Shown here: positions 1 to 64,000 of the stretch, piece by piece
Layout: every line of letters begins with the position of its first letter
Position numbering within the stretch: the first letter of the stretch is position 1
From: an uncultured delta proteobacterium
GTDB lineage: Bacteria > Desulfobacterota > Binatia > UBA9968
Length of the DNA: 64,000 bases
NCBI GenBank assembly: GCA_963840855.1
Contig: CAWJBB010000007.1
Location: 36,559 to 100,558 of the forward strand
Direction of reading: 5' to 3'
Translations under genes and position numbers: made by a program
Notes under the pieces: generated by a model
Databases searched by the model: none
Seen by the model: only the letters and a program-made list of their open reading frames with translations
Told to the model about the DNA's origin: nothing

Positions 1-2
1 AG

Positions 3-842
3 AGAATCCGCATCGGTAGCCCGTTTATCGTTCGCTCTTTCAACCCGCCCATCGCGGCGGCGGATGGGAAAACAGTCGTGGCCTTGCGCCGGCTCGGTAA
101 ACGTATCGTCTTCGAGCTGGAAGATGGCCTCTTTCTCGTTGTTCATCTGATGATCGCCGGCCGGTTTCACTGGAAGTCGAAAGGAGCAAAGATCGGACGC
201 AAGTATGGGCAGGCAGCTTTCGATTTTTCCAATGGGACGTTGCTTTTGACGGAGGCGGGCACCAAGAAGCGCGCGTCGATTCACCTCGTTCGCGGTGAAG
301 CCGCGTTGCGGGAACATGATCCCGGCGGACTGGAAATCTTCGACGCGACTCTGGATCAGTTCCGCGAAATGTTGACGCGTGAAAACCACACGCTGAAACG
401 CTCGCTCACAGATCCGCATTTCTTTAGCGGCATCGGTAACGCTTATTCCGACGAGATTCTTCATCGCGCCGGCCTCTCTCCGATTCGCATGACGCAACGC
501 ATGACCGACGCGGAGATAGAAACGCTCTTCAAAGCCGTTCGCGAGTCGCTGGCGGAATGGGTCGAACGGCTGCGCAAGGAACGAGGATCCGGCTTCCCCG
601 AAAAAGTGACGGCCTTCCGCCCCGACATGGCCGTCCACGGCAAGTACGGCAAGCCGTGCCCGGTGTGCGGTTCCCCGGTGCAGCGCATCGTCCACGCTGA
701 AAACGAGACCAACTATTGCGCGAAATGCCAGACGGGCGGAAAGCTATTAGCGGATCGCTCGCTTTCTCGTTTACTCAAAGAAGATTGGCCGAGGAGCTTG
801 GAGGAGTTGGAGGAGATGAAAGATCAAAGGCGTCGCGGTTGA
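3..842 (+). CDS. Fpg/Nei-family DNA glycosylase (5' end outside window)
   Basis: RRLGKR, HLMIAG, H2TH motif [11 protein letters not shown] and C-terminal zinc finger CPVC..YCAKCQ; frame is open to the left edge. Confidence 0.9.
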
Positions 843-904
843 CGTATCCAGAATTCCAATGTCATCCGATTTGAATTCCACTGGTGTAATTCGGCAAAAT
901 TCTC

Positions 905-1993
905 CTACTTTTTTTCATCCTTTTTTTCTCGGGGTGAGATGCCCGATTGGCGCACGCGCATAACGCGTTGAAGTGTGTCGAACCAGAACGGCGCACCCAG
1001 CGACACTGCGAATATACTGACGAGCAGCCCGATTACTTTGGCGGGCCATTCGATTCGCGACGGCCATTCTTTCCATCCCATTGGGAGCCCCGCGGACTGC
1101 AAAGCAAGCTCCGCCTGCCGGACGGCCTTGCGTGCGTCCTCGATCTGCTGTTTCGCCGCACTGAGTCCGTCATCGGATTCCTCTTTCACCGGCTTGGGCG
1201 AGACTCCGGAACTTTGTTCGGCCGGTTTGGTTGCGTCTACAGTCTGTTGGTTGGTCGGTTTGGCTCGGTCCTCGGCTTGCTTTTTCTTATCCTGACCCGT
1301 GTTCTCGTCTGTGCCTTTGCTGTTTTTCCCCTCTCCTTCCATTGTTTTTTCATTGGCTTTTGCTTCCTCCAAACGTGTTTCTGCAATTGCGACCATCTTT
1401 GCCCGCGCCTCGGGATTCGAGGCGAGCGAGGTCGCGAGGACAATGGTGTCCACGTTCGCCACGGTCACAAACAGTGCCGATACTAGAAAAGCTACTTTCT
1501 GCTGGCGCCGCTTGACCCAGCCCGACGCACGATCCATCACCGCGTCAAAATGCTTCTCGACTGCGCTGCGGAAGGCAGCCGGATCTTTGCTTGTCTGCGC
1601 CACGAGTGCTTCAAGTGTCCCCTTGATGCGGTTGGTGTCCGGCATGCCCGGCAGTTTATCTACTGCTTCCTCCAGCGTCGTCACCGCGCCGTTCGCGGTC
1701 ATAACCAACGACTCCACCACCTGCGCGACGGTTTCGGGCGGAATATAGGAGGGTCGCGCCTTGTCGCCTTTGCTGAGCGCCAGTATGAGTGGATGACTGT
1801 AGAAGGCGTCGACGAATTTCTTGCCTTGCTTGAGTTCTCCAGCGAATAACTCGTTCAGCCCCGCCTCGAGATTCTTGCTACGCACACTGAGCCAGCTCGC
1901 CATTGCTTCGACGATGACGGTACAGGCCATAGCGAAGGAGAGATACACCGTTATGAGCCCGATCAGCACATCCAGCGTTCCTAGCCCCACCAT
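905..1993 (-). CDS. Hypothetical membrane protein with charged low-complexity linker
   Basis: 362-aa ORF; N-terminal TM, central TM and C-terminal TM with LGAPFWFD motif. Confidence 0.75.
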   Translation of the reverse strand: MVGLGTLDVLIGLITVYLSFAMACTVIVEAMASWLSVRSKNLEAGLNELFAGELKQGKKFVDAFYSHPLILALSKGDKARPSYIPPETVAQVVESLVMTANGAVTTLEEAVDKLPGMPDTNRIKGTLEALVAQTSKDPAAFRSAVEKHFDAVMDRASGWVKRRQQKVAFLVSALFVTVANVDTIVLATSLASNPEARAKMVAIAETRLEEAKANEKTMEGEGKNSKGTDENTGQDKKKQAEDRAKPTNQQTVDATKPAEQSSGVSPKPVKEESDDGLSAAKQQIEDARKAVRQAELALQSAGLPMGWKEWPSRIEWPAKVIGLLVSIFAVSLGAPFWFDTLQRVMRVRQSGISPREKKDEKK

Positions 1994-2017
1994 GTCATTT
2001 CCCCCTTGCTAGCGGTG

Positions 2018-2608
2018 TCACATCATCGGGATGTAACCTGGCTGTGCTTTTACCCGTTCAATCCACGCCCTGATCGCCGGAAAATCGTCCAGCGGAAAGC
2101 CGCCTTCCTGTGCGACGTGGGTATAAGCGAAGAGGGCGATGTCGGCGATGGAATAACCGCCGACGAAGAAATCGTTTTTGGCCAGGTGGTTTCCTATCAC
2201 GTTAAGTGCCGCCCAGCCGCCGTCGCGTTTTGCTGCCAGCATCGCCGTACGTTCCGGTGAGTCTGGCTTGTGTTGCAGCCAGAAGCGCGAAGTGGCGATG
2301 AAAGGCTCGTGGCTGTATTGCTCGAAAAACAGCCATTGAAAGACCAAGGCGAATGCTTTCCGCTCGTCGGGAAGGTACTTGGTGCCGCGGGCAAGATGGG
2401 CGAGGATGGCGTTGGACTCGGCGAGAATGAACCCGTCGTCGTCCAGCACCGGCGTGCGACCGTTGGGGTTGATCTTCAAAAAATCAGCTGTGCGGCTTGC
2501 GCCTTTGAGGATATCGACTTCGACGATCTCGCAGGAGACGCCCAAGTGCGCGAGCAGCAGGCGCACTTTATATGAGTTGCCGGAGTACGAAACGTTGTAT
2601 AACTTCAT
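2018..2608 (-). CDS. Glutathione S-transferase family protein
   Basis: SGNSYKVRL, INPNGRTPVL, ESNAIL, YSIADIALF motifs. Confidence 0.93.
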   Translation of the reverse strand: MKLYNVSYSGNSYKVRLLLAHLGVSCEIVEVDILKGASRTADFLKINPNGRTPVLDDDGFILAESNAILAHLARGTKYLPDERKAFALVFQWLFFEQYSHEPFIATSRFWLQHKPDSPERTAMLAAKRDGGWAALNVIGNHLAKNDFFVGGYSIADIALFAYTHVAQEGGFPLDDFPAIRAWIERVKAQPGYIPMM

Positions 2609-2617
2609 AGCGTTGAC

Positions 2618-2766
2618 CGTTCAAGTCGTTCAAAACGTTCAAGCCGTTCAAATCGTTATAAGGATCACGGAATTTAAAGACGGCCAGACAAAACAATCAT
2701 TCAAACCGGCCTTTTCCTACTCCCTATACGGTTTGAACGACTGGAACGACTTGAACATTTTGAACG
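2618..2766. repeat. Inverted array of 9-nt CGTTCAA(N2) units around a ~75-bp core
   Basis: CGTTCAAGT/CGTTCAAAA/CGTTCAAGC/CGTTCAAAT at 2618-2653; inverse units (TTGAACG) at 2731-2766. Confidence 0.85.
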
Positions 2767-2780
2767 CTCTAGGCTTTCGC

Positions 2781-3918
2781 CTAGAGCTGGGGCTCTAGGA
2801 TTTCCAATCCGTCGTAGCGGTCCATTAAATACAGCTTGCCGTCCTTGTCGTGGAAGACGTCGTTGCTCATGACGACTTTCTGGCCTTTGCCGGGATTCGG
2901 GATGTAGTAGCCGACTTCCGTCGGGATATACGGATTGGAGAAATTGACGGCCCGGAGGCCGCCGCCGAACCAGGTGACGTAAAGCGTGTTGCCGTAAACC
3001 TGTTCCGCAGGCTGGTGCGCGCCGAAGCGGAATTCGCCCGTCGACTTGCCGTCGAATGGCACGATGAACGTCGCCACCGGCAGCGGCAATTCTTCTTTGG
3101 TGATATCGACGACCCAGAGAAACGCGTTGTGCGTATCGTTGAGCTTTTCGCCGACTTCTTCATCGGTGACGATTAGCCAGTCGCGCTCCATTATCTTGTT
3201 CAGCATCGGCAAAGTGGTGTGCGTCGGGCAAGGGTAGGGAGGGCTCCAGTCCAGCGTGCTGATCGTTTTCGGCTTGCTCAAATCGGAAATATCGACGATG
3301 GCGAATCCGCCGTGCCAATAGCTGATATAGAGCCGGTCGCCGCGCCGAATCGGATGGTGGCAGCGCGTGTCCGCGCCTTTAAAGGTGGGTTTTTCGCCTC
3401 CTGCGACCCACTGCCCCGGCATCCACCAGCGGCAGACTTCTTCGGGCTTCTGCTGGATTTTTCATGTCCAACATCATGGCGATATTGCCCTGGTAGCCCT
3501 CTACAGTGGGTGAGATGTAAGCGTAGCGCCCGTCAAAGGTGAATCGGTGCACGCCTTTCCCCGGAGTTTTGTAGAAGCCGATCTCGCGCGGCTTGGTCTT
3601 GTCCGAAATATCGAAAATTTTGAGCCCGGACTGAAGCGCTTGCTTGGCCTGATAACGCTCGTAGTTGACCAGCATCACGTCGCCGCTCACGCGCACTTTG
3701 TGCGAGTGCAGCCCTTCGGGAATTTCCAGATGGGCGACGACTTTTAGATTCTTCGGATCGCGCACATCGATGATCGAAGTACCGTGCGGTGGGTCCATGT
3801 GGCCAACGTAAGCGTAACCGTTGTCCACGACGACCGAGCCGCCGCCCGGTAGGTCCATTCTGCCGATCTGTTTGATGTTCTTGCTTACGCCGATCGGTGC
3901 CGCGCTATTCGATGCCAT
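2781..3918 (-). pseudogene. LVIVD-repeat beta-propeller protein split by a +1 frameshift near 3450
   Basis: ORFs 3379-3951 and 2781-3422 are the N- and C-halves of a homolog of 50065-51258; deleting one base near 3450 restores NPAKPEEVCRWWMPGQW; RBS GAGGAGG precedes ATG 3918. Confidence 0.8.
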
Positions 3919-3945
3919 ACGTTCCTCCTCTTGGTTGATTCTGAA

Positions 3946-4018
3946 GTTCAAGATCGTTCAATAGGTTCAAATCGTTCAAAACGTTTTGAACGGCTTAAAC
4001 GGCTTGAACGGCTTGAAC
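3946..4018. repeat. Palindromic 9-nt-period GTTCAA/TTGAAC array
   Basis: Centre GTTCAAAACGTTTTGAAC flanked by repeated units; overlaps the 3' end of the isochorismatase gene. Confidence 0.85.
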
Positions 4019-4666
4019 TCCTTGATTCTTATTCCTTGCAGTGTTGATCATTTCTATGACCTGATCCGTCGTGCGCACTCGCGACATGCGCGGGAAAATC
4101 AGTTCCATCAGCGTGTCATGGGCGCGCTGGTCGTGGGAGGTGCCGCAGGCATCGCTGACGACGATCATGTTGTAGTCCAGATCGCGGCCCGAATACAAGG
4201 TCGAGGTGACGCCGACGTCGGTGGAGCCGCCGGAAACAATGAGGGTGTCGATGCCGCGGGTACGCAGCGCAAGATCGAGATAGGTCTGGAAGAACGCGCT
4301 CCAGCGGTACTTCACGATGTAGTAGTCTTCGGGCTTTGGTTCCAAGTCGGCGAGCACATCGGAGCTTTTGTCCCCGGCGATGACATGCATTTTGGTCCTG
4401 GTCACTTCGCCGTTGGGCCAAGGCGTCAGCGAATTGTTGGTGTCGGTGCGGATTAACGCGCTTGTCGCGCCATCGGGCCGATGGTTGCCCTTGGCGAAAA
4501 AGACCGGCAGCCCCGCGGCGCGGCCGGCTTTGCTGAGCCTGACGGCGTTTTGGATCCAGGGTTTAAGCGCCCGCGGCTTGCCCGGCTCCGGCTCGGCAAT
4601 GTAGCCGTTGAGAATGTCGAAAAAAAGCAGGGCGGTTTTCTTGGGGTCGAAATCGTTGATGTTCAT
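3995..4666 (-). CDS. Isochorismatase-family hydrolase (YecD-like, Cys replaced by Gly)
   Basis: TALLFFDILN, KYRWSAF, GGSTDVGV, VSDAC motifs. Confidence 0.88.
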   Translation of the reverse strand: MNINDFDPKKTALLFFDILNGYIAEPEPGKPRALKPWIQNAVRLSKAGRAAGLPVFFAKGNHRPDGATSALIRTDTNNSLTPWPNGEVTRTKMHVIAGDKSSDVLADLEPKPEDYYIVKYRWSAFFQTYLDLALRTRGIDTLIVSGGSTDVGVTSTLYSGRDLDYNMIVVSDACGTSHDQRAHDTLMELIFPRMSRVRTTDQVIEMINTARNKNQGVQAVQAV

Positions 4667-4692
4667 GTTGGTCTCCTTGTGAAATACGTGAC

Positions 4693-4747
4693 TGTCTAGA
4701 GTCTGAGTCTAAGGTCTCGTGATATCGCAGGAGACTCGAGACCCGAC
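4693..4747. repeat. Short-period GAGTCT/GAGACTC inverted repeat
   Basis: tgtctagagtctgagtctaaggtctc ... gagactcgagacccgaca. Confidence 0.6.
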
Positions 4748-4758
4748 ATTTTTAGTTA

Positions 4759-5517
4759 CTAGCGGATCTTAATTCCTCGCTTCTCCTTCTCCTCTACTAC
4801 CTTCGAACCTCTCTCGGCGTACCATTCGATCTGGCGAAACATGCCGGTCAAGATTCTGACGTCCTTGTCTTCGAGTCCGGCGCGCCCAAGAAAGCGGCGG
4901 AACGCCAAAAGCATATGCTCCGGGTTCTCGGAATCCAGAAAGCCGATTTTTAATAACGAAGCCCTCATGATGTCAAACAGTCGCTCGACATGTTCGGCTT
5001 GGGCGCGCTGGATCGCCGCATGCGGTACTTCCGTCATGGACGCAATGAATATTTCATAAAGACAAACCACGGCTGCTTGCGCAACGTTGAGCGATTGATA
5101 ATCAGAGTGGGTCGGGATCGTAATGAGCAACTGGCAAGCCTCAATATCCTTGTTGCTGAGGCCGTGATCTTCGGGGCCGAGAACCAACGCCACCTTGCCG
5201 GCCTCCAGAGCAGCGGCGATTTCCGGCGCGATTTCTCGCGGTGGCTGGCTATGATTGCGGTAGAGACCCGAGCGCGCCGTGGTGCCGACGATAAGATGGC
5301 AGTCGGCAGTCGCTTGGCGGATCGTCTCATAGCATTGCGCTTCGCTGAGGACATCCCGGCCGTGCACGGCCATGGCGCGGGCCCAGAAACTGCGCGTGCG
5401 CGCGCTACCGACAATGGCCAGCTCGCGCGCGCCGAAATTTTTCATGACCCGCGCAATGGAGCCGATATTGCCGGAGCCGCGCGGGCGAACAAGAACGACG
5501 CGCAAGTTATTCAACAT
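4759..5517 (-). CDS. trmJ: TrmJ/LasT-family SPOUT RNA methyltransferase
   Basis: NIGSIARVMKNFG, VGTTAR, GPEDHGLSN, SLNVAQA motifs. Confidence 0.9.
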   Translation of the reverse strand: MLNNLRVVLVRPRGSGNIGSIARVMKNFGARELAIVGSARTRSFWARAMAVHGRDVLSEAQCYETIRQATADCHLIVGTTARSGLYRNHSQPPREIAPEIAAALEAGKVALVLGPEDHGLSNKDIEACQLLITIPTHSDYQSLNVAQAAVVCLYEIFIASMTEVPHAAIQRAQAEHVERLFDIMRASLLKIGFLDSENPEHMLLAFRRFLGRAGLEDKDVRILTGMFRQIEWYAERGSKVVEEKEKRGIKIR

Positions 5518-5627
5518 AAGGCAATAGGCAACGGGTAATAGAACGGGAGGCGTGAGGCGGAAGGCGACAGGCGCGAGTCAGACCAGATTGATTTATTTTC
5601 TCATGCCTCATGCCTCTCGCCTCATGC
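5518..5627. repeat. 7-nt-period AGGC(N3)/GCCT inverted repeat array
   Basis: aggcaataggcaac ... aggcgtgaggcggaaggcgacaggcg ... catgcctcatgcctctcgcctcatgc. Confidence 0.7.
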
Positions 5628-6281
5628 TTATTTCGCAAACGGGCAATTCCTATTTTTTAAGATTACGTTGCGGTTTTTCATGTCGAATTCGGTGCGGTAA
5701 TCGAAAGTCTCGTTCATGATAGACTGCCCGTCGGTGACATGCTCCGCGCCGAAGATGTGGCCCAGCTCGTGAATCAGCGCGACGCTATCGTATGTCAGAT
5801 CCGCCGATGGACCGCCGTAGCGAAACACTTCCCGCACCGGCACGATGACATAATATCCCAAGCCGTCTCGGCAGTTGCCAATTTTGTCGACGCGAGGCCG
5901 CCCCGCGCCGGTGTAGCGGCTCACCGACTCGCCGGTGAAGGCTATGATCAGGTCGTGACCGGCTTCTTTGCGTTCGAGGGGAAAGTCCCGTTTGAGCCTG
6001 ACCATAAGATCGGCGGTTGACGGTATTCTTTCCTGACTGGGCCAGGCGGCGGCGCTCTGGGTGATAAATCGGACATTAAACTCGCGCTCGTAATAATCCG
6101 ACGCAGCCTCCACCAGGCCGCGCAGCTCTTTTTCCCAGCCGGAATTGCGCTGTCTGATGGCCGGGTCGGCGAGTACTTTGACCCGCACAACGCGCTGCGG
6201 CGGACCGTCGCTCAGAACCCCGCAGGAAGCGAAAACAAGTGCGCTAAGGATGCAGCAAATTATCCGTCGGCGCGTAGTCAT
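5628..6281 (-). CDS. Lipoprotein metzincin (M12B/reprolysin-like) zinc peptidase
   Basis: Lipobox FASC, HELGHIFGAEH zinc motif, SIM Met-turn; start uncertain (ORF extends to 6332). Confidence 0.8.
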   Translation of the reverse strand: MTTRRRIICCILSALVFASCGVLSDGPPQRVVRVKVLADPAIRQRNSGWEKELRGLVEAASDYYEREFNVRFITQSAAAWPSQERIPSTADLMVRLKRDFPLERKEAGHDLIIAFTGESVSRYTGAGRPRVDKIGNCRDGLGYYVIVPVREVFRYGGPSADLTYDSVALIHELGHIFGAEHVTDGQSIMNETFDYRTEFDMKNRNVILKNRNCPFAK

Positions 6282-7758
6282 CGGTGAGCACAGGTACATC
6301 TTTGTCGGCCAGCGGTCCGTCGTAGTAGGCAATGGCGAGGTCCTTGAGCGGGTCGGGAAAAAGGCCTTTGTCGAGAGCGGCGGCGCGCTTGAGGATGTCT
6401 TTAATATCCAGGCGTTGCCTATCTCTCGTGGCGATGATGATCACGTTTTGGATCGTTTCGATGCTGACGTTCTCGGGCCGGCGCGCGGCGAAGATATAGG
6501 TTTGCGGAAAGATCTGCCGCTGCGTCTTCACGAAGGCGCGGGCGATCTTTCCGCTGGGCCCCGTGACGGCACTGATGAGATTGGCGACGATGATTCCGTT
6601 GGGTGTTAGTTTTCGCTGCGCCAGTTCGAAGAATTCCTTGGTGGCGAGGTGAAACGGCATGGCGTCGGTGTAGTAGGCGTCGAGCATGATGATGTCGTAT
6701 TGGTGCGCTGTGCGGGTCAGGAATAGCCGGCCGTCCTGCGCGTGAATCCGGAGGTTCTTACTTTCGCGCACGTTGAAATGGTTTTTGGCGATTTGCACGA
6801 CTTCCGGGTCGATCTCGACGGCGTCGATTTCCATCGTGGGGAATTCTTTCTGCACTTTCTTCGGAATCGATCCGCCGCCCAGGCCGATGAGCAGCATTTT
6901 CTTGGCGTCTGGGCGAAAGGCGAAGCCTAGAGAGGTATAGCGGGAATAAACCAGCCTGAGCGCCGAGGGATCTTTGAGATTCATGGCGCTTTGCAGCGTC
7001 CGGTCGAAGTACATGTACCGCGCTTCTTCGTCCTCTTCGACGCGGATACGGTGATAAAAAGTGTCTTTTTCCAAGAGCGTTTTGATCTTGGCCCAAAGCA
7101 GCGACGGCCAGGGCACGATGATCGAACCAATGATCGAAAGCGCAGTTACGGCGCGCCCCACGGTAGCGCCGCGGAGCCGCACGAGAGGCACCACGAGCAG
7201 GGAGAGGCAAGCCAAAGTCATACCTAGCGCGTGAATAATGTTACTCACACCCATGATCGGTATCAAGTAAAAAGCGGTGAGCAAGGTGCCGAAAATGCTG
7301 CCGCAGGTGGACACGGCGTAAAGCGTGCCCGCCGTGCTGCCCACGGTGGAGAGCTGAGTCGCCGCAAGACGGATTACATAGGGAGAAATCATTCCCAGGA
7401 AAACACCCGGTGGCAAGAAATAGATGCTGCAGGCGATCAAGGGACTCAGGCGAATGCCCAAATCGGCGCTCGCAACCCACTCGTTGACCGTGGGGTAGAT
7501 GAACGGCAAGACGAAAATAAGGGCGCCGGGAATCAACAGCAACGCGAGCAGCCGCCCGTAGGAAGGTTCGCGGGTGGAAAGCCAGCCGCCCCAGTAGTAA
7601 CCGGTGCTAAGCGCGGCCATGACGACGGAGATCAAGCTGCCCCAGACGAAAATCGAGCTGCCGAAGTGGGGGGCCAGCACGCGGCTCCCGGCGATTTCCA
7701 AACCCATCAGCACGGCGCCGCTGACAAAGACGATTATATAATGCAGAGATTGCACCAT
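6244..7758 (-). CDS. Fused membrane domain/spermidine synthase-like SAM-dependent protein
   Basis: N-terminal TM helices (GAVLMGLEIAGSRVLAPHFG), IGLGGG, VEIDPEV, DGRLFL, LTDDYAP. Confidence 0.88.
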   Translation of the reverse strand: MVQSLHYIIVFVSGAVLMGLEIAGSRVLAPHFGSSIFVWGSLISVVMAALSTGYYWGGWLSTREPSYGRLLALLLIPGALIFVLPFIYPTVNEWVASADLGIRLSPLIACSIYFLPPGVFLGMISPYVIRLAATQLSTVGSTAGTLYAVSTCGSIFGTLLTAFYLIPIMGVSNIIHALGMTLACLSLLVVPLVRLRGATVGRAVTALSIIGSIIVPWPSLLWAKIKTLLEKDTFYHRIRVEEDEEARYMYFDRTLQSAMNLKDPSALRLVYSRYTSLGFAFRPDAKKMLLIGLGGGSIPKKVQKEFPTMEIDAVEIDPEVVQIAKNHFNVRESKNLRIHAQDGRLFLTRTAHQYDIIMLDAYYTDAMPFHLATKEFFELAQRKLTPNGIIVANLISAVTGPSGKIARAFVKTQRQIFPQTYIFAARRPENVSIETIQNVIIIATRDRQRLDIKDILKRAAALDKGLFPDPLKDLAIAYYDGPLADKDVPVLTDDYAPTDNLLHP

Positions 7759-7760
7759 GG

Positions 7761-9809
7761 TTAATTCTCCCAGCCCCAATCCTTCTCTTCGTTGACCAGC
7801 GACATCGGCTCGAGTAAATCGCCGGAGATCCCTTCGATGAACTGCGAAGGACGCGAGAGCACCATGCGCAGACCGCGGTCGAAGATTCTTATCGGGTAGG
7901 TGATAAACAAATTTTCCTTGGCCCGCGTCGCGGCGACGTAAAGCAAGCGGCGTTCTTCCTCCAGGTCATGGTCGGTGCTGATGTTATAGAACGAAGGAAA
8001 GCGTCCTTCCAAGGCCCAAATGATAAACACCGAATGCCACTCCAGGCCTTTGGCGGAATGAATCGTCGAGAGCACCAACGGACCCTCGTCGGGGTCCACC
8101 GCCAGCACGCCGGCAACACTGTCGTTGGGCGGTTCCAATGCCATGTCGCTCAACAAGCGCTCCAGACTGCGATAGCGCTCGGTGATGCCGTAGAAATGTT
8201 CCAGGTCCTTGAGCCGCTTCGGATGGTCGTCGGGGTGATTGTGCTTGAGAATGGGCAAATAGTATTGCATGAGGTATTGCACCTGCTCGGCGGGCCGCTC
8301 CCCTTCGGTGGCACCCTGAAGAACTTGCGCCAGGGTTTTGAGTTCCATCGCAACCTTTCCCTTGGCCTCGAAGGTACGCAGCCGCTCGACGGGCTGGCTG
8401 CCGTCGAGCAGCCAACGAGTTATCTTCTGGCTCATCTGCGCGCCGACGCCTCCGAGCAGCAACAGGATACGGTTCCAGGAAATCGCATCATGGGGATTGG
8501 CGAGCACGCGCAGATGCGCGAGCAAATCCTTGATGTGGGTGGTTTCCATGAACTGAAAGCCGCCGCGCTTGATGAACGGGATATTGTGCCGCACCAGCTC
8601 GATTTCCAGATCAAAGGAGTGGAAGCTCGAGCGAAACAGCACGGCCATGTCCCAGAGCGGCACGCCTTCTTCGCGCAGCTCCAAAATCTTCTGGCATACG
8701 AAGCGCGACTGCATCTGCTCGCTTTCCGCCTGGACCAAAATCGGCGTCTCGCCCTCCTGCTTGCGCGTGTAGAGCTTTTTTTCGTAGCGCTCTTTGGCCC
8801 GCTGGATGATCTCGTTGGTTAAATTCAATATGGGCTGGGTGCTGCGGTAGTTCTCTTCGAGTTTGACAAGGCGGGTTCCCGGAAACGCGTCGGGGAAATC
8901 CATGATATTGCGAAAATCGGCGCCGCGAAACGAATAGATGCTCTGAGCGTCGTCGCCGACCACCGCGACGTTGTCATGGGCGGCGGCGAGCAGGCGAACA
9001 ATCTGCGCCTGCAGGTGGTTGGTGTCCTGGTACTCGTCGACCATGATGAAGCGGTAGTTTTCCGAAAGGCGGCGGCGCACCCCTTCATGGCTCGCCAGCA
9101 AATGCCGGAGCTTGGTTAACAGATCATCGTAATCAACCAGCGTCTTGGTAGACTTGTACTCGGCATACCCGTTGTAGAGCCGCAGCAGGTCTTCGAGGGA
9201 CTCGTATAGGTGGGGATACTCATTTTCAATCAGCTCAGCCACGGTGGTCTGTTTGTTCAGCGCCATGCTGAAAATTTCCGCGACGGTTTGCTTGCGCGGA
9301 AAACGTTTGTCTTTATGATGGAGCCCCATTTCGCTGCGCAGCAGCTGGATGGCGTCTTCGCTGTCCGAGCGATCCATGATCGTAAACGACGGTGGCAGAT
9401 CGATGCGGCTGCCGTACTGGCGCAGGACCAGGTTGGCGAAGGAATGAAACGTGCCGCCGGCAACCCGGCTGCAACGGTTGTCGATGAGCACGCTGGCGCG
9501 GCGCAGCATCTCTTCGGCGGCGCGCCGGGTGAAGGTCAAAAGCAGAATTGAGCGCGGATCGACTCCGATATCGATCAGATGCGCGACGCGGTAAACCAGC
9601 GTGCGTGTCTTCCCGGTGCCCGCGCCGGCGATGATCAACAGGGGCCCCTCCACCATCGTCGCCGCCTGGTATTGAGATTCGTTAAGCTCCTTGCGGTAAT
9701 CCAGCTTAGAGGACGGCGCGAACGTCGGGATGGTGTTTTTGAGAACGTACCGTTTGGCCAAGGGAACTCCGATTGCGAGTAAATTAGCGGTTTTCCTTTG
9801 GAGCGGCAA
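7761..9809 (-). CDS. UvrD/PcrA-like SF1 ATP-dependent DNA helicase
   Basis: AGAGTGKT, VDEYQD, GDDAQSIY, ENYRST, TIHSAKGLEW, EERRLLYVAATRA; true start likely ~50 nt downstream of 9809. Confidence 0.93.
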   Translation of the reverse strand: MPLQRKTANLLAIGVPLAKRYVLKNTIPTFAPSSKLDYRKELNESQYQAATMVEGPLLIIAGAGTGKTRTLVYRVAHLIDIGVDPRSILLLTFTRRAAEEMLRRASVLIDNRCSRVAGGTFHSFANLVLRQYGSRIDLPPSFTIMDRSDSEDAIQLLRSEMGLHHKDKRFPRKQTVAEIFSMALNKQTTVAELIENEYPHLYESLEDLLRLYNGYAEYKSTKTLVDYDDLLTKLRHLLASHEGVRRRLSENYRFIMVDEYQDTNHLQAQIVRLLAAAHDNVAVVGDDAQSIYSFRGADFRNIMDFPDAFPGTRLVKLEENYRSTQPILNLTNEIIQRAKERYEKKLYTRKQEGETPILVQAESEQMQSRFVCQKILELREEGVPLWDMAVLFRSSFHSFDLEIELVRHNIPFIKRGGFQFMETTHIKDLLAHLRVLANPHDAISWNRILLLLGGVGAQMSQKITRWLLDGSQPVERLRTFEAKGKVAMELKTLAQVLQGATEGERPAEQVQYLMQYYLPILKHNHPDDHPKRLKDLEHFYGITERYRSLERLLSDMALEPPNDSVAGVLAVDPDEGPLVLSTIHSAKGLEWHSVFIIWALEGRFPSFYNISTDHDLEEERRLLYVAATRAKENLFITYPIRIFDRGLRMVLSRPSQFIEGISGDLLEPMSLVNEEKDWGWEN

Positions 9810-9832
9810 GGCCCGACGCGCGGATACTATCC

Positions 9833-9930
9833 AAGTTCAACATTCAAGGTTCAATGTTCCGGATCAACCTCGGAGCCGTGAACGATTGACTTTGAACCCA
9901 TTCGGCAAGCTCAGGACAGGCGTTGAACCT
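9833..9930. repeat. 7-nt TTCAA array with an embedded REP (TTCGGCAAGCTCAGGACAGG)
   Basis: gttcaacattcaaggttcaatgttc ... tttgaac[ccattcggcaagctcaggacagg]cgttgaacct. Confidence 0.75.
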
Positions 9931-9985
9931 CCCTGATAGTTTTTATCGTTGCCTTGGCGTAAAATTATTCCAGGACGATCATGCC

Positions 9986-10618
9986 ATGACGGAGAGGATC
10001 GTTAGAACAAACCTGAAAATATTGGCGCGCGCGTTATTGTTCGTCGCGCTTGCTGTGGGTTACGGCTCGGCACAGGAGCGCGGCACGCTCAGCGAATTTC
10101 GCGACGAAGAGTTCGGTTACCGTTTTCTTTATCCGGCAGAATGGAAGTTGGACTCGCTTCCCGAAGGCGAGGCGAATCCGGGAATGCGAGTGCGGCTGCG
10201 AGGGGTCGCGGGAAGCTCGTTCGTTGTGATCATCGAACGAACCGGCCAACCGCTATCCAAGCTTGAGTTTCAGGCGGATCGGAACGCGGAAAAACGGATC
10301 GAGGCGATGATGCGCCAGACTTTGGATCAAACATACCGCGCCGTCAGCAAGAGCCTCGGCGCTCTGGCCATGAAAACTGGCGAAAAACGCAACCTGAGCG
10401 ACGACTATGCGATCAAGTATTACCTAGCGACGCTGAACCAGATGAAAACCGGCAGTCCGGTCGTCGTGGCGGGCACCCATGCCTATCCGTTTTCTAAAGA
10501 CTATTCGGTGAATTTCATCATGACGGCATTTCATCGCGGCAACGCCGCGGAAAACCAGCTCCTCAGCACAGTTTTCAATTCCTTCCGCTTGCTCGACCCT
10601 GCGGCCCCGCCCAAGTAG
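9986..10618 (+). CDS. Hypothetical secreted protein
   Basis: Signal-peptide-like N-terminus (ALLFVALAVGYGSA); FRDEEFGYRFLYPAEW resembles the start of PsbP-like domains. Confidence 0.7.
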   Translation: MTERIVRTNLKILARALLFVALAVGYGSAQERGTLSEFRDEEFGYRFLYPAEWKLDSLPEGEANPGMRVRLRGVAGSSFVVIIERTGQPLSKLEFQADRNAEKRIEAMMRQTLDQTYRAVSKSLGALAMKTGEKRNLSDDYAIKYYLATLNQMKTGSPVVVAGTHAYPFSKDYSVNFIMTAFHRGNAAENQLLSTVFNSFRLLDPAAPPK

Positions 10619-10623
10619 GCCCC

Positions 10624-10716
10624 GGTTCAAGGTTCAATGTTCAAGGTTCAAAGTAGAAGATTCGGATTCAGCTCCGAGTCCGACACTTTGAACTTTGAAC
10701 GTTGAACCTTGAACGG
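10624..10716. repeat. 7-nt-period GTTCAA(N) inverted array between convergent genes
   Basis: ggttcaaggttcaatgttcaaggttcaaag ... ctttgaactttgaacgttgaaccttgaac. Confidence 0.88.
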
Positions 10717-11364
10717 ACTTATCCTGGGGCCGAAGATTAGGAAGGACTGGCGGTCGAGGAAGTCGAATTCACTCGCTAAACGGTAACCGGCCTGTTCCAT
10801 TTCCCGTTTAATGAAGTCGCTGGGGGTGTAGTGTTTCAATAAGCCGCTGAACCAAGACCGGCGGTCGAAATCGATGACCGCCACGCGGCCGCCCGGTCGC
10901 AAAGTCTTGCGCAACGCGGCGAAGTAAGCCACGCGATTTTCGATGTGGTGGTAGGTATTCGAGGTAAAAATCAGATCGATGCGCCCTTCGGGGAGCAAGG
11001 AATCGTTGGGCTTGGCGAGGATAACCTCAACGTTTTGCAAGCCCTGCTCCTTTGCCTTCCGCGCTACGAGCTCGGTCATGTCGTTATCGATATCCACGGC
11101 GTAGACTTTACCCGCGGGACCGGCGGCCTGGGCGAGAAGAAAAGTGAAATAGCCGCTGCCGGCGCCCAGGTCGGCGATGGTCGCGCCGGGACGAATTTGC
11201 AGCGATTGGATCACTCTTTGCGGCTGCTGCCACTCGTCGCGGCTTAAACCCTCATAGGCGCACTGTTTAAGCCCGGCGCAGCCGCTGCAAAGGAAAGCGA
11301 CAAGAAAAAAGGAATGGAAAAAGTCGCGCCGTCGCTCACGTCGCTCCAATGGAAGTTCACTCAC
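10648..11364 (-). CDS. Class I SAM-dependent methyltransferase, probable exported lipoprotein
   Basis: IADLGAGSGYF, VYAVDI, NTYHHI, LRPGGR; RRDFF + hydrophobic stretch + CSGC; start uncertain because the ORF 5' extension to 11475 runs through a REP. Confidence 0.85.
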   Translation of the reverse strand: MSELPLERRERRRDFFHSFFLVAFLCSGCAGLKQCAYEGLSRDEWQQPQRVIQSLQIRPGATIADLGAGSGYFTFLLAQAAGPAGKVYAVDIDNDMTELVARKAKEQGLQNVEVILAKPNDSLLPEGRIDLIFTSNTYHHIENRVAYFAALRKTLRPGGRVAVIDFDRRSWFSGLLKHYTPSDFIKREMEQAGYRLASEFDFLDRQSFLIFGPRISPFKVQRSKFKVSDSELNPNLLL

Positions 11365-11368
11365 AAAA

Positions 11369-11454
11369 TCTCCCCGTCCCCTCTTTTTCAAAGAGGGGTT
11401 AAGAACATCCGACCAACTTCCCCCTTTGCAAAAAGGGGGATCAAGGGAGGTTTG
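11369..11454. repeat. REP-like double hairpin (CCCCTCTTT..AAAGAGGGG / CCCCCTTT..AAAGGGGG)
   Basis: Two GC-rich hairpins seen directly in the sequence. Confidence 0.8.
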
Positions 11455-11557
11455 AGCTCTGAAGAAGGACCGCATTTACCGAGTTGAAAGAAACTGCATT
11501 TTACTGCCGGGCGTACGGCAACATGCAAGAGCACGGATCAAGATCGCACAATCGGCG

Positions 11558-11776
11558 TCAGTCCTGTGGATACAGTTTCTTCCCGGTCTCTTCTTCGTTC
11601 AGGGCAATCGCCTTGGTTGGGCAGAGTTTTGCGGCAAAAAGGATTTTTTCATCGCTGTCGCCCTTGGCGTCGATGACCGACGCGATCATGGTTTTGTCGA
11701 GCTGGAACACCTTGGGCGAAACCTGGACGCACTTGGCATACCCTTCGCATTTGGTGCGATCCACGGTGATTTTCAT
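11558..11776 (-). CDS. Ferredoxin (probable 3Fe-4S type)
   Basis: MKITVDRTKCEGYAKC...CPTKAI; RBS GGAGGG upstream of ATG 11776. Confidence 0.88.
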   Translation of the reverse strand: MKITVDRTKCEGYAKCVQVSPKVFQLDKTMIASVIDAKGDSDEKILFAAKLCPTKAIALNEEETGKKLYPQD

Positions 11777-11835
11777 GCTGTCCCTCCGAGTTGAATGCCG
11801 ATTCGCAATCGACTTCCTCTTTATCTTCAGCGGCT

Positions 11836-13008
11836 TCAATTGCCCAAACGATAGAGCTTGGCGGCGTTTTCGCGGTTTAGCTTTTTCTTGACGGCGGGGT
11901 CGATCCCCGCGCAATTGTGTTCGACGGTTTCTTTGGAATAGGGCCAAGTGGTCACGCCGTGCGGATAATCGCTTGCCCAGAGGAAATTATCCTCTCCATA
12001 AACAGGGGTGGTGAGAACGCCCGCACGATCGTCCTGGTAAGTAAAGAATGCGTTGGTTTTGAAATATTCGCTGGGCGGCAGCTTATTGATATTTAGCTCC
12101 GCGTCGAAGGTGCTCGCGCGGCCGAACCAGTAATCGACCTGCTGGACCAAATTGGCGACCCAGCCGACGTCGAACTCGGCACAGACGACTTTTAACTTTG
12201 GATATCGGTCGAAGACGCCCGACAAAATCATGTTGCCGAGAAACTGCTGCGCCGGTACTTGCTTGTTGGCAAAGCCGAGGCTCTGTTTTTTCGGTTCTAC
12301 CTCGCGCGGGCCTTCGTAATGCGTGCGCGCGACGCCCTGGGTGACGCTGGTGTGGACGTTGATGACCATACCGGTCTCTTCCAGCGCGCTCCACATGGGT
12401 TCGTACTTGGGCTCGTAGTAGCCGCTGTCCTTTATGCGCGTGGGGATCTGCACGCCGCGGAAGCCGAGCTTGGCGTAGTGCTGGATATCCGCGACGGTGT
12501 GCGCCATGTCCAGGATCGGAATGAGCGCCAGGCCGATGAGCCTTTTCGGCGCGGCGCTGCAGAACTCATGGAGCCATTCGTTGTAAGAGTGAAATACGGC
12601 GCGTTGAAAGGGCTCGTCGACGATGCTGTAGAGCTGGCGCACGGCGCTTGAAAAGAGAATTTCCGCTTCGACGCCGTCGGTATCCTGATCTTTTAAGCGA
12701 GCGCCGGGCTCCCAGCCGCCGGGGTAGTCTTCGTAGCGAAAAGCTTCGTTGAAGCGAATAGTCTCGAAGTGTTTTTTTTGCTCGACTTCGGAGATTCCCC
12801 GGTTCTTGCCCACAGCCAAACCTTGGGAATAGTGCGATAAGCCGACTGGCGGCAGGCCATCGATGAGCAGCCAGATGCCTTTGGGCACACCAGGTGGGTC
12901 TTTCACAACTTTGGGCGCGCGTTCGCCGTATTCTTTCTGGACGCGCTCCCAGGCTGCCGGCGGTTCATTGACGTGGCTATCGGCCGATATAAGTTTGAAA
13001 TCTGGCAT
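11836..13008 (-). CDS. Amidohydrolase_2 family protein
   Basis: ISADSHV, FDRYPKLKVVCAE, WASDYPH motifs. Confidence 0.92.
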   Translation of the reverse strand: MPDFKLISADSHVNEPPAAWERVQKEYGERAPKVVKDPPGVPKGIWLLIDGLPPVGLSHYSQGLAVGKNRGISEVEQKKHFETIRFNEAFRYEDYPGGWEPGARLKDQDTDGVEAEILFSSAVRQLYSIVDEPFQRAVFHSYNEWLHEFCSAAPKRLIGLALIPILDMAHTVADIQHYAKLGFRGVQIPTRIKDSGYYEPKYEPMWSALEETGMVINVHTSVTQGVARTHYEGPREVEPKKQSLGFANKQVPAQQFLGNMILSGVFDRYPKLKVVCAEFDVGWVANLVQQVDYWFGRASTFDAELNINKLPPSEYFKTNAFFTYQDDRAGVLTTPVYGEDNFLWASDYPHGVTTWPYSKETVEHNCAGIDPAVKKKLNRENAAKLYRLGN

Positions 13009-13235
13009 AGTTTTTCTCCCGTGAAATTATTTTGCGTGCTGTAAACGATATGGGACGTTGGGGGAGCTTGTCAAGGCACGCGCTCCTCCCGAGCGCAACT
13101 TGGATTGGCGCACGTGCCTGCTTGAGGGTCTCTTTTAGCTGGCGTTAAGAGAAGGTTCAAGCTGGTAAATCTCCCGTCCACGATACCGGGTCGAAAGCCG
13201 CTGATCCATTTGCGTTCCTGCCGCAACTCACAGGT

Positions 13236-13264
13236 TTGACACTCCTCCGGCGCGGCTGTAGATT
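13236..13264 (+). promoter_or_regulatory. Sigma70-like promoter for the VOC operon
   Basis: TTGACA(13236)-17 nt-TAGATT(13259); a divergent TTGACA-18-TATCGT lies at 13074-13045 on the minus strand. Confidence 0.65.
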
Positions 13265-13329
13265 TTCGCTACGGTCGCAAAGGCGGCGGCCGCGTTAAGC
13301 GCGAAATTTTCCCGCAACAAGGAGCAATC

Positions 13330-14181
13330 ATGATCGCACCACTTACTTTATACGCCACGCATATGGAATGCCGTAACCTGCGCGAATCCATGGCGGTGAT
13401 GACCGACCTGCTGGCGTTTGAACAGATTTTAGAGAAGCCTGGTGAAGCGACGCTCAAGCATCCGAACACGGACTGGCGGCTGGTGCTGCACGAGGCGGGA
13501 CCGGACGCGCCGGCAAAGCAGATGCACAATCACTGGGGCGTGCGGGTGGCGACGGCGGAAGAAGTGGACAGAGCCTACGAATATCTCGTGGCGCACAAAG
13601 CTGAATACAAACTGGGCGCCATCGGCAAGCCGACCTGGAGTCATGGCTCGTACTCCTGCTATTTCGTCGAGCCAGGCACCAACGGCTGGGAGATCGAATG
13701 CTACGAAGCGGTTAACCGAAAAGAAGCGACGGCGCAAAGCTTCGGCAGCGTGAAGACGCCGCATTGGACGGAAGTTTTACCTGAAGAACGATTTCCCGGG
13801 CGCGGCTATGTGCCGCAGGGATTTACCCACGGCACGTTAGTGGCCATCGACTTGAATGCCAGCCATGATTTTTACACCAAAGTGTTGGGCTTGGAGGTCC
13901 ATCACTTCCGCAATATCGTGATTTACGTTAAGCATCCGAGAACCAAGACTTATATCGTCTGTGCCGAACGCAAAAACTTCAAAGTGTTTTCGCCAAACTT
14001 CCGCAACACTATGACCGTTGAATCCCGAGACGCCGTCAAAGATGCCTACCGCGAATTTACCGAGTTGGGCAAGGAATGGGGCGTGCGGGAGCTGTTTCCA
14101 CTGCAAGAATCCGGCTCGGCGCTGTCATTCTGTTTTAGAGACCCCGGCACCAATTGCTGGGAAATTTCTTCGCCAAACTGA
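13330..14181 (+). CDS. Two-domain VOC/glyoxalase family protein
   Basis: HWGV, YFVEPGTNGWEIE, HGTL, FYTKVLGLE, FRDPGTNCWEI. Confidence 0.85.
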   Translation: MIAPLTLYATHMECRNLRESMAVMTDLLAFEQILEKPGEATLKHPNTDWRLVLHEAGPDAPAKQMHNHWGVRVATAEEVDRAYEYLVAHKAEYKLGAIGKPTWSHGSYSCYFVEPGTNGWEIECYEAVNRKEATAQSFGSVKTPHWTEVLPEERFPGRGYVPQGFTHGTLVAIDLNASHDFYTKVLGLEVHHFRNIVIYVKHPRTKTYIVCAERKNFKVFSPNFRNTMTVESRDAVKDAYREFTELGKEWGVRELFPLQESGSALSFCFRDPGTNCWEISSPN

Positions 14182-14188
14182 GGTGGTT

Positions 14189-15217
14189 ATGAGGGAAAAG
14201 TCACTGGAACAAATGGGACTTAGCGATCTACGCGCTCTGGCGCGCGAGCGCATGCCCGCCGAGGCATGGCATCATTTCAACGGCGCCGCGGAGACCAGGG
14301 CGACCTTTTACAGAAACCCGCGCGCGTTTCAAAAGTATCTCTTTCGCCAGAGAATTTTTCACGACGTGACCGAACCGGATATTTCCATCGAACTATTCGG
14401 CCGCAGGCTGCCGATCCCCGCTATCACGGCGCCGGTGGGGAGCTTCAGCCTTATCGGTAAGGAAACTGAACGGGAAGTAGCGGAAGGGACGGCGAACGTC
14501 GGCGCGATGATGTTTACCAGCCAGGCGGCCAAGTTCGATCCCAAAGGCTGGCGCCAAGCGGCCAAGTCGCCGCTAGTTTTCATGGCCTACATGAACCGCG
14601 GCAAGGAAGAGGTGAGCGAGTACGCGAAGACGGCTCAAGACTTGGACTTCGCGGCGGTAGGGATAACGATGGATACGGTGAAACCGGTCAAGATCGGCGA
14701 TGAAGTACCGATGTCTACGAAAGATGGCAAGCCCCGCAAGGGTCACAAGTCGACTCTCAAGGACATCGAGTGGCTGAAGCAACAGGTAAATCTCCCGGTT
14801 GTGGTCAAGGGAATCATGGGCGCCGACGACGCCCGGGGCGCGGTTAATGCCGGCGCGGACGCCGTGGTGGTCTCGAATCACGGCGGCAGGATTCTCGACT
14901 TCAATCGAGCGGCGCTGGAGGCGCTGCCGGAAGTCGTCGAGGCGGTCGGCGACAGAGTGCCGGTGATACTCGACAGCGGTGTGCGCAGCGGCGGCGATAT
15001 CGTAAAAGCGCTGGCGCTTGGCGCCACGGCGATTCTTGCGGGCCGTCCGGTGGCCTGGGGCGTAGCGGCCTTCGGCGCGCGTGGCGTCGAACGGGTTTTC
15101 GCGATTTTCGAAGAAGAGATGAAACGCGTGATGTGCATGACGGGAGTAGCCAAAGTCAGCGAAGTGACCAAATCGATTCTATTTCGCGACGAGACCGGGG
15201 AGGTACGCCGATTATGA
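14189..15217 (+). CDS. FMN-dependent alpha-hydroxy acid oxidase/dehydrogenase family protein
   Basis: PVVVKGI, VSNHGGR, DSGVRSGGDIVKALALGA. Confidence 0.92.
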   Translation: MREKSLEQMGLSDLRALARERMPAEAWHHFNGAAETRATFYRNPRAFQKYLFRQRIFHDVTEPDISIELFGRRLPIPAITAPVGSFSLIGKETEREVAEGTANVGAMMFTSQAAKFDPKGWRQAAKSPLVFMAYMNRGKEEVSEYAKTAQDLDFAAVGITMDTVKPVKIGDEVPMSTKDGKPRKGHKSTLKDIEWLKQQVNLPVVVKGIMGADDARGAVNAGADAVVVSNHGGRILDFNRAALEALPEVVEAVGDRVPVILDSGVRSGGDIVKALALGATAILAGRPVAWGVAAFGARGVERVFAIFEEEMKRVMCMTGVAKVSEVTKSILFRDETGEVRRL

Positions 15218-15771
15218 GCTGGGTGTTTTGGGGCATTATTTTGGTATTTGCAGGCTGGGTCATCTGGACCTACAACGGACTGGTGGCGCTGCGAAACCAG
15301 TTGCAAAATGCCTGGAAACAAATCGACGTGCAATTAAAACGCCGCTACGATCTGATTCCCAACCTGGTGGAAACTGTCAAGGGCTACATGAAGCACGAGC
15401 AGGACACGCTGCAGAAGGTCATCGAGGCGCGCAGCAAGGCGATGGCATCGACGGGAGTCAAGGAGTCCGCCGAAGCGCAAAGCGCGCTATCCCAGTCCCT
15501 CGGAAAAATCTTTTTGCTCATGGAAAACTATCCAGACCTGAAGGCCAACCAGAACGTATTGCATCTGCAAGAGGAGCTGACGACGACGGAAAACCAGATC
15601 GCCTTTTCGCGCCAATATTACAATGATCTCGTCATGCGCTTTAACATGCAGCAGGAAGTGTTTCCCGCGAACATGATCGCGTCTTTTTTCCGGTTCCAGC
15701 CGAGTGAATTTTTCAACGTTGCCGAACCTGAAAAGAGCGTCCCACGGGTCAATCTCACGTTGCCGGCTTAA
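15214..15771 (+). CDS. lemA: LemA family protein
   Basis: YNGLV, IDVQLKRRYDLIPNLVETVKGY, ENYPDLKAN. Confidence 0.95.
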   Translation: MSWVFWGIILVFAGWVIWTYNGLVALRNQLQNAWKQIDVQLKRRYDLIPNLVETVKGYMKHEQDTLQKVIEARSKAMASTGVKESAEAQSALSQSLGKIFLLMENYPDLKANQNVLHLQEELTTTENQIAFSRQYYNDLVMRFNMQQEVFPANMIASFFRFQPSEFFNVAEPEKSVPRVNLTLPA

Positions 15772-15786
15772 TCGAGGGATCAGTTT

Positions 15787-16075
15787 CTGGAGCCGCGCAA
15801 GCCTCAAGATTTCGCCGCCCGCCAGGCGCGCAACGCCCGAGCCAGCGGCGTCATCGTTTTTTGCTTTCTGATTTTTTTTCTGCTCCTCGGGCTGTCGGTC
15901 GACTACGTGTATCTAGGCGCCTTTACAGCGGGCGGCCCGCGCTTTCCCATCGCCACCGCAAGCGCGCTCATTTTCGCGCTCGTCATGACGCTCACGGCCT
16001 ATGGCTTTGGCGGCAATCTGATCCTTGCTTCCGTCGGCGCAGAAAGTCTGGACATCAAGGTTCCTGAACATCGCG
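15787..16075 (+). pseudogene. N-terminal part of an HtpX-like M48 peptidase, truncated at a poly-C junction
   Basis: Directly after lemA; DFAARQARNARAS + two TMs + LILASVGA..PEHR; then low-complexity poly-C; probable CTG start after GAGGG. Confidence 0.6.
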
Positions 16076-16104
16076 ACTCAAAGTTTACGAAACTCCTATA
16101 CTTC

Positions 16105-16160
16105 CTCCCTACCCCCTCCCCCCCAACCCCCCCCCCCCCCCCCCCCTCCCCCCCCCCCCC
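16105..16160. other. Poly-C tract, probable sequencing/assembly artefact junction
   Basis: ~55 nt almost pure C joining unrelated coding fragments. Confidence 0.75.
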
Positions 16161-16416
16161 GCTCAATCGCGGCCAAATGCGGCGGTATAAGGATCATCAA
16201 AGACGAGTCCAATTGAATAAAATGGGCGCGGACGCGATCATCAAAAAGATTCCCCAGGTTTATGAAAACCCCGAGTCGTGGGTCGTAAAGGGCACCCAGG
16301 GGATGATGGCCTATCCGGGCATGGTCGATGATTCGGCGGACGGACTCGAGCCTAGTTTGGGTGGGGTGGTCGCGACGATCTTGCAAACCCTCCTGCGCGC
16401 GGTATTAGGCGTTTAA
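16161..16416 (+). CDS. 3' fragment of an unidentified gene
   Basis: Open frame after the poly-C ending ATILQTLLRAVLGV*; not HtpX-like. Confidence 0.35.
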
Positions 16417-16451
16417 CCGGGCGTCATACCGCGCCCGTGCCGCGCGGCAGA

Positions 16452-16838
16452 TCACGTCTGAGACAATGACACCAGATCAATTTCCACCAAGGCATTGCGC
16501 GGCAATTCGGCCACAGCGACGGTAGAACGGGCCGGCTTGGAGTTGCCAAGATATTCCGCGTAGACCTCGTTCATGGCGGCAAAATCGGCCATATTCTTCA
16601 GGAACACCGTCGCCTTGACCACCTGACTCATCGATGATCCAGAAGCCGCCAAGACCGCTTTGAGATTTTCCAACACCCGGCGTGTCTGTTCCTTAATGCC
16701 GCCTTCAACGAAATTGCCGGTCTCCGGGTCGATGGGGATCTGACCGGCGGTGTAAACGAAACCGTTGGCTTTGATCGCTTGCGCGTAGGGGCCGATCGCC
16801 TTGGGCGCGTGATCGGTGTTGAAAGCTTCTCGTGCCAT
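16452..16838 (-). CDS. ridA: RidA/YjgF enamine-imine deaminase
   Basis: APKAIGPYAQA, AGQIP, DFAAMNEVY, PARSTVAV..LP..LVEID. Confidence 0.93.
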   Translation of the reverse strand: MAREAFNTDHAPKAIGPYAQAIKANGFVYTAGQIPIDPETGNFVEGGIKEQTRRVLENLKAVLAASGSSMSQVVKATVFLKNMADFAAMNEVYAEYLGNSKPARSTVAVAELPRNALVEIDLVSLSQT

Positions 16839-16987
16839 TTTTTTCTCCTTTTTTCGGCGCGCTGCACCCATGGTAGCGCAGCGGGGCAAGGCATCGCAAA
16901 CAGGTTGGCGCCGCTTGGGTTTCTCTTGCGCGCTGAAAGCTAACCGTCCTATGATGGCCGCGCAATCGCGGCGATCAAGGAGGCAGC

Positions 16988-18424
16988 ATGAAAGCAGCGG
17001 CGATTCTCTTCGCGGTTCTGTTACCAGCTTCGTTAGCGTGGTCCCACGGCCCTGGTCACGACTCCGAATCATTCTTGGGCGCGCCATTTTGGGTCTGGGG
17101 CGTAGGCCTGGGGCTTTTGGCAAGTGTTGCGGCGGTTCTATATTTTCAAGCCAAGCGCGGCAGGCTTGGCGGCGAGCGCTTTAGGGGATTTAGCCGAAAC
17201 GCCAAGCTGTTGCTGATTCGCAGTCCCTTCAGCGGCCTTTCGGTGAGCCTGCTCCGGCTGCTTTTTAATCTGTATCTTCTCGCCGTCGGGTTCGATCTCC
17301 TCTTTGTCGCGAAGTTCGCGGCCATCAACTGGACCTTTCACGGGCTCTCTGTCATTCCGGCGGGAATCCTTTCCGACTTGTTCGGCCGCCGGCGCGTTTT
17401 TCTGATCTCCTACGCCGGCAATCTATTGACCACGACGGCGATTATCTTTGTCACTGACCCCCAATGGCTGCTGATATTGGCGGGGGTCATCGGCTTTTTC
17501 GAAGGAGGTCACGCCATCGTCGGCCCGCCATTCATGGTGGAGCAGAGCAAACCCAGTGAGCGCGTCAATCTCTTTAGCCTCAACGGCGGCATCCAGGTCG
17601 CCGCGGCGAGCGTCGGCAACCTGGCTGCCGGCGTATTGCCGCTGGTGTTTGCGTCGCTATTTCACATCGGCCCCGAAAGCGAGTGGGCGCGCCGCGCCGC
17701 TTTGCTCTGCGCGGTACCGATCATGTTCTGCTCGGTAATTCCCATCTATTTGATCAAAGAAGAGTGGAAGCCCATCGATATCCGGCGCTGGTTCAAAGAC
17801 ATCGAAAACTACCCGCGCATCGGGATGCTGGCGTTAACCGAGGGGTTGATCGGTCTCGGGTTGGGATTTTCGGCGCCGTTTTTCAACGTGTTCTTCGAAC
17901 AGCATCTCGGAGCGTCGACGCTTCAGATCGGCGCCATCTTCGCCACCGCGTCGGTTCTAACGGCGATCATGACGATATTTATTCCTTACCTGGTGGCGCG
18001 CCTGGGGCGGGTGCGCACCGTAACGTTTGTGAAGCTCGCCGGGCTGCCGGCGCTCATTATGCTGGGCATGTCTCACGACATCGTTTGGGCGGGCGTATTC
18101 TACGTGCTCGCGATTCTTTTCATCGGCGGGCCGTATCCGAACAAAGGCATTTCCGATCCGATATACACACTTTTTGCGATGGAAGTCGTCAAAGAGCGCG
18201 AGCGCGGCACGACCAACGGCATCATGCACGCCTTTGTCGAATTTCCCATGGGAATCGGCGCGGGGCTAGCGGGCTCGTTCATGGCGGTGGGAGATTGGCA
18301 ATCGGCCTACGTTCTGGGCGGGACGATCTTCGGCCTCGCGTTTGTTCTTTACTATCTCTATTTCGCCCGGCTCGATGTGCCGGAGGCTGGGTTAGAGCCG
18401 GCGACTGCAAGGAGTCGGGCCTAG
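16988..18424 (+). CDS. MFS transporter with extra N-terminal signal peptide and TM
   Basis: Motif A (GILSDLFGRRR), ~12 TMs, ERERG; N-terminus ASLAWS-HGPGHD. Confidence 0.88.
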   Translation: MKAAAILFAVLLPASLAWSHGPGHDSESFLGAPFWVWGVGLGLLASVAAVLYFQAKRGRLGGERFRGFSRNAKLLLIRSPFSGLSVSLLRLLFNLYLLAVGFDLLFVAKFAAINWTFHGLSVIPAGILSDLFGRRRVFLISYAGNLLTTTAIIFVTDPQWLLILAGVIGFFEGGHAIVGPPFMVEQSKPSERVNLFSLNGGIQVAAASVGNLAAGVLPLVFASLFHIGPESEWARRAALLCAVPIMFCSVIPIYLIKEEWKPIDIRRWFKDIENYPRIGMLALTEGLIGLGLGFSAPFFNVFFEQHLGASTLQIGAIFATASVLTAIMTIFIPYLVARLGRVRTVTFVKLAGLPALIMLGMSHDIVWAGVFYVLAILFIGGPYPNKGISDPIYTLFAMEVVKERERGTTNGIMHAFVEFPMGIGAGLAGSFMAVGDWQSAYVLGGTIFGLAFVLYYLYFARLDVPEAGLEPATARSRA

Positions 18425-18429
18425 TCGCA

Positions 18430-18624
18430 ATGATGAGACTCCTTACGGCGCACAAAATTTTGATCGCCACGGCGGTGATCTTTTTCGTCTTCTTCGCGCT
18501 GTGGGAATTACGCAATCATGCCAACACCAACGATGGCTGGGCGGTGTTTCGCGCCGCTTTGTACTTTCTGGTGGCCATCGGCTTTGGAGTCTATTTCAAG
18601 AATCTGAAACGATGGTATAAATGA
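18430..18624 (+). CDS. Small two-TM membrane protein (64 aa)
   Basis: MMRLLTAHKILIATAVIFFVFFALW...YFLVAIGFGVYFK; GGAG upstream; fills the gap in the operon. Confidence 0.7.
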   Translation: MMRLLTAHKILIATAVIFFVFFALWELRNHANTNDGWAVFRAALYFLVAIGFGVYFKNLKRWYK

Positions 18625-18643
18625 GCCTAGTGCGCATGGAAAA

Positions 18644-18925
18644 ATGGAACCCTCGCCGTTTTTAGTCGAAGTGTCCGACGAAGAGGTCCGCGGCGAGCGG
18701 CGCAAAGCGCGGGAGCTGCGCACCAGCCAGTGGTGGAAGCGCAGGCGCGCCGCCGGCATCTGCCATCACTGCGGCGCGAAATTTCCGCCCAAGGAATTGA
18801 CTATGGACCACCTCGTCCCGCTCATCCGCGGCGGCAAGTCGACCAAGGGCAATTTGGTGCCAAGCTGCAAGCAGTGTAATATCGCGCGCAAGCACCGCTT
18901 GCCTTTTGAAGACCAACGGGCATAG
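18644..18925 (+). CDS. Small HNH endonuclease
   Basis: CHHC..LTMDHLVP..RGG..NLVPSCKQCN. Confidence 0.9.
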   Translation: MEPSPFLVEVSDEEVRGERRKARELRTSQWWKRRRAAGICHHCGAKFPPKELTMDHLVPLIRGGKSTKGNLVPSCKQCNIARKHRLPFEDQRA

Positions 18926-18983
18926 ATCTCGAATCGATGGCGATGGCTCCGTGGTGTCGGGAACTTTTAATGGAGAGCCCATT

Positions 18984-19721
18984 ATGAGTACGGAAACTTT
19001 ATTGGTGCGCACGATGTCTGATACGGTGGAGACGGATATTCACAGAGTGTTGACGATCGCCAACGAATTGTTGCCCCGTTATGACCGGGCGCCGCTGTCT
19101 TTCGAGCAGCTGAGAAAAATCGCCGATGGCCCGTTCGACTTGTTTCTGATTCCGCTGATCTTCAGCAAAGAGTTTGCCATCGACCGTAACTTGCCCTTCA
19201 ACGAAGCCAAGCGTGTAGAAATTCGCAGACAGGCGCTGGAGATCGCGCGCAAGCACGGCTTCGATATGAACCCGCCGGGTTTTATCCCGGGCATCGAGGA
19301 ATCGTTAAGAGAAACCAAAGACGCCGGGCTGCGCAACGTCCTCATGACTACCGGTGGACGCCGTTACAAACACCAGGCGATGGAGAAAGCCGGCATCGGC
19401 GGCTACTTCGACGAGATCGTCGACCGCGACGAAACCTATTATGCCAAGGAACAGGGCCTCTATTATCTTTACCGCAAACAAAAGTCTCCGCGCCTGCGCA
19501 TTATTCTACTCACAGGCACAGCGAGCTATATACGCGCCGGCAAAAACGCCGACGGCTGCAAAGTCGGCAGTTCCGAGCTGGAAGTGGTCACCGTAGCGCT
19601 ATCGACCGCGCACGCGTACAACGATGAGGAGACGCTAGGAGCCGCGGGCCCGAAAATGCTCATTCATCGCTACGATGAACTGTTACCGAGTTTGGCGGGC
19701 ATGAATCTTTTGGCCGCTTAA
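18984..19721 (+). CDS. Degenerate HAD-like protein
   Basis: FIPGIEESL..L..AG...MTT, GYFDEIV, GPKMLIHRYDEL resemble PGPase-like HADs; motif I reads TMSDT. Confidence 0.6.
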   Translation: MSTETLLVRTMSDTVETDIHRVLTIANELLPRYDRAPLSFEQLRKIADGPFDLFLIPLIFSKEFAIDRNLPFNEAKRVEIRRQALEIARKHGFDMNPPGFIPGIEESLRETKDAGLRNVLMTTGGRRYKHQAMEKAGIGGYFDEIVDRDETYYAKEQGLYYLYRKQKSPRLRIILLTGTASYIRAGKNADGCKVGSSELEVVTVALSTAHAYNDEETLGAAGPKMLIHRYDELLPSLAGMNLLAA

Positions 19722-19884
19722 AACAATTGCACGCACAGGTGTTAGGATTTTCGGATCCACTGGTATTCTAGAAAATTTTCAGGCTTAAAAACTTCGCTTC
19801 AAGTCGCAATTCAGGCCACCCCTAACCGCGGCCTTGCGGTTTGAATTTACGGCAAGCCGGGCCCACGCAAGAAATTCAGCCTCT

Positions 19885-20511
19885 TTAGGAAATGGCAAGG
19901 TTTGGATGGAGCCTGGGAAGTTCCTCACTCAAGAATTTAAAATCAGTCGAAAACAAATTGTATCCTGGCAAATCTGTCAACGGTACGAAGCGTATTTCCT
20001 TAATTTCAGGCGAACAAGGTTTGAAGTCGCCGAGACTCAAAGCTTTTCTCAAGGCGGCAAACCCCTCAACTGGAACGCAGCGAAAATAAAAGTCCAGCCT
20101 GTAAGGGCCGGGTTCTTCCGCGACATAGGGAATAGCGTCGATACGAAGGAGTCTGATCACGCTTATTTCGATGCCGAGTTCCTCCGATATTTCACGGCGT
20201 AGCGCGGATTCAATCACATTGTCCGGTAAATTGTCATTGCTTGGCTGCTTCGGGTCTCCGGGAGTCGATTCGAGGGATCCCCCCGGCAGACCCCATGCAC
20301 CCCTTGGCCGATAACTATGCTCAACCAGAAGTATTTCAGGAGGCGCGGTGCTCTCGTCGATCATGACGGCAACCGCTCCGACCAGCCAGTTCCGGGAGAG
20401 CAATCCCTTCAAAAACCCGGCCAGCCGCGGCGGAAACAGCCGCCAAACGAGCAAAGTCAACCGATGAAGATTGGGGCGGTGTTCTATGAAACGCGTGAGT
20501 CGAGTCCACAT
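19885..20511 (-). CDS. NUDIX hydrolase
   Basis: ILLVEHSY, WGLPGG, ALRREISEELG. Confidence 0.85.
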   Translation of the reverse strand: MWTRLTRFIEHRPNLHRLTLLVWRLFPPRLAGFLKGLLSRNWLVGAVAVMIDESTAPPEILLVEHSYRPRGAWGLPGGSLESTPGDPKQPSNDNLPDNVIESALRREISEELGIEISVIRLLRIDAIPYVAEEPGPYRLDFYFRCVPVEGFAALRKALSLGDFKPCSPEIKEIRFVPLTDLPGYNLFSTDFKFLSEELPRLHPNLAIS

Positions 20512-20596
20512 GCTTGTTTCTCTACTATAGGGACATTAGGAGTACAATAATCCGTTCCTTCGTTGTAAACTTATCGAAGAATTCCGGAGGGGTTTA

Positions 20597-21151
20597 ATGG
20601 ACGGGGTGAAATGCTTTCTGGCGGGACGTGTTGTCGTTAAGGTGGGGGACATCACCAAGGAACAAGCCGATGCTATCGTCAATGCGGCGAATGGTTCCTT
20701 GTTGGGTGGGGGCGGCGTCGATGGCGCCATTCACCGGGCGGGCGGCCCGGCTATCTTAGAGGCATGCAAAGAAATTCGCCGCGTCGACTATCCCGGCGGC
20801 TTGCCCACGGGACAGGCGGTGGTGACCACGGCGGGAAGGATGGCGGCAAAGCATGTGATCCACACGGTGGGGCCGGTTTACGGCCGCGGCGGTGCCGACA
20901 AGGCTGAATTACTGACTGCCTGCTATCGAAATTCGTTGAGACTGGCAGCGCAGAAGAGGCTTAAGACCATCGTATTCCCGGCGATCTCCACGGGAGTTTA
21001 TGGCTATCCGCTGGACGAGGCGGCACGCGTGTCATCAGGAGCTATTGAAGCGTTTCTCAAGGCCGACAAATCGATCCAAGAAGTCCGGCTGGTTTTCTTC
21101 AGCCAGTCGGATGTGGATATCTTCTTGCAGCACCAGGCGTTTTCGGAATAG
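20597..21151 (+). CDS. Macro-domain O-acetyl-ADP-ribose deacetylase (YmdB-like)
   Basis: GDIT, AIVNAAN, GGGGVDGAIHRAGG, VIHTVGP, FPAISTGVYGYP. Confidence 0.95.
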   Translation: MDGVKCFLAGRVVVKVGDITKEQADAIVNAANGSLLGGGGVDGAIHRAGGPAILEACKEIRRVDYPGGLPTGQAVVTTAGRMAAKHVIHTVGPVYGRGGADKAELLTACYRNSLRLAAQKRLKTIVFPAISTGVYGYPLDEAARVSSGAIEAFLKADKSIQEVRLVFFSQSDVDIFLQHQAFSE

Positions 21152-21200
21152 AAGGAGGCGGGAGGCAACAGGCTAGAGGCGTAAGGGTGCAAGGCAATAG
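21152..21200. repeat. 7-nt-period AGGC(N3) array
   Basis: ggaggcgggaggcaacaggctagaggcgtaagggtgcaaggcaatag. Confidence 0.6.
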
Positions 21201-21221
21201 AGCGCTCAACCCGCGGCGGCC

Positions 21222-22655
21222 ATGAGTAGAATGAACGGATCCATAAAACCCACAAGAATCGGCATCGAGGGGGTATTTTATTCGCTGGCGCATGCGCCGG
21301 ATTTGGTTCGGTTTGGCTCGAAACCGGCACGCGAAATTGCCGCCCATCCCGAGCTTGGGGAAGCGCTCAAAAGCAAGCTCAGAAGTTTCAGTGCCGCCGT
21401 GGCTTATGCGCCGCATCAAGTTTACATCGGCAACATCACGCCGAACGAACTGAGCGGCTTGCCGATGCCGTGGTACGAAAAGCTAATTGAAGGCGCTACG
21501 GCACAGGGGCTCTTCGGCGACCTCGTAGACCAGAAAGTGTTTTATTCCATGCTCCTCGCAGCGGATCAATTCGAGCTGGTAACGCTGGAAGAAGAATGGT
21601 TTAACGATCGCGGCCCGGTCCGGCGCAACGGCCGCAAAGCGCGAGTCCAGCCGCTCGCAGGCATCCACGCCCTGTGTGACAAAGGCGCGCTGCCGCTTTA
21701 CTCGGGTGCTAGGCTCACCGGCGCTTTCGCGGCGGCGCATGCGGAGGACGCCAATCTCAGCGCCGATGTCTTGCTGGAAAATCTCGCTGCGAAAGCAAGC
21801 GGGGCGCATGCTCTACGGTCGCTGCTCGCTGGTATGCGAACCAATCCATCCGATATCGACTACGTGATCAGTTGCTCGGAAGAAGCGGTGGGTGACCGTT
21901 ATAACCGGGGCGGTGGCAATCTGGCCAAAGCGATCGCCGAAGAGGCCGGCTGCGAAAACGCCGGCGGCTCAGATACCAAGGCGTTTTGCGCTGGCCCGCT
22001 CTACGCGATGGTTCATGGCGCAAGTCTCATTCAATCCGGAGTTTGCCGCAAAGTCGCCGTTGTCGCCGGCGGATCGCTTGCGAAGCTTGGGATGAAATTC
22101 GAATCGCATCTCAAAAACGGCATGCCGGTGCTGGAAGATGTTCTCGGCAGCTTCGCCGTGGTTCTCGGTCCGCCAAAGAATGGAGAACCCTGCATGCGCC
22201 TCGACTCCGCGGCGTTTCATCCCGTGCGTGCGGGCGCTTCACCGCAGGCGATGGCCGAGTTCTTGGCGGAAAAGCCGTTGGCCAAGCTCGACATGAAATT
22301 AACCGACGTGGACCGCTACGGCGTTGAGTTGCATAATCCCGAAATCACGGTGCCGTCAGGCAGCGGGGACGTGCCCCTGACTAATTATCGGACACTGGCG
22401 GCGCTGGCGGTGATGCGGGGACAGATTCAAAAAAATCAGATGGCGGATTTCGTCAAATCGCGCGGCATGGTCGGTTATGCGCCGACCCAGGGACATATTC
22501 CCTCGGCGATCGTTTATCTGGGCCACGCGCTGAATGCCTTGCGCAGGGGAGAAATTAAAAACGTATTGTTGATTGCTAAAGGAAGTCTCTTCCTCGGCCG
22601 CATGACCCAGTTGTCGGACGGCTGCTCTTTTCTAGTTGAGATGAACGGAAATTGA
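21222..22655 (+). CDS. grdC: Glycine/sarcosine/betaine reductase component C beta subunit (GrdC-like, FabH-like fold)
   Basis: [76 protein letters not shown]. Confidence 0.9.
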
Positions 22656-22666
22656 TCGGAGGAGCG

Positions 22667-23122
22667 ATGCTATCAGGTAAAAAGGTTATCGCCATCGGTG
22701 AAAGGGACGGCGTCCCGGGACCCGTGATTGCAGAGTGCCTCGAAGGCGCGGGGCTGGAGGTCGTCTTTCAGGTGACTGAGTGCTTTGTCTGAACCGCCGC
22801 GGGCGCGATGAACTTCGAGAACCAAGGAGTCATCAAGCGCCTGGCGGACCAGTATGGTTCGGAGAATCTAGCGGTGGTCCTGGGCAACGGCGAAGCCAAC
22901 GGCGTCGAGGTTTTCGCCGAGACTGTGACGCAGGGCGACCCCAGCTACGCCGGCCCGCTGGCGGGCGTAGCGTTAAAAATTCCCGTGTATCACGTCCTGG
23001 AAGAGGAAGTATTGAGCGCGCTGCCGGACAATCTGCGCGAGGAAAAGCTCCAGCTGTCGTCATTGGTCATCGACGTGGGGCCGATGCATCAGGTACTAAA
23101 AACGGCGAGAGAAAAACTCTAA
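22667..23122 (+). CDS. grdA: Glycine reductase selenoprotein A; in-frame UGA (22790-22792) read as Sec42, 151 aa
   Basis: RBS GGAGGAG; [61 protein letters not shown], all in one frame. Confidence 0.93.
22794..22847 (+). promoter_or_regulatory. Bacterial SECIS-like hairpin 3' of the Sec codon
   Basis: CCGCC/GGCGG, GGCGC/GCGCC, GATG/CATC and ACTTC/GGAGT stems; loop GAGAACCAA begins with G 25 nt after UGA. Confidence 0.7.
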
Positions 23123-23190
23123 GTTCAAAGTTCAACGTTCAATGGAAGATTCCGAAGTGACTTTGAACCTGAAACATTGAACTTCGAACC
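23122..23190. repeat. 7-nt-period GTTCAA inverted array between convergent genes
   Basis: agttcaaagttcaacgttcaatg ... ctttgaacctgaaacattgaacttcgaacc. Confidence 0.82.
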
Positions 23191-23194
23191 GCTG

Positions 23195-24196
23195 TTATCT
23201 TTTATAGAGCCCTTTAATGAACCCGGAGTCCTCTAATTCTTTAATGAAGCGCGTGTCGATATAATCCTTCACTTTGGCGTGGCCGGCTTTGGGATTTTTT
23301 TCCGCCATATCCTGAAGAACCAATTGGTAGCCGTCCGCCGGCGGATAAGGCGCGTCGGGCATGCACTTGGCGTGCCAGTCCCAAGCGTCTTCGAGCACTC
23401 GGCGGTCCTCGACCCGTGAATACTTTCTCATGACCTTGAGCGTTTCTTCCTTGTGCGTTTTGTAGAAATGAATCGCTTCGGTGTAGGCGCGCAGGTAGCG
23501 GCGCACCAGGTCCGGGTTCTCGCGGATCAGCTTCGTCGAAGTATAGATGCCGTTCTGGGGAAAAGGAATTTGCAGCGTCACCATGTCCACGACGGTCGGA
23601 TACCCTAATCTCTCGGCCTGGGCTTTCCCTGCCTCGGTGACCACGGTAAATTGCACGATGCCCTTTTGCAGCGCGACCATGCGCTCGATGGCGCCCCCGA
23701 TCACGCGCAAACTCACATCCTTCAGCGGGTCGAGACCGATTCGTTTCAGACCGACTTTGAGGGCGAACTCCGCGGTGGTTCCGGCAATGTGCGTGCCGCC
23801 GATTTTTCCTTTGAGATCTTCGTGTCTCTTGATGCTTGGGTGCGAAACCAGATAATACGGCAACACGTTCACGTTGCCGGCGACGGCAACCACATCGCCG
23901 CCGGCGAGCCGCGCGCTTGCCAACCCTGGCCCGCCCCCTTCACCGATGGGAATTTCTCCCGCCAGGATTGCCTGAATGCCTCGGACGCTGCCCGAGATAA
24001 ATATCACAGTGGCGTCGATGCCATGTTTATCGAAGATGCGCGTGTCCTTCGCCACCTGAATCACGGTAGAGGTTCCTGGAGTCGTGGAAATATATGCGGT
24101 GTTGATTTTTTGAGCCGTGGCCGGTTCAGGCGCCGAAATTGCGCCAATAAAAGTCACCGGCATCAAGAAAACAAGAAGTCGTGAAGTGCATCGCAT
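23195..24196 (-). CDS. ABC transporter substrate-binding protein (SsuA/NMT1 type)
   Basis: Signal peptide, FDKHGID, DLKGKIGG, ENPDLVRRYLRA, DTRFIKEL..SGFI. Confidence 0.88.
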   Translation of the reverse strand: MRCTSRLLVFLMPVTFIGAISAPEPATAQKINTAYISTTPGTSTVIQVAKDTRIFDKHGIDATVIFISGSVRGIQAILAGEIPIGEGGGPGLASARLAGGDVVAVAGNVNVLPYYLVSHPSIKRHEDLKGKIGGTHIAGTTAEFALKVGLKRIGLDPLKDVSLRVIGGAIERMVALQKGIVQFTVVTEAGKAQAERLGYPTVVDMVTLQIPFPQNGIYTSTKLIRENPDLVRRYLRAYTEAIHFYKTHKEETLKVMRKYSRVEDRRVLEDAWDWHAKCMPDAPYPPADGYQLVLQDMAEKNPKAGHAKVKDYIDTRFIKELEDSGFIKGLYKR

Positions 24197-24330
24197 GCCT
24201 TACCTCCGGCGCGTCCTATCCTGACGGCCCTTATTTAATCTCGCAGGCTACACTACTTGATGGCTCTTGGGTAACGAAATCTTCCAGTCGCGTTGACTTC
24301 GGCGCTGTTTTCAACTTCAATTGCCTCGAA

Positions 24331-24978
24331 ATGAAAAAGCCCATCGACCTCGTGATGTTCGATCTGGACGGCACCTTGGCGGACACCGGGCGGGATCTCG
24401 CGGACGCGGTTAACTTTACCCGCGCTCACTTCGATCTGCCCAACTTGCCGCATGCCACGGTGCTGGCTCATGTCGGGCGCGGCGTGGAGCACCTGCTTAG
24501 ACAGGCTCTTCCCGAAGAAAATCCGCATCACTTCGAAGACGTTCTACGCGTGTTTCTCCGGCGCTATGAAGATCACCTGCTGGACGCCACTGTGCTGTAT
24601 CCCAATGTTCGTGAAACGCTGGAGTATTTTCGCGAAAAGCGGCGGGCTGTGGTGAGCAACAAAATGCGCCGGCTTACGGTTGCGGTGCTGCGCGGCTTGG
24701 GAGTCGAGAAATTTTTTGACATGATCTTGGGAGGGGACAGCGCGCCGGAAAAAAAACCCGCTCCCGCGCTCTTGCATCGGGCGCTGGTGCGCTTCGCGGT
24801 GCCGGCCGAGCGCGCTCTGATGATCGGCGACGGCGATATCGACATCGAAGCCGGCAAACAGGCCGGCGTGGTAACTTGCGGCGTGACCTACGGCTTGGGC
24901 CGAAAAGAAGATATCATTGCGGCGGCACCGGACTTTATTATCGATAGTCTATCCGAACTCGAAGGTCATATTTGCTAG
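24331..24978 (+). CDS. Phosphoglycolate phosphatase-like HAD hydrolase
   Basis: FDLDGTLADT, SNK, KKPAP, MIGDGDIDIEAGKQAG. Confidence 0.9.
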   Translation: MKKPIDLVMFDLDGTLADTGRDLADAVNFTRAHFDLPNLPHATVLAHVGRGVEHLLRQALPEENPHHFEDVLRVFLRRYEDHLLDATVLYPNVRETLEYFREKRRAVVSNKMRRLTVAVLRGLGVEKFFDMILGGDSAPEKKPAPALLHRALVRFAVPAERALMIGDGDIDIEAGKQAGVVTCGVTYGLGRKEDIIAAAPDFIIDSLSELEGHIC

Positions 24979-25007
24979 ACCGACGTATTACCTAGAGGAG
25001 GTTTGTC

Positions 25008-25406
25008 ATGGCAGGCGCAATTTCCGATCAATTCAAAGACCTTTTTTCGAAGGTGGCCTTCGCCCAGCTGGCCACGTTGATGCCCGATGGAAGCCCTCAA
25101 GTCACGCCCGTTTGGTGCGACTTCGACGGCACCAACGTGCGGGTCAACTCGGCCAAGGGCCGTGTCAAAGACAAGAACATGCGACGCGACAAGAAAGTCG
25201 CGCTTTCGGTGCAGGACCCCGAAAACCCATACCGTTATCTCGCCATGCGCGGCGAGGTCGTGGAGATCACCGAGGAAGGCGCGGACGCGCACATCGATGC
25301 GCTGGCCAAAAAATACCTGGGTAAAGACAAGTATCCGTTTCGCGGGCCGGGGGAAGTTCGCGTGATTTACAAGATCAGACCGGTAAACGTTCACACGATG
25401 GGGTAA
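25008..25406 (+). CDS. PPOX-class putative F420-dependent oxidoreductase
   Basis: LATLMPDGSPQVTPVW, GRVKDKNMRRD, DPENPYRY. Confidence 0.9.
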   Translation: MAGAISDQFKDLFSKVAFAQLATLMPDGSPQVTPVWCDFDGTNVRVNSAKGRVKDKNMRRDKKVALSVQDPENPYRYLAMRGEVVEITEEGADAHIDALAKKYLGKDKYPFRGPGEVRVIYKIRPVNVHTMG

Positions 25407-25570
25407 AACCTTGGACCGTTCAAGTCGTTGCAAACGTTTTAAACCCAGTTCGAGAACCGGCTCCGCTTCCGGTTGCCTGACGGCGATTTACTTTTGTATT
25501 GCTGCGTAAGTTTTGAGCCTGACTGCGGAACTTTGAGCCGTCAACTCGGAACCGCGTAAATACGCCGGCC

Positions 25571-27004
25571 TTAGCGCGCCTCCAAATAATCCGCGGCAGC
25601 TTCGGCAGCAGCGGCGTCGTTGCCGTTAAACTTGTTCAGCGCGGCGAGAGCGGCGACTTTGTAACATTCCGCCAGGGTCGGGTAGTTGAAGACGTTATCC
25701 ACGAAATAATCGAGCTTGCCGTGGTGAGCCATGACCGCCTGACCGATGTGAATCAGCTCGGTGGCCCCTTCCCCGATACCATGCACGCCCAAAAGCTCCC
25801 GCGTCTGGCTGTGAAACAGCAGCTTTAGCATGCCCACGGTATCGCCGATCAACTGTCCCCTGGCGATCTCGCGATAACGCGCAATGCCCGCTTCATAGGG
25901 CACGCCGTCGCGAGTCAGCTCCTCTTCGTTGCGCCCGACCATCGAGATTTCCGGAATGCTGTAGATGCCATATGGTAGTAGATGATTGGTGGTTTCGCAG
26001 CGAATGCTGAAGGCGTGGCAGGCCGCGTGCCGCCCCTGCTGCATGGAAGTCGACGCAAGCGACGGAAAACCGATCACGTCGCCGACGGCGTAAATATGCG
26101 GCAGAGCCGTTTGATAGTTTTCGTTAACCGTGATCCGCCCGCGCTCGTCGGGCTCGATGCCGATGCCTTCCAGGCCGAGTTCTTTGGTGGCGCCGACGCG
26201 TCCGATCGAATAAAGCAGCAACGGCGCGCGAATCTGCTTGCCGCTTTTTAGTTTGACCGTCGCGGACTTGTCCGCCGACTTTTCCACCCCCACTACTTCC
26301 TCGTTGAACCTGAGGGTCACGCCGATCTGGCGCATCTGATACTGCAATGCCTCGATGATCTCGGTGTCCACGAACTCCAGCAGGCGCGGGCGTCGTTCCA
26401 CGAGCACGACAGGGATGCCGAGGGTTGCCAGGATGCAGGCGTATTCACAGCCGATGACGCCGCCGCCGACGATGGTCAATGATTTCGGCAACTGCTTGAG
26501 GGTCAGCAAGCAGTCGCTGTCGATCACCGTCTCGCCGTCGAAGGGGATATCCGCGGGATGGGCTGGCTCGGTGCCGCAGGCGATGACGATATGGTCTGCG
26601 GTAAATTCCTCCTGGGTCGTCCCATGCCGAATGCTGAGCCGGTGCGGCGCGACGAAGGCCGCAGCCCCTTTGATGAAGTCGACGTGATTGCGCGCCAGTT
26701 GGTGCTGGATGATCTCCTGCTCCGCCTTGATCACGTGTTGGCAGCGTAACGAAAGATCTTCGAGGGTGACGTCCGATTTGACCCGGAAGCTCGCGCCGTA
26801 GACATTGCGCTGGCGAAATCCGGAAAGAAACATTACCGCTTCGCGGAGAGACTTGCTCGGAATAGTGCCGGTGTTGATGCAGATGCCGCCGACGACTTCG
26901 CGCCGCTCCATAATACCGGCCTTTTTGCCGGCTTTTGCCGCCTGGATTGCGGCCTTCTGCCCGGCGGGGCCGGAACCGATCACAAGCATGTCATAGTGGG
27001 TCAT
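25571..27004 (-). CDS. sthA: Soluble (Si-specific) NAD(P)+ transhydrogenase
   Basis: YDMLVIGSGPAGQKAA, GTIPSKSLRE, VIGFPSLASTSMQQGR, FNYPTLAECYK; start 27004 or 27028. Confidence 0.93.
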   Translation of the reverse strand: MTHYDMLVIGSGPAGQKAAIQAAKAGKKAGIMERREVVGGICINTGTIPSKSLREAVMFLSGFRQRNVYGASFRVKSDVTLEDLSLRCQHVIKAEQEIIQHQLARNHVDFIKGAAAFVAPHRLSIRHGTTQEEFTADHIVIACGTEPAHPADIPFDGETVIDSDCLLTLKQLPKSLTIVGGGVIGCEYACILATLGIPVVLVERRPRLLEFVDTEIIEALQYQMRQIGVTLRFNEEVVGVEKSADKSATVKLKSGKQIRAPLLLYSIGRVGATKELGLEGIGIEPDERGRITVNENYQTALPHIYAVGDVIGFPSLASTSMQQGRHAACHAFSIRCETTNHLLPYGIYSIPEISMVGRNEEELTRDGVPYEAGIARYREIARGQLIGDTVGMLKLLFHSQTRELLGVHGIGEGATELIHIGQAVMAHHGKLDYFVDNVFNYPTLAECYKVAALAALNKFNGNDAAAAEAAADYLEAR

Positions 27005-27454
27005 GGCACGCTCCTTGTCCCTCGTCATCGAGTTTTATCTTGCCGCGCGTCATCCGGGCCGTGCTTTCTCTGTTTAATGTCTGGAAGTTGAACGCAAACC
27101 ACAAACGATTCCTGATGACTCGTTGTAAAGGTGAGATCGGCAGCTTTCAGGACATCTTCAGCGATTGAGCTACAATCTGCGCCTTTCGGAGCATTCTTCT
27201 TGCCAAAAACATCCTGATTGCGCCGCATTAGCACTTACGTGAATAAGGGCGTCAAAATTCCGACGTTCTGTATGGCTCGATCGCGCAGAACGCCGGCGCG
27301 TGACCCGCGGGACTTTTTCGTCCGCCGGGGGTCAATTTTCCCCGCCGTGCGCACCGGTTACATCGCTTGAGACTGTAACTCAAGGCTGACGGAATCGCCA
27401 ACAAAAAGAAACCAAGGAATGTTAAGAGAATGTGAAACGATGAAGCGGCCGCGC

Positions 27455-28135
27455 TCAAGCGGCGCCGGGCGCCAGGCGCTGCTCCAACGTTCGCGCGTAG
27501 CGCGACATGCCGTAGCTGCACAACCAGTAAATCACGGCGATAAACAGGTAAAGTTCGAACGGGCGAATCTCACGATTATTGACGATCTGCGCCGCCTTGG
27601 TCAGATCGACGTAGCCGATGATCGACGCCAGCGAGGTGTCCTTGAGCAACACGATGAATTGCGTCACCAGGGCAGGGATCATGTTGCGCAATGCCTGGGG
27701 CAGCACGACGTAGCGCATCATTCGCTGGTGACTCAAACCTGTGGCGATGGCGGCTTCGACCTGACCGCGGGGCACCGATTGGATGCCGGCGCGGACGATT
27801 TCGCCGAGGTAAGCGGCTTCGAAGACGACAAAGGCCGTGAGCGCGACGCTGTATTCCGGCAAAGACTTGCCGATCAGCACCGGAATGATGAACCAGAACC
27901 AGAAAATCACCATGACCAGCGGCACGCCGCGGAAAAACTCTACGTAGATCGTTGCGGGATAGTTGACCCAGCGGGAGCGGGCAAGGCGGCCAAGGCCGAC
28001 AAAAATTCCTAAAATGAATCCAAGGATGATTGCCGGAACGGCAAGGCGCAAGGTGCCGCCTACGAAGCCGCCGATTCCCAGGAACCCCTGAAAGATTAAG
28101 AACGTGAAGTTGTTCGTGATGACCTGAAGGTCCAT
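27455..28135 (-). CDS. Polar amino-acid ABC transporter permease
   Basis: YVEFFRGVPL, EIVRAGIQS..GQVEAA, LKDTSL. Confidence 0.92.
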   Translation of the reverse strand: MDLQVITNNFTFLIFQGFLGIGGFVGGTLRLAVPAIILGFILGIFVGLGRLARSRWVNYPATIYVEFFRGVPLVMVIFWFWFIIPVLIGKSLPEYSVALTAFVVFEAAYLGEIVRAGIQSVPRGQVEAAIATGLSHQRMMRYVVLPQALRNMIPALVTQFIVLLKDTSLASIIGYVDLTKAAQIVNNREIRPFELYLFIAVIYWLCSYGMSRYARTLEQRLAPGAA

Positions 28136-28142
28136 CGTGCCC

Positions 28143-28868
28143 TCAGGAAATGCCGGCGCTGCTCTTGGCGATCATGCCAGGGATCGCGTAGCGCCGCTCC
28201 ACGCGCGCCATCACGAAGGCGATGGCGAGACAGAGGATGAGATAGATGAGCGTTCCCGCCGTGAGCGCTTCAAAGGCCTTGGCCGTGTAGGTTTCAATCT
28301 GGCGTGTTTGAAAGGTCAGCTCCGCCACGCCGATGGTCAGCGCCACAGAAGAATTCTTCAACAAATTGAGCGATTCGTTGGTCGCCGGCGGTATGATCAA
28401 GCGCAACGCAACGGGAAGAATGATGTAGCAATAAGATTGCGCCACCGAGAGGCCGGTGGAGGCCGCCGCTTCGAACTGCGTCTTGGGAATCGATTGAATG
28501 CCCGAGCGGATCACCTCGGAGATACGCGCGCCGTGGTAGACCCCCAGCGCGCAGACTCCGGCCCAGAATTCCGCGCCGTGGTCGAAAAGCCAGTCCTGGG
28601 CAATTTGCGGCAGCAGGGGAGGGACGCCGAAATACCAAAAAAACATCCAGACGAGCAGCGGCACGTTGCGAAAGAACTCGACGTAAAACGTCGCGCACCA
28701 ACGCACGAGAGCGAACGGCACCGTGCGCAGCGCACCCGAAAGAATTCCCAAGCCCACCGCCAACAACCAGCTCAAAACCGATATCTGAAGCGTTTTGACA
28801 AACCCGAAGACCAACCAGGCGCCGGTTTGGCCGCTCCACAGGACGGACCAATCGAATTGGTAATTCAT
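28143..28868 (-). CDS. Polar amino-acid ABC transporter permease
   Basis: YVEFFRNVPLLV, EVIRSGIQSI..QFEAA, LKNSSV. Confidence 0.92.
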   Translation of the reverse strand: MNYQFDWSVLWSGQTGAWLVFGFVKTLQISVLSWLLAVGLGILSGALRTVPFALVRWCATFYVEFFRNVPLLVWMFFWYFGVPPLLPQIAQDWLFDHGAEFWAGVCALGVYHGARISEVIRSGIQSIPKTQFEAAASTGLSVAQSYCYIILPVALRLIIPPATNESLNLLKNSSVALTIGVAELTFQTRQIETYTAKAFEALTAGTLIYLILCLAIAFVMARVERRYAIPGMIAKSSAGIS

Positions 28869-28879
28869 TGTCGGGAAAA

Positions 28880-28977
28880 GTCTAGCGTCCAGTGCCTAGA
28901 GTCCCCGAGTTAACGCTTGTTGTTGCACCGCAGGTCGCCCGCTATGGAACCTGAGACCCGAGACGCTGGACTCTAAA
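28880..28977. repeat. Short-period GAGTCC/GGACTC-type inverted repeat
   Basis: tctagcgtccagtgcctagagtccccgag ... ctgagacccgagacgctggactctaaac. Confidence 0.55.
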
Positions 28978-28979
28978 CA

Positions 28980-29837
28980 TCATTTGGGCACCACCTGCAT
29001 CTGCAAAAACCGCTTTGTTTCCGGCGTGAGCGGGTAGGGGACTTCGCCCTTGGGACCGAACCACTTGTCGTAAAGCTCAAAATACTTGCCGGATTCGATG
29101 GCTTCCATCAGGCCGGTATTGACCATATGGCGAAAATCCGAATCGTTTTTCCGCATGGCCATACCGTAAGGTTCGTATGAAAAGAATTCCCCGGCGATCT
29201 GCCATTCATCCGGCTTCGGTGCTTTGGCTTTTAGACCGGCGAGCTGGATCCCATCGTTTGCATAAGCCTCCACTTGCTTCTGGGCCAGCGCTTGAAACGC
29301 CGCCGGCTGATCCGGAAACTCTACCAGCTTCGCATTCGGCGCGCGCTCGCGAATGATGCGCGCGTTGGTCGAGCCTTGTTGCGCGGCGACGCGTTTGCCG
29401 GCGATGGACTGGATGCCTTTGATAGGGCTGCCTTTGCGCACCAAGAACTGCGCCCCGGTGGCGAAGAAAGTCAGACTGAAATCGACGCTGTCGCGCCGCG
29501 CCCGCGTATCGGTCATGGTTTCAGCGATGAGGTCCACGGCGTTGGAGGTGAGCAGCGGGATGCGCGTCTGGGGCGTGGACTCTTTCTTCTCGAGTTTCAC
29601 TTGTTTGCCGACTTTCTTGGCTATGAGCGGCAAAATCGCTTGCTCCACCAGATCGATGGAGAAGCCCACCCATTCGTTATTTTTGTTGACGTATCCGAAG
29701 GGCGGCGAACCTGTGCGCGTGCCGATGGTCATGGTGCCAGTCTTTTCGATCTTCTCCAATGTCGTCTCCGCCGGTGTCGCCCGGGCGCAAAATGCGACGG
29801 CGGCGATGGCTAATAACGCGATTGCAAATGCCTTCAT
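28980..29837 (-). CDS. Polar amino-acid (Glu/Asp-like) ABC substrate-binding protein
   Basis: Signal peptide, PPFGY, RIPLL, MTDTRARRDSVDFS, EPYGMAMRK. Confidence 0.92.
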   Translation of the reverse strand: MKAFAIALLAIAAVAFCARATPAETTLEKIEKTGTMTIGTRTGSPPFGYVNKNNEWVGFSIDLVEQAILPLIAKKVGKQVKLEKKESTPQTRIPLLTSNAVDLIAETMTDTRARRDSVDFSLTFFATGAQFLVRKGSPIKGIQSIAGKRVAAQQGSTNARIIRERAPNAKLVEFPDQPAAFQALAQKQVEAYANDGIQLAGLKAKAPKPDEWQIAGEFFSYEPYGMAMRKNDSDFRHMVNTGLMEAIESGKYFELYDKWFGPKGEVPYPLTPETKRFLQMQVVPK

Positions 29838-29852
29838 GCGATTCCCCTTTAC

Positions 29853-30581
29853 TTAATGCGATAGGATTTTGCCAAGAAATTGTTTTGCCCTTTCGGATTC
29901 CGGAGCCGCGAAGAATTTTTCCGGCTCGCCGGTTTCTACAATCCGCCCTTCGTCCATGAACACGACGCGGTGCGCGACCCGCCGGGCGAAACCCATTTCA
30001 TGGGTGACGACGATCATCGTCATGCCGTCGCGGGCGAGATCGCTCATAACTTCCAGGACTTCGTTGATCATCTCCGGGTCCAACGCCGACGTGGGTTCGT
30101 CGAAGAGCATGATCTTGGGCTGCATGGCGAGCGCGCGCGCGATGGCCACGCGTTGCTGTTGCCCGCCGGAGAGATTCGCGGGATAGGCATCCGCTTTGTC
30201 GGGTATGCCGACGCGTTCTAAGAGTTTCATCGCGACCCCTTCCGCTTCCGCCGCGCTGAGCCCTTTGACCTTCACCGGTGCCAGAGTGATATTGCGCAAT
30301 ACGGTCATGTGCGGGTAGAGGTTGAACGACTGAAACACCATGCCGACGACGGCACGGAGCTTCACGGTGTCGCGGGCCGGGTCGTTGAGCGAAAGACCGT
30401 CCACGAATATATCTCCGGACTGGATCGGCTCCAGCCGGTTGATGCAGCGGATGAGCGTGCTCTTGCCGCTTCCGCTGGGTCCGCACACAACCACGACCTC
30501 TCCCGCCGCGATCTTCAAATCGATGTCCTTCAGCACATGAAGGGAGGCGAACCATTTGTTGACGTTGCGAAACTCGACCAT
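29853..30581 (-). CDS. Polar amino-acid ABC ATPase
   Basis: [33 protein letters not shown]; likely start [10 protein letters not shown] at 30581. Confidence 0.95.
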
Positions 30582-30773
30582 CGGTGCGACTGTAAGTGAC
30601 TGATCAGGATTGAAAATAACGGGATTGCATACTATATCAACGACGCCATTTTGCAACCAAACAACTTCCGAGTAAAGGTTTTGCACTGTCGCTGCGCTCA
30701 TGCAACATAGACCATGAGGTCTTTTTGAGCAGCCTGATAGGGGCAAGCAATTGAAGAGCGGGAGAGTTGGGGT

Positions 30774-31232
30774 ATGGATTTTTATTTAGCGAGACATGGC
30801 GAGGCGGTTGCCGATCTGATCGATCCAAGCCGCCCGCTAAGCCGCGCCGGACGAGACGACGTCGAGCGGGTTGCCCGCTGGGCGGCGGAGAAAGCCGTTC
30901 AAGTCTCGGTGATCTACCATTCCGGTATTCTCAGGGCCGGCCAAACGGCGGAAATCTTCGCCGCGCATCTCGCGCCCAGCGGCGGAATAGCGACCCTGTC
31001 AGGACTGCGGCCTGAGGATGATCCTGCTCTGGCGGCGGCGCAGTTGGCGGTTTCGGGGAGCCCTGTCATGCTCGTGGGCCATTTGCCGCACATGAACCGG
31101 CTCGCCGCTCTATTGGTGCACGGCGATGCCGAGGGGGACTCAATCAAATTTATCCCCGCGATGATAGCCTGCTATGGCCGAGAAGGATCGCTATGGAAGC
31201 TCAACTGGACGCTTGCGCCGTATCTCCAGTGA
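30774..31232 (+). CDS. sixA: Phosphohistidine phosphatase SixA
   Basis: [30 protein letters not shown]. Confidence 0.9.
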
Positions 31233-31300
31233 AGCGCAGTTGACCGGCGCAGGGGGATGGTCTAAAAAGAGAAACAAGCAAATCGCGAAAGGCAACGGCA

Positions 31301-32587
31301 ATGGCTTCAGAGACTTTGACAGTCATCGACAATCGGACCGGCAAACAATACGAGATTCCCATCCACAACGGCGCCATCAAGGCGACGGACTTGTTTCAAA
31401 TCAAGGTCAATGAAGACGACGGCCTGGTGAGTTACGATCCGGGCTTCATGAACACGGCATCTTGCCAAAGCAAAATCACCTATATCGACGGCGACAAGGG
31501 AATACTTCGTTACCGTGGTTATCCCATAGAACAGATCGCCGAGAAGAGCACCTACCTTGAAACGGCATATCTTATCCTCAACGGAGAACTACCCACGGAG
31601 TCCCAATTAGCCGACTTCACGCATGACGTGACGTTTCACTCGATCATCCATGAGAACATCAAAAGGCTCATCGACGAATTCCGCCATGACGCCCATCCGA
31701 TGGGGATTCTGGTGAGCACCGTTGGGGCGCTGTCCACTTTTTACCCCGATGCAAAGAAAATTTTCGATAAGAAATCGCGCGCCGTGCAGACCTATCGCTT
31801 GATCAGTAAAATGCCGACGCTGGCGGCCTTCGCCTACCGCCACAGCCTGGGTTTCCCTTATTCCTACCCCGACAACGATTTGAGCTACACCGGTAATTTT
31901 CTCAACATGCTCTTCAAGATGACTGAGTTGAAATACAAGCCCCATCCGGTTCTGGAGCGGGCTCTGGATGTTCTTTTCATCTTGCATGCCGATCACGAGC
32001 AAAACTGCAGCGCCAACGCCATGCGTAGCGTCGGCAGCTCGCAAGTGGACCCGTACTCCGCCGTGGCGGCGGCCGCGGCGGCGCTTTATGGCCCGCTGCA
32101 TGGCGGCGCCAACGAAGCGGTGTTGCGCATGCTCATGGAAATCGGGTCGAAAGACAAAGTTCGCGAATTCATCAAGAAGGTCAAGGGTGGTGAGGGGAGG
32201 CTGATGGGGTTTGGTCACCGTGTTTACAAGAATTACGACCCGCGCGCCAGGATCATAAAACAGATCGCCGACCAGGTTTTCGAAGTCATGGGACGCAATC
32301 CCCTCCTGGATATCGCGCTGGAACTGGAGAGAATCGCCCTCGAAGACGAGTACTTCATTAGGCGCAAGCTCTACCCGAACGTCGATTTCTATTCGGGTCT
32401 GATCTATCAGTCGATGGGGTTGCCCATGGACATGTTCCCGGTGCTTTTCGCTATCCCGCGTACTTCCGGGTGGATTGCGCAGTGGGAAGAAATGCTCACC
32501 GATCCCGACCAGAAATTGGCCCGTCCGAAACAGGTCTATCTCGGCGCAGTAACGAGAGACTATGTGCCGATGGAAAAGCGAAAATAG
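31301..32587 (+). CDS. gltA: Citrate synthase
   Basis: DPGFMNTASC, ILHADHEQN, GPLHGGANE, MGFGHRVYKNYDPR, PNVDFYSG. Confidence 0.97.
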   Translation: MASETLTVIDNRTGKQYEIPIHNGAIKATDLFQIKVNEDDGLVSYDPGFMNTASCQSKITYIDGDKGILRYRGYPIEQIAEKSTYLETAYLILNGELPTESQLADFTHDVTFHSIIHENIKRLIDEFRHDAHPMGILVSTVGALSTFYPDAKKIFDKKSRAVQTYRLISKMPTLAAFAYRHSLGFPYSYPDNDLSYTGNFLNMLFKMTELKYKPHPVLERALDVLFILHADHEQNCSANAMRSVGSSQVDPYSAVAAAAAALYGPLHGGANEAVLRMLMEIGSKDKVREFIKKVKGGEGRLMGFGHRVYKNYDPRARIIKQIADQVFEVMGRNPLLDIALELERIALEDEYFIRRKLYPNVDFYSGLIYQSMGLPMDMFPVLFAIPRTSGWIAQWEEMLTDPDQKLARPKQVYLGAVTRDYVPMEKRK

Positions 32588-32594
32588 GCGGGTT

Positions 32595-34139
32595 CTACTT
32601 CAACTTGCCGCTCAAGCTCTGCAGTAATATCTTCAATTGCTGGCCGACGTACAGGCGCGCATTGGTTAAGCCATTGAGCCTCATTAAAGCGCTGGCTTCC
32701 TGCCCGTAGCGGCGCGCGATAGAAAAGAGGGTTTCACCTTTCTTGACCTCGTGGGTGATGGATTCGGTCGATTCCAGCGCTCTTTCACTCCCCGCGTCGT
32801 AGGCGTTCGCGAATAACAGACTCTTGCCTACAGGGAGCTTCACGATGAAGCTATCGTTTCCAGGCGGGGTTGCGTTACCCACCAGGGCGGGATTCAGTCC
32901 CCGAATGGTCGATACATCCGTTTCGGCCATTTCCGCAAGTGTGCCTATCCTTAAAGAGCGTCGAATCTCCACCCCTTCATACTCCAACGGCGATTCGTAC
33001 TGAAGATTGTCGAAACCATATTTCTCGGGGTTGGTGGCGACGATCGCCACGGCAACGAACTTGGGAACGAAATTCCGCGTCTCTTCGCTTAATTGAGCTT
33101 TTTGGCTGAGGGTCCAAAAGTCCTTCGCGCCCGATTGTTGGATCGCCCTATCGATGGCGCCTTGGCCGGCATTGTAAGCCGCGGTGGCCAGATACCAGCG
33201 GCCAAAATAGCCGTGCAATTCTTTTAAATATGCGGCTGCCGCGCGCGTCGATTTCTCGGGGTCCCTGCGCTCGTCGATCCACGAATCGATTCTGAGTCCA
33301 TAAAGGCGCGCCGTGCTCGGAATAAACTGCCAGAGTCCCGCGGCTCCCTGGGTAGAGGTCGAGTTGGTCAGAAACGCGCTTTCGATCAAGGCGAGATAAG
33401 CCAACTCCTCCGGCAGCCCTTCGTCGTTGAGCACCTTTGCGATCATCGGCATGTACTTGCCTGACCGCGCGAGAATTTTCTCGAAATAGGGCTTTCCACG
33501 TTTGGAGAAGTAATTGATGAAGTATCGAACCTTCGGATGGTTGCTGACTTCTTTTGAAAATTCCAGCCGGCGCCGTACGTTGGGTTTTTCAACCGCCTTG
33601 TCGATATCCTTCTCGAGCAAATCCAAGAGCCGATTGTCAGCGCGCGGCCCCGGCGTTTTTTGTAACGCCGCGGAATCGTCTGGGCTCAGGTCAGGAGCTG
33701 CCTTGGGGGTGTCGTCAATCTTGGCTGGTCTGGCAGGAGTCCGCTTAGTCGTATCGATGAAGGTCTTGGAGAAAGGCGGAGGCAGAGTCATTTCCTCAAT
33801 ATCCCTTTGTTCCGCCAGCGCCGCGGGCGGCGCATCAAATGCCTCAGGCTCGGATGGTTTAAGCGAGACGGGCGCGGGATTTTCGTTGGTTGCTGGCTTG
33901 GGCAGCTCGCGAGCGAATATTGCCTGATTGGCACGCAAGGGAACGGTCGCGGGGACACATCCGAAGGCTCCACAGAATACCAACAAAAGGAGAGAAATGA
34001 CCGTTTGCGCAGTCATACGGAAACCCAGTGGTTTGGCGGACTCTACTAGAGTGAGCATCATCATGCAACCTTTTTCTCGACAAATAACCCGCGCCGTCGG
34101 CGCGGCGATTACGCTTGATTGTGTTGCCCTCGTTTTCAT
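32595..34139 (-). CDS. MltD-like lytic transglycosylase with LysM domains
   Basis: LALIESAF, AAGLWQFIP.TA..YGL, AAYNAG, ETRNFVPK, HEVKKGETLFSIARRYG; start uncertain. Confidence 0.9.
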   Translation of the reverse strand: MKTRATQSSVIAAPTARVICREKGCMMMLTLVESAKPLGFRMTAQTVISLLLLVFCGAFGCVPATVPLRANQAIFARELPKPATNENPAPVSLKPSEPEAFDAPPAALAEQRDIEEMTLPPPFSKTFIDTTKRTPARPAKIDDTPKAAPDLSPDDSAALQKTPGPRADNRLLDLLEKDIDKAVEKPNVRRRLEFSKEVSNHPKVRYFINYFSKRGKPYFEKILARSGKYMPMIAKVLNDEGLPEELAYLALIESAFLTNSTSTQGAAGLWQFIPSTARLYGLRIDSWIDERRDPEKSTRAAAAYLKELHGYFGRWYLATAAYNAGQGAIDRAIQQSGAKDFWTLSQKAQLSEETRNFVPKFVAVAIVATNPEKYGFDNLQYESPLEYEGVEIRRSLRIGTLAEMAETDVSTIRGLNPALVGNATPPGNDSFIVKLPVGKSLLFANAYDAGSERALESTESITHEVKKGETLFSIARRYGQEASALMRLNGLTNARLYVGQQLKILLQSLSGKLK

Positions 34140-34567
34140 AGTGACTAACTACGCATGATACGGGCCAAGCGTAAAAATTCTGGCGCGATAAGGAAGTAGA
34201 TGGCATTCACTGGTATTTTGGCGAGCGCTGCAAAAATTTACCATGAGGTCCTCGTCAGCGGTCGTTGAACCATTGGCGCCAACATTGGGCAATTGAACAG
34301 GCGGCAGCGCACCTTGGCGAGGCCATCGGGTATTGCCACCCGCGTTTTGTGTTGCTGGTTTTGCGGATTCCTGACCACGAAGTGCGTCACGTCCGCCAGG
34401 AGGAGAAATTTAGCCACAGAGAACACAAAATTACAAAAAAGTGCCATTCGCTGTAGTTTCAGCCAGTTCAAGACACTTAATTGAGCATAGGGTAATTTAA
34501 GCGACTTGGTGCGCCGAGACGCCAATAGTGGTCAACTCACGACAAATCGCAAAGATTCTTAGACGCC

Positions 34568-34597
34568 TTGACAATTTGTCTTCAAACCCAATAGATT
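34568..34597 (+). promoter_or_regulatory. Sigma70-like promoter upstream of the paralog cluster
   Basis: TTGACA-18 nt-TAGATT, overlapped by the palindrome GACAA-T-TTGTC. Confidence 0.5.
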
Positions 34598-34639
34598 TCA
34601 GGCCGCGCGCCTTAAAAAATCGATAGCGAGGAGGTTTTC

Positions 34640-36337
34640 ATGTTAGCCAGAGTGTCTTTTTCTCTCGCGGCTTTACTTTTTGGCCTCGTCTCTGCGCTAT
34701 CAGGCGCGGAAAGTTCCAGATACACGCCGCCGCGTTTCCCCTCATACTTGAAACCGCCCAAGTCAATCGACGACGTCATGCCGTTCGCGCGCGCCGCCGT
34801 GCGCCAAACCGGCGGTCGCACGCCACTCGGCCTGGTTGAGAAAGGCATGGCGACGCTGATCGTTACGGAAGTAAGAGCCGACCCGATGGTTATGCAGGCG
34901 ATCAAGCGAGCTTACGAAGAGCGCGGCGTGAAGGTCTATCTCGCCTCCGAGCACGAGCTGCTGGGAGTTAACAAAGAAGAAGCCATCAAGGCGATCGGCG
35001 CAACCCAATGGTACACGTCGGAACAAGGCTACATGGAGATTCGCCATTGGTTGGACGATTTGTTCATCGAGCCCGAGGTGCCCAAGAAGTGGCTGAAGGA
35101 GCGCCGCCCGGATTTATTCAACGCCGTCTACGCGAAGGTTGAGGAGGTCCCGCAAAAGCAGCGCGAACTGGCGAAGCAGTTCGATTCGCCGAACGTTGCC
35201 GACCGCATCGTGAAGTATATCGACCAACATCCTGATATCAAAGCTGTCTTCTGGCGCCGCGGCGGCAGACCGCGCACGGCGCGCTTGCTGAAAGAACATA
35301 GCTCAAAATTCTTCGGCAACTTCATCTTCGATAACCGCTATGAGTTGATGAACAAGGCGTCAACGTTCCCAGGCGATGTGTGGAAGCTAGCCGAAGAACG
35401 TGTCATTGAGCCGCTGGCATGGGCCGATCGGGTCGAAGCCAACGATCCCGAAGGCACCAAGATGAGCTTCGAGGTCTCGGAAGAACAGGCGAAAATCTGG
35501 GGCTCGGCGGCCTACCTGCAAGGCCACTTGTTTTTATCGCCCTATCAGTCCACGGGCCGATTTCCTTACTCATCGGTGGACTATCCCGCACTACAGAAGA
35601 AATGGAACGCGCCGCTGCAAACCAAAGTGAACGGCGTCTTTGCCGGCACCAGCAATCACACGGGCTCGTTCCCGCGCATCGAAGTTCACGTCAAGGACGG
35701 CTACGTTACAGAGGTGAAGGGCGGCGGCACTTACGGCGAATTGTGGCGGGAGTTTCTCAAGTACCCAAAAATCAACGAGCTAAATTATCCCTATCAAGAC
35801 AAGCCGGGCTACTGGTGGTTCTACGAAGCAGGCTTGGGGACCAATCCGAAATTTTTCAAACGCCCCGACGAGAATATGCTCGGCAACAATACGTCGGAGC
35901 GCAACAATGCCGGCGTCATTCACTGGGGCTTCGGCGGCAGCGTGGTGCACGATCCGGAGAAAGCAGAAGAATCAAAAGCCTGGATCGATTTCCCAAAACA
36001 ACATGGACTGCCCAAGGATCACTGGTGGCATATTCACAACATGTTTTTGACATACAGAGTGCGGGTGCGCGGGACCAAAAACAGCTGGCTCACGTTGATC
36101 GATAAGGGCGAGGTGACTGCGTACCGAAGCCCGGAAGTTCGCGCCCTGGCATCGCGCTACGGCGACCTCAAGGAAGCGCTGAGCGAAGATTGGATCGCCC
36201 ATATTCCCGGCATCAACGCGCCGGGAAAATACGAAGACTACGCAAAAGACCCGTGGAAGACCTTTGCCCTTGTAATGAAGAAGGTCGAGGCGGGGACCTA
36301 TGAGTATTTTTATCCCAAGGCCGCGGTCAAAAAATAG
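34640..36337 (+). CDS. Secreted M29/NicX-like protein of unknown function, paralog 1
   Basis: Sec signal; DPEGT, KDGYVTEVKGG, YEAGLGTNPK, SERNNAGVIHWGFG, HWWHIH. Confidence 0.8.
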   Translation: MLARVSFSLAALLFGLVSALSGAESSRYTPPRFPSYLKPPKSIDDVMPFARAAVRQTGGRTPLGLVEKGMATLIVTEVRADPMVMQAIKRAYEERGVKVYLASEHELLGVNKEEAIKAIGATQWYTSEQGYMEIRHWLDDLFIEPEVPKKWLKERRPDLFNAVYAKVEEVPQKQRELAKQFDSPNVADRIVKYIDQHPDIKAVFWRRGGRPRTARLLKEHSSKFFGNFIFDNRYELMNKASTFPGDVWKLAEERVIEPLAWADRVEANDPEGTKMSFEVSEEQAKIWGSAAYLQGHLFLSPYQSTGRFPYSSVDYPALQKKWNAPLQTKVNGVFAGTSNHTGSFPRIEVHVKDGYVTEVKGGGTYGELWREFLKYPKINELNYPYQDKPGYWWFYEAGLGTNPKFFKRPDENMLGNNTSERNNAGVIHWGFGGSVVHDPEKAEESKAWIDFPKQHGLPKDHWWHIHNMFLTYRVRVRGTKNSWLTLIDKGEVTAYRSPEVRALASRYGDLKEALSEDWIAHIPGINAPGKYEDYAKDPWKTFALVMKKVEAGTYEYFYPKAAVKK

Positions 36338-36429
36338 ATCGTCGCGGGGTTCAAGAGGGTTCAAGAATTCAAGGTCAAATCTATGCTATTCCTTCCGTGG
36401 GAGCGAAGAAGGTTGAAAGGAAACTTGCC

Positions 36430-38127
36430 ATGAAAGGGTCGATGATTATTTTCGGATTGGTATCGCTGATGATTGCGGTGACTTCGCCGACGGCGCAAGA
36501 AAAAGGTAAATATCCCGCGCCGCGATTCCCGTCTTACATGAAGCCGCCGAAGTCTATTGAGGACGTCATGCCCTTTGCCCGGGCCGCGGTGCGCCAGACC
36601 GGTGGGCGAACTCCGCTTGGCTTGGTCGAAAAAGGACAGACCGTTGCGATCTTTGCCGAGCCGCTCGCCGAAGAAATGATCCTGCAGGCGATCAAGCGCG
36701 CCTATGAAGAGCGCGGCGTCAAAGTGCAGATCGTACCTGAGCACCAACTTCTGGGGGTGAGTAGAGAAGAAGCCGTCAAAGCGGTGAAAGCGAACCGCTG
36801 GTTCACATCGGAGCAGGGCTACATGGAAGCGCGCTCATGGATTTTGCAGCGTTTCGGTGACGCGGAGGTTCCCAAAAAGTGGCTCAAGGAGCGGCGCCCG
36901 GATCTCTACAAAGCGGTGTTCCAACGCGAGGAGGACAGCTCTCAGGATCTCATCGAGCTGGGGCGCAGGTTTGGCGGCAGAAGTGTCGCTGAGGCCATCA
37001 TCAAATATCTCGACCAGCATAAAGAAGTGAACGCGATTTTTTGGCGCCGCGGCGGGCGCACCGTAACGCGAAAGAGCATCGAACCCCACGGCAGCAAGTT
37101 CTTCGGTAACTTTATTTTCGACAACCGCTATGAGCTGATGAACAAAGCCGCCACTTTTCCCGGCGATATCTGGCGCTTGGCGGAAGAGCGCGTGATCGAA
37201 CCGCTATCATGGGTAGATAGGGTCGAAGTGAGCGATCCGGAAGGCACCCATTTTAGTTTTGAACTGGACGAAAAACAGGCCAAGGGCTGGGCCGAGGGAG
37301 CCTATCAGCAGGGCCATCTTTTCATGTTTCCGCACCAGGCCACGGGCCGCTTTCCGTACTCCTCCGTTGAGTATCCGGCGTTTACCAAGAAATATAATCC
37401 GCGCTACCTGGTCAAAGTGAACGGCATTTTCGCCGGCACGAGCAATCACACGGGCGCGTATCCGCGCATGGAAGTGCATGTGAAGGACGGCTACGTCAGA
37501 GAGGTCAAGGGCGGCGGAACCTACGGCGAGCTTTGGCGCGAGTTTCTAAAATATCCAAAGATCAATGAAGTGACGTATCCTTTTCACGACCAACCCGGCT
37601 ACTGGTGGATTTACGAAGCGGGTATGGGCACCAACCCGAAATTTTTCCGGCGGCCTGATGAGAACATGGAAGGGACGAATTCTTCTGAGCGCAACAACGC
37701 CGGGGTCATTCACTGGGGGTTTGGGCTTCGGCTTGACCATGGGCCGGACAAAGCGACGGAATCGAAAGAGTGGATGGACTTTGCCAAGCAGCACGGTCTT
37801 CCCAACGATCATTGGTGGCACATTCACAACACGCTGCCGACTTACAAGGTGCGCGTGCGCGGCACGAAAAACAGTTGGCTGACTTTGATTGACAAAGGCG
37901 AAGTGACCCCGCTCAAGAGCCCGGAGATTCGCGCGCTGGCGTCGCGCTACGGCAATCCCGACGAGGTGCTGAGCGATGACTGGGCCCCTTATATCCCAGG
38001 GATCAACGCGCCGGGAAAATTTCCGGACTATGCCAAGGACCCGTGGAAGACCTTCGCTGAAGTCATGCGCAAGATCGAGAACGGAACCTTTGAGTATTTT
38101 TATCCGGCGGTAAAAGCAAGAAAATAA
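36430..38127 (+). CDS. Secreted M29/NicX-like protein, paralog 2
   Basis: Same motifs as paralog 1; ATG 36430 followed by a signal peptide. Confidence 0.8.
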   Translation: MKGSMIIFGLVSLMIAVTSPTAQEKGKYPAPRFPSYMKPPKSIEDVMPFARAAVRQTGGRTPLGLVEKGQTVAIFAEPLAEEMILQAIKRAYEERGVKVQIVPEHQLLGVSREEAVKAVKANRWFTSEQGYMEARSWILQRFGDAEVPKKWLKERRPDLYKAVFQREEDSSQDLIELGRRFGGRSVAEAIIKYLDQHKEVNAIFWRRGGRTVTRKSIEPHGSKFFGNFIFDNRYELMNKAATFPGDIWRLAEERVIEPLSWVDRVEVSDPEGTHFSFELDEKQAKGWAEGAYQQGHLFMFPHQATGRFPYSSVEYPAFTKKYNPRYLVKVNGIFAGTSNHTGAYPRMEVHVKDGYVREVKGGGTYGELWREFLKYPKINEVTYPFHDQPGYWWIYEAGMGTNPKFFRRPDENMEGTNSSERNNAGVIHWGFGLRLDHGPDKATESKEWMDFAKQHGLPNDHWWHIHNTLPTYKVRVRGTKNSWLTLIDKGEVTPLKSPEIRALASRYGNPDEVLSDDWAPYIPGINAPGKFPDYAKDPWKTFAEVMRKIENGTFEYFYPAVKARK

Positions 38128-38139
38128 CTTGAAGGAGGG

Positions 38140-38210
38140 TGATCTTAGATTCGCCCATTGAGATTGCGTCCGCCAATCCAAAATCGCAGATCTAAAATCC
38201 AAAATTAAAA
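38140..38210. repeat. AATCCAAAAT-type 7-nt short repeat
   Basis: gatcttagattcg ... aatccaaaatcgcagatctaaaatccaaaat. Confidence 0.55.
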
Positions 38211-41162
38211 GTGTCCAGCCTGCTCGCACGACTCGCGCGAATTCTAGGCACGCGCGCCTTTGTCGCCTTCGGCGTCGTCACGCTGCTGGTCGCCGGTCTG
38301 TTGGCGGCCATTAACTTGGCTTCCCATCACGCTCTCAAACTCTACATCGAAGACCAGCTCTCGCGCTTGTCCTGGGACATCGCGCTCTATCAAACGACGG
38401 ACTTCTCGATATCCGCGGAAGTGTCGCCCGAGCTGCGGAAGATCAACGGCGTTCAACGTGTCGAGAGCTTGAGTTTTCTCCGTTCTAAGCCGCCGCCGGA
38501 GGCGATCCTGATGGTCGACGGCAAGCCGCTGGCCGCTCCCTGGGTGTCGATTCTTTCAGCAACGGATGCGAACCTTCTGCCGCCGGAGGCCCGTCCCGAA
38601 AAGGGCAACCCGGATGGCGCGTTTCTCGCGCTGGTCGGGCCGGAGCAGCATATGGGCAAGGCCTATTTGGCCCTCCAAGGCTCAAAGCGTTTTACCGTGC
38701 GGGTCTACTCCGAGCATAAGAAGACCAGCACTGGAGTATTCAATATGCCGTTGCGAGGCATCCTGCGGTTGGAACGCTCCGAGGTGAACCGCTATTTCAT
38801 GGACGAAATCGGTTCGATTTCGTTCGTACCTTATATCGGTGTGATTCTCGTGGTGCCGCATGACTTCGGACTGTTGCAGCGTTTCGATGCGTTGTCGCGC
38901 GGCGCGCTGGGCGATCATACGGACATTCACGTGACGGCTGGGGAATATCTGCCGGAGGTCGTTCATCTGGCGCGCATCGATCGTAAGGCGTTGATTTCCG
39001 GTTGGGACATTCAAGACTCGCTGGCGAATCTTGAGAAGCTGCACGCTGAAATAGAGCAGAAAACCAGATCCATGGGGCCGACGATCTTCGTCGATAACGC
39101 GATTCTCGTATTGCTCAAGCGCATGGCCGAGATCTCACGTCTGATCGGTTTGGCAACACTGCTGATCGCGATTCCACTGCTCGGCATCGCTTGGATGCTG
39201 GCTTCCAATCTGTCTTCACTGCTCATTCTCAACGAGCGGCGGAAACTCGGCCTCATGCGCTTGCGCGGCGTGCCGGGTAAATTGCTTGGTCAAAGTCTGC
39301 TGGTTTCCATCGGGCTCGGCGGACTTATCGGAGGCATCGTCGGTCTTACTCTAGGGACCGTCGTTCCACTCTATGTTTATGAAGGCGGAGTCCTTTCATG
39401 GGCAACGCTGTCGCGGGTGCAAGGGCCGCTGATGATGTTGCTATTCTTGGTTGTGGGTTTGATTTTGGTTCTGCTCATTAGCCGCCGATTGGTGCGCTAC
39501 GCGACGACAATCTCGCCCTTAGAAGCGTCGCGCCGCGTAGCGGTGTCGGAGTCCGGTCAAGCGCGGGTTCGGTTCGGAGTTTTGGAATGGGTCGCCTTAG
39601 CCCTCGGCGCTTACAAAATCGGTAGTTGGGTGCTGAATTTCAGCGTCTCGAACCTGTTCCCGGTCACCGAAGAAGACAGCGAAGGGTGGACATGGTTCGC
39701 TTATGGCGTTTCAATCTTCGATCGCTCCCTGGACTTCGTGGCATTGCCGCTGTTGGTCTATGGTCTTGTCGCTTTACTGGTTGCTCAACGTCATTTGATT
39801 GCCGGGCTCCTGAGTACTGTAACTTATTTTGTCGGTGGCAAACTGCGCACGCTTTCACTCAAACACATGGCGCTGAAGCCGCACCGTATCTCCGGCTTCT
39901 TGCTCATCGTCGCATTGATGGCGAGCGTGAGTTTGTATCCTAGCATCGCGTCGAAATCCTTCGAAGACAAGGCGCTGCGCGGCGCTACGGTTCAGGTGGG
40001 GAGCGAATTACACATCAGCATCAACCCGACGGATTTCGTGACGGCGGAACAGTTGGAGCAAGGGCTGGGCGCTCAGGCGCAAGCGATCCGCGCGGCGCTC
40101 AAGGAGAGGCTTGCCGCCGTCAAGCAACCGGAGATCGTTTCAATGGACTACATGTTCGAAGCTATCTTGCCGGGCTTCTTCTTCCCCGGTTACGGTCTCA
40201 GTGGCGTGCCGCTCTATTTGCTTGACGATCCCGAGCGCTATCTCAAGACGGCGATCTTCGAGGAGAGGTTAGGTGTCACTGGAACCTTCAGTCAGGTGGT
40301 AGCAACGACGAAAGAAAAAAAGATTCTGGCTTCGCCGCCGGTGGCGGCCTTCTGGAATCTTTCCGCGGACGAGCCGGTGCTCTTGGGCGCCGACTTGAAC
40401 AAGAAGCCGGTGCTTGTCCCCGCCGGAGGCATCGTCGGTTTTCTGCCGGGCATGCCGCCGCGTAGTATCTCAGACCGCCAAAGTTATGTGTCGGCGCGCA
40501 TCGATTATCTAAACCACCTTGCCAGCACCGACGCATACCTGGCGGGGGCGATGGACAATCCAATGATCGCGAATCTGAAAGTTCTTATCCCGCGCATCTT
40601 GTTGCTGGTAAGGACAAAGTCCGACGGCAATCCAGAAGAAATCGTTAAGAATTTGTCACAAACACTCAAAGCGCGTCCGCTGGAAGTGCGCGAGCTCAAG
40701 CGCGAGCTGAAAAAAGTCGGCGGCGATATGTTTATCTTCCTGGCGCTGGAAAACATGCGCATCTATTTAGTTGGCGGTGTACTGTTGGCGCTGATTGCGA
40801 TTCTCGCCATTGCGTTGACGAATTATCTTGAAGACCGAAGAACGCTGGGGCTTCTCCGTGTGCGCGGCGTGTCGCCGTTTCAGGTCTTCAGATTTTTCGC
40901 TTCGAGCCTGCTGGCGCCAGCGTTGCTCGGTTTGGTGGTAGGCTTGTTGGTCGCGCTGGCGGCCGGATTCGGGCTGACGAACTTGATCTGGAGCCTGCGC
41001 GAACTGAAGTCGGTGGTGCATTTGTTGACGACGCATCTGGTGTTTTCCGATTTGACATTCTGGATAAGCCTGGGAATGCTTGCGGTTGTAGTGACCATCG
41101 CGCTGCTTTTTAGCCTCTGGGTGTTCAGAAGGTCGGCGCGCGCCAGTATGACGGAGAGCTAA
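38211..41162 (+). CDS. Duplicated FtsX/MacB-type ABC permease (983 aa)
   Basis: Two permease repeats (ERRKLGLMRLRGV; DRRTLGLLRVRGV), each with a large extracytoplasmic domain. Confidence 0.88.
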   Translation: MSSLLARLARILGTRAFVAFGVVTLLVAGLLAAINLASHHALKLYIEDQLSRLSWDIALYQTTDFSISAEVSPELRKINGVQRVESLSFLRSKPPPEAILMVDGKPLAAPWVSILSATDANLLPPEARPEKGNPDGAFLALVGPEQHMGKAYLALQGSKRFTVRVYSEHKKTSTGVFNMPLRGILRLERSEVNRYFMDEIGSISFVPYIGVILVVPHDFGLLQRFDALSRGALGDHTDIHVTAGEYLPEVVHLARIDRKALISGWDIQDSLANLEKLHAEIEQKTRSMGPTIFVDNAILVLLKRMAEISRLIGLATLLIAIPLLGIAWMLASNLSSLLILNERRKLGLMRLRGVPGKLLGQSLLVSIGLGGLIGGIVGLTLGTVVPLYVYEGGVLSWATLSRVQGPLMMLLFLVVGLILVLLISRRLVRYATTISPLEASRRVAVSESGQARVRFGVLEWVALALGAYKIGSWVLNFSVSNLFPVTEEDSEGWTWFAYGVSIFDRSLDFVALPLLVYGLVALLVAQRHLIAGLLSTVTYFVGGKLRTLSLKHMALKPHRISGFLLIVALMASVSLYPSIASKSFEDKALRGATVQVGSELHISINPTDFVTAEQLEQGLGAQAQAIRAALKERLAAVKQPEIVSMDYMFEAILPGFFFPGYGLSGVPLYLLDDPERYLKTAIFEERLGVTGTFSQVVATTKEKKILASPPVAAFWNLSADEPVLLGADLNKKPVLVPAGGIVGFLPGMPPRSISDRQSYVSARIDYLNHLASTDAYLAGAMDNPMIANLKVLIPRILLLVRTKSDGNPEEIVKNLSQTLKARPLEVRELKRELKKVGGDMFIFLALENMRIYLVGGVLLALIAILAIALTNYLEDRRTLGLLRVRGVSPFQVFRFFASSLLAPALLGLVVGLLVALAAGFGLTNLIWSLRELKSVVHLLTTHLVFSDLTFWISLGMLAVVVTIALLFSLWVFRRSARASMTES

Positions 41163-41201
41163 ACAGTTCAATGTTCAAAGTTCAACGTTGTGGGAGATAA
41201 G

Positions 41202-41900
41202 ATGAGCGATAATGGTTTTTTCAAGAATCCTGGCGTGACGGTCAAGGTTTCGGGTTTGGCCAAGTCGTATGAGACTTCCGCCGAGCAGGTGCGCGCGCTG
41301 AAGGGCGTTGATTGGCACATTGGCGCCGGTGAGGCGGTGGCGCTGATGGGCCCATCGGGCTGCGGCAAAACTACGCTGCTCAATCTCCTCGGCGGCGTCG
41401 ATCATGCGACCGGAGGGGAGCTTTTTGTCGGTGATCAGAAGCTGTCGTCGCTTACCGAGCGCGATCTGGAAAAGTATCGTCTGCACAAAGTGGGTTTCGT
41501 GTTTCAATTCTTCAACTTGATTCCCAGCTTGACCGCTGTGGAGAATCTGGAGCTGCCGATGTTGATCGCAGGTGTTGATCCATCAGCGCGCAAACAGCGC
41601 ATCGAAGGGCTGCTGCAAATGGTCGGCCTTGCGGCCAAGGGCCACAAGAGGCCTGAAGAATTGAGCGGCGGCGAACAACAGCGCGTCGCCGTGGCTTTGT
41701 CACTCGCCAATGATCCCGCACTGATTCTCGCCGATGAACCGACCGGCAACTTGGACACCGGCAACACGGAAACGATTACGGCGCTGTTTCTCTCCCTCGC
41801 GGAGAAGTATGGCAAGACAGTCATTATGGCGAGCCATGATCCCAAAGCCGTGGAACATTTCAAGAAGGTCTACAACATGCGCGACGGAAATTTTGTGTGA
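41202..41900 (+). CDS. LolD/MacB-type ABC ATPase
   Basis: GPSGCGKTT, GFVFQFFNLIP, LSGGEQQRVA, ADEPTGNLD. Confidence 0.95.
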   Translation: MSDNGFFKNPGVTVKVSGLAKSYETSAEQVRALKGVDWHIGAGEAVALMGPSGCGKTTLLNLLGGVDHATGGELFVGDQKLSSLTERDLEKYRLHKVGFVFQFFNLIPSLTAVENLELPMLIAGVDPSARKQRIEGLLQMVGLAAKGHKRPEELSGGEQQRVAVALSLANDPALILADEPTGNLDTGNTETITALFLSLAEKYGKTVIMASHDPKAVEHFKKVYNMRDGNFV

Positions 41901-41942
41901 CGGATCGAAAGCGTAAATCATTCATAAACAGGAGGAATCGCC

Positions 41943-43496
41943 ATGTCCTACGGGAGCTCACTCCGGAATCGTTACCTTAAAAAAACGAGATCTATCGTGC
42001 TCATGGTTGCAGCGTTGGCGCTCGTCTTTGTCTTCGCGCCGGCCCCGGCTGATTCTCCCAGCGATCCGAAGCGTGTGGCGTTCGAGGTGATCGATCGTAA
42101 CGCCGACCAAATCGCCACCGTTAGCGACGTGCTCTATCATTTCGCCGAACCAGGGATGCAGGAACACGAGAGTTCGAAGTATGTGAAAGAAACCCTGGAA
42201 CGCGCCGGCTTCGCCGTGGAATTGGGCGGCGCCGGCATGCCCACCAATGTGTGGGCCAAGTGGGGTTCTGGTAAACCGATGATCGCCATCGCGACGGAAA
42301 TGGATGCCCTGCCGGAGGGATCGCAAACTCCCGGAAGTATCCCGCGCAAGCCGCTCGTCGAAGGCGCTCCGGGTCATATGGAAGGCCACAACGTTATGGG
42401 CGCGGTGGGCGTCGGCGCGGCGTTTGCCGTGAAGAAGGCAATGGAACAGTTCAAGATTCCGGGCACTATTGTTCTTTCCATCGGTCCCGCAGAAGAGCAG
42501 TTGATGAGCCGTCCCTATCTGGTTCGCGACGGTTACTTCAAAGATGTCGACGCGGCGATCCTCACCCATGTCGCCGACGGCTCGGCGACCGGTTACGGCC
42601 TGCAGAATTACGCGTTGATTGGGGCCAAGTTCACCTTCAAAGGCCGAACCGCGCATGGGGGCGTGAATCCTTGGGACGGTAAAGATGCCGTGGATGCCGT
42701 TGTCCTGATGGATATCGGTTTCGACAAACTGCGTGAGCATCTACGGCCGACCTATCGCGGCCATCGGACGATCACGAACGGCGGCGTGCAGCCTAACATC
42801 ATTCCGGATACGGGACAGATTTGGTGGTTCATCCGTGACGCTAACGGTCCCTGGGCGAAAGAGAACTTCGACAAGCTAGTGGATATCGCCCGGGGTGCGG
42901 CGCTGATGACGGGTACGACGATGGAGATGGAACCCTTCGGCGCGGCGTGGCCATCGCTCGGTAACAAAGCGATCGCTGAAGCTATTCAAAAGAATATTGA
43001 TATGGTCGGGATGCCCAAGTGGACCGAAGAGGAAAACAAATTCGCCAGGGAGTTGCAAAAATCCTTGGGGCGAAAAGAGGAGGGCTTGCCGGCTAAAGTA
43101 TCACCCCTCACGCTGGCACGGCAAAATAGCTCGTCAAACGATATCGGCGACATAACTTGGGTCGTTCCGGCGGCCACTGTGCGGTTTCCGGTTGTGGTGC
43201 CTGGAGTGCAGGCGCACCACTGGACCGCGGGCATTACGCCGACAATGTCCATCGCTCATAAGGGCGCGGTCGTTGGGGCGAAGGTCCTTGCGGCGTCGGT
43301 TCTCGACTTGTTCACGTCGTCTGAGCTTCGGGCCGCGGCGCGGAAGCAATTTGAGGAAGATACCAAAGACACCAAATATTTTTCGCTGCTTCCTGCGGGC
43401 GCCAAGCCGCCAATCGACTTGAATAAAGACATTATGGACAAGTATCGACCGGCGATGCGCAAGTTTTATTTGAATAAGAAGGCGGAGTTTAAGTAA
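41943..43496 (+). CDS. Secreted M20 amidohydrolase (AbgB-like)
   Basis: Signal peptide; EMDALP, GHMEGHN, PAEE, NDIGDITWVVP, HHW. Confidence 0.87.
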   Translation: MSYGSSLRNRYLKKTRSIVLMVAALALVFVFAPAPADSPSDPKRVAFEVIDRNADQIATVSDVLYHFAEPGMQEHESSKYVKETLERAGFAVELGGAGMPTNVWAKWGSGKPMIAIATEMDALPEGSQTPGSIPRKPLVEGAPGHMEGHNVMGAVGVGAAFAVKKAMEQFKIPGTIVLSIGPAEEQLMSRPYLVRDGYFKDVDAAILTHVADGSATGYGLQNYALIGAKFTFKGRTAHGGVNPWDGKDAVDAVVLMDIGFDKLREHLRPTYRGHRTITNGGVQPNIIPDTGQIWWFIRDANGPWAKENFDKLVDIARGAALMTGTTMEMEPFGAAWPSLGNKAIAEAIQKNIDMVGMPKWTEEENKFARELQKSLGRKEEGLPAKVSPLTLARQNSSSNDIGDITWVVPAATVRFPVVVPGVQAHHWTAGITPTMSIAHKGAVVGAKVLAASVLDLFTSSELRAAARKQFEEDTKDTKYFSLLPAGAKPPIDLNKDIMDKYRPAMRKFYLNKKAEFK

Positions 43497-43534
43497 CACC
43501 GCGATTCGGCGCTCGTTTCCAAATAGCGCAAGAC

Positions 43535-43562
43535 GGGATTCCTCGCTTTGCTCGGAATGACA
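43535..43562. repeat. REP-like element (reverse complement GTCATTCCGAGC..AGCGAGGAATC)
   Basis: ggattcctcgctttgctcggaatgaca. Confidence 0.7.
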
Positions 43563-43644
43563 CGACGGCACAAAGTGCACATCGTCGCGACCTGAGATAT
43601 GCAGAACGCCGTTAGTTTAGAGTGAGTAAGGGCAAACATTCAGT

Positions 43645-43674
43645 TTGACAACAAGACTCGATTGTCCTTATGTA
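43645..43674 (+). promoter_or_regulatory. Sigma70-like promoter upstream of paralogs 3-4
   Basis: TTGACA at 43645 followed by a weak -10-like TTATGT/TATGTA; GACAA..TTGTC inverted repeat. Confidence 0.4.
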
Positions 43675-43714
43675 GCTCGTTGAGTCCTATCGATCAGCGA
43701 CGAAGAGGTGTGAA

Positions 43715-45409
43715 ATGAAACATTTTTTCGCGTTGTTTTCAGTCGCATCTATTTTACTCGTGTCTGTCCCCTCATCCGGGGCTGAAAAAACTAGCTACCC
43801 CGCGCCGCGCTTTCCGTCCTACGTCAAGCCGCCGAAGTCGATTGATGACGTGATGCCGTTCGCGCGCGCGGCGGTGCGCCAGACGGGCGGGCGAACCCCT
43901 CTGGGGTTGGTGGAGAAGGGAACGGTTTTGATCGTTGTCGAGCCTGACGCCGAGGAAATCGTTCTTCAGGCGATCAAAAAGGCCTATGAGGAGCGCGGCG
44001 TGAAGGTCCAAATGGTGCCCCAGCATGAGCTGGCCGGGGTAAAAAAGGAGGAAGCGCGAAAAGCCAAAGAGGCCACACGCGGTTACACTTCGGAGCAGGG
44101 CTACATGGAAGCGGAACGGTGGATCAACAGCCGTTTTTCCGATCCTGAAGTTCCCAAGAAGTGGCTGAAGGAAAGAAGGCCGGACCTTTACAAGGCCCTT
44201 TTCGACAAAGAAACTCAGGTTTCCCCCCAACTCAAGGCTACGGCCGAAAAGCTTACCCGGAAAGGTCTTTCAGACGGTTTGATCAAGTATCTGGACAAAC
44301 ATCCCGAAGTAAATGCCGTTTTCTTCCAGCGCGGCGGGCGCACCGCAACGAGTCGCACGATGGGAGAGCATAGCAAGAAGTTTTTCGGCAATTTTATTTT
44401 TGACAACCGCTGGGAGCTGATGAACAAGGCCGCTACCTTTCCGGGAGATGTCTGGCGGCTGGCGGAAGAACGGATCATCGAACCCCTGGCGTGGGTTGAT
44501 CGAGTGCATGTAATCGACCCGGAGGGGACCAACTTCACTTTCGATGTCGAAGAGAAGCAGGCTCAGGCCTGGGCCAAAGGCGGATACCAGCAGGGGCATC
44601 TCTATATGTTTCCGCATCAGGCCACCGGCAGGTTTCCTTATTCCACGGTGGACTATCCGGCGTTTACTAAGGATTACAACCCGCGCTTCCTGCTCAAAGT
44701 CAACGGAGTCTTCGCCGGCACGACCAATCATACCGGATCGTTTCCGAGGATCGAGGTTCGCCTGAAGGACGGCTATGTGGCGGAGGTGAAGGGCGGGGGC
44801 ATTTATGGCGAGGTTTGGCGCGAGTTCCTAAAATATCCAAAGATGAACGAAGTTACCTATCCCTTTCATGACCAACCGGGATACTGGTGGATCTACGAAG
44901 CGGGTTTGGGAACAAATCCTAAGTTCTTCAAACGGCCGGATGAAGCCATGGAAGGGACAAACTCGTCGGAGCGGAATCACGCCGGGGTCATCCATTGGGG
45001 CTTTGGCCTGCGTCTCCATCACGGCCCTGATAAACCTCTGGAATCAAAAGAGTGGATGGACTTCGCGGCGCAGAATGGCCTGCCCAATGACCATTGGTGG
45101 CACATTCATAATGTGCTTCCGACTTACCGAGTTCGCATCAGAGGAACCAAAAACAGCTGGCTTACGCTAATTGACAAAGGGGAGATTACCGCTTTCAAGA
45201 GCCCGGAAATCCGCGCGCTCGCTTCGCGTTATGGCGATCCCAAGGAGCTGCTCGCCGACGACTGGTCGCCGCATCTGCCGGGCATCAACGCGCCGGGGCG
45301 CTATGAGGATTACGCGAAAGATCCATGGAAGACTCAGGTCATGGTGATGAAAAAAATCGAGGCTGCAAACTATGAGTATTTTTATCCTGCGGTCAAAACT
45401 AAAAAGTAG
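43715..45409 (+). CDS. Secreted M29/NicX-like protein, paralog 3
   Basis: Same motifs as paralog 1; signal peptide. Confidence 0.8.
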   Translation: MKHFFALFSVASILLVSVPSSGAEKTSYPAPRFPSYVKPPKSIDDVMPFARAAVRQTGGRTPLGLVEKGTVLIVVEPDAEEIVLQAIKKAYEERGVKVQMVPQHELAGVKKEEARKAKEATRGYTSEQGYMEAERWINSRFSDPEVPKKWLKERRPDLYKALFDKETQVSPQLKATAEKLTRKGLSDGLIKYLDKHPEVNAVFFQRGGRTATSRTMGEHSKKFFGNFIFDNRWELMNKAATFPGDVWRLAEERIIEPLAWVDRVHVIDPEGTNFTFDVEEKQAQAWAKGGYQQGHLYMFPHQATGRFPYSTVDYPAFTKDYNPRFLLKVNGVFAGTTNHTGSFPRIEVRLKDGYVAEVKGGGIYGEVWREFLKYPKMNEVTYPFHDQPGYWWIYEAGLGTNPKFFKRPDEAMEGTNSSERNHAGVIHWGFGLRLHHGPDKPLESKEWMDFAAQNGLPNDHWWHIHNVLPTYRVRIRGTKNSWLTLIDKGEITAFKSPEIRALASRYGDPKELLADDWSPHLPGINAPGRYEDYAKDPWKTQVMVMKKIEAANYEYFYPAVKTKK

Positions 45410-45475
45410 ACGAGGATAGATGTTGAACTCATGTGAATATCGGCGCTCTAAACTCCAAAATGGCAGGAGCTAGCC

Positions 45476-47188
45476 ATGAAGCGACGGACTATTAATCTGT
45501 TAGTCGTACTCTCGCTTGCCGCTTCCAGTTTAGTTTTTGGGGCTGAAAAATCTAGCTATCCCGCGCCGCGTTTCCCGTCCTATACGAAGGCACCCAAGTC
45601 GGTCGAAGAAGTAATGCCCTACGCCCGCGCCATTGCGCGGCAGACCACCGGATTGCAAGGTGACGGGTTCGGTATTCTTAAAGATGGCGAGGGTGTTGGG
45701 CTCGTCCTCACATCGACCGCCGAGGATCTGGTCGTACAGGCGATCAAACGCGCCATCGAAGAGCGTGGCGTGAAAGTGCACCTGCTGTACGATTACGAGC
45801 TCGTCGGGGTGAGCCGCGCCGAAGCGGCGGAGCTGCGCAAGGCGCGCCGGCAATTCACTTCCGAGCAGGGATACATGGAAGCGAGGAGGTGGATCGATGA
45901 TCGCTTTGCCGACCCCGAAGCGCCGAAGAAGTGGCTCAAGGAAAGACGGCCGGATCTTTACGACGCGCTCTATCCGGCGCGAGCCGAGATTCCGGAGCGC
46001 TTGAAGGAGGTCGCAAAAAAACTCGACAGAGAAAATATCGGCAAGGGGATCAGGCAGTTTTTAGAGAAAAACCCGACTGTGAGAGGGTTCTTCTGGGGCA
46101 CCGGCGGCACCACAACCCTGCGGCGTTACGTGCGTCCGTATGAGGAAAAGTACTTGGGGGTGATGGTTTACGACAACCGCTGGACGGTGATGAGCAAGAT
46201 CTCGCAATTCCCCGGTGACGTGTGGCGGCTCGTCGAAGAGCGCACCATCGAGCCCATCGGGTGGGCGGATCGTTTGGCAATTACTGACCCGGAAGGCACG
46301 AATCTGACTAGCGAACTCACGGAGGATATGTCCGAGAGATGGGCGCGGGGCGTTTACCAGCAAGGCCATCTCTATATGTTTCCCAATCAAGCGACGGGCC
46401 GTTTCCCTTATTCCGTCGTCGAGTATCCGGCGTTTCAAAAAAAGTGGAACGCGCGCTCACCGACGCCGAAGGCCAACGGTATGATCGCCGGCACGGCCAA
46501 CCACGCGGGACATTTCCCGCGCGCTGAAATCGTCATCAAGGACGGCTTCGTCGTCGATGTGAAGGGGAGCGGAGTATACGCGGAGACGTGGCGCGAGTTT
46601 CTCAAGTATCCGAGGATTAATGAAGTGACGTATCCGTATCACGACCGCCCCGGTTACTGGCTCCTCTACGAAGCGGCGCTCGGCACCAATCCGAAGTTTT
46701 ACAAGCGCCCGGACGAGAACATGGCCGGAGAGAACAGCACCGAGCGAAATCGCAGCGGTGTCATGCACTTTGGCAACGGCATCCGTGTCCACCATGGACC
46801 GGATTCGCCGGAATGGGCAAAGGAGTGGGTCGAGTTCACCAAGAAAAATAATCTTCCCGACGATCACTGGTTTCATATTCACAACTACTTCACGACGTAC
46901 CGCTTGCGTGTCCGTGGCACCAAGAACACCTGGGTGACGATCATTAACAGGGGGCGAATGAATTCGCTGGATAGCCCCGAAGTCCGCGCGCTCACGTCGC
47001 GCTACGGCGATCCGAAAGACCTGTTGACGGAGGACTGGGTACCGGAAATACCCGGAATCAACGCCAAGGGCCGCTATGAAGATTACGCTAAAGACCCGTG
47101 GAAGACGGTGTCGACAATGTTTAAGAAAATCGAAGACGGCTCGTACGAGTACTTTTATCCGGCGGTGAAAGGGCAAAAAAGGCCATAG
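45476..47188 (+). CDS. Secreted M29/NicX-like protein, paralog 4 (most divergent)
   Basis: YEAALGTNPK, TERNRSGVMHFG, HWFHIH; signal peptide. Confidence 0.8.
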   Translation: MKRRTINLLVVLSLAASSLVFGAEKSSYPAPRFPSYTKAPKSVEEVMPYARAIARQTTGLQGDGFGILKDGEGVGLVLTSTAEDLVVQAIKRAIEERGVKVHLLYDYELVGVSRAEAAELRKARRQFTSEQGYMEARRWIDDRFADPEAPKKWLKERRPDLYDALYPARAEIPERLKEVAKKLDRENIGKGIRQFLEKNPTVRGFFWGTGGTTTLRRYVRPYEEKYLGVMVYDNRWTVMSKISQFPGDVWRLVEERTIEPIGWADRLAITDPEGTNLTSELTEDMSERWARGVYQQGHLYMFPNQATGRFPYSVVEYPAFQKKWNARSPTPKANGMIAGTANHAGHFPRAEIVIKDGFVVDVKGSGVYAETWREFLKYPRINEVTYPYHDRPGYWLLYEAALGTNPKFYKRPDENMAGENSTERNRSGVMHFGNGIRVHHGPDSPEWAKEWVEFTKKNNLPDDHWFHIHNYFTTYRLRVRGTKNTWVTIINRGRMNSLDSPEVRALTSRYGDPKDLLTEDWVPEIPGINAKGRYEDYAKDPWKTVSTMFKKIEDGSYEYFYPAVKGQKRP

Positions 47189-47268
47189 AGGCGTCAGGCG
47201 TGATCGGTGTGAAGTGTCCGGACGAGAGCCATTAGTGAGCCCCGCAGAAAATTAAGGAGGTCACGGTC

Positions 47269-48279
47269 ATGGCAAAAAAGATCCGCGAGTTCATGACGCA
47301 CAGGGAACCGGCTGAACATATCTGGATGGAACGAGATGAAAGCGCGGTGATCGGCACCGCCCGTATGGGCCAGAGAATGGTGCCGAAGATCCGTCCGTTC
47401 GATCTGCTTAGGAACGCTCCGCTGGCCGGCAACCGGGCGCGCGTGATGATTTTTGAGGGCGACGGATTGCGCGTCGCCACGGAACACATCGACGGACCAG
47501 AAGCGCAACTTACCCGCGCCGCGGATCACGATGTGATCTATTTGCAATTTTGCGGGCGCTCGAAGATCGAGAGTGAATGCGGCGAAATCGAATTGGAGCC
47601 GGGAGAAATCGCGCTGGTGCCCTCGGCTATTTCGCATCGCTCAACCGGCACGGATCAGTGCCTGCGCGTGCGCATCGCCACTCGGGAGTGCGTGACCGAG
47701 GGCGTGGATCCGGAGAAACCGCTCACGCAGATGCGATTGACCGTTCGGCCGTCGGCTCCGGTGGTGCCCGGCAACGGCGCCAAGCCAGAGGGTGCGAGTG
47801 AAGGTGCCGTATTAGAACACATCAGTTTTTGGGACCCGCAGTCGGATCTTTGGGTTGAACGCAGCGTTGCGGCGCTCATCGGTTGCAAACGAGAAGGCGG
47901 TCGCAACGCCCGCAAACTGAGCGCCTTTAACTATTTTACCGGCATGACCGGCAAAGGCGGCGCCAGGGCTCCGGTGCTCTACAATGGCCGGGAGTTTCGC
48001 GTTGATGTTTACAATCTTGAAGAAGAACAGAATGGATTTCACCGCGGCTGCGACGAAGACGAAATCTGGTTTCAGTTCCGCGGTCATTCACTAAACCACA
48101 CCGAATGGGGTGCGCTGGAACTTGACCCAGGGCAGATGTCTTACATTCCGCGCGGCGTCGCGCACCGAATTACCGGCAGCCCCGGCTTTCTGCGTATGGT
48201 GCTTTATAGCCGCGAGCTGGTTCATCCCAAAGCTTTCAACAATGTGTCTGAGCGAGAGACACGCTTCGAGGTTCAGTAA
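47269..48279 (+). CDS. Bicupin protein, homogentisate 1,2-dioxygenase-like
   Basis: Two cupin repeats (DHDVIYLQFCG..ELEPGEIALVP..ISHR; FHRGCDEDEIWFQFRG..ELDPGQMSYIPRGVAHR). Confidence 0.75.
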   Translation: MAKKIREFMTHREPAEHIWMERDESAVIGTARMGQRMVPKIRPFDLLRNAPLAGNRARVMIFEGDGLRVATEHIDGPEAQLTRAADHDVIYLQFCGRSKIESECGEIELEPGEIALVPSAISHRSTGTDQCLRVRIATRECVTEGVDPEKPLTQMRLTVRPSAPVVPGNGAKPEGASEGAVLEHISFWDPQSDLWVERSVAALIGCKREGGRNARKLSAFNYFTGMTGKGGARAPVLYNGREFRVDVYNLEEEQNGFHRGCDEDEIWFQFRGHSLNHTEWGALELDPGQMSYIPRGVAHRITGSPGFLRMVLYSRELVHPKAFNNVSERETRFEVQ

Positions 48280-48435
48280 ACGAGCCGGAGATAAACGCGC
48301 TCTCGTACAACGACTTTCGCGGTTTCTCACGGTTGACAGACGTCCTTCTTTGGTTCTAGGCTCGGCCGGGTCTTAACCAGCCAAAAGAGGCGCCTGCCAT
48401 GTTGCTCGGCACTCTATTCTTGAAACAACACCGTC

Positions 48436-48747
48436 TCAAGTCTTAAAATTCGGATAGCCCGCCTTAGCCGCTTTCGCTTTGTAATCCGCAACTAATTCTT
48501 CGCGCGGTTTTTCATGTATCCAGACCGCTTCGGTGAAGCTCCAGAGTGTAAATGGATGCGCGCCGAGGGCATAGAGCTTGCCGTAATCTTTGGTGGCCAG
48601 CGCTTCGCGTTCTTCCGGCGACAATTTCAGCTTTTGAGTCTTCTCCCATTTCTCCACGAACGCGCGCGGATTAGCCGTGTATTCATCCTCCGCCGACTCG
48701 TTCATGTTGACATGGTGAATGAGTTTGTTCATTAGGTACTTGCTCAT
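48436..48747 (-). CDS. LigA-like small subunit of an extradiol dioxygenase
   Basis: LNKL-like MNKL, LSPEEREAL..DYGKLYALGAHPFTL. Confidence 0.75.
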   Translation of the reverse strand: MSKYLMNKLIHHVNMNESAEDEYTANPRAFVEKWEKTQKLKLSPEEREALATKDYGKLYALGAHPFTLWSFTEAVWIHEKPREELVADYKAKAAKAGYPNFKT

Positions 48748-48762
48748 ATGGCGACTCCTCGG

Positions 48763-49035
48763 TCAAGCTTTGAATAGCGTCCAAATGCCGATGGCGATAA
48801 ACCCGATTCCCGCTAAGTAATGCAAAACTTTCTCGCTGATATATTGTGACAGTGCCGAACCGGCAACAACGCCAAGTGCGGAGGTGACGACAAGCGCTAA
48901 CGATGCGCCTATGAAAACAGTCAGTTTACTCGTGCCCTTGTCCGACGCGAACAGCATCGTTGCCAGCTGAGTCTTGTCGCCAAGCTCGGCAATGAAGACC
49001 GACGTGAAGACCGTTGTTAAGACTTTCCAGTCCAT
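48763..49035 (-). CDS. Half-size GDT1/TMEM165 (UPF0016) cation transporter
   Basis: AELGDKTQLAT signature; start overlaps the ligB-like stop (TGATG). Confidence 0.9.
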   Translation of the reverse strand: MDWKVLTTVFTSVFIAELGDKTQLATMLFASDKGTSKLTVFIGASLALVVTSALGVVAGSALSQYISEKVLHYLAGIGFIAIGIWTLFKA

Positions 49036-49880
49036 CAATTTTGTTTCTCCCAACTAAAGAACGGTATCGCCGGAAAGCCGGCGTCCAATCCTTCCGCGTA
49101 GGACGGCTTGGTGCTGTTCGCCACGCCCATCATCATCAAAAAATTCAAGTAGCCGCTGGTCATGTTGCCCGAGGCGATCATCTTCTCGGGCGTGCAGCCT
49201 TGGGCGGCGCCGTCGATGTCGCCGTTGACGATCCAGCCGACGGCGGCGGCGTCGAAGTGTGGATCGGTGAGATGACGTTCGAATTGTTTCGGGCCGCCGA
49301 CTTCGAGAGACAAGTGACCGCTTACGAGCACGCCGATCCGTTTGTTGGTCGGAAGGCTATCGATGGCGCCACGAATGGCTTTGCCGACCTCAAAGCAGCG
49401 CTTCGGTCTCGGCATCGGCGGGGCGATGCAGTTGGTCAAAATCGGCACGATGGGAATATCCATCTCGGGACGCACGAACATCATCGGCACGATGATGGAG
49501 TGATCGATGGTCAATTCATTCGAATAAGCGAAGTCGACGCCGCGGTCGAAGGCGCCTTCCATGATGGCGTCCGAGGTTTCGAGGTCGCCGGGTAGTTTGC
49601 AGGTCGGCAAGCCGAACTCCCGAGTCTCGTCGTAAAACGTGCCATCGTACTGATCCATCTTGCCGATCATAAACGCCGGCATGTTATCCATGAAGAATTG
49701 ATGCAAGTGATCGTTGCCGATGCAGACCAGCACGTCGGCCTTCGCCTCGGCGAGTTTCCGGCGCATCATGGCGATTCGTTCTTTGACTTTGGCCGCCCCG
49801 GGGGGTTGCTGCGGTTGTTGAAATAAACGCGGCATGAACGGGTTGTGGGTGATGCCGATGATCGAAACGATTTGAGCCAT
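49035..49880 (-). CDS. LigB/MhpB-like class III extradiol dioxygenase subunit (atypical)
   Basis: GITHNP, GNDHLHQFF..NMPAF, IDHSIIVP, PIVPI.TN, SGHLSL. Confidence 0.85.
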   Translation of the reverse strand: MAQIVSIIGITHNPFMPRLFQQPQQPPGAAKVKERIAMMRRKLAEAKADVLVCIGNDHLHQFFMDNMPAFMIGKMDQYDGTFYDETREFGLPTCKLPGDLETSDAIMEGAFDRGVDFAYSNELTIDHSIIVPMMFVRPEMDIPIVPILTNCIAPPMPRPKRCFEVGKAIRGAIDSLPTNKRIGVLVSGHLSLEVGGPKQFERHLTDPHFDAAAVGWIVNGDIDGAAQGCTPEKMIASGNMTSGYLNFLMMMGVANSTKPSYAEGLDAGFPAIPFFSWEKQN

Positions 49881-50064
49881 GGTTTGCCTCCTCCGTGCCG
49901 TCCACCCGGTGTTTAGCACGACGGCTTGATCCGTGTAAACGGTGTGCTTCTCGCCGACGGCCACTGGACGTTTGACATATGCGCGTCGCCAAATTAAATG
50001 AATGCCTGGACCGTATCGAAGCGCCCCGCCAAACTCGTTCGCAAAGGAGCAGACAAAGGTGTCG

Positions 50065-51258
50065 ATGGAAACCAGAGATATCCAGGCTCGCAGTGAAAGT
50101 TGGAATGTCAGATTGATCGGCCATCACGACCTGAACGGCCACGGTGACGGCATGCAGCTGCTCAAGCACGGGCGTTATCTTTATTTGGCCCATCTCGGTA
50201 CCTCGCCGATGGCGCTGAGTATTCTTGACGCCGCCGATCCAGCCGACCCGCGCTTGATCACGCAGATGCCCCACGCGGCCAACACCCACGCGCATAAAGT
50301 GCAGATCGCCGGCGACATTTTGATCCAGAACCAGGAGCGGCCGTACTTCGATAAGTCGGTTCCGGCCAGCGTGCCCAACGAAGCGGGAATCAAAATTTAC
50401 AGCATCGAGAAACCCACCGAGCCACGCGAGATCGGTTATCTCAAGCTTCCCGGCAAAGGCGTGCATCGCATGTGGTTCACCGACGGCAAGTATGCCCATG
50501 TCGGCGCGGCGCTGCCGGGCATCCACGAGCGCGCGTATTTAATCGCGGATATTGCCAATCCCGCGAATCCGAAGGAAGCCGGACGCTGGTGGATCCCCGG
50601 TACGAAAGAAGGCGAAGAAACGCCGCCCGGCTGGGAACCGTTTGCCGGCGAGCACTTTCACGTGCATGGCGCGATTGCCCACGGCGACCGCTCCTACGTC
50701 GCGCTGGTCGATGCCGGCATGGTCATTCTCGATATCTCCGAAATCAGCAAGCCGAAAATCATCAGCCACATCGATTGGAGCCCGCCCTTTGGCGGCTACG
50801 CGCACACGACGTTGCCGCTACCCGGCAGAAAATTGGTCGTGGCCGTCGACGAATCGGTGAAATACGACTGCAACGAGGGCGAGAAGCGCGTCTGGATCAT
50901 CGATATTCGCGAAGAAAAAAATCCCGTCATCGTCAGCACTTGCCCCGTGCCGCAAGGCGATTTCTGCAAACGCGGGCTGCGCTTCGGGCCGCACAACGTG
51001 CATGAGAACCGTCCTGGCTCGTTTCAGAGCGAGAACATTCTTTTCGTGACTTATTACAATGCGGGGCTGCGGGTCTTCGACATTCGCAACCAGTTTCGCC
51101 CCGACGAAGTGGGCTACTTCATTCCGCCGCCGCCCGACGGGCAGAAAGCGCCGATGTTCAACGATCTCTACGTCGATACCGACGGATTGATCTACGTGAC
51201 GGATCGGATCAAAGGCGGGTTATATGTACTGGAGTACACCGGACCGAAGATTCAGTGA
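50065..51258 (+). CDS. LVIVD-repeat beta-propeller protein
   Basis: Repeated ILD/IAD/VILDIS-x-P-x-x-P units; THAHKV, GVHR, AHTTLP, FGPHN. Confidence 0.88.
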   Translation: METRDIQARSESWNVRLIGHHDLNGHGDGMQLLKHGRYLYLAHLGTSPMALSILDAADPADPRLITQMPHAANTHAHKVQIAGDILIQNQERPYFDKSVPASVPNEAGIKIYSIEKPTEPREIGYLKLPGKGVHRMWFTDGKYAHVGAALPGIHERAYLIADIANPANPKEAGRWWIPGTKEGEETPPGWEPFAGEHFHVHGAIAHGDRSYVALVDAGMVILDISEISKPKIISHIDWSPPFGGYAHTTLPLPGRKLVVAVDESVKYDCNEGEKRVWIIDIREEKNPVIVSTCPVPQGDFCKRGLRFGPHNVHENRPGSFQSENILFVTYYNAGLRVFDIRNQFRPDEVGYFIPPPPDGQKAPMFNDLYVDTDGLIYVTDRIKGGLYVLEYTGPKIQ

Positions 51259-51267
51259 AGATCTTAC

Positions 51268-51352
51268 TTAACCGCAAAGAACGTGGTTCGACTTGGCTTA
51301 TGGTGGGACTTTCGCTCACCATCCTGAGCCCTTGTCGAAGGACTACCCTGAG
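51268..51352. repeat. Nested REP elements (GGTTCGAC..GCTCACC/CCTGAG..TCGAAGG) forming the IS target
   Basis: gtggttcgacttggct..gctcaccatcctgagcccttgtcgaaggactaccctgag; the motif continues after the IS as tctatcgaaggg. Confidence 0.75.
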
Positions 51353-51443
51353 ACCTGTATGATGGATGTTAGGTGTAACCACAAGTCCTCTTTAGCGAGT
51401 ATAGTGATTCATCAAATCGCCATTGAGCGAAGGAGGACATCAG

Positions 51444-52520
51444 ATGAACAGCAAAGCGTTTATTCCCCGCGACTACGACGTGTTTGCGGGACTGGATGTG
51501 GGCAAGAAAAGTATCTCGGTGACCTTTACCAATCAGCAAGGGTTTATCCGCTCCTTGCGCGTGCCGTATAGCGCGGAGCATCTTGTGAACCACGTGCGTA
51601 AACATTTTCCCGATCAGAAAGTGGCCTTTGCCTACGAGGCGGGACCGACGGGCTACGGCTTGTACGATGGGATTGTGGCTCAAGATTACCCGTGCCTGAT
51701 CGCTTCGCCATCGATGATCCCCAAAGCGCCCGGACAAAGAGTGAAGACCAATCGGCTCGACAGTCGAGGCATTTCGGAGAATCTTCGTGGCGGACAGCTC
51801 AAGAGCATTCATGTCCCCGCTGTCCTGTACCGTGAGCTGCGCCATTTGACTCAGCTGCGCGACACCTTTGTCAGCGCGATGGTGGCGATGAAGCAGCGCA
51901 TCAAGTCGCTGTTGCTTATGGAAGGGCTGGAGTTTCCCCCGGCCCCCGCCGGTAGTCAGTGGTCGTTCATGGTGAAGGCTAAACTGAGAAAGCTTCCCTG
52001 TTCTTCGACCGTGCGTTTTGAGCTTGATCAGTTGCTTGACAGTCTGGAGTTCAACGAGAAGCAGATCGTTAAGACAACCCAACAGATCCGCCGCTTGTGT
52101 CAGAACGATGCCGAATTGTCCCAGTGTATAAAGTACGTGATGAGCGTGTCCGGGATTGGCCAGATTGTGGCCAGTCAGCTTTTGGCTAGGATCGGCGATT
52201 GGCGTGAGCTGAGAAACGTGCGCCAACTGGGAGCCTTTCTCGGCTTGGTCCCTACCGAGAACTCCACCGGAGAGCGAACCGATCGAGGATCGATCACTCA
52301 CAGCGGAGACCCGCGGCTGAGAAGCAAACTCATCCAAGCCGCCTGGTCGGCGATCCGAAAAGACGGTGAGCTGAGGGAATTTTTCCGGGCGGTGTGCCAG
52401 AGCCATGCGCGCCCGGTGGCGTCGCGGGTGGCCATTGTGGCGGTGGCCAGAAAACTCACGGTACTGATTTCGGTGGTCTTGATGGAACAAAGACCCTATG
52501 TAGTGAGGAAAAAAGTTTAA
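51444..52520 (+). CDS. IS110-family recombinase/transposase (358 aa)
   Basis: GLDVG, YEAGPTG, KTNRLD, SVSGIG, FLGLVPTENSTG, AIVAVARKL; RBS AGGAGG. Confidence 0.95.
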   Translation: MNSKAFIPRDYDVFAGLDVGKKSISVTFTNQQGFIRSLRVPYSAEHLVNHVRKHFPDQKVAFAYEAGPTGYGLYDGIVAQDYPCLIASPSMIPKAPGQRVKTNRLDSRGISENLRGGQLKSIHVPAVLYRELRHLTQLRDTFVSAMVAMKQRIKSLLLMEGLEFPPAPAGSQWSFMVKAKLRKLPCSSTVRFELDQLLDSLEFNEKQIVKTTQQIRRLCQNDAELSQCIKYVMSVSGIGQIVASQLLARIGDWRELRNVRQLGAFLGLVPTENSTGERTDRGSITHSGDPRLRSKLIQAAWSAIRKDGELREFFRAVCQSHARPVASRVAIVAVARKLTVLISVVLMEQRPYVVRKKV

Positions 52521-52712
52521 TCGGCTCCTTTGACCCAAGAGGAGACCGTGCCCCAGGGAACGCCTCGACGATAGACAGAACCGGGAGAGACAAACTCCTG
52601 ACGGTTCGATCCATGAGATAGAGAGCCCGGGGCCGAGTGCCTTAGAGAGGGGCGCATGCCAAGTCAGTGTGACGGCCATGGTGCCGTGCCACGTATAGCA
52701 GTCAGTCTCTCT
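52521..52712 (+). ncRNA. Putative bridge/seek RNA with target- and donor-binding loops
   Basis: CGATAGAC and CCATGAG match the target; CAAGTC and ATAGCAG match the circle junction; each pair flanks a hairpin. Confidence 0.75.
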
Positions 52713-52863
52713 TGGGTGGGGAAGGAAAAGAGTCATAAGAAAATAAGAGGGCGGTGCCGTGACTTGACATCCACATAGCAGTCTATCGAAGGGCAAAGGG
52801 CGCAGGAAGAAGTTAAATTAACCACAAACGGTGCAAAACACTCGCGCGCTGCTGCCTTCGAGC

Positions 52864-54288
52864 TCACTTGTCCGGCTTTGGGAGCTGTTTTTGGTAGGAT
52901 TTCTTGTCCAGACCGTGGAAGCGCATTTTCCGGTGCAGCGAGCGCACGTCGATGCCGCACTGCTTTGCGGTGGAGTCAATGCGGCCGCCGCATTCGTTCA
53001 ACTTCGCAACCAGGTAGTTCTTTTCTTGCTCTTTAATCCAGACCGGCAGGGGCAAATCCCATGACGCTCGCTCGCAGGTCATCGCCATCGGCAGTTCGAG
53101 GTCGCTTAGATCAACGTTTTCGATGACGCGGCTTTTCGCCAGCACCATCGCCTTTTCCAAGACGTTTTGCAGCTCGCGCACGTTGCCGGGCCAGTGATAG
53201 CGCATGAGTTGGGCCAATGCCCTCGGCGCGATGTTAGCTATCTGCTTTTCGCTGGCGAGGCGGTGGTGGCGCAGGAAATCCTGGACCAGGATCGGGATAT
53301 CTTCAAGACGCTGGCGCAAGGGAATCAAAAAAATGGGCACCACGCTGATGCGGTAGTAGAAGTCACGGCGCATTCTCCCCTCGTTGACGAGTGTTTTTAG
53401 GGGCACGTTCGTTGCGGCGATGATGCGCATGTCGATCTGAACCCACTGATTTGAGCCGAGCCGCTGAACTCGTTGGTCGTTGAGAGCCAAGAGCAATTTT
53501 GCCTGCATCGTTAACGGCATATTCTCGATCTCGTTAAAAAAAAGGGTGCCGTCGTGGGCCTGTTCGATCTTGCCGGGCCTTGCGTTGTCCGCGCCGGTGA
53601 ATGAGCCGCGCTCGAAACCAAAGAGCTCGCTTTCAAGAAGAGTCTCCGGCAATCCGCCGCAATTGATGGTCACGAACGGTCCGCGCCCGCGCGCGCTGTG
53701 ATGATGGATAGCGCTGGCCACCAGCTCCTTGCCCGTACCGGTCTCGCCTTCTATGACCACGGTACTGTTCGTTGGCGCCACCATACGAATGATTTCGAAG
53801 ACCCGATGCATTTCTTCGGTCTGGCTGAGCATGCCGCCGAACTCAAGACCGTTCTTGAGTTGGCGCCGCAGATGGCGAATTTCCGTAAATAGGCTGGCTC
53901 TTTCCAGTACCGCCTGTGTGGACTCCTGGATGGCGGATGCGCTGAAGGGCTTGATGATATAGTCGCCGGCGCCGATTTTCAGGACCCGCACGGCGTCGTC
54001 GATTTCCGCGTACCCGGTCATAACGATCACGGCGACGCTACTCCAACGCTCGACGATCCGCTTGGTCAACTCGATGCCGCTCAAGCCCGGGAGCTGGACG
54101 TCAGTAACGACCAGGTCGATGTCCTCTTTTTCGAGCATCTGCAGCGCGTTCTCCGCGAAATGCGTAACGCTGACCTGGTAACCGCCGTGCTGGTAAAGGC
54201 GCTCCAGTTGCTGGCAGATGAGATTGTCATCGTCAACAACTAGAATATGCGGCGTAACCGCAGCGGATTCGCTTCTCTCCAAGCTCAT
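52864..54288 (-). CDS. Sigma54-dependent response regulator (NtrC/AtoC-like; Walker B reads NE)
   Basis: REC domain, GETGTGKE, ESELFG..GSFTGA, TLFFNEI, WPGNVRELQN, Fis-type HTH. Confidence 0.92.
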   Translation of the reverse strand: MSLERSESAAVTPHILVVDDDNLICQQLERLYQHGGYQVSVTHFAENALQMLEKEDIDLVVTDVQLPGLSGIELTKRIVERWSSVAVIVMTGYAEIDDAVRVLKIGAGDYIIKPFSASAIQESTQAVLERASLFTEIRHLRRQLKNGLEFGGMLSQTEEMHRVFEIIRMVAPTNSTVVIEGETGTGKELVASAIHHHSARGRGPFVTINCGGLPETLLESELFGFERGSFTGADNARPGKIEQAHDGTLFFNEIENMPLTMQAKLLLALNDQRVQRLGSNQWVQIDMRIIAATNVPLKTLVNEGRMRRDFYYRISVVPIFLIPLRQRLEDIPILVQDFLRHHRLASEKQIANIAPRALAQLMRYHWPGNVRELQNVLEKAMVLAKSRVIENVDLSDLELPMAMTCERASWDLPLPVWIKEQEKNYLVAKLNECGGRIDSTAKQCGIDVRSLHRKMRFHGLDKKSYQKQLPKPDK

Positions 54289-54358
54289 TTCGATGGCTAC
54301 TGCGCCTGCTCCGTGATTCCCGCCAGGCGGCGCGCTTGCGGCGGCAAAATCTGGTTCC

Positions 54359-55051
54359 CTACTGAGGCGAGGCTAGCATGCGAAGAGTTATCGCGCATTG
54401 ACCAACGCTATCTCTGCGAAATGAAATTTCTCCGTGGTGGCGGCGCAAGACTTCCAAAGCACGTTTCGCTCCGTGGCCGGTTGGGACATGAGCGGAAGGT
54501 TCGCCAAACAATTCTTTGTCGATGTCGATGGGCGCGGGGGCTAACATCGTCAAAATGATCTCCACACGAAATTGGCCGGGGCTTTTCTGGCGTCCGGCCG
54601 TGATCCGCATTTCGCCTCCCTGTGGCATGAGATTCTCGCAGAAATCTAAAACCCTTTCCAATACCCGCGCCAGGAGTTTTCTGTGCACCGCGACCAGCGG
54701 CAGGGATTCCGGCGGAATCCAGCTGACATGAACACGGCGGCCGCGCTGGCCAATTTGTAGATTCGCAACGACGCTTTGCAAAACCGCCGCCGGGTCGCAG
54801 GTGGCGGAGGGTTCCTGTACGGAGCTGATATAACCACGCAGGTCTCGGACGCTATTTTCCAACAGCTTTACCATCTCGGCGGTTTTCGCGGCGTCGGCGC
54901 TCTTTCCCAGACCCATACCTACGAGTTCGAGTTCCATGCCGACCCGGTGAATGCTGTTCTGGACGTCATGAAACAAGTCGTCGATGATATCGTCCATTTT
55001 GATTTTCGCGCCGTCAAGGGAACGGGGCGTGTTGAGGTCGGGAATCTCCAT
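54359..55051 (-). CDS. Degenerate histidine kinase-like protein
   Basis: H-box-like LFHDVQNSI; HATPase-like remnants MPQGGEMRI, GHG, HHGEISF lacking N and G1 boxes. Confidence 0.6.
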   Translation of the reverse strand: MEIPDLNTPRSLDGAKIKMDDIIDDLFHDVQNSIHRVGMELELVGMGLGKSADAAKTAEMVKLLENSVRDLRGYISSVQEPSATCDPAAVLQSVVANLQIGQRGRRVHVSWIPPESLPLVAVHRKLLARVLERVLDFCENLMPQGGEMRITAGRQKSPGQFRVEIILTMLAPAPIDIDKELFGEPSAHVPTGHGAKRALEVLRRHHGEISFRRDSVGQCAITLRMLASPQ

Positions 55052-55087
55052 GTAGGTTCTGATGACTTTCCGATAACGAGATAAATT

Positions 55088-55855
55088 TCAGAATGCGTCC
55101 TTCAACCTGCGCACGCTGGCGAATACCGACACCGGGTCCATGCGTTGGCCCGGCACCGCGGCTTTGACGGTCGCTTGAATTTCTCCGCTGTTCCAACGCA
55201 AGAAGGGATTGGTCTGCTTCTCTTCTTCCAGCGTCGCAGGAACCGTCGGGACGCCGCGGGCGCGCTGCGCCTGAACGCGCTCGTAGCGCGAAACAACTTT
55301 AGGGTTTTTAGGCTCCACGGTTAGCGCAAAGCGCAGGTTGCTCTCCGTGTACTCGTGACCGCAATAAATTTTGGTATCCTCGCGCAGGGCCATGATCTTG
55401 CTAAGCGAGGCGTGCATCTGTTCCGGCGTCCCCTCGAAGAGCCGGCCGCAACCGGCGGTGAAAAGTGTGTCGCCGCAAAACAGCGCGTCGCCGAATAGAT
55501 AAGCAACATGGCCGGTCGTATGGCCAGGGATAAAAAGAACTTCGCCTTTCAGCTCGCCGATGCGGATTTCGTCTCCTTGGTCTACGCCATGTGTCAAGCC
55601 GGGAATCCGGTTACCATCGCTTTTATGGCCGTAGACATCCATCCGCCGCGCGGCTAGTAGCTTCTCATTGCCGCCGGTATGGTCGCGGTGGTGATGGGTG
55701 TTCAAGATCGCTCTGAGATCAGCTTTTTCCTGTTCCATTTTGCGCAATACGGGCTCGGCCTCCGACGGATCAACGATGGCTGCCTGATTGGTTTTTTCGC
55801 AGACCAAAAGGTAACCGTAGTTGTCGCGCAACAACGGAATTTGATGGATTTTCAT
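55088..55855 (-). CDS. gloB: Hydroxyacylglutathione hydrolase (glyoxalase II)
   Basis: DNYGYL, THHHRDHTGG, PGHT.GH, GDTLF..GCGRLFEG, CGHEYT, TNPFLR. Confidence 0.96.
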   Translation of the reverse strand: MKIHQIPLLRDNYGYLLVCEKTNQAAIVDPSEAEPVLRKMEQEKADLRAILNTHHHRDHTGGNEKLLAARRMDVYGHKSDGNRIPGLTHGVDQGDEIRIGELKGEVLFIPGHTTGHVAYLFGDALFCGDTLFTAGCGRLFEGTPEQMHASLSKIMALREDTKIYCGHEYTESNLRFALTVEPKNPKVVSRYERVQAQRARGVPTVPATLEEEKQTNPFLRWNSGEIQATVKAAVPGQRMDPVSVFASVRRLKDAF

Positions 55856-56031
55856 GACATTGACTGTCCTGGTTTATGAAGTATTTTCGCCCAGCGCCGA
55901 TTCTAGTCACAGGTCGCGGTGATTTCAAACCAAAACCATTTTTGGCCTGTGCGTGGCTGCCGCAGAAATCAGCCTCATTACCGGGCATCCGGTGGCCCGC
56001 GATGATAAAACTCTAGAAAATTCGGTAGGTT

Positions 56032-56226
56032 ATGCTGACGCGGGATGAAGTCATACAACTGATTCTATATCTTATCGTGGCCACGGCGCTGTTGCTCGCA
56101 AGCCGGGGGCGCGCGGAGACGGTCCATCTCGGTGGCGCCCGGCAAACAGTGCCCACAATGGAACTTTCGCAGTTCGAGCTGTGCTCGAAATCACAGACTT
56201 TAACGGAAATTCCATTGATCGGATAA
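56032..56226 (+). CDS. Possible small secreted/membrane protein
   Basis: 64-aa ORF with hydrophobic N-terminus, in an intergenic region. Confidence 0.35.
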   Translation: MLTRDEVIQLILYLIVATALLLASRGRAETVHLGGARQTVPTMELSQFELCSKSQTLTEIPLIG

Positions 56227-56383
56227 AGCTCCACCCGATTCTTTGACCGAAGGGTGCCACGCGCAGAAATGCGTTCATGGCTTAAGAACCCTGGATTGGC
56301 CCCGATTTAGTCTGCACTGGAATTGCCGGGTTCCGGCAATGACTATGCATCGGTGACCGCTGGAATCAAGGAGAAACAGGCTC

Positions 56384-56908
56384 ATGAATGGCAACGTCTT
56401 AAAGCCCATCGAGATATTGTTGGTCGAGGACAACATCGGCGACATTCGGCTCACGGAAGAGGCGCTCAAGGAAAGCAATCTGATCGTCAATCTCCACGTC
56501 GCCCGCGACGGCATGGAGGCGATGGAGTTTCTGCTCGGCGAGGGCGGTCACGACAATGCACCGACTCCCGATCTGATCTTGCTCGATCTCAATCTACCCC
56601 GCAAAGATGGCCGAGAAGTGCTACAAGAGATCAAGAACGACGCCGACTTAAAGCGCATTCCGGTAGTTGTGTTGACGACATCGGAGGCCGAGTCGGATAT
56701 CATCACTACTTACGGTTTCCATGCCAACTGTTACATCAACAAACCGGTGGACATGGACCAGTTTATCAAGATCGTTCAAATGCTTGAAGAATTCTGGTTC
56801 ACCATCGTCAAATTGCCGCCCCGGGGAATCAACAGCTGCGCCGCTCAGACTTCGCCTAGCCGCTCAAACGCCGCGGAAAAAATGCCAGCCGCTCACGAAA
56901 AGATTTAA
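56384..56908 (+). CDS. Single-domain response regulator (Rcp1-like)
   Basis: ILLVEDN.GD, PDLILLDLNLP..DG, IPVVVLTTS, ANCYINKP. Confidence 0.92.
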   Translation: MNGNVLKPIEILLVEDNIGDIRLTEEALKESNLIVNLHVARDGMEAMEFLLGEGGHDNAPTPDLILLDLNLPRKDGREVLQEIKNDADLKRIPVVVLTTSEAESDIITTYGFHANCYINKPVDMDQFIKIVQMLEEFWFTIVKLPPRGINSCAAQTSPSRSNAAEKMPAAHEKI

Positions 56909-56979
56909 CCACAGAAAGCCCAAAGGTCACCTCGCAGTAAACCGCCGGCGGCGGGTTCAAGCAGTTCAAATCTTCACAG

Positions 56980-57018
56980 AAGGGGACAGTCCCCCTTCGG
57001 AATGGGGACTGTCCCCTT
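56980..57018. repeat. REP-like hairpin AAGGGGACAGTCCCC..GGGGACTGTCCCCTT between convergent genes
   Basis: 15-bp perfect inverted repeat. Confidence 0.85.
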
Positions 57019-57077
57019 ACCTGCACCGAAAATCGTTTTGAACGCCTTGATCGATAGGAACGATTTGAGCCTTCTCG

Positions 57078-58790
57078 TTAGCGAGTGCCGCTCAAACGGG
57101 GACCGCTGGGTTGTTCGGGTCGAGAAGACACTAGATTAAATTTTGCCTGCAGATCCTGGCTGTTTGAATCTTGAATGGTCACGAACCCGGCGGGGATAAA
57201 CGGGATAGTCACGGTGAAGGTCGAGCCTTTGCCGGCCTGGCTTTCCACCGTCACGTCGCCACCCAATACGGTTGCAAATCTCTTCACCAGATAGAGCCCG
57301 ATGCCGACGCCGCCGTGGAGCCGCGTCGAGGTGGCATCCAACTGGCAAAATTTTTCAAAGATCAGCGCCAACGACTCAGCCGGCATACCAACGCCCGTAT
57401 CCGACACCGCTAATTCGAGCCAGCGGTTGTGATTCCCTGCCTTCGATAAGTGCGCGCTACCCTCTACCAGGCGCGCGGAGACTATAATCGATCCCGCTTC
57501 CGTAAACTTGATGGCGTTGTTGATCAGGTTTTCCAATATGTGGCGCAGCTTATCGCGGTCAAGCCTGGCCAGCGGGAGATGGGTGGCGTGGTTCCAGCGC
57601 AACTCGACATTCTTGTTGGAGAACGAGATCGCGTAGTCGGATTTGAGATTTTCGAGAAATTCCCTCAAGTCCACCTCTTCGAGACTTGCGACCAACTGTT
57701 CGGTTTCCATGCGCGTGGCATGCAGGATACCGTTGACCAATGTCAACTGGTTCTTCGCCTGGGTCATGAGCCGGTCCAGGATGTCCGCCTGTTCCGAATT
57801 GATTTCGCCGACAATGCCGGTGCGCACGATTTCAGCGCAGTTCATGACGATGTTGAGCGGGGTTCTCAGCTCATGGGACATGATGCTCAAAAAATCGTCC
57901 TTCACTTTATTAGACCGGCGCAAATCTTCGGCCAGCGCCACGGTGCCGGCGTAAAGCTCTGCGTTATGGATGGCGACGGCTACCTGGGCGGCTAGCGCGC
58001 TCAAGAAGTCCAATTCTTCGGCGCTGAATTCTCGCTCCTTTTTCGAAAAAAAACACAGATAACCCCAGATGCGCTCCTTCAACTTAAGGGGGAAGGCCGC
58101 GACCGCGTCCCACGCCCCCGTTCCGACGCCGTTGGTGGAGGGCGCCAGCACGATGGGCATGTCCATTCGAGCCGCGTCGCTGAGCCCGTTCCAATCATAC
58201 GTCTGGAGGTCTTTTTCATGCATCCGGTTCAGGGCCACGGACTCCAACGCGCCGTTGTCGGGATTGATTTTCTGGACGCACGCGGCGGAGAAAGGGAACA
58301 GCGCGCCGGTCTTGTCGAGTAGGGCAGTAAAAATTTCGTGGATGTCGAGAGTAGAGGTGATCGCCTGGTCAATTTCTCTGAGCGCGCGAGTGCGCTCGAG
58401 GAGCTCTTTGCGCTGGATCGCATAACGGATAGCGCGGGCGATGAAGTCCCCGTCGTGAGAGCCTTTTACCAGATAATCCTGGGCGCCAGCGGAAAGGGCA
58501 TTGAGCGCCATTTGCTCATCTTTGAGTCCGGTGAGCACCAAGACCGGGATGCTCGGCGCGACGTCGAGCAAGCGCCGGAGCACGCCAAAACCCTGGCCGT
58601 CGGGCAACGACAAGTCGAGTAGGATCGCCTCGAAATGTTCGCTGTTCAGCCGCTCCAAGGCGCTGCTCACCAGGTCGGCATGCACCAGTTCGAAGGGCTG
58701 GCCGGGGACGTCTTTGAGAACCTCTGCCAGCAAGCGGGCGTCGCCCTGGTTGTCCTCGATCAGAAGTACGCGCCCGGTTTTGTCCTTCAT
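57078..58790 (-). CDS. REC-GAF-histidine kinase
   Basis: LLIEDN..LLDLSLPD; GAF; SHELRTPL; NLINNAIKF; DTGVG; GVGIGL; GKGSTF. Confidence 0.93.
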   Translation of the reverse strand: MKDKTGRVLLIEDNQGDARLLAEVLKDVPGQPFELVHADLVSSALERLNSEHFEAILLDLSLPDGQGFGVLRRLLDVAPSIPVLVLTGLKDEQMALNALSAGAQDYLVKGSHDGDFIARAIRYAIQRKELLERTRALREIDQAITSTLDIHEIFTALLDKTGALFPFSAACVQKINPDNGALESVALNRMHEKDLQTYDWNGLSDAARMDMPIVLAPSTNGVGTGAWDAVAAFPLKLKERIWGYLCFFSKKEREFSAEELDFLSALAAQVAVAIHNAELYAGTVALAEDLRRSNKVKDDFLSIMSHELRTPLNIVMNCAEIVRTGIVGEINSEQADILDRLMTQAKNQLTLVNGILHATRMETEQLVASLEEVDLREFLENLKSDYAISFSNKNVELRWNHATHLPLARLDRDKLRHILENLINNAIKFTEAGSIIVSARLVEGSAHLSKAGNHNRWLELAVSDTGVGMPAESLALIFEKFCQLDATSTRLHGGVGIGLYLVKRFATVLGGDVTVESQAGKGSTFTVTIPFIPAGFVTIQDSNSQDLQAKFNLVSSRPEQPSGPRLSGTR

Positions 58791-59242
58791 GCTGTCGCTT
58801 TCTTGGCTCCTAGGGGTAGTTGTACGACACCAAACCAGAGACTTTCAAGCGTCCGGATCAAATCTATGAAATCGTCAAAACCTGCAGGTTTTTGGATATA
58901 GCAATTGGCGTGGAGATCGTAGCTGTTGACAATATCGGTTGGGGCCACCGAGGTCGTCAGTACGAAAATCGGAATTATCTTTAACTCCGGATCGGCTTTT
59001 ACGTCCCGCAAGACTTCGCGGCCGTCTTTCTTTGGCATGTTCAGATCGAGAAGGACAAGGTCGGGCCGGGGGGCGTAGGCGTAAGGTCCTTCTTTGCGCA
59101 AGAAAGCGAGAGCCTCCTCGCCGTCGCGCGCAACGCTCACATGGTTGGGTAGTGCGGCGTCCTTAAATGCCTCTAGCGTCAGGCGGATGTCACCTGAGTT
59201 ATCTTCTACCAACAGGATTTCGATGGGAGGATTAGCGTCCAT
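58787..59242 (-). CDS. Single-domain response regulator (Rcp1-like)
   Basis: ILLVEDNSGD, PDLVLLDLNMP, LTTS, ANCYIQKP. Confidence 0.92.
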   Translation of the reverse strand: MDANPPIEILLVEDNSGDIRLTLEAFKDAALPNHVSVARDGEEALAFLRKEGPYAYAPRPDLVLLDLNMPKKDGREVLRDVKADPELKIIPIFVLTTSVAPTDIVNSYDLHANCYIQKPAGFDDFIDLIRTLESLWFGVVQLPLGAKKATA

Positions 59243-59967
59243 GATTTCGTCAATGCCGGACTTTTTTCAATTGTTGAAGACGGGCTCAAATGCGTTGTCA
59301 AATCCTTAAATCCCGCCGGCCCTCATTGCAAGTCTAACGGCACCAAGAGTTTGTCACTGTCGGGCGCAACAGCTCATCCGACGCCGCCCGAAAAGCGCGC
59401 GACTAAGGGTGGCTGGCGTGATTGCCACAGAGTTCAAGATCGACGGATTTTGTCCATTATTTAACCCCCGGCGGCCTAGAGTCAGGGAAAACTGACAAAC
59501 TCTGTGCGCTCAACGTCGTGAACAGCTCATTACGGCAGGGAAGAATAGAGCATCCATCAGAATCTTCCGGCGCTTTAGGGGGTTTGAACGGGCTCACGGG
59601 TGAGGACGTTCAGAAGATGGAGGCGTCATCAGTCGCCTCAGAAGACGCGGCGTGACGGCAGGCGCAATTTCTTCGCAATAGCTCAGCAAAAGTCCCGGAC
59701 AATTCCGCCGATAAGCAACTATTGAGGAAACTTTTAGCCAAAAAAATCCGCGGGTAGGAAAGTGTGTTGGCGCCAAAACAGGGCGTGGTTTGAGGCGATT
59801 ATTTTGTTAGTTCCCTTTCTGGTAACTAGCTTACCGAACCTCCTGAAGTCCTCAAGATCGGCCGTGATGGTAGTGGCTTGGCCGACATGGAAGCGTTGGA
59901 TATTCATTTTATGAAGCGCATTTCGGTGAAGACACCGCGTACGATGTGCGGTTGACGACAGAATCTA

Positions 59968-61989
59968 TTGAGGTTTGAGATGGTATCAAATGGTACCTTC
60001 GGAGACGGCGGTCCAATTCGCCGCGTCGCGACAAAAGCGCGCAATGCCGTTGTACACCTGATTTGTGAGCGCACCGTCCCCTTGCTGGCCGTGATGTTCT
60101 GTGTCGGGATTGCCGTGACGTTATGGCATCTTTCCCATCTGTCATCGAGTTTGGTGGAGTCGGGGGCGTTGCATGGAATTTCGCTCTATTCCCAGTCGCT
60201 TACAGAGCTGCGTGCGTTCTATAACTCCGAGGTCGTCGAGCGGGTCAGACCCCAAGGGGTCGTGGTCACCCACGACTACGCGACGAAAGATGGGGCCGTG
60301 CCGATCCCGGCGACTTTCACGATAGAGTTCGGCAAGCGCATCAGCGAGAAAAGCACCGGGATGCAGGTGCGCCTGTACAGCGACTTTCCCTTTGCCTTTA
60401 GAAAAGAGGGCGGCCCGAAAGACGACTTCGAGCGAGCGGCGCTGCGCGAGTTAAGAACTAGGCCTGATAAACCGTTTTTCCGCTTTGAAGATTTTCAGGG
60501 CCGGCCGGCTTTGCGCTATACAACCGCCGTTCGCTTAAATGCCGGTTGCATCCACTGCCACAATACTCACCCGGAAAGTCCCAAGACCGACTGGAAGGTT
60601 GGAGAAGTAAGGGGCGTGCAAGAGATTATCCAGCCCCTCCAGGGCATCTCCGCACAGACCCGGGCGGGTCTAAGAGCGACTTTCGCGCTGCTGTTGACTA
60701 TGGGACTTGGAGGACTCGGTGGTTTGGCGGTTGTGATCCGAAAAATGCGCCGAAACTCAGTGGAGTTGGAGAAACGCGTCGCCGAACGAGCCTCCGCCGA
60801 GGCGCGTCTGGCGGCCCTGCGCGACATTAACGTGGCCATTACCTCAACCTTGGATCGACATAGCGTGCTCAGCATCCTGATGGAAAAGATCGACGTCGTC
60901 CTGCCCAATCTTGCGGTTCAGGTGTGGCTGTTGAATAAGCAAAGCGGAGAACTGGAACGCGCGGCTTGCCGCAATCTCGACGCAGAGGACTGGAAGCGGA
61001 GAAAATTGAGAGACACTCCTGCCCTGGTTAAGGCGGCAATGACCGGTAAGTCGCCCGTAATAGTTCTCAACGTTCAAACCGATCCCCGCACGCTGGACCC
61101 TGCCTTCTACTGCAGGCAAGGATTGATTTCCTATCTTGGAGTGCCCTTGGTGATTAAAGAGGAGGTCTTGGGCGTCATCGTCTTTCTTACGAGGGAAGAG
61201 CACCATTTTATCAAGGAAGAGGTCGACTTTTTCTCCGCGCTGGCGAGTCAGGCAGCTTTAGCTATTCACAATTCCCAGATTTATGAGGGGGAGGCCCAAC
61301 TAGCTGCCAATCTGGCACGTTCCAACAAAGAGCTGGAGCAGTTCGCCTATGTGGCGTCCCATGACCTGCAGGAACCACTACGCATGATCACCGGCTATAC
61401 CAACCTTCTCTCCAAACGCTACAAAGGCAAGCTCGATGACGACGCCGATGAATTTATCGGCTACGCGGTGGACGGTGCCAATCGGCTGCGGGTGTTAATC
61501 AACGATCTATTGACCTACTCCCGCGTGGACACGCAGGGGAAAATATTCGCGCCGACGGACTGCGAGCTGATTCTGGGCCAGGCCCTGGTAGGCCTGCAGG
61601 GGGTGATCCAGGAGAGCGCGGCCAAAGTGACCCATGATCCGCTGCCGACGGTCATGGGCGACGACGTCCAACTGGGGCAGTTGTTCCAGAACTTGATCGG
61701 CAATGCGCTTAAGTACCGCAACGGCAACGCGCCGGCCGTCCATATCGGCTGCCAGCGCCGGGACAATGACTGGTTGCTTTCGATTCGTGATAACGGCATC
61801 GGCATCGATCCGCGCTTCGCGGAAAAGATTTTCGTAATATTCCAGCGGCTGCACAACCGCGAACAATATCCAGGCACGGGGATCGGTCTGGCGGTGTGCA
61901 AGCGCATCGTCGAACGCCACGGCGGCAAGATCTGGGTGGAGTCGGCACCGGGTAAGGGCTCGACGTTTTATTTCACCCTTTGCGCGTAA
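59968..61989 (+). CDS. Sensor kinase: DUF3365-like periplasmic c-type heme domain + GAF + Cph1-type kinase
   Basis: TM; CIHCH..WKVGEVRG; TM; GAF; ASHDLQEPLR; NLIGNALKY; DNGIG; GTGIGL; start uncertain. Confidence 0.92.
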   Translation: MRFEMVSNGTFGDGGPIRRVATKARNAVVHLICERTVPLLAVMFCVGIAVTLWHLSHLSSSLVESGALHGISLYSQSLTELRAFYNSEVVERVRPQGVVVTHDYATKDGAVPIPATFTIEFGKRISEKSTGMQVRLYSDFPFAFRKEGGPKDDFERAALRELRTRPDKPFFRFEDFQGRPALRYTTAVRLNAGCIHCHNTHPESPKTDWKVGEVRGVQEIIQPLQGISAQTRAGLRATFALLLTMGLGGLGGLAVVIRKMRRNSVELEKRVAERASAEARLAALRDINVAITSTLDRHSVLSILMEKIDVVLPNLAVQVWLLNKQSGELERAACRNLDAEDWKRRKLRDTPALVKAAMTGKSPVIVLNVQTDPRTLDPAFYCRQGLISYLGVPLVIKEEVLGVIVFLTREEHHFIKEEVDFFSALASQAALAIHNSQIYEGEAQLAANLARSNKELEQFAYVASHDLQEPLRMITGYTNLLSKRYKGKLDDDADEFIGYAVDGANRLRVLINDLLTYSRVDTQGKIFAPTDCELILGQALVGLQGVIQESAAKVTHDPLPTVMGDDVQLGQLFQNLIGNALKYRNGNAPAVHIGCQRRDNDWLLSIRDNGIGIDPRFAEKIFVIFQRLHNREQYPGTGIGLAVCKRIVERHGGKIWVESAPGKGSTFYFTLCA

Positions 61990-62002
61990 AACAGGTGTGA
62001 GA

Positions 62003-64000
62003 ATGAGACTTTTTTCACGACGACGCAAAACGATACAAGGCTCGCCTACTTTCGAACTGCTTCGGCATTTTTCTACCGCCAGCTTTGCCAGCATCTTGAT
62101 CGCGATGGTCGTCGTTGCCGCAATCTTGAGCGTATTTTACCGCAACATGGCGCTGCGCGATATGACCGCAATGGCGGAGCGTCAGAATGTAGCGCTTACC
62201 CGGGCTTTCGCGAATTCGTTGTGGCCACAGTTCAGGGCGTTCCTGGCTTCCGTAACCCATCTTACCGATGACGAGCTTAGAGCTCATGCCGATATCGCCA
62301 AACTCCACGCCGCGGTGGTCTCCCAGATGAACGGCGTTTCGGTGCTGAAAATTAAAGTTTATGACCTTCAGGGGCGAACCGTTTTTTCCACTGAAGCTAA
62401 ACAGATCGGGGAAAACAAAAGCAAGAATGCCGGCTTTCTTTTCGCCCGCTCGGGCGCCGTGGTGAGCGAGCTTACCCACCGGGATACTTTCAGTGCTTTC
62501 GAGGGTGTCATCGCCGACCGCGACCTTATTTCGAGTTATGTGCCAATTCGGCGTGCTCCGGCGGGAATTGCTATAGAAGCCGTCTTCGAGCTCTATCAAG
62601 ACGTTACTCCCATGCTAAAAAGCATTGAGGAGACGCAAAGGCTTCTTACTCTAGGCGTCATTGTGGTGTTGGGCTGTCTTTATCTCATGCTCATGTTTGT
62701 CGTGCGTCGCGCCGACAAGATCATTAAACGTCAGGCTAATGCGCGTCAGACCGCCGAGAACGATTTGGCAGCGCGCACCAAGGAACTGGAGCGCTCCTAT
62801 CGCGATACTCAGACTCTGCACGAAATTGGCTGCGCCATCCTACAAACGCCGGACGATGCAACTGCGTTACAAAGTATTCTTGCGCACTGCCTTGCAGCCC
62901 GCGGCTTCGACCTCGGCATTATTCGGCTCGTCGAGCCGGGTACGCAAATTTACCGCGTGGCCGCCCATCTAGGCTACCTGAATGCAGCGAATATCGAGCG
63001 GCATCATACCAGACTTTACGACGGCGCGACCGGCAGGTTGACCGCGCAAATGCTGACCTCTGAGGGTCCTGTCGTCGAGCACAATGTGCAAGAATGCGAG
63101 GGATTGCGCACCTTCAAGCATGAAGGGGTACGCTCTGCCGTGGCGGTGCCGGTCCGGAGCGACGATGCGATCCTGGGTGTGCTTCAGCTCGGTAGCCGCG
63201 CGCCGCGCGGCTTGGAATCAGAGGAGCTCAAATGGTTGGAAGCGGCGGGAAGCTTGATCGGTATCGCCGTGCAAAAATTCCAGCTCTTCGACGGTCTCAA
63301 GCGCGCCAAAGAAGACTTGAAGGAAAGCGTCGAGGAACTTGCGCGTTCAAACACTGAGCTGGAGCAATTCGCCTATGTGGCTTCCCACGATCTTCAGGAG
63401 CCGCTCAGAATGGTCACTGGTTATACGAGTTTGTTGGCGCGGCGCTATCGAGGCAAGCTGGACGAGGAGGCAGACGAATTCATCGGCTTCGCGGTGGACG
63501 GCGCCAAACGTATGCAGGCGATGATCAACGATCTTCTGGACTACTCGCGGATCGGCAGCCAGGGGAAAGAGTTCGCACCCACCGACTCCGAGCTGATTTT
63601 CGACAGAACGCTGGTGGGTTTGCAGGTGGCGGTCGAGGAAAGCGGCGCCAAGGTCACCCGCGACCCACTGCCGACAGTCACGGGCGATGGCATCCAGCTT
63701 GGGCGGCTGTTTCAGAACCTTATCGGCAACGCTATCAAGTACCGAAACGGCAATACTCCGGTGGTTCACGTCAGTTGCAGGCAGAGCGACCATGACTGGC
63801 TGTTTTCGATCAACGACAACGGCATCGGTATCGCTCCGCAACACCTAGAGCGGATCTTCCAAATCTTTCAGCGGCTGCACACGGACGACCAGTACCGAGG
63901 CACGGGCATCGGTCTAGCGAGTTGCAAGAAGATCGTCGAACGTCACGGCGGCAGGATCTGGGTGGAGTCGGAGCCGGGGAAGGGTTCGACGTTTTTTTTC
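62003..64000 (+). CDS. Second membrane sensor kinase (periplasmic domain + GAF + Cph1-type kinase), runs off the right edge; absent from the ORF track
   Basis: ATG 62003 MRLFSRRRK..; in frame with EQFAYVASHDLQEPLR (63362), NAIKY, DNGIG, GKGSTFFF at the window end. Confidence 0.9.
   Translation, partial: MRLFSRRRKTIQGSPTFELLRHFSTASFASILIAMVVVAAILSVFYRNMALRDMTAMAERQNVALTRAFANSLWPQFRAFLASVTHLTDDELRAHADIAKLHAAVVSQMNGVSVLKIKVYDLQGRTVFSTEAKQIGENKSKNAGFLFARSGAVVSELTHRDTFSAFEGVIADRDLISSYVPIRRAPAGIAIEAVFELYQDVTPMLKSIEETQRLLTLGVIVVLGCLYLMLMFVVRRADKIIKRQANARQTAENDLAARTKELERSYRDTQTLHEIGCAILQTPDDATALQSILAHCLAARGFDLGIIRLVEPGTQIYRVAAHLGYLNAANIERHHTRLYDGATGRLTAQMLTSEGPVVEHNVQECEGLRTFKHEGVRSAVAVPVRSDDAILGVLQLGSRAPRGLESEELKWLEAAGSLIGIAVQKFQLFDGLKRAKEDLKESVEELARSNTELEQFAYVASHDLQEPLRMVTGYTSLLARRYRGKLDEEADEFIGFAVDGAKRMQAMINDLLDYSRIGSQGKEFAPTDSELIFDRTLVGLQVAVEESGAKVTRDPLPTVTGDGIQLGRLFQNLIGNAIKYRNGNTPVVHVSCRQSDHDWLFSINDNGIGIAPQHLERIFQIFQRLHTDDQYRGTGIGLASCKKIVERHGGRIWVESEPGKGSTFFF

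Follow-up and report, generated by a model that had tools for sequence, protein, structure and literature searches.

A probable bridge (seek) RNA in an IS110-family insertion sequence found in REP-like sites

We estimate at roughly 85% the probability that the window, which is the whole 64,000-nt stretch of DNA analysed, contains an active IS110-family element with a bridge (seek) RNA from the 261-nt region downstream of its transposase gene. We infer the production of this RNA, its strand, ends and fold, its binding by the protein and the chemistry. A sequence-only reading of the window had proposed a programmable recombinase with such an RNA, aimed at a host REP. This proposal is backed by the covariation between guides and insertion-site flanks and by the number of REP-like sites in the source genome, and every motif string which it named was found again at the position given. 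The features are collected in Table 1.

Table 1 Features of the insertion sequence and its predicted guide RNA, with positions in the window.
Feature	Position	Strand	Basis or remark
Left target half CCCTG of the interrupted REP-like site	51346..51350	+	identical 5 bases beside 3/4 own copies
Insertion sequence, IS110 family, IS1111-type organisation	51351..52781	+	1431 bp, AG at both junctions included (51351-52, 52780-81)
Left IS end ACCTG, then TATGAT (-10 half of junction promoter; in subterminal inverted repeat)	51353..51363	+	
Transposase gene, IS110 family, 358 aa	51444..52520	+	Pfam and NCBIfam profile matches
Possible long-range helix P1, 5' strand ACCCAAGAG-G-AGAC	52533..52546	+	MFE and consensus folds; partner 52705-52717
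Predicted target-binding module, 84 nt	52550..52633	+	outer stem GCCCC-A-GGG / CCCGGGGC around 5' guide, hairpin and 3' guide
Putative target 5' guide CGATAGAC (right guide of the sequence-only reading)	52569..52576	+	complementary to top strand of core G + TCTATCG
Hairpin in target loop (GAACC/GGTTC + GGAG/CTCC)	52578..52607	+	95.6% and 99.6% of cells paired; one pair changed on both sides
Putative target 3' guide TCC-[A]-TG + core AG + AT (left guide of the sequence-only reading)	52610..52619	+	sense of left flank's top strand
Donor 5' guide candidate CAAGTC	52660..52665	+	reverse complement of G+ACTTG; 5/6 against own G+ACCTG
Hairpin in donor loop (GTG/CAC + ACGGC/GCCGT)	52667..52692	+	97.8% of cells paired; GC changed to AU in one pair
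Putative donor 3' guide ATAGC + core AG + TC (handshake-like)	52695..52703	+	match to right end, 52702 covariation
P1 3' strand GTCT-CTCTTGGGT	52705..52717	+	includes CTCTCT 52707-12
Right subterminal repeat and TTGACA (-35 half of junction promoter), then right end ATAGC	52764..52779	+	
Right target half TCTATCG	52782..52788	+	found at 3/4 own copies

The source genome contains four copies of the IS which are 100% identical and have differing flanks, and this fixes the limits of the IS as well as the AG at each junction. AG was also found at both junctions in 84 of the 85 related loci for which both ends were read. The left flank of one of the four own copies (L003) is unrelated to those of the other copies, and another (L004) has the right flank TTTATCG, which follows a 118-bp terminal duplication. 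The IS carries subterminal inverted repeats, which at 7-17 bp are a hallmark of the IS1111 group: the left repeat, ...CTGTATGATGGATGT, is the reverse complement of the right, ...CTGCTATGTGGATGT, barring one-base indels. The right terminal region TTGACATCCACATAGC was conserved across the related loci tabulated. There are 93 nt of non-coding DNA upstream of the transposase gene (51351-51443) and 261 nt downstream of it (52521-52781), and this longer downstream non-coding region is also a trait of the IS1111 group.

By its profile matches the predicted transposase is an IS110-family protein with an N-terminal DEDD/RuvC-like and a C-terminal Transposase_20 domain: it matched PF01548 (E 2.4e-13) and PF02371 (E 4.7e-23) in Pfam and NF033542 'IS110 family RNA-guided transposase' in NCBIfam (205 bits, cut-off 140). 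D18, E65 and D106 were invariant in our alignments. N103, within KTNRLDS, aligned with the first D of KTDAVDA in ISCro4, which is the third acidic DEDD position, and Asn also occupies the equivalent position in a 33%-identical rhizobial relative and in IS4321. The nucleophile motif which section 6 of Siddiquee 2024 (PMC11187229) gives for the family, G(L)-P----S/T-G, is present as GL-P----STG (G267 L268 V P T E N S274 T275 G276), with G267, L268 and G276 invariant across five diverse sequences. Unnamed rhizobial IS110-family genes were 33-35% identical to the transposase, and the sole named IS1111-family member which could be aligned, IS4321, was 23% identical over 87% of the length.

The proposal that the target is a host REP agrees with the repeat content of the genome, in which CCTGAG-N4-TCGAA occurs 72 times compared to an expectation of 3.5, as for a REP-like repeat. 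Sites one mismatch from CCCTG-AG-TCTATCG also occur in the genome with a single AG. At least five pairs span the AG in 53 of 78 reconstituted empty sites; the mean folding score of these 78 sites was z = -0.18, at a length (32 nt) which makes this a poor test of REP hairpins. REP is also the target of ISPa11.

For covariation we used 106 loci from the source genome, other genomes and metagenomes, among the matches listed, beyond which there are 205 further metagenome relatives. The right end could not be parsed in 12 loci and the left end in 5, and these were left out of the counts requiring those ends; L006 and L020 had no usable ends, and no right end could be located for L023. For the target 5' guide, 88 loci were reduced to 54 unique guide/flank pairs. 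The mutual-information (MI) scan compared every RNA column to every flank position, unguided, over 81 unique rows, and helix pairing was scored as paired cells over 68 relatives. Four loci on viral contigs, at 29-41% identity, were too distant for covariation, and L109 entered the protein alignment only.

The putative 5' guide of the target loop, CGATAGAC (52569-76), is the exact reverse complement of G+TCTATCG (52781-88); this 8-mer arose in 0.5% of 20000 mononucleotide shuffles of the 261-nt non-coding region. This guide made a mean of 6.72 out of 8 Watson-Crick pairs with the right flank, compared to 4.92 (sd 0.16) for shuffled flanks, and none of 2000 shuffles scored as high. Among the 54 unique guide/flank pairs, 13 paired at 8/8, 8 at 7 plus a G:U, 18 at 7, and 6 had 5/8 or fewer matches. 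The guide was seen in two registers, covering one core base (41 unique pairs) or none (13 unique pairs). The matches listed include 27 distinct guide 8-mers, each beside matching flanks, and the most distant relative among them (L025, 56% amino acid identity) has CCTCTCCC beside G+GGAGAGG, pairing at 8/8. The top hits of the unguided scan were 52572-75, which complement flank +4 to +1 in 72-78% of the 81 rows (MI up to 0.84), and 52702, which equals flank +1. Guide-flank covariation was the check which the sequence-only reading had suggested, and it came out strongly for the target loop and was also seen at this one position of the donor loop.

It should be noted that the same matches could arise if there were no functional RNA, as DNA relics of end duplication or recombination beside a protein which recognises the REP hairpin. 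Tandem duplication of the 3' terminus of the IS does occur, as seen in L004 (118 bp), and ATAGCAGTC in the non-coding region resembles a copy of the right junction. A relic would not, however, keep step with present flanks across 27 guide variants, and the guide positions vary within a scaffold which is nearly invariant, which is the pattern of a programmable segment. We consider relics a very improbable explanation, and the covariation strongly supports a predicted target loop of a guide RNA.

The second segment of this loop, CCATGAG (52611-17), had been read as a 6/7 match to the left flank and core, CCCTGAG (51346-52). The tracking of the left flank stood up, but the ungapped register was off, since the 3' guide tracks this flank only when A52613 is bulged (3/2000 shuffles scored as high with the bulge vs 127/2000 ungapped). 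In 81 of 81 rows position 52614 has the base of flank -2 (T or A), and in 75% of rows 52611 has that of flank -4, and L030, whose protein is 94% identical, has ATGC-A-TG beside ATGC-TG. The two putative guide segments match opposite strands of the target halves and meet at the core. In the window the core of the 3' guide is followed by AT; 81 of 93 loci have AC at this place, the dinucleotide with which the left IS end begins.

The donor loop had been described as carrying guides for both IS ends, and our results support this in part, better for the right end than for the left. ATAGCAG at 52695-701 is identical to the right IS end plus core (52775-81), and the corresponding identity was found in 84 of 90 loci. 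By chance, ATAGCAG arose in 2% and ATAGCAGTC in 0.07% of 20000 mononucleotide shuffles of the non-coding region. The following base, 52702, is the first right-flank base in 85 of 90 loci (MI 1.11), and across 97 loci the first base after the core of the donor 3' guide was never A, the donor's own next base. From these patterns, the bases after both 3' guides appear to act as handshake bases, as in IS621.

For the left end, the string CAAGTC and its 5/6 match are as had been claimed, but compensation was lacking, as all 22 loci with ACCTG (ACCCTG-type) ends have an uncompensated A:C mismatch, and we regard CAAGTC as a weak candidate for a left-end guide. The position drifts (CAAGAC, CAAGTA, CAAAAC and others) while its presumed partner stays constant, including AAATTC in L023 and CAAAAC in L025 beside ACTTG, at 4/6 each. 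These observations would fit an element with a seek RNA only, in which 52550-52633 does encode a guide RNA, the second module falls short of a full donor loop, the protein reads the left IS end via the subterminal repeats, and CAAGTC is scaffold or a chance match. The published short seekRNAs (82-96 nt) are the size of our first module alone, and differing end recognition in the IS1111 family is suggested in section 6 of Siddiquee 2024 (PMC11187229). However, the match of CAAGTC is perfect in the 25 loci which combine CAAGTCA with an ACTTG end, 2/2 loci with an ACTCG end carry CGAGT, and both modules share a layout. The matches at the right end and at 52702 are also hard to explain unless the 3' strand of the second module reads the donor/target junction. 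We hold a seek RNA without a donor loop to be unlikely, and keep the two-loop bridge RNA as our reading. The IS ends are almost invariant across the locus set, and so the donor guides are beyond the reach of the covariation test.

The loops had been proposed to be closed by TCGGCTCC (52521-28) with GGGGCCGA (52629-36) in the target loop and AGAGAG (52644-49) with CTCTCT (52707-12) in the donor loop. We found all of these strands, as well as the hairpin strands GAACCG (52578-83) and CGGTTC (52602-07) in the target loop and ACGGC (52672-76) and GCCGT (52683-87) in the donor loop. The closing pairs themselves fared less well: the outer three pairs of TCGGCTCC/GGGGCCGA were paired in only 40% of cells over the 68 relatives, and CTCTCT can alternatively pair with 52533-46 in a longer helix (P1), which was almost invariant and had 93.8% of cells paired. 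The outer stem of the target module was invariant and 99.4% paired. In our models the long-range helix and the CCCCAGGG/CCCGGGG stem are no poorer a fit than the closing helices proposed earlier (96.7% vs 88.6% of cells paired, with 4 pairs changed on both sides in each case); the helices are nearly invariant in the 68 relatives, so covariation cannot choose between these closing-stem models. The module folds had z = -2.99, -2.09 and -3.09, the first of these for the target module, where 2/200 shuffles were as good, and the whole of 52515-52785 folded no better than shuffles (z = -1.11). No family match was found when 51200-52900 was scanned with Rfam 15, which may hold no bridge RNA model; the best hits were snoRNA-like (E 0.2-6).

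Covariation with double-stranded DNA is symmetric, and a guide RNA read from the minus strand, with its segments pairing to the opposite DNA strands, would account for it equally. Folds of the minus strand (z = -3.39 and -2.41) are as good as those of the plus strand, and the mismatch types do not discriminate between strands (G:T-type vs A:C-type: 11 vs 13 in the 5' guide and 12 vs 17 in the 3' guide). On the other hand, alignment columns 71/94, which pair in the consensus fold, are G:U in 47 and A:U in 21 of the 68 relatives, and those 47 would be C:A on the minus strand. The characterised IS110/IS1111 guide RNAs are all on the transposase strand and the junction promoter is directed into the plus strand, and we give a minus-strand RNA very little credence compared to one on the plus strand. 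We looked for a sigma-70-like site in the linear element and found none; in a circle keeping one AG, TTGACA (52764-69) and TATGAT (51358-63) are 17 nt apart. Contigs from four RNA-labelled runs (4 studies) lie on the element, including one 180-nt contig from an RNA-labelled library on 52541-52720; they show presence in RNA libraries only and may be DNA, and the parts of the element left uncovered in these runs carry no meaning. One contig of run X9 joins 51373 to 52645.

In the mechanism that we propose, the bridge (seek) RNA would lie on the transposase strand at roughly 52533-52717. Its target module (52550-52633) would present two guides flanking a hairpin, and its donor module (about 52644-52712) would have the same layout. 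[quoted passage not shown] The two bases past each 3' guide (AU here and AC in most relatives for the target loop, UC here for the donor loop) would match the partner DNA across the crossover point. The RNA-loaded transposase would then recombine the circle junction, ...ATAGC-AG-ACCTG..., with CCCTG-AG-TCTATCG at the common AG. Seen from the opposite strand, the core would be CT; in each loop the 5' guide would share the strand sense of the left half, and the 3' guide, with the handshake bases after it, would be the complement of the right half. This is the arrangement of IS621.

The AG core and right-guide-first order had been put forward as features of this system. The layout is as described, but it agrees with that of IS621 on the other strand, and a top-strand target match 5' of the bottom-strand match is the order published for IS1111 seekRNAs (Siddiquee 2024, PMC11187229). 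We compared our element to the seekRNAs of ISEc11, ISPa11, ISKpn4 and ISPst6, as described by Siddiquee et al. 2024 (PMC11187229). It is like them in having a non-coding region downstream of the transposase gene, subterminal inverted repeats, two short target matches and IS ends which come together in the circle as a junction promoter. At 84 nt, the first module compares with 82-96 nt for the published short seekRNAs (review Table 1), and the whole RNA is predicted at about 185 nt compared to 148-172 nt for the published long form. Unlike this family, our transposase is 358 aa long, against the 330-350 aa quoted in PMC11187229, and is 23% identical to IS4321, with a different target and core.

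The bridge RNA of IS621, as described by Durrant et al. 2024 (PMC11208160) and in PMC11208158, likewise has a target loop and a donor loop, which are pseudo-symmetric, and handshake bases past the 3' guide which covary with the partner DNA (Hiraizumi 2024, PMC11208158). A conserved A between the 5' guide and the hairpin is also shared, as is the CT core when the other strand is read. In contrast to IS621, the RNA region here is after the gene rather than before it, the recombination site has the reverse orientation with respect to the gene, the 5' guide covers one core base or none, and the target 3' guide has a bulged base; only in the C-terminal domain are the proteins similar (E 1e-8). ISPpu9 and ISPpu10 of Pseudomonas putida, which we liken to our element by their description in Pares-Guillen et al. 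2025 (PMC12288879), are also IS110-family elements which insert into REP, with recombination at an AG dinucleotide on both sides of the element, but their bridge RNA is upstream of tnp and there are extra small RNAs, Asr9 and Ssr9.

The guide RNA belongs to an already known kind and the picture of how such systems work is unchanged; IS1111 donor loops, the strand frame or the clade may already have been published. A broader joint reading, which we offer tentatively and would not rate as an even chance, is that of a natural library of at least 28 target-loop programs on a nearly invariant 185-nt scaffold, with rules beyond those of IS621 and an excision mark in P1. Such a library may extend over MAGs labelled as six or more phyla, with a recombinase 23-35% identical to any named one. 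The additional rules may be a 5' target guide whose duplex takes two registers around the cut site and a 3' target guide in which a one-base bulge is obligatory, and donor recognition may lean on the 3' guide and the subterminal repeats and less on the 5' donor guide. P1 (52533-46 paired to 52705-17) may be the signal by which the RNA is cut out of the 3' end of the transposase transcript.

For engineering, the element would offer a compact recombinase/RNA pair which is distant from IS621 and ISCro4 and for which many target loops have been tried by nature. Within an IS1111-type lineage, guide letters which vary on a constant scaffold would be a natural demonstration of guide reprogramming. 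The guide RNA would also explain how a multi-copy IS of uncultured soil/sediment bacteria chooses the loop of a widespread REP-like hairpin.

We found that every motif listed in the sequence-only reading of 52521-52712 as a bridge/seek RNA with a target loop and a donor loop is present where it had been placed, directly 3' of a 358-aa ORF (see table). This ORF carries the Pfam domain pair of IS110-family transposases (PF01548 and PF02371) and scores 205 bits against the NCBI model 'IS110 family RNA-guided transposase' (cut-off 140). The long 3' non-coding region, the subterminal repeats and the GL-P----STG motif give the element an IS1111-like organisation, and the placement draws on these features. 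The nearest plasmid-borne relatives of the transposase are unnamed rhizobial IS110-family genes (33-35% identity); IS4321, an IS1111-family member, is 23% identical, and the solved IS621 and ISCro4 proteins match in the C-terminal domain only (E about 1e-8). In alignments of this clade the place of the third acidic residue is taken by Asn103: the window's transposase reads KTNRLDS, with Asn103 opposite the first D of ISCro4's KTDAVDA. The Asn is invariant in the clade and recurs in a rhizobial relative at 33% identity as well as in IS4321, which additionally has an insertion with an adjacent D.

Window coordinates of the element, its parts and its neighbours
Feature	Position	Strand	Remark
Second REP unit	51284-51340		CCTGAGCCCTTGTCGAAGG
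Element	51351-52781	+	core AG at both junctions
TATGAT	51358-63		
Transposase ORF	51444-52520		358 aa
K101-N103 codons	51750-51758		
D106 codon	51759-61		
Long-range helix, 5' strand	52533-46		13 bp
GCCCC	52550-54		
Target loop, 5' guide	52569-76		CGATAGAC
Donor loop, 3' guide	52695-701		ATAGCAG
TTGACA	52764-69		
Neighbouring protein	52864-54288	-	474 aa

The window's genome assembly (93 contigs, 94% complete, 8% contamination) holds four copies of the 1431-bp unit, all 100% identical, together with two relatives at 78-79%, one 131-nt partial copy and one 34-37-nt fragment. The element limits and the AG at both junctions follow from comparison of the four copies. The window's copy and a second one both read ...CCCTG|AG-IS-AG|TCTATCGAAGGG; a third has the same right flank and an unrelated left flank. 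The fourth (L004/L007; contig C27, about 131.97-133.54 kb) has CCCTG on its left; on its right the IS terminus is repeated in tandem (118 bp), followed by TTTATCGAAGG. This duplication corresponds to the copy's own 3' terminus (window-equivalent 52664-52781), with AG preceding both units and the inner junction falling inside the donor-loop 5' guide (CAAG|TCAGTG); possible origins are replication slippage, a repeat collapsed in assembly and off-target recombination at AG|TC. No unoccupied exact CCCTGAGTCTATCG was found in the window's genome, and the four sites one mismatch from it each contain a single AG. One relative, L006 (78% identical; contig C85, about 157.7-158.9 kb, reverse-complement orientation), has lost G's by deletion in its non-coding ends, a strand-specific effect. 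The G content of its 3' non-coding region is 9%, compared to 27.5% in the sister copy L005, and of the 83 G's in L005, 57 stand opposite gaps in L006, while A, C and T are mostly retained and the coding part has a normal G content (27.5%); this is either an assembly artefact or real decay.

The proposed target, a REP-like repeat, was confirmed: CCTGAG-N4-TCGAA occurs 72 times in the genome versus 3.5 expected from composition, with the consensus CCGTTCgcCCTGAGCtTGTCGAAGGG. Related elements in other genomes and metagenomes are flanked by the same repeat arms (...CCGTTCRTSCTG|AG|NNNNTCGAAGG...), which places the insertion in the apical part of this widespread, palindromic repeat; judging by these flanks, the insertion point lies between the conserved GAG and the variable tetranucleotide. 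A second REP unit is present within 80 nt left of the insertion. These 80 nt are about 85% alike between the window and L009, a 99%-identical element from another assembly, and the right flanks differ; the element may be part of a larger composite repeat. The protein encoded to its right appears to resemble a sigma-54-dependent response regulator, its translation having a receiver domain, a GETGTGKE ATPase motif and a C-terminal helix-turn-helix.

A scan with one genome per species yielded 20 loci (54-99% protein identity) from MAGs labelled Acidobacteriota, Binatia, Deltaproteobacteria, Nitrospira, Elusimicrobia and Patescibacteria, and a metagenome scan yielded 285 relatives; the top 80 of these (78-99%) were used. 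The resulting 106 loci, six of them from the window's own genome, were parsed via anchor sequences at the element ends and within the non-coding region. Both junctions were read at 85 loci: AG/AG at 84 and AG/AA at one.

We took the 8-mer between CTCGA and AGAAC as the 5' guide of the target loop. A right flank could be set against it at 88 loci, making up 54 unique guide/flank pairs. By Watson-Crick pairing with two registers allowed, 13 of these matched at 8/8, 8 at 7 plus a G:U, 18 at 7, 9 at 6 or 6 plus a G:U and 6 at 5 or fewer. Mean pairing was 6.72, versus 4.92 (sd 0.16) with flanks shuffled among pairs, and 0 of 2000 shuffles were as high. We also ran a mutual-information (MI) scan which did not assume the guide positions, comparing every aligned RNA column with every flank or end position (81 unique rows, 83 loci). 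Its top hits were 52572-52575, complementary to flank positions +4 to +1 (counted rightwards from the core AG) in 72-78% of rows, and 52702 ranked alongside them; the expected covariation of guide and flank is therefore upheld for this loop. There were 27 distinct 8-mers, each with fitting flanks, including CGAGAGCC beside G|GCTCTCG, CGACAGGC beside G|CCTGTCG, CGGCTGGC beside G|CCAGCCG, CGATAAAC beside G|TTTATCG (in a 99% identical element) and CCTCTCCC beside G|GGAGAGG in the most distant relative (L025, 56% identity). The core G is paired with the last guide base in 41 unique pairs; the other 13 have five rather than four flank bases before TCG, and there all eight guide bases pair with the flank, leaving the core uncovered. 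With two registers, the duplex seems to be anchored at its far end.

For the 3' guide, CCATGAG had been matched to the left flank plus core, CCCTGAG; the data favour a bulged 52613 over the ungapped register originally drawn. Position 52614 tracks flank -2 in 81/81 rows, including a lineage with the flank ...CAG|AG, and 52611 tracks flank -4 (C or G) in 75%. Over the four distal positions of the 54 unique pairs, the bulged register scored 2.44 versus 2.11 shuffled (3/2000 as high) and the ungapped register 1.15 versus 1.05 (127/2000). A 94%-identical element (L030) has ATGC-A-TG beside ATGC-TG, and the proximal TG is identical in 51/54 pairs. The left arm of the repeat shows little variation, which makes this signal weaker than that of the 5' guide.

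In the donor loop, ATAGCAG equals the right end plus core in 84/90 loci, the six exceptions being single-base differences on one side or the other. The left-end guide proposed opposite it, CAAGTC, fits less well. This 5' donor guide fully complements G+ACTTG, the left end seen most often (25 loci with CAAGTCA), but at all 22 loci with ACCTG ends, including the window, the A is kept opposite C. Both loci with ACTCG ends have CGAGT, yet CGAGT also occurs at 19 ACTTG loci, giving G:T. The DNA stays constant while the last two bases of this guide drift (CAAGAC, CAAGTA, CAAGAA and others), and the IS ends are almost invariant in the set, leaving too little variation for donor-guide covariation.

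The base following ATAGCAG, 52702, is the first right-flank base in 85/90 loci, has the highest MI of the whole scan (1.11) and in none of 97 loci is A, the base that comes next in the donor itself; the second base agrees with the flank in only 6/19 unique combinations. The target 3' guide is followed by AC, identical to the start of the left IS end, in 81/93 loci and by AT in the window's lineage. For IS621, Hiraizumi et al. (PMC11208158) describe two handshake bases downstream of each loop's 3' guide, which pair with non-cognate DNA once the strands have been exchanged and for which pairing with cognate DNA must be absent; the bases found here match that description. L005 (79% identical; contig C41, about 52.5-53.8 kb) sits inside a perfect REP hairpin (CCACCGTTCGTTCCTG|AG ... 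AG|GCCCTCGAAGGACGAACGGTGG), and its 5' target guide, CGAGAGCC, fits its own flank at 7/8 with handshake base G. Its ends are unlike the family (left TCCTG, right ATAG-AG), its donor guides are unchanged and its reading frame seems disrupted; L005 is probably a copy in decay.

The AG core and the right-guide-first order are both as originally described, but they are not independent. Seen from the opposite DNA strand, the core is CT rather than AG; the 5' guide then has the same sense as the new left half, and the 3' guide is the complement of the new right half, with the handshake bases coming after this guide, so the two appear to be views of one fact. The order itself is already published for IS1111 seekRNAs, in which Siddiquee et al. 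(PMC11187229) place the top-strand match first, the reverse of the IS110 type. Compared with IS621, the gene and RNA would point the opposite way relative to the recombination site.

The inner hairpins of the proposed layout are kept, with 95.6-99.6% (target loop) and 97.8% (donor loop) of cells paired and one pair changed on both sides in each, but both closing stems have rivals. In the first stem, the outer TCG/CGA is paired in 40% of cells and the inner GCTCC/GGGGC, which is invariant, in 98%. Alternatively, GGGGC can pair with an upstream GCCCC, extended by GGG/CCC, to give an 84-nt module which folds as drawn (z = -2.99) and whose size matches the 82-96 nt listed for short seekRNAs (review Table 1). 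The second stem, AGAGAG/CTCTCT, is paired in 96% of cells, with a 3-nt deletion of the AGAGAG strand in 4/68 sequences and uncompensated changes in several. CTCTCT also falls within the long-range helix (93.8% paired), found in single-sequence and consensus folds, and the 185-nt RNA bounded by this helix has z = -3.09 (0/200 shuffles as good). The helices are too invariant for covariation to choose between the closing stems, and the plus and minus strands fold equally well.

No sigma-70-like promoter was found in the linear element. In a circle keeping one AG, TTGACA and TATGAT would be 17 nt apart, the geometry of the junction promoter described for the IS110/IS1111 family (for instance in PMC12288879). 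Contigs from four RNA-labelled runs, belonging to four studies, cover portions of the gene as well as of the non-coding region. As such libraries can contain DNA and the contigs reveal neither strand nor ends, this is presence in libraries only. One run (X7) has a 180-nt contig on 52541-52720 with two differences, one being the G-to-A at 52574 which defines the TTTATCG-directed variant. In another (X9), a 152-nt contig joins 51373 in the left end region to 52645 at the donor module start, skipping 1271 nt with 6 other letters between, and may be a deleted relative or a chimera.

The original observation is correct, far beyond chance. Sequence comparison supports the bridge/seek RNA reading of the target loop and, within the donor loop, of the 3' strand, while the 5' donor guide and the closing stems are candidates only. 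The system belongs to an already described kind, the bridge/seek RNAs of IS110/IS1111. Figures and supplements aside, what possibly goes beyond the literature is a matter of detail: a base bulged out of the 3' guide, a 5' guide that pairs in two registers, the large set of target programs found in nature and the equivalence of the strand frame with that of IS621.
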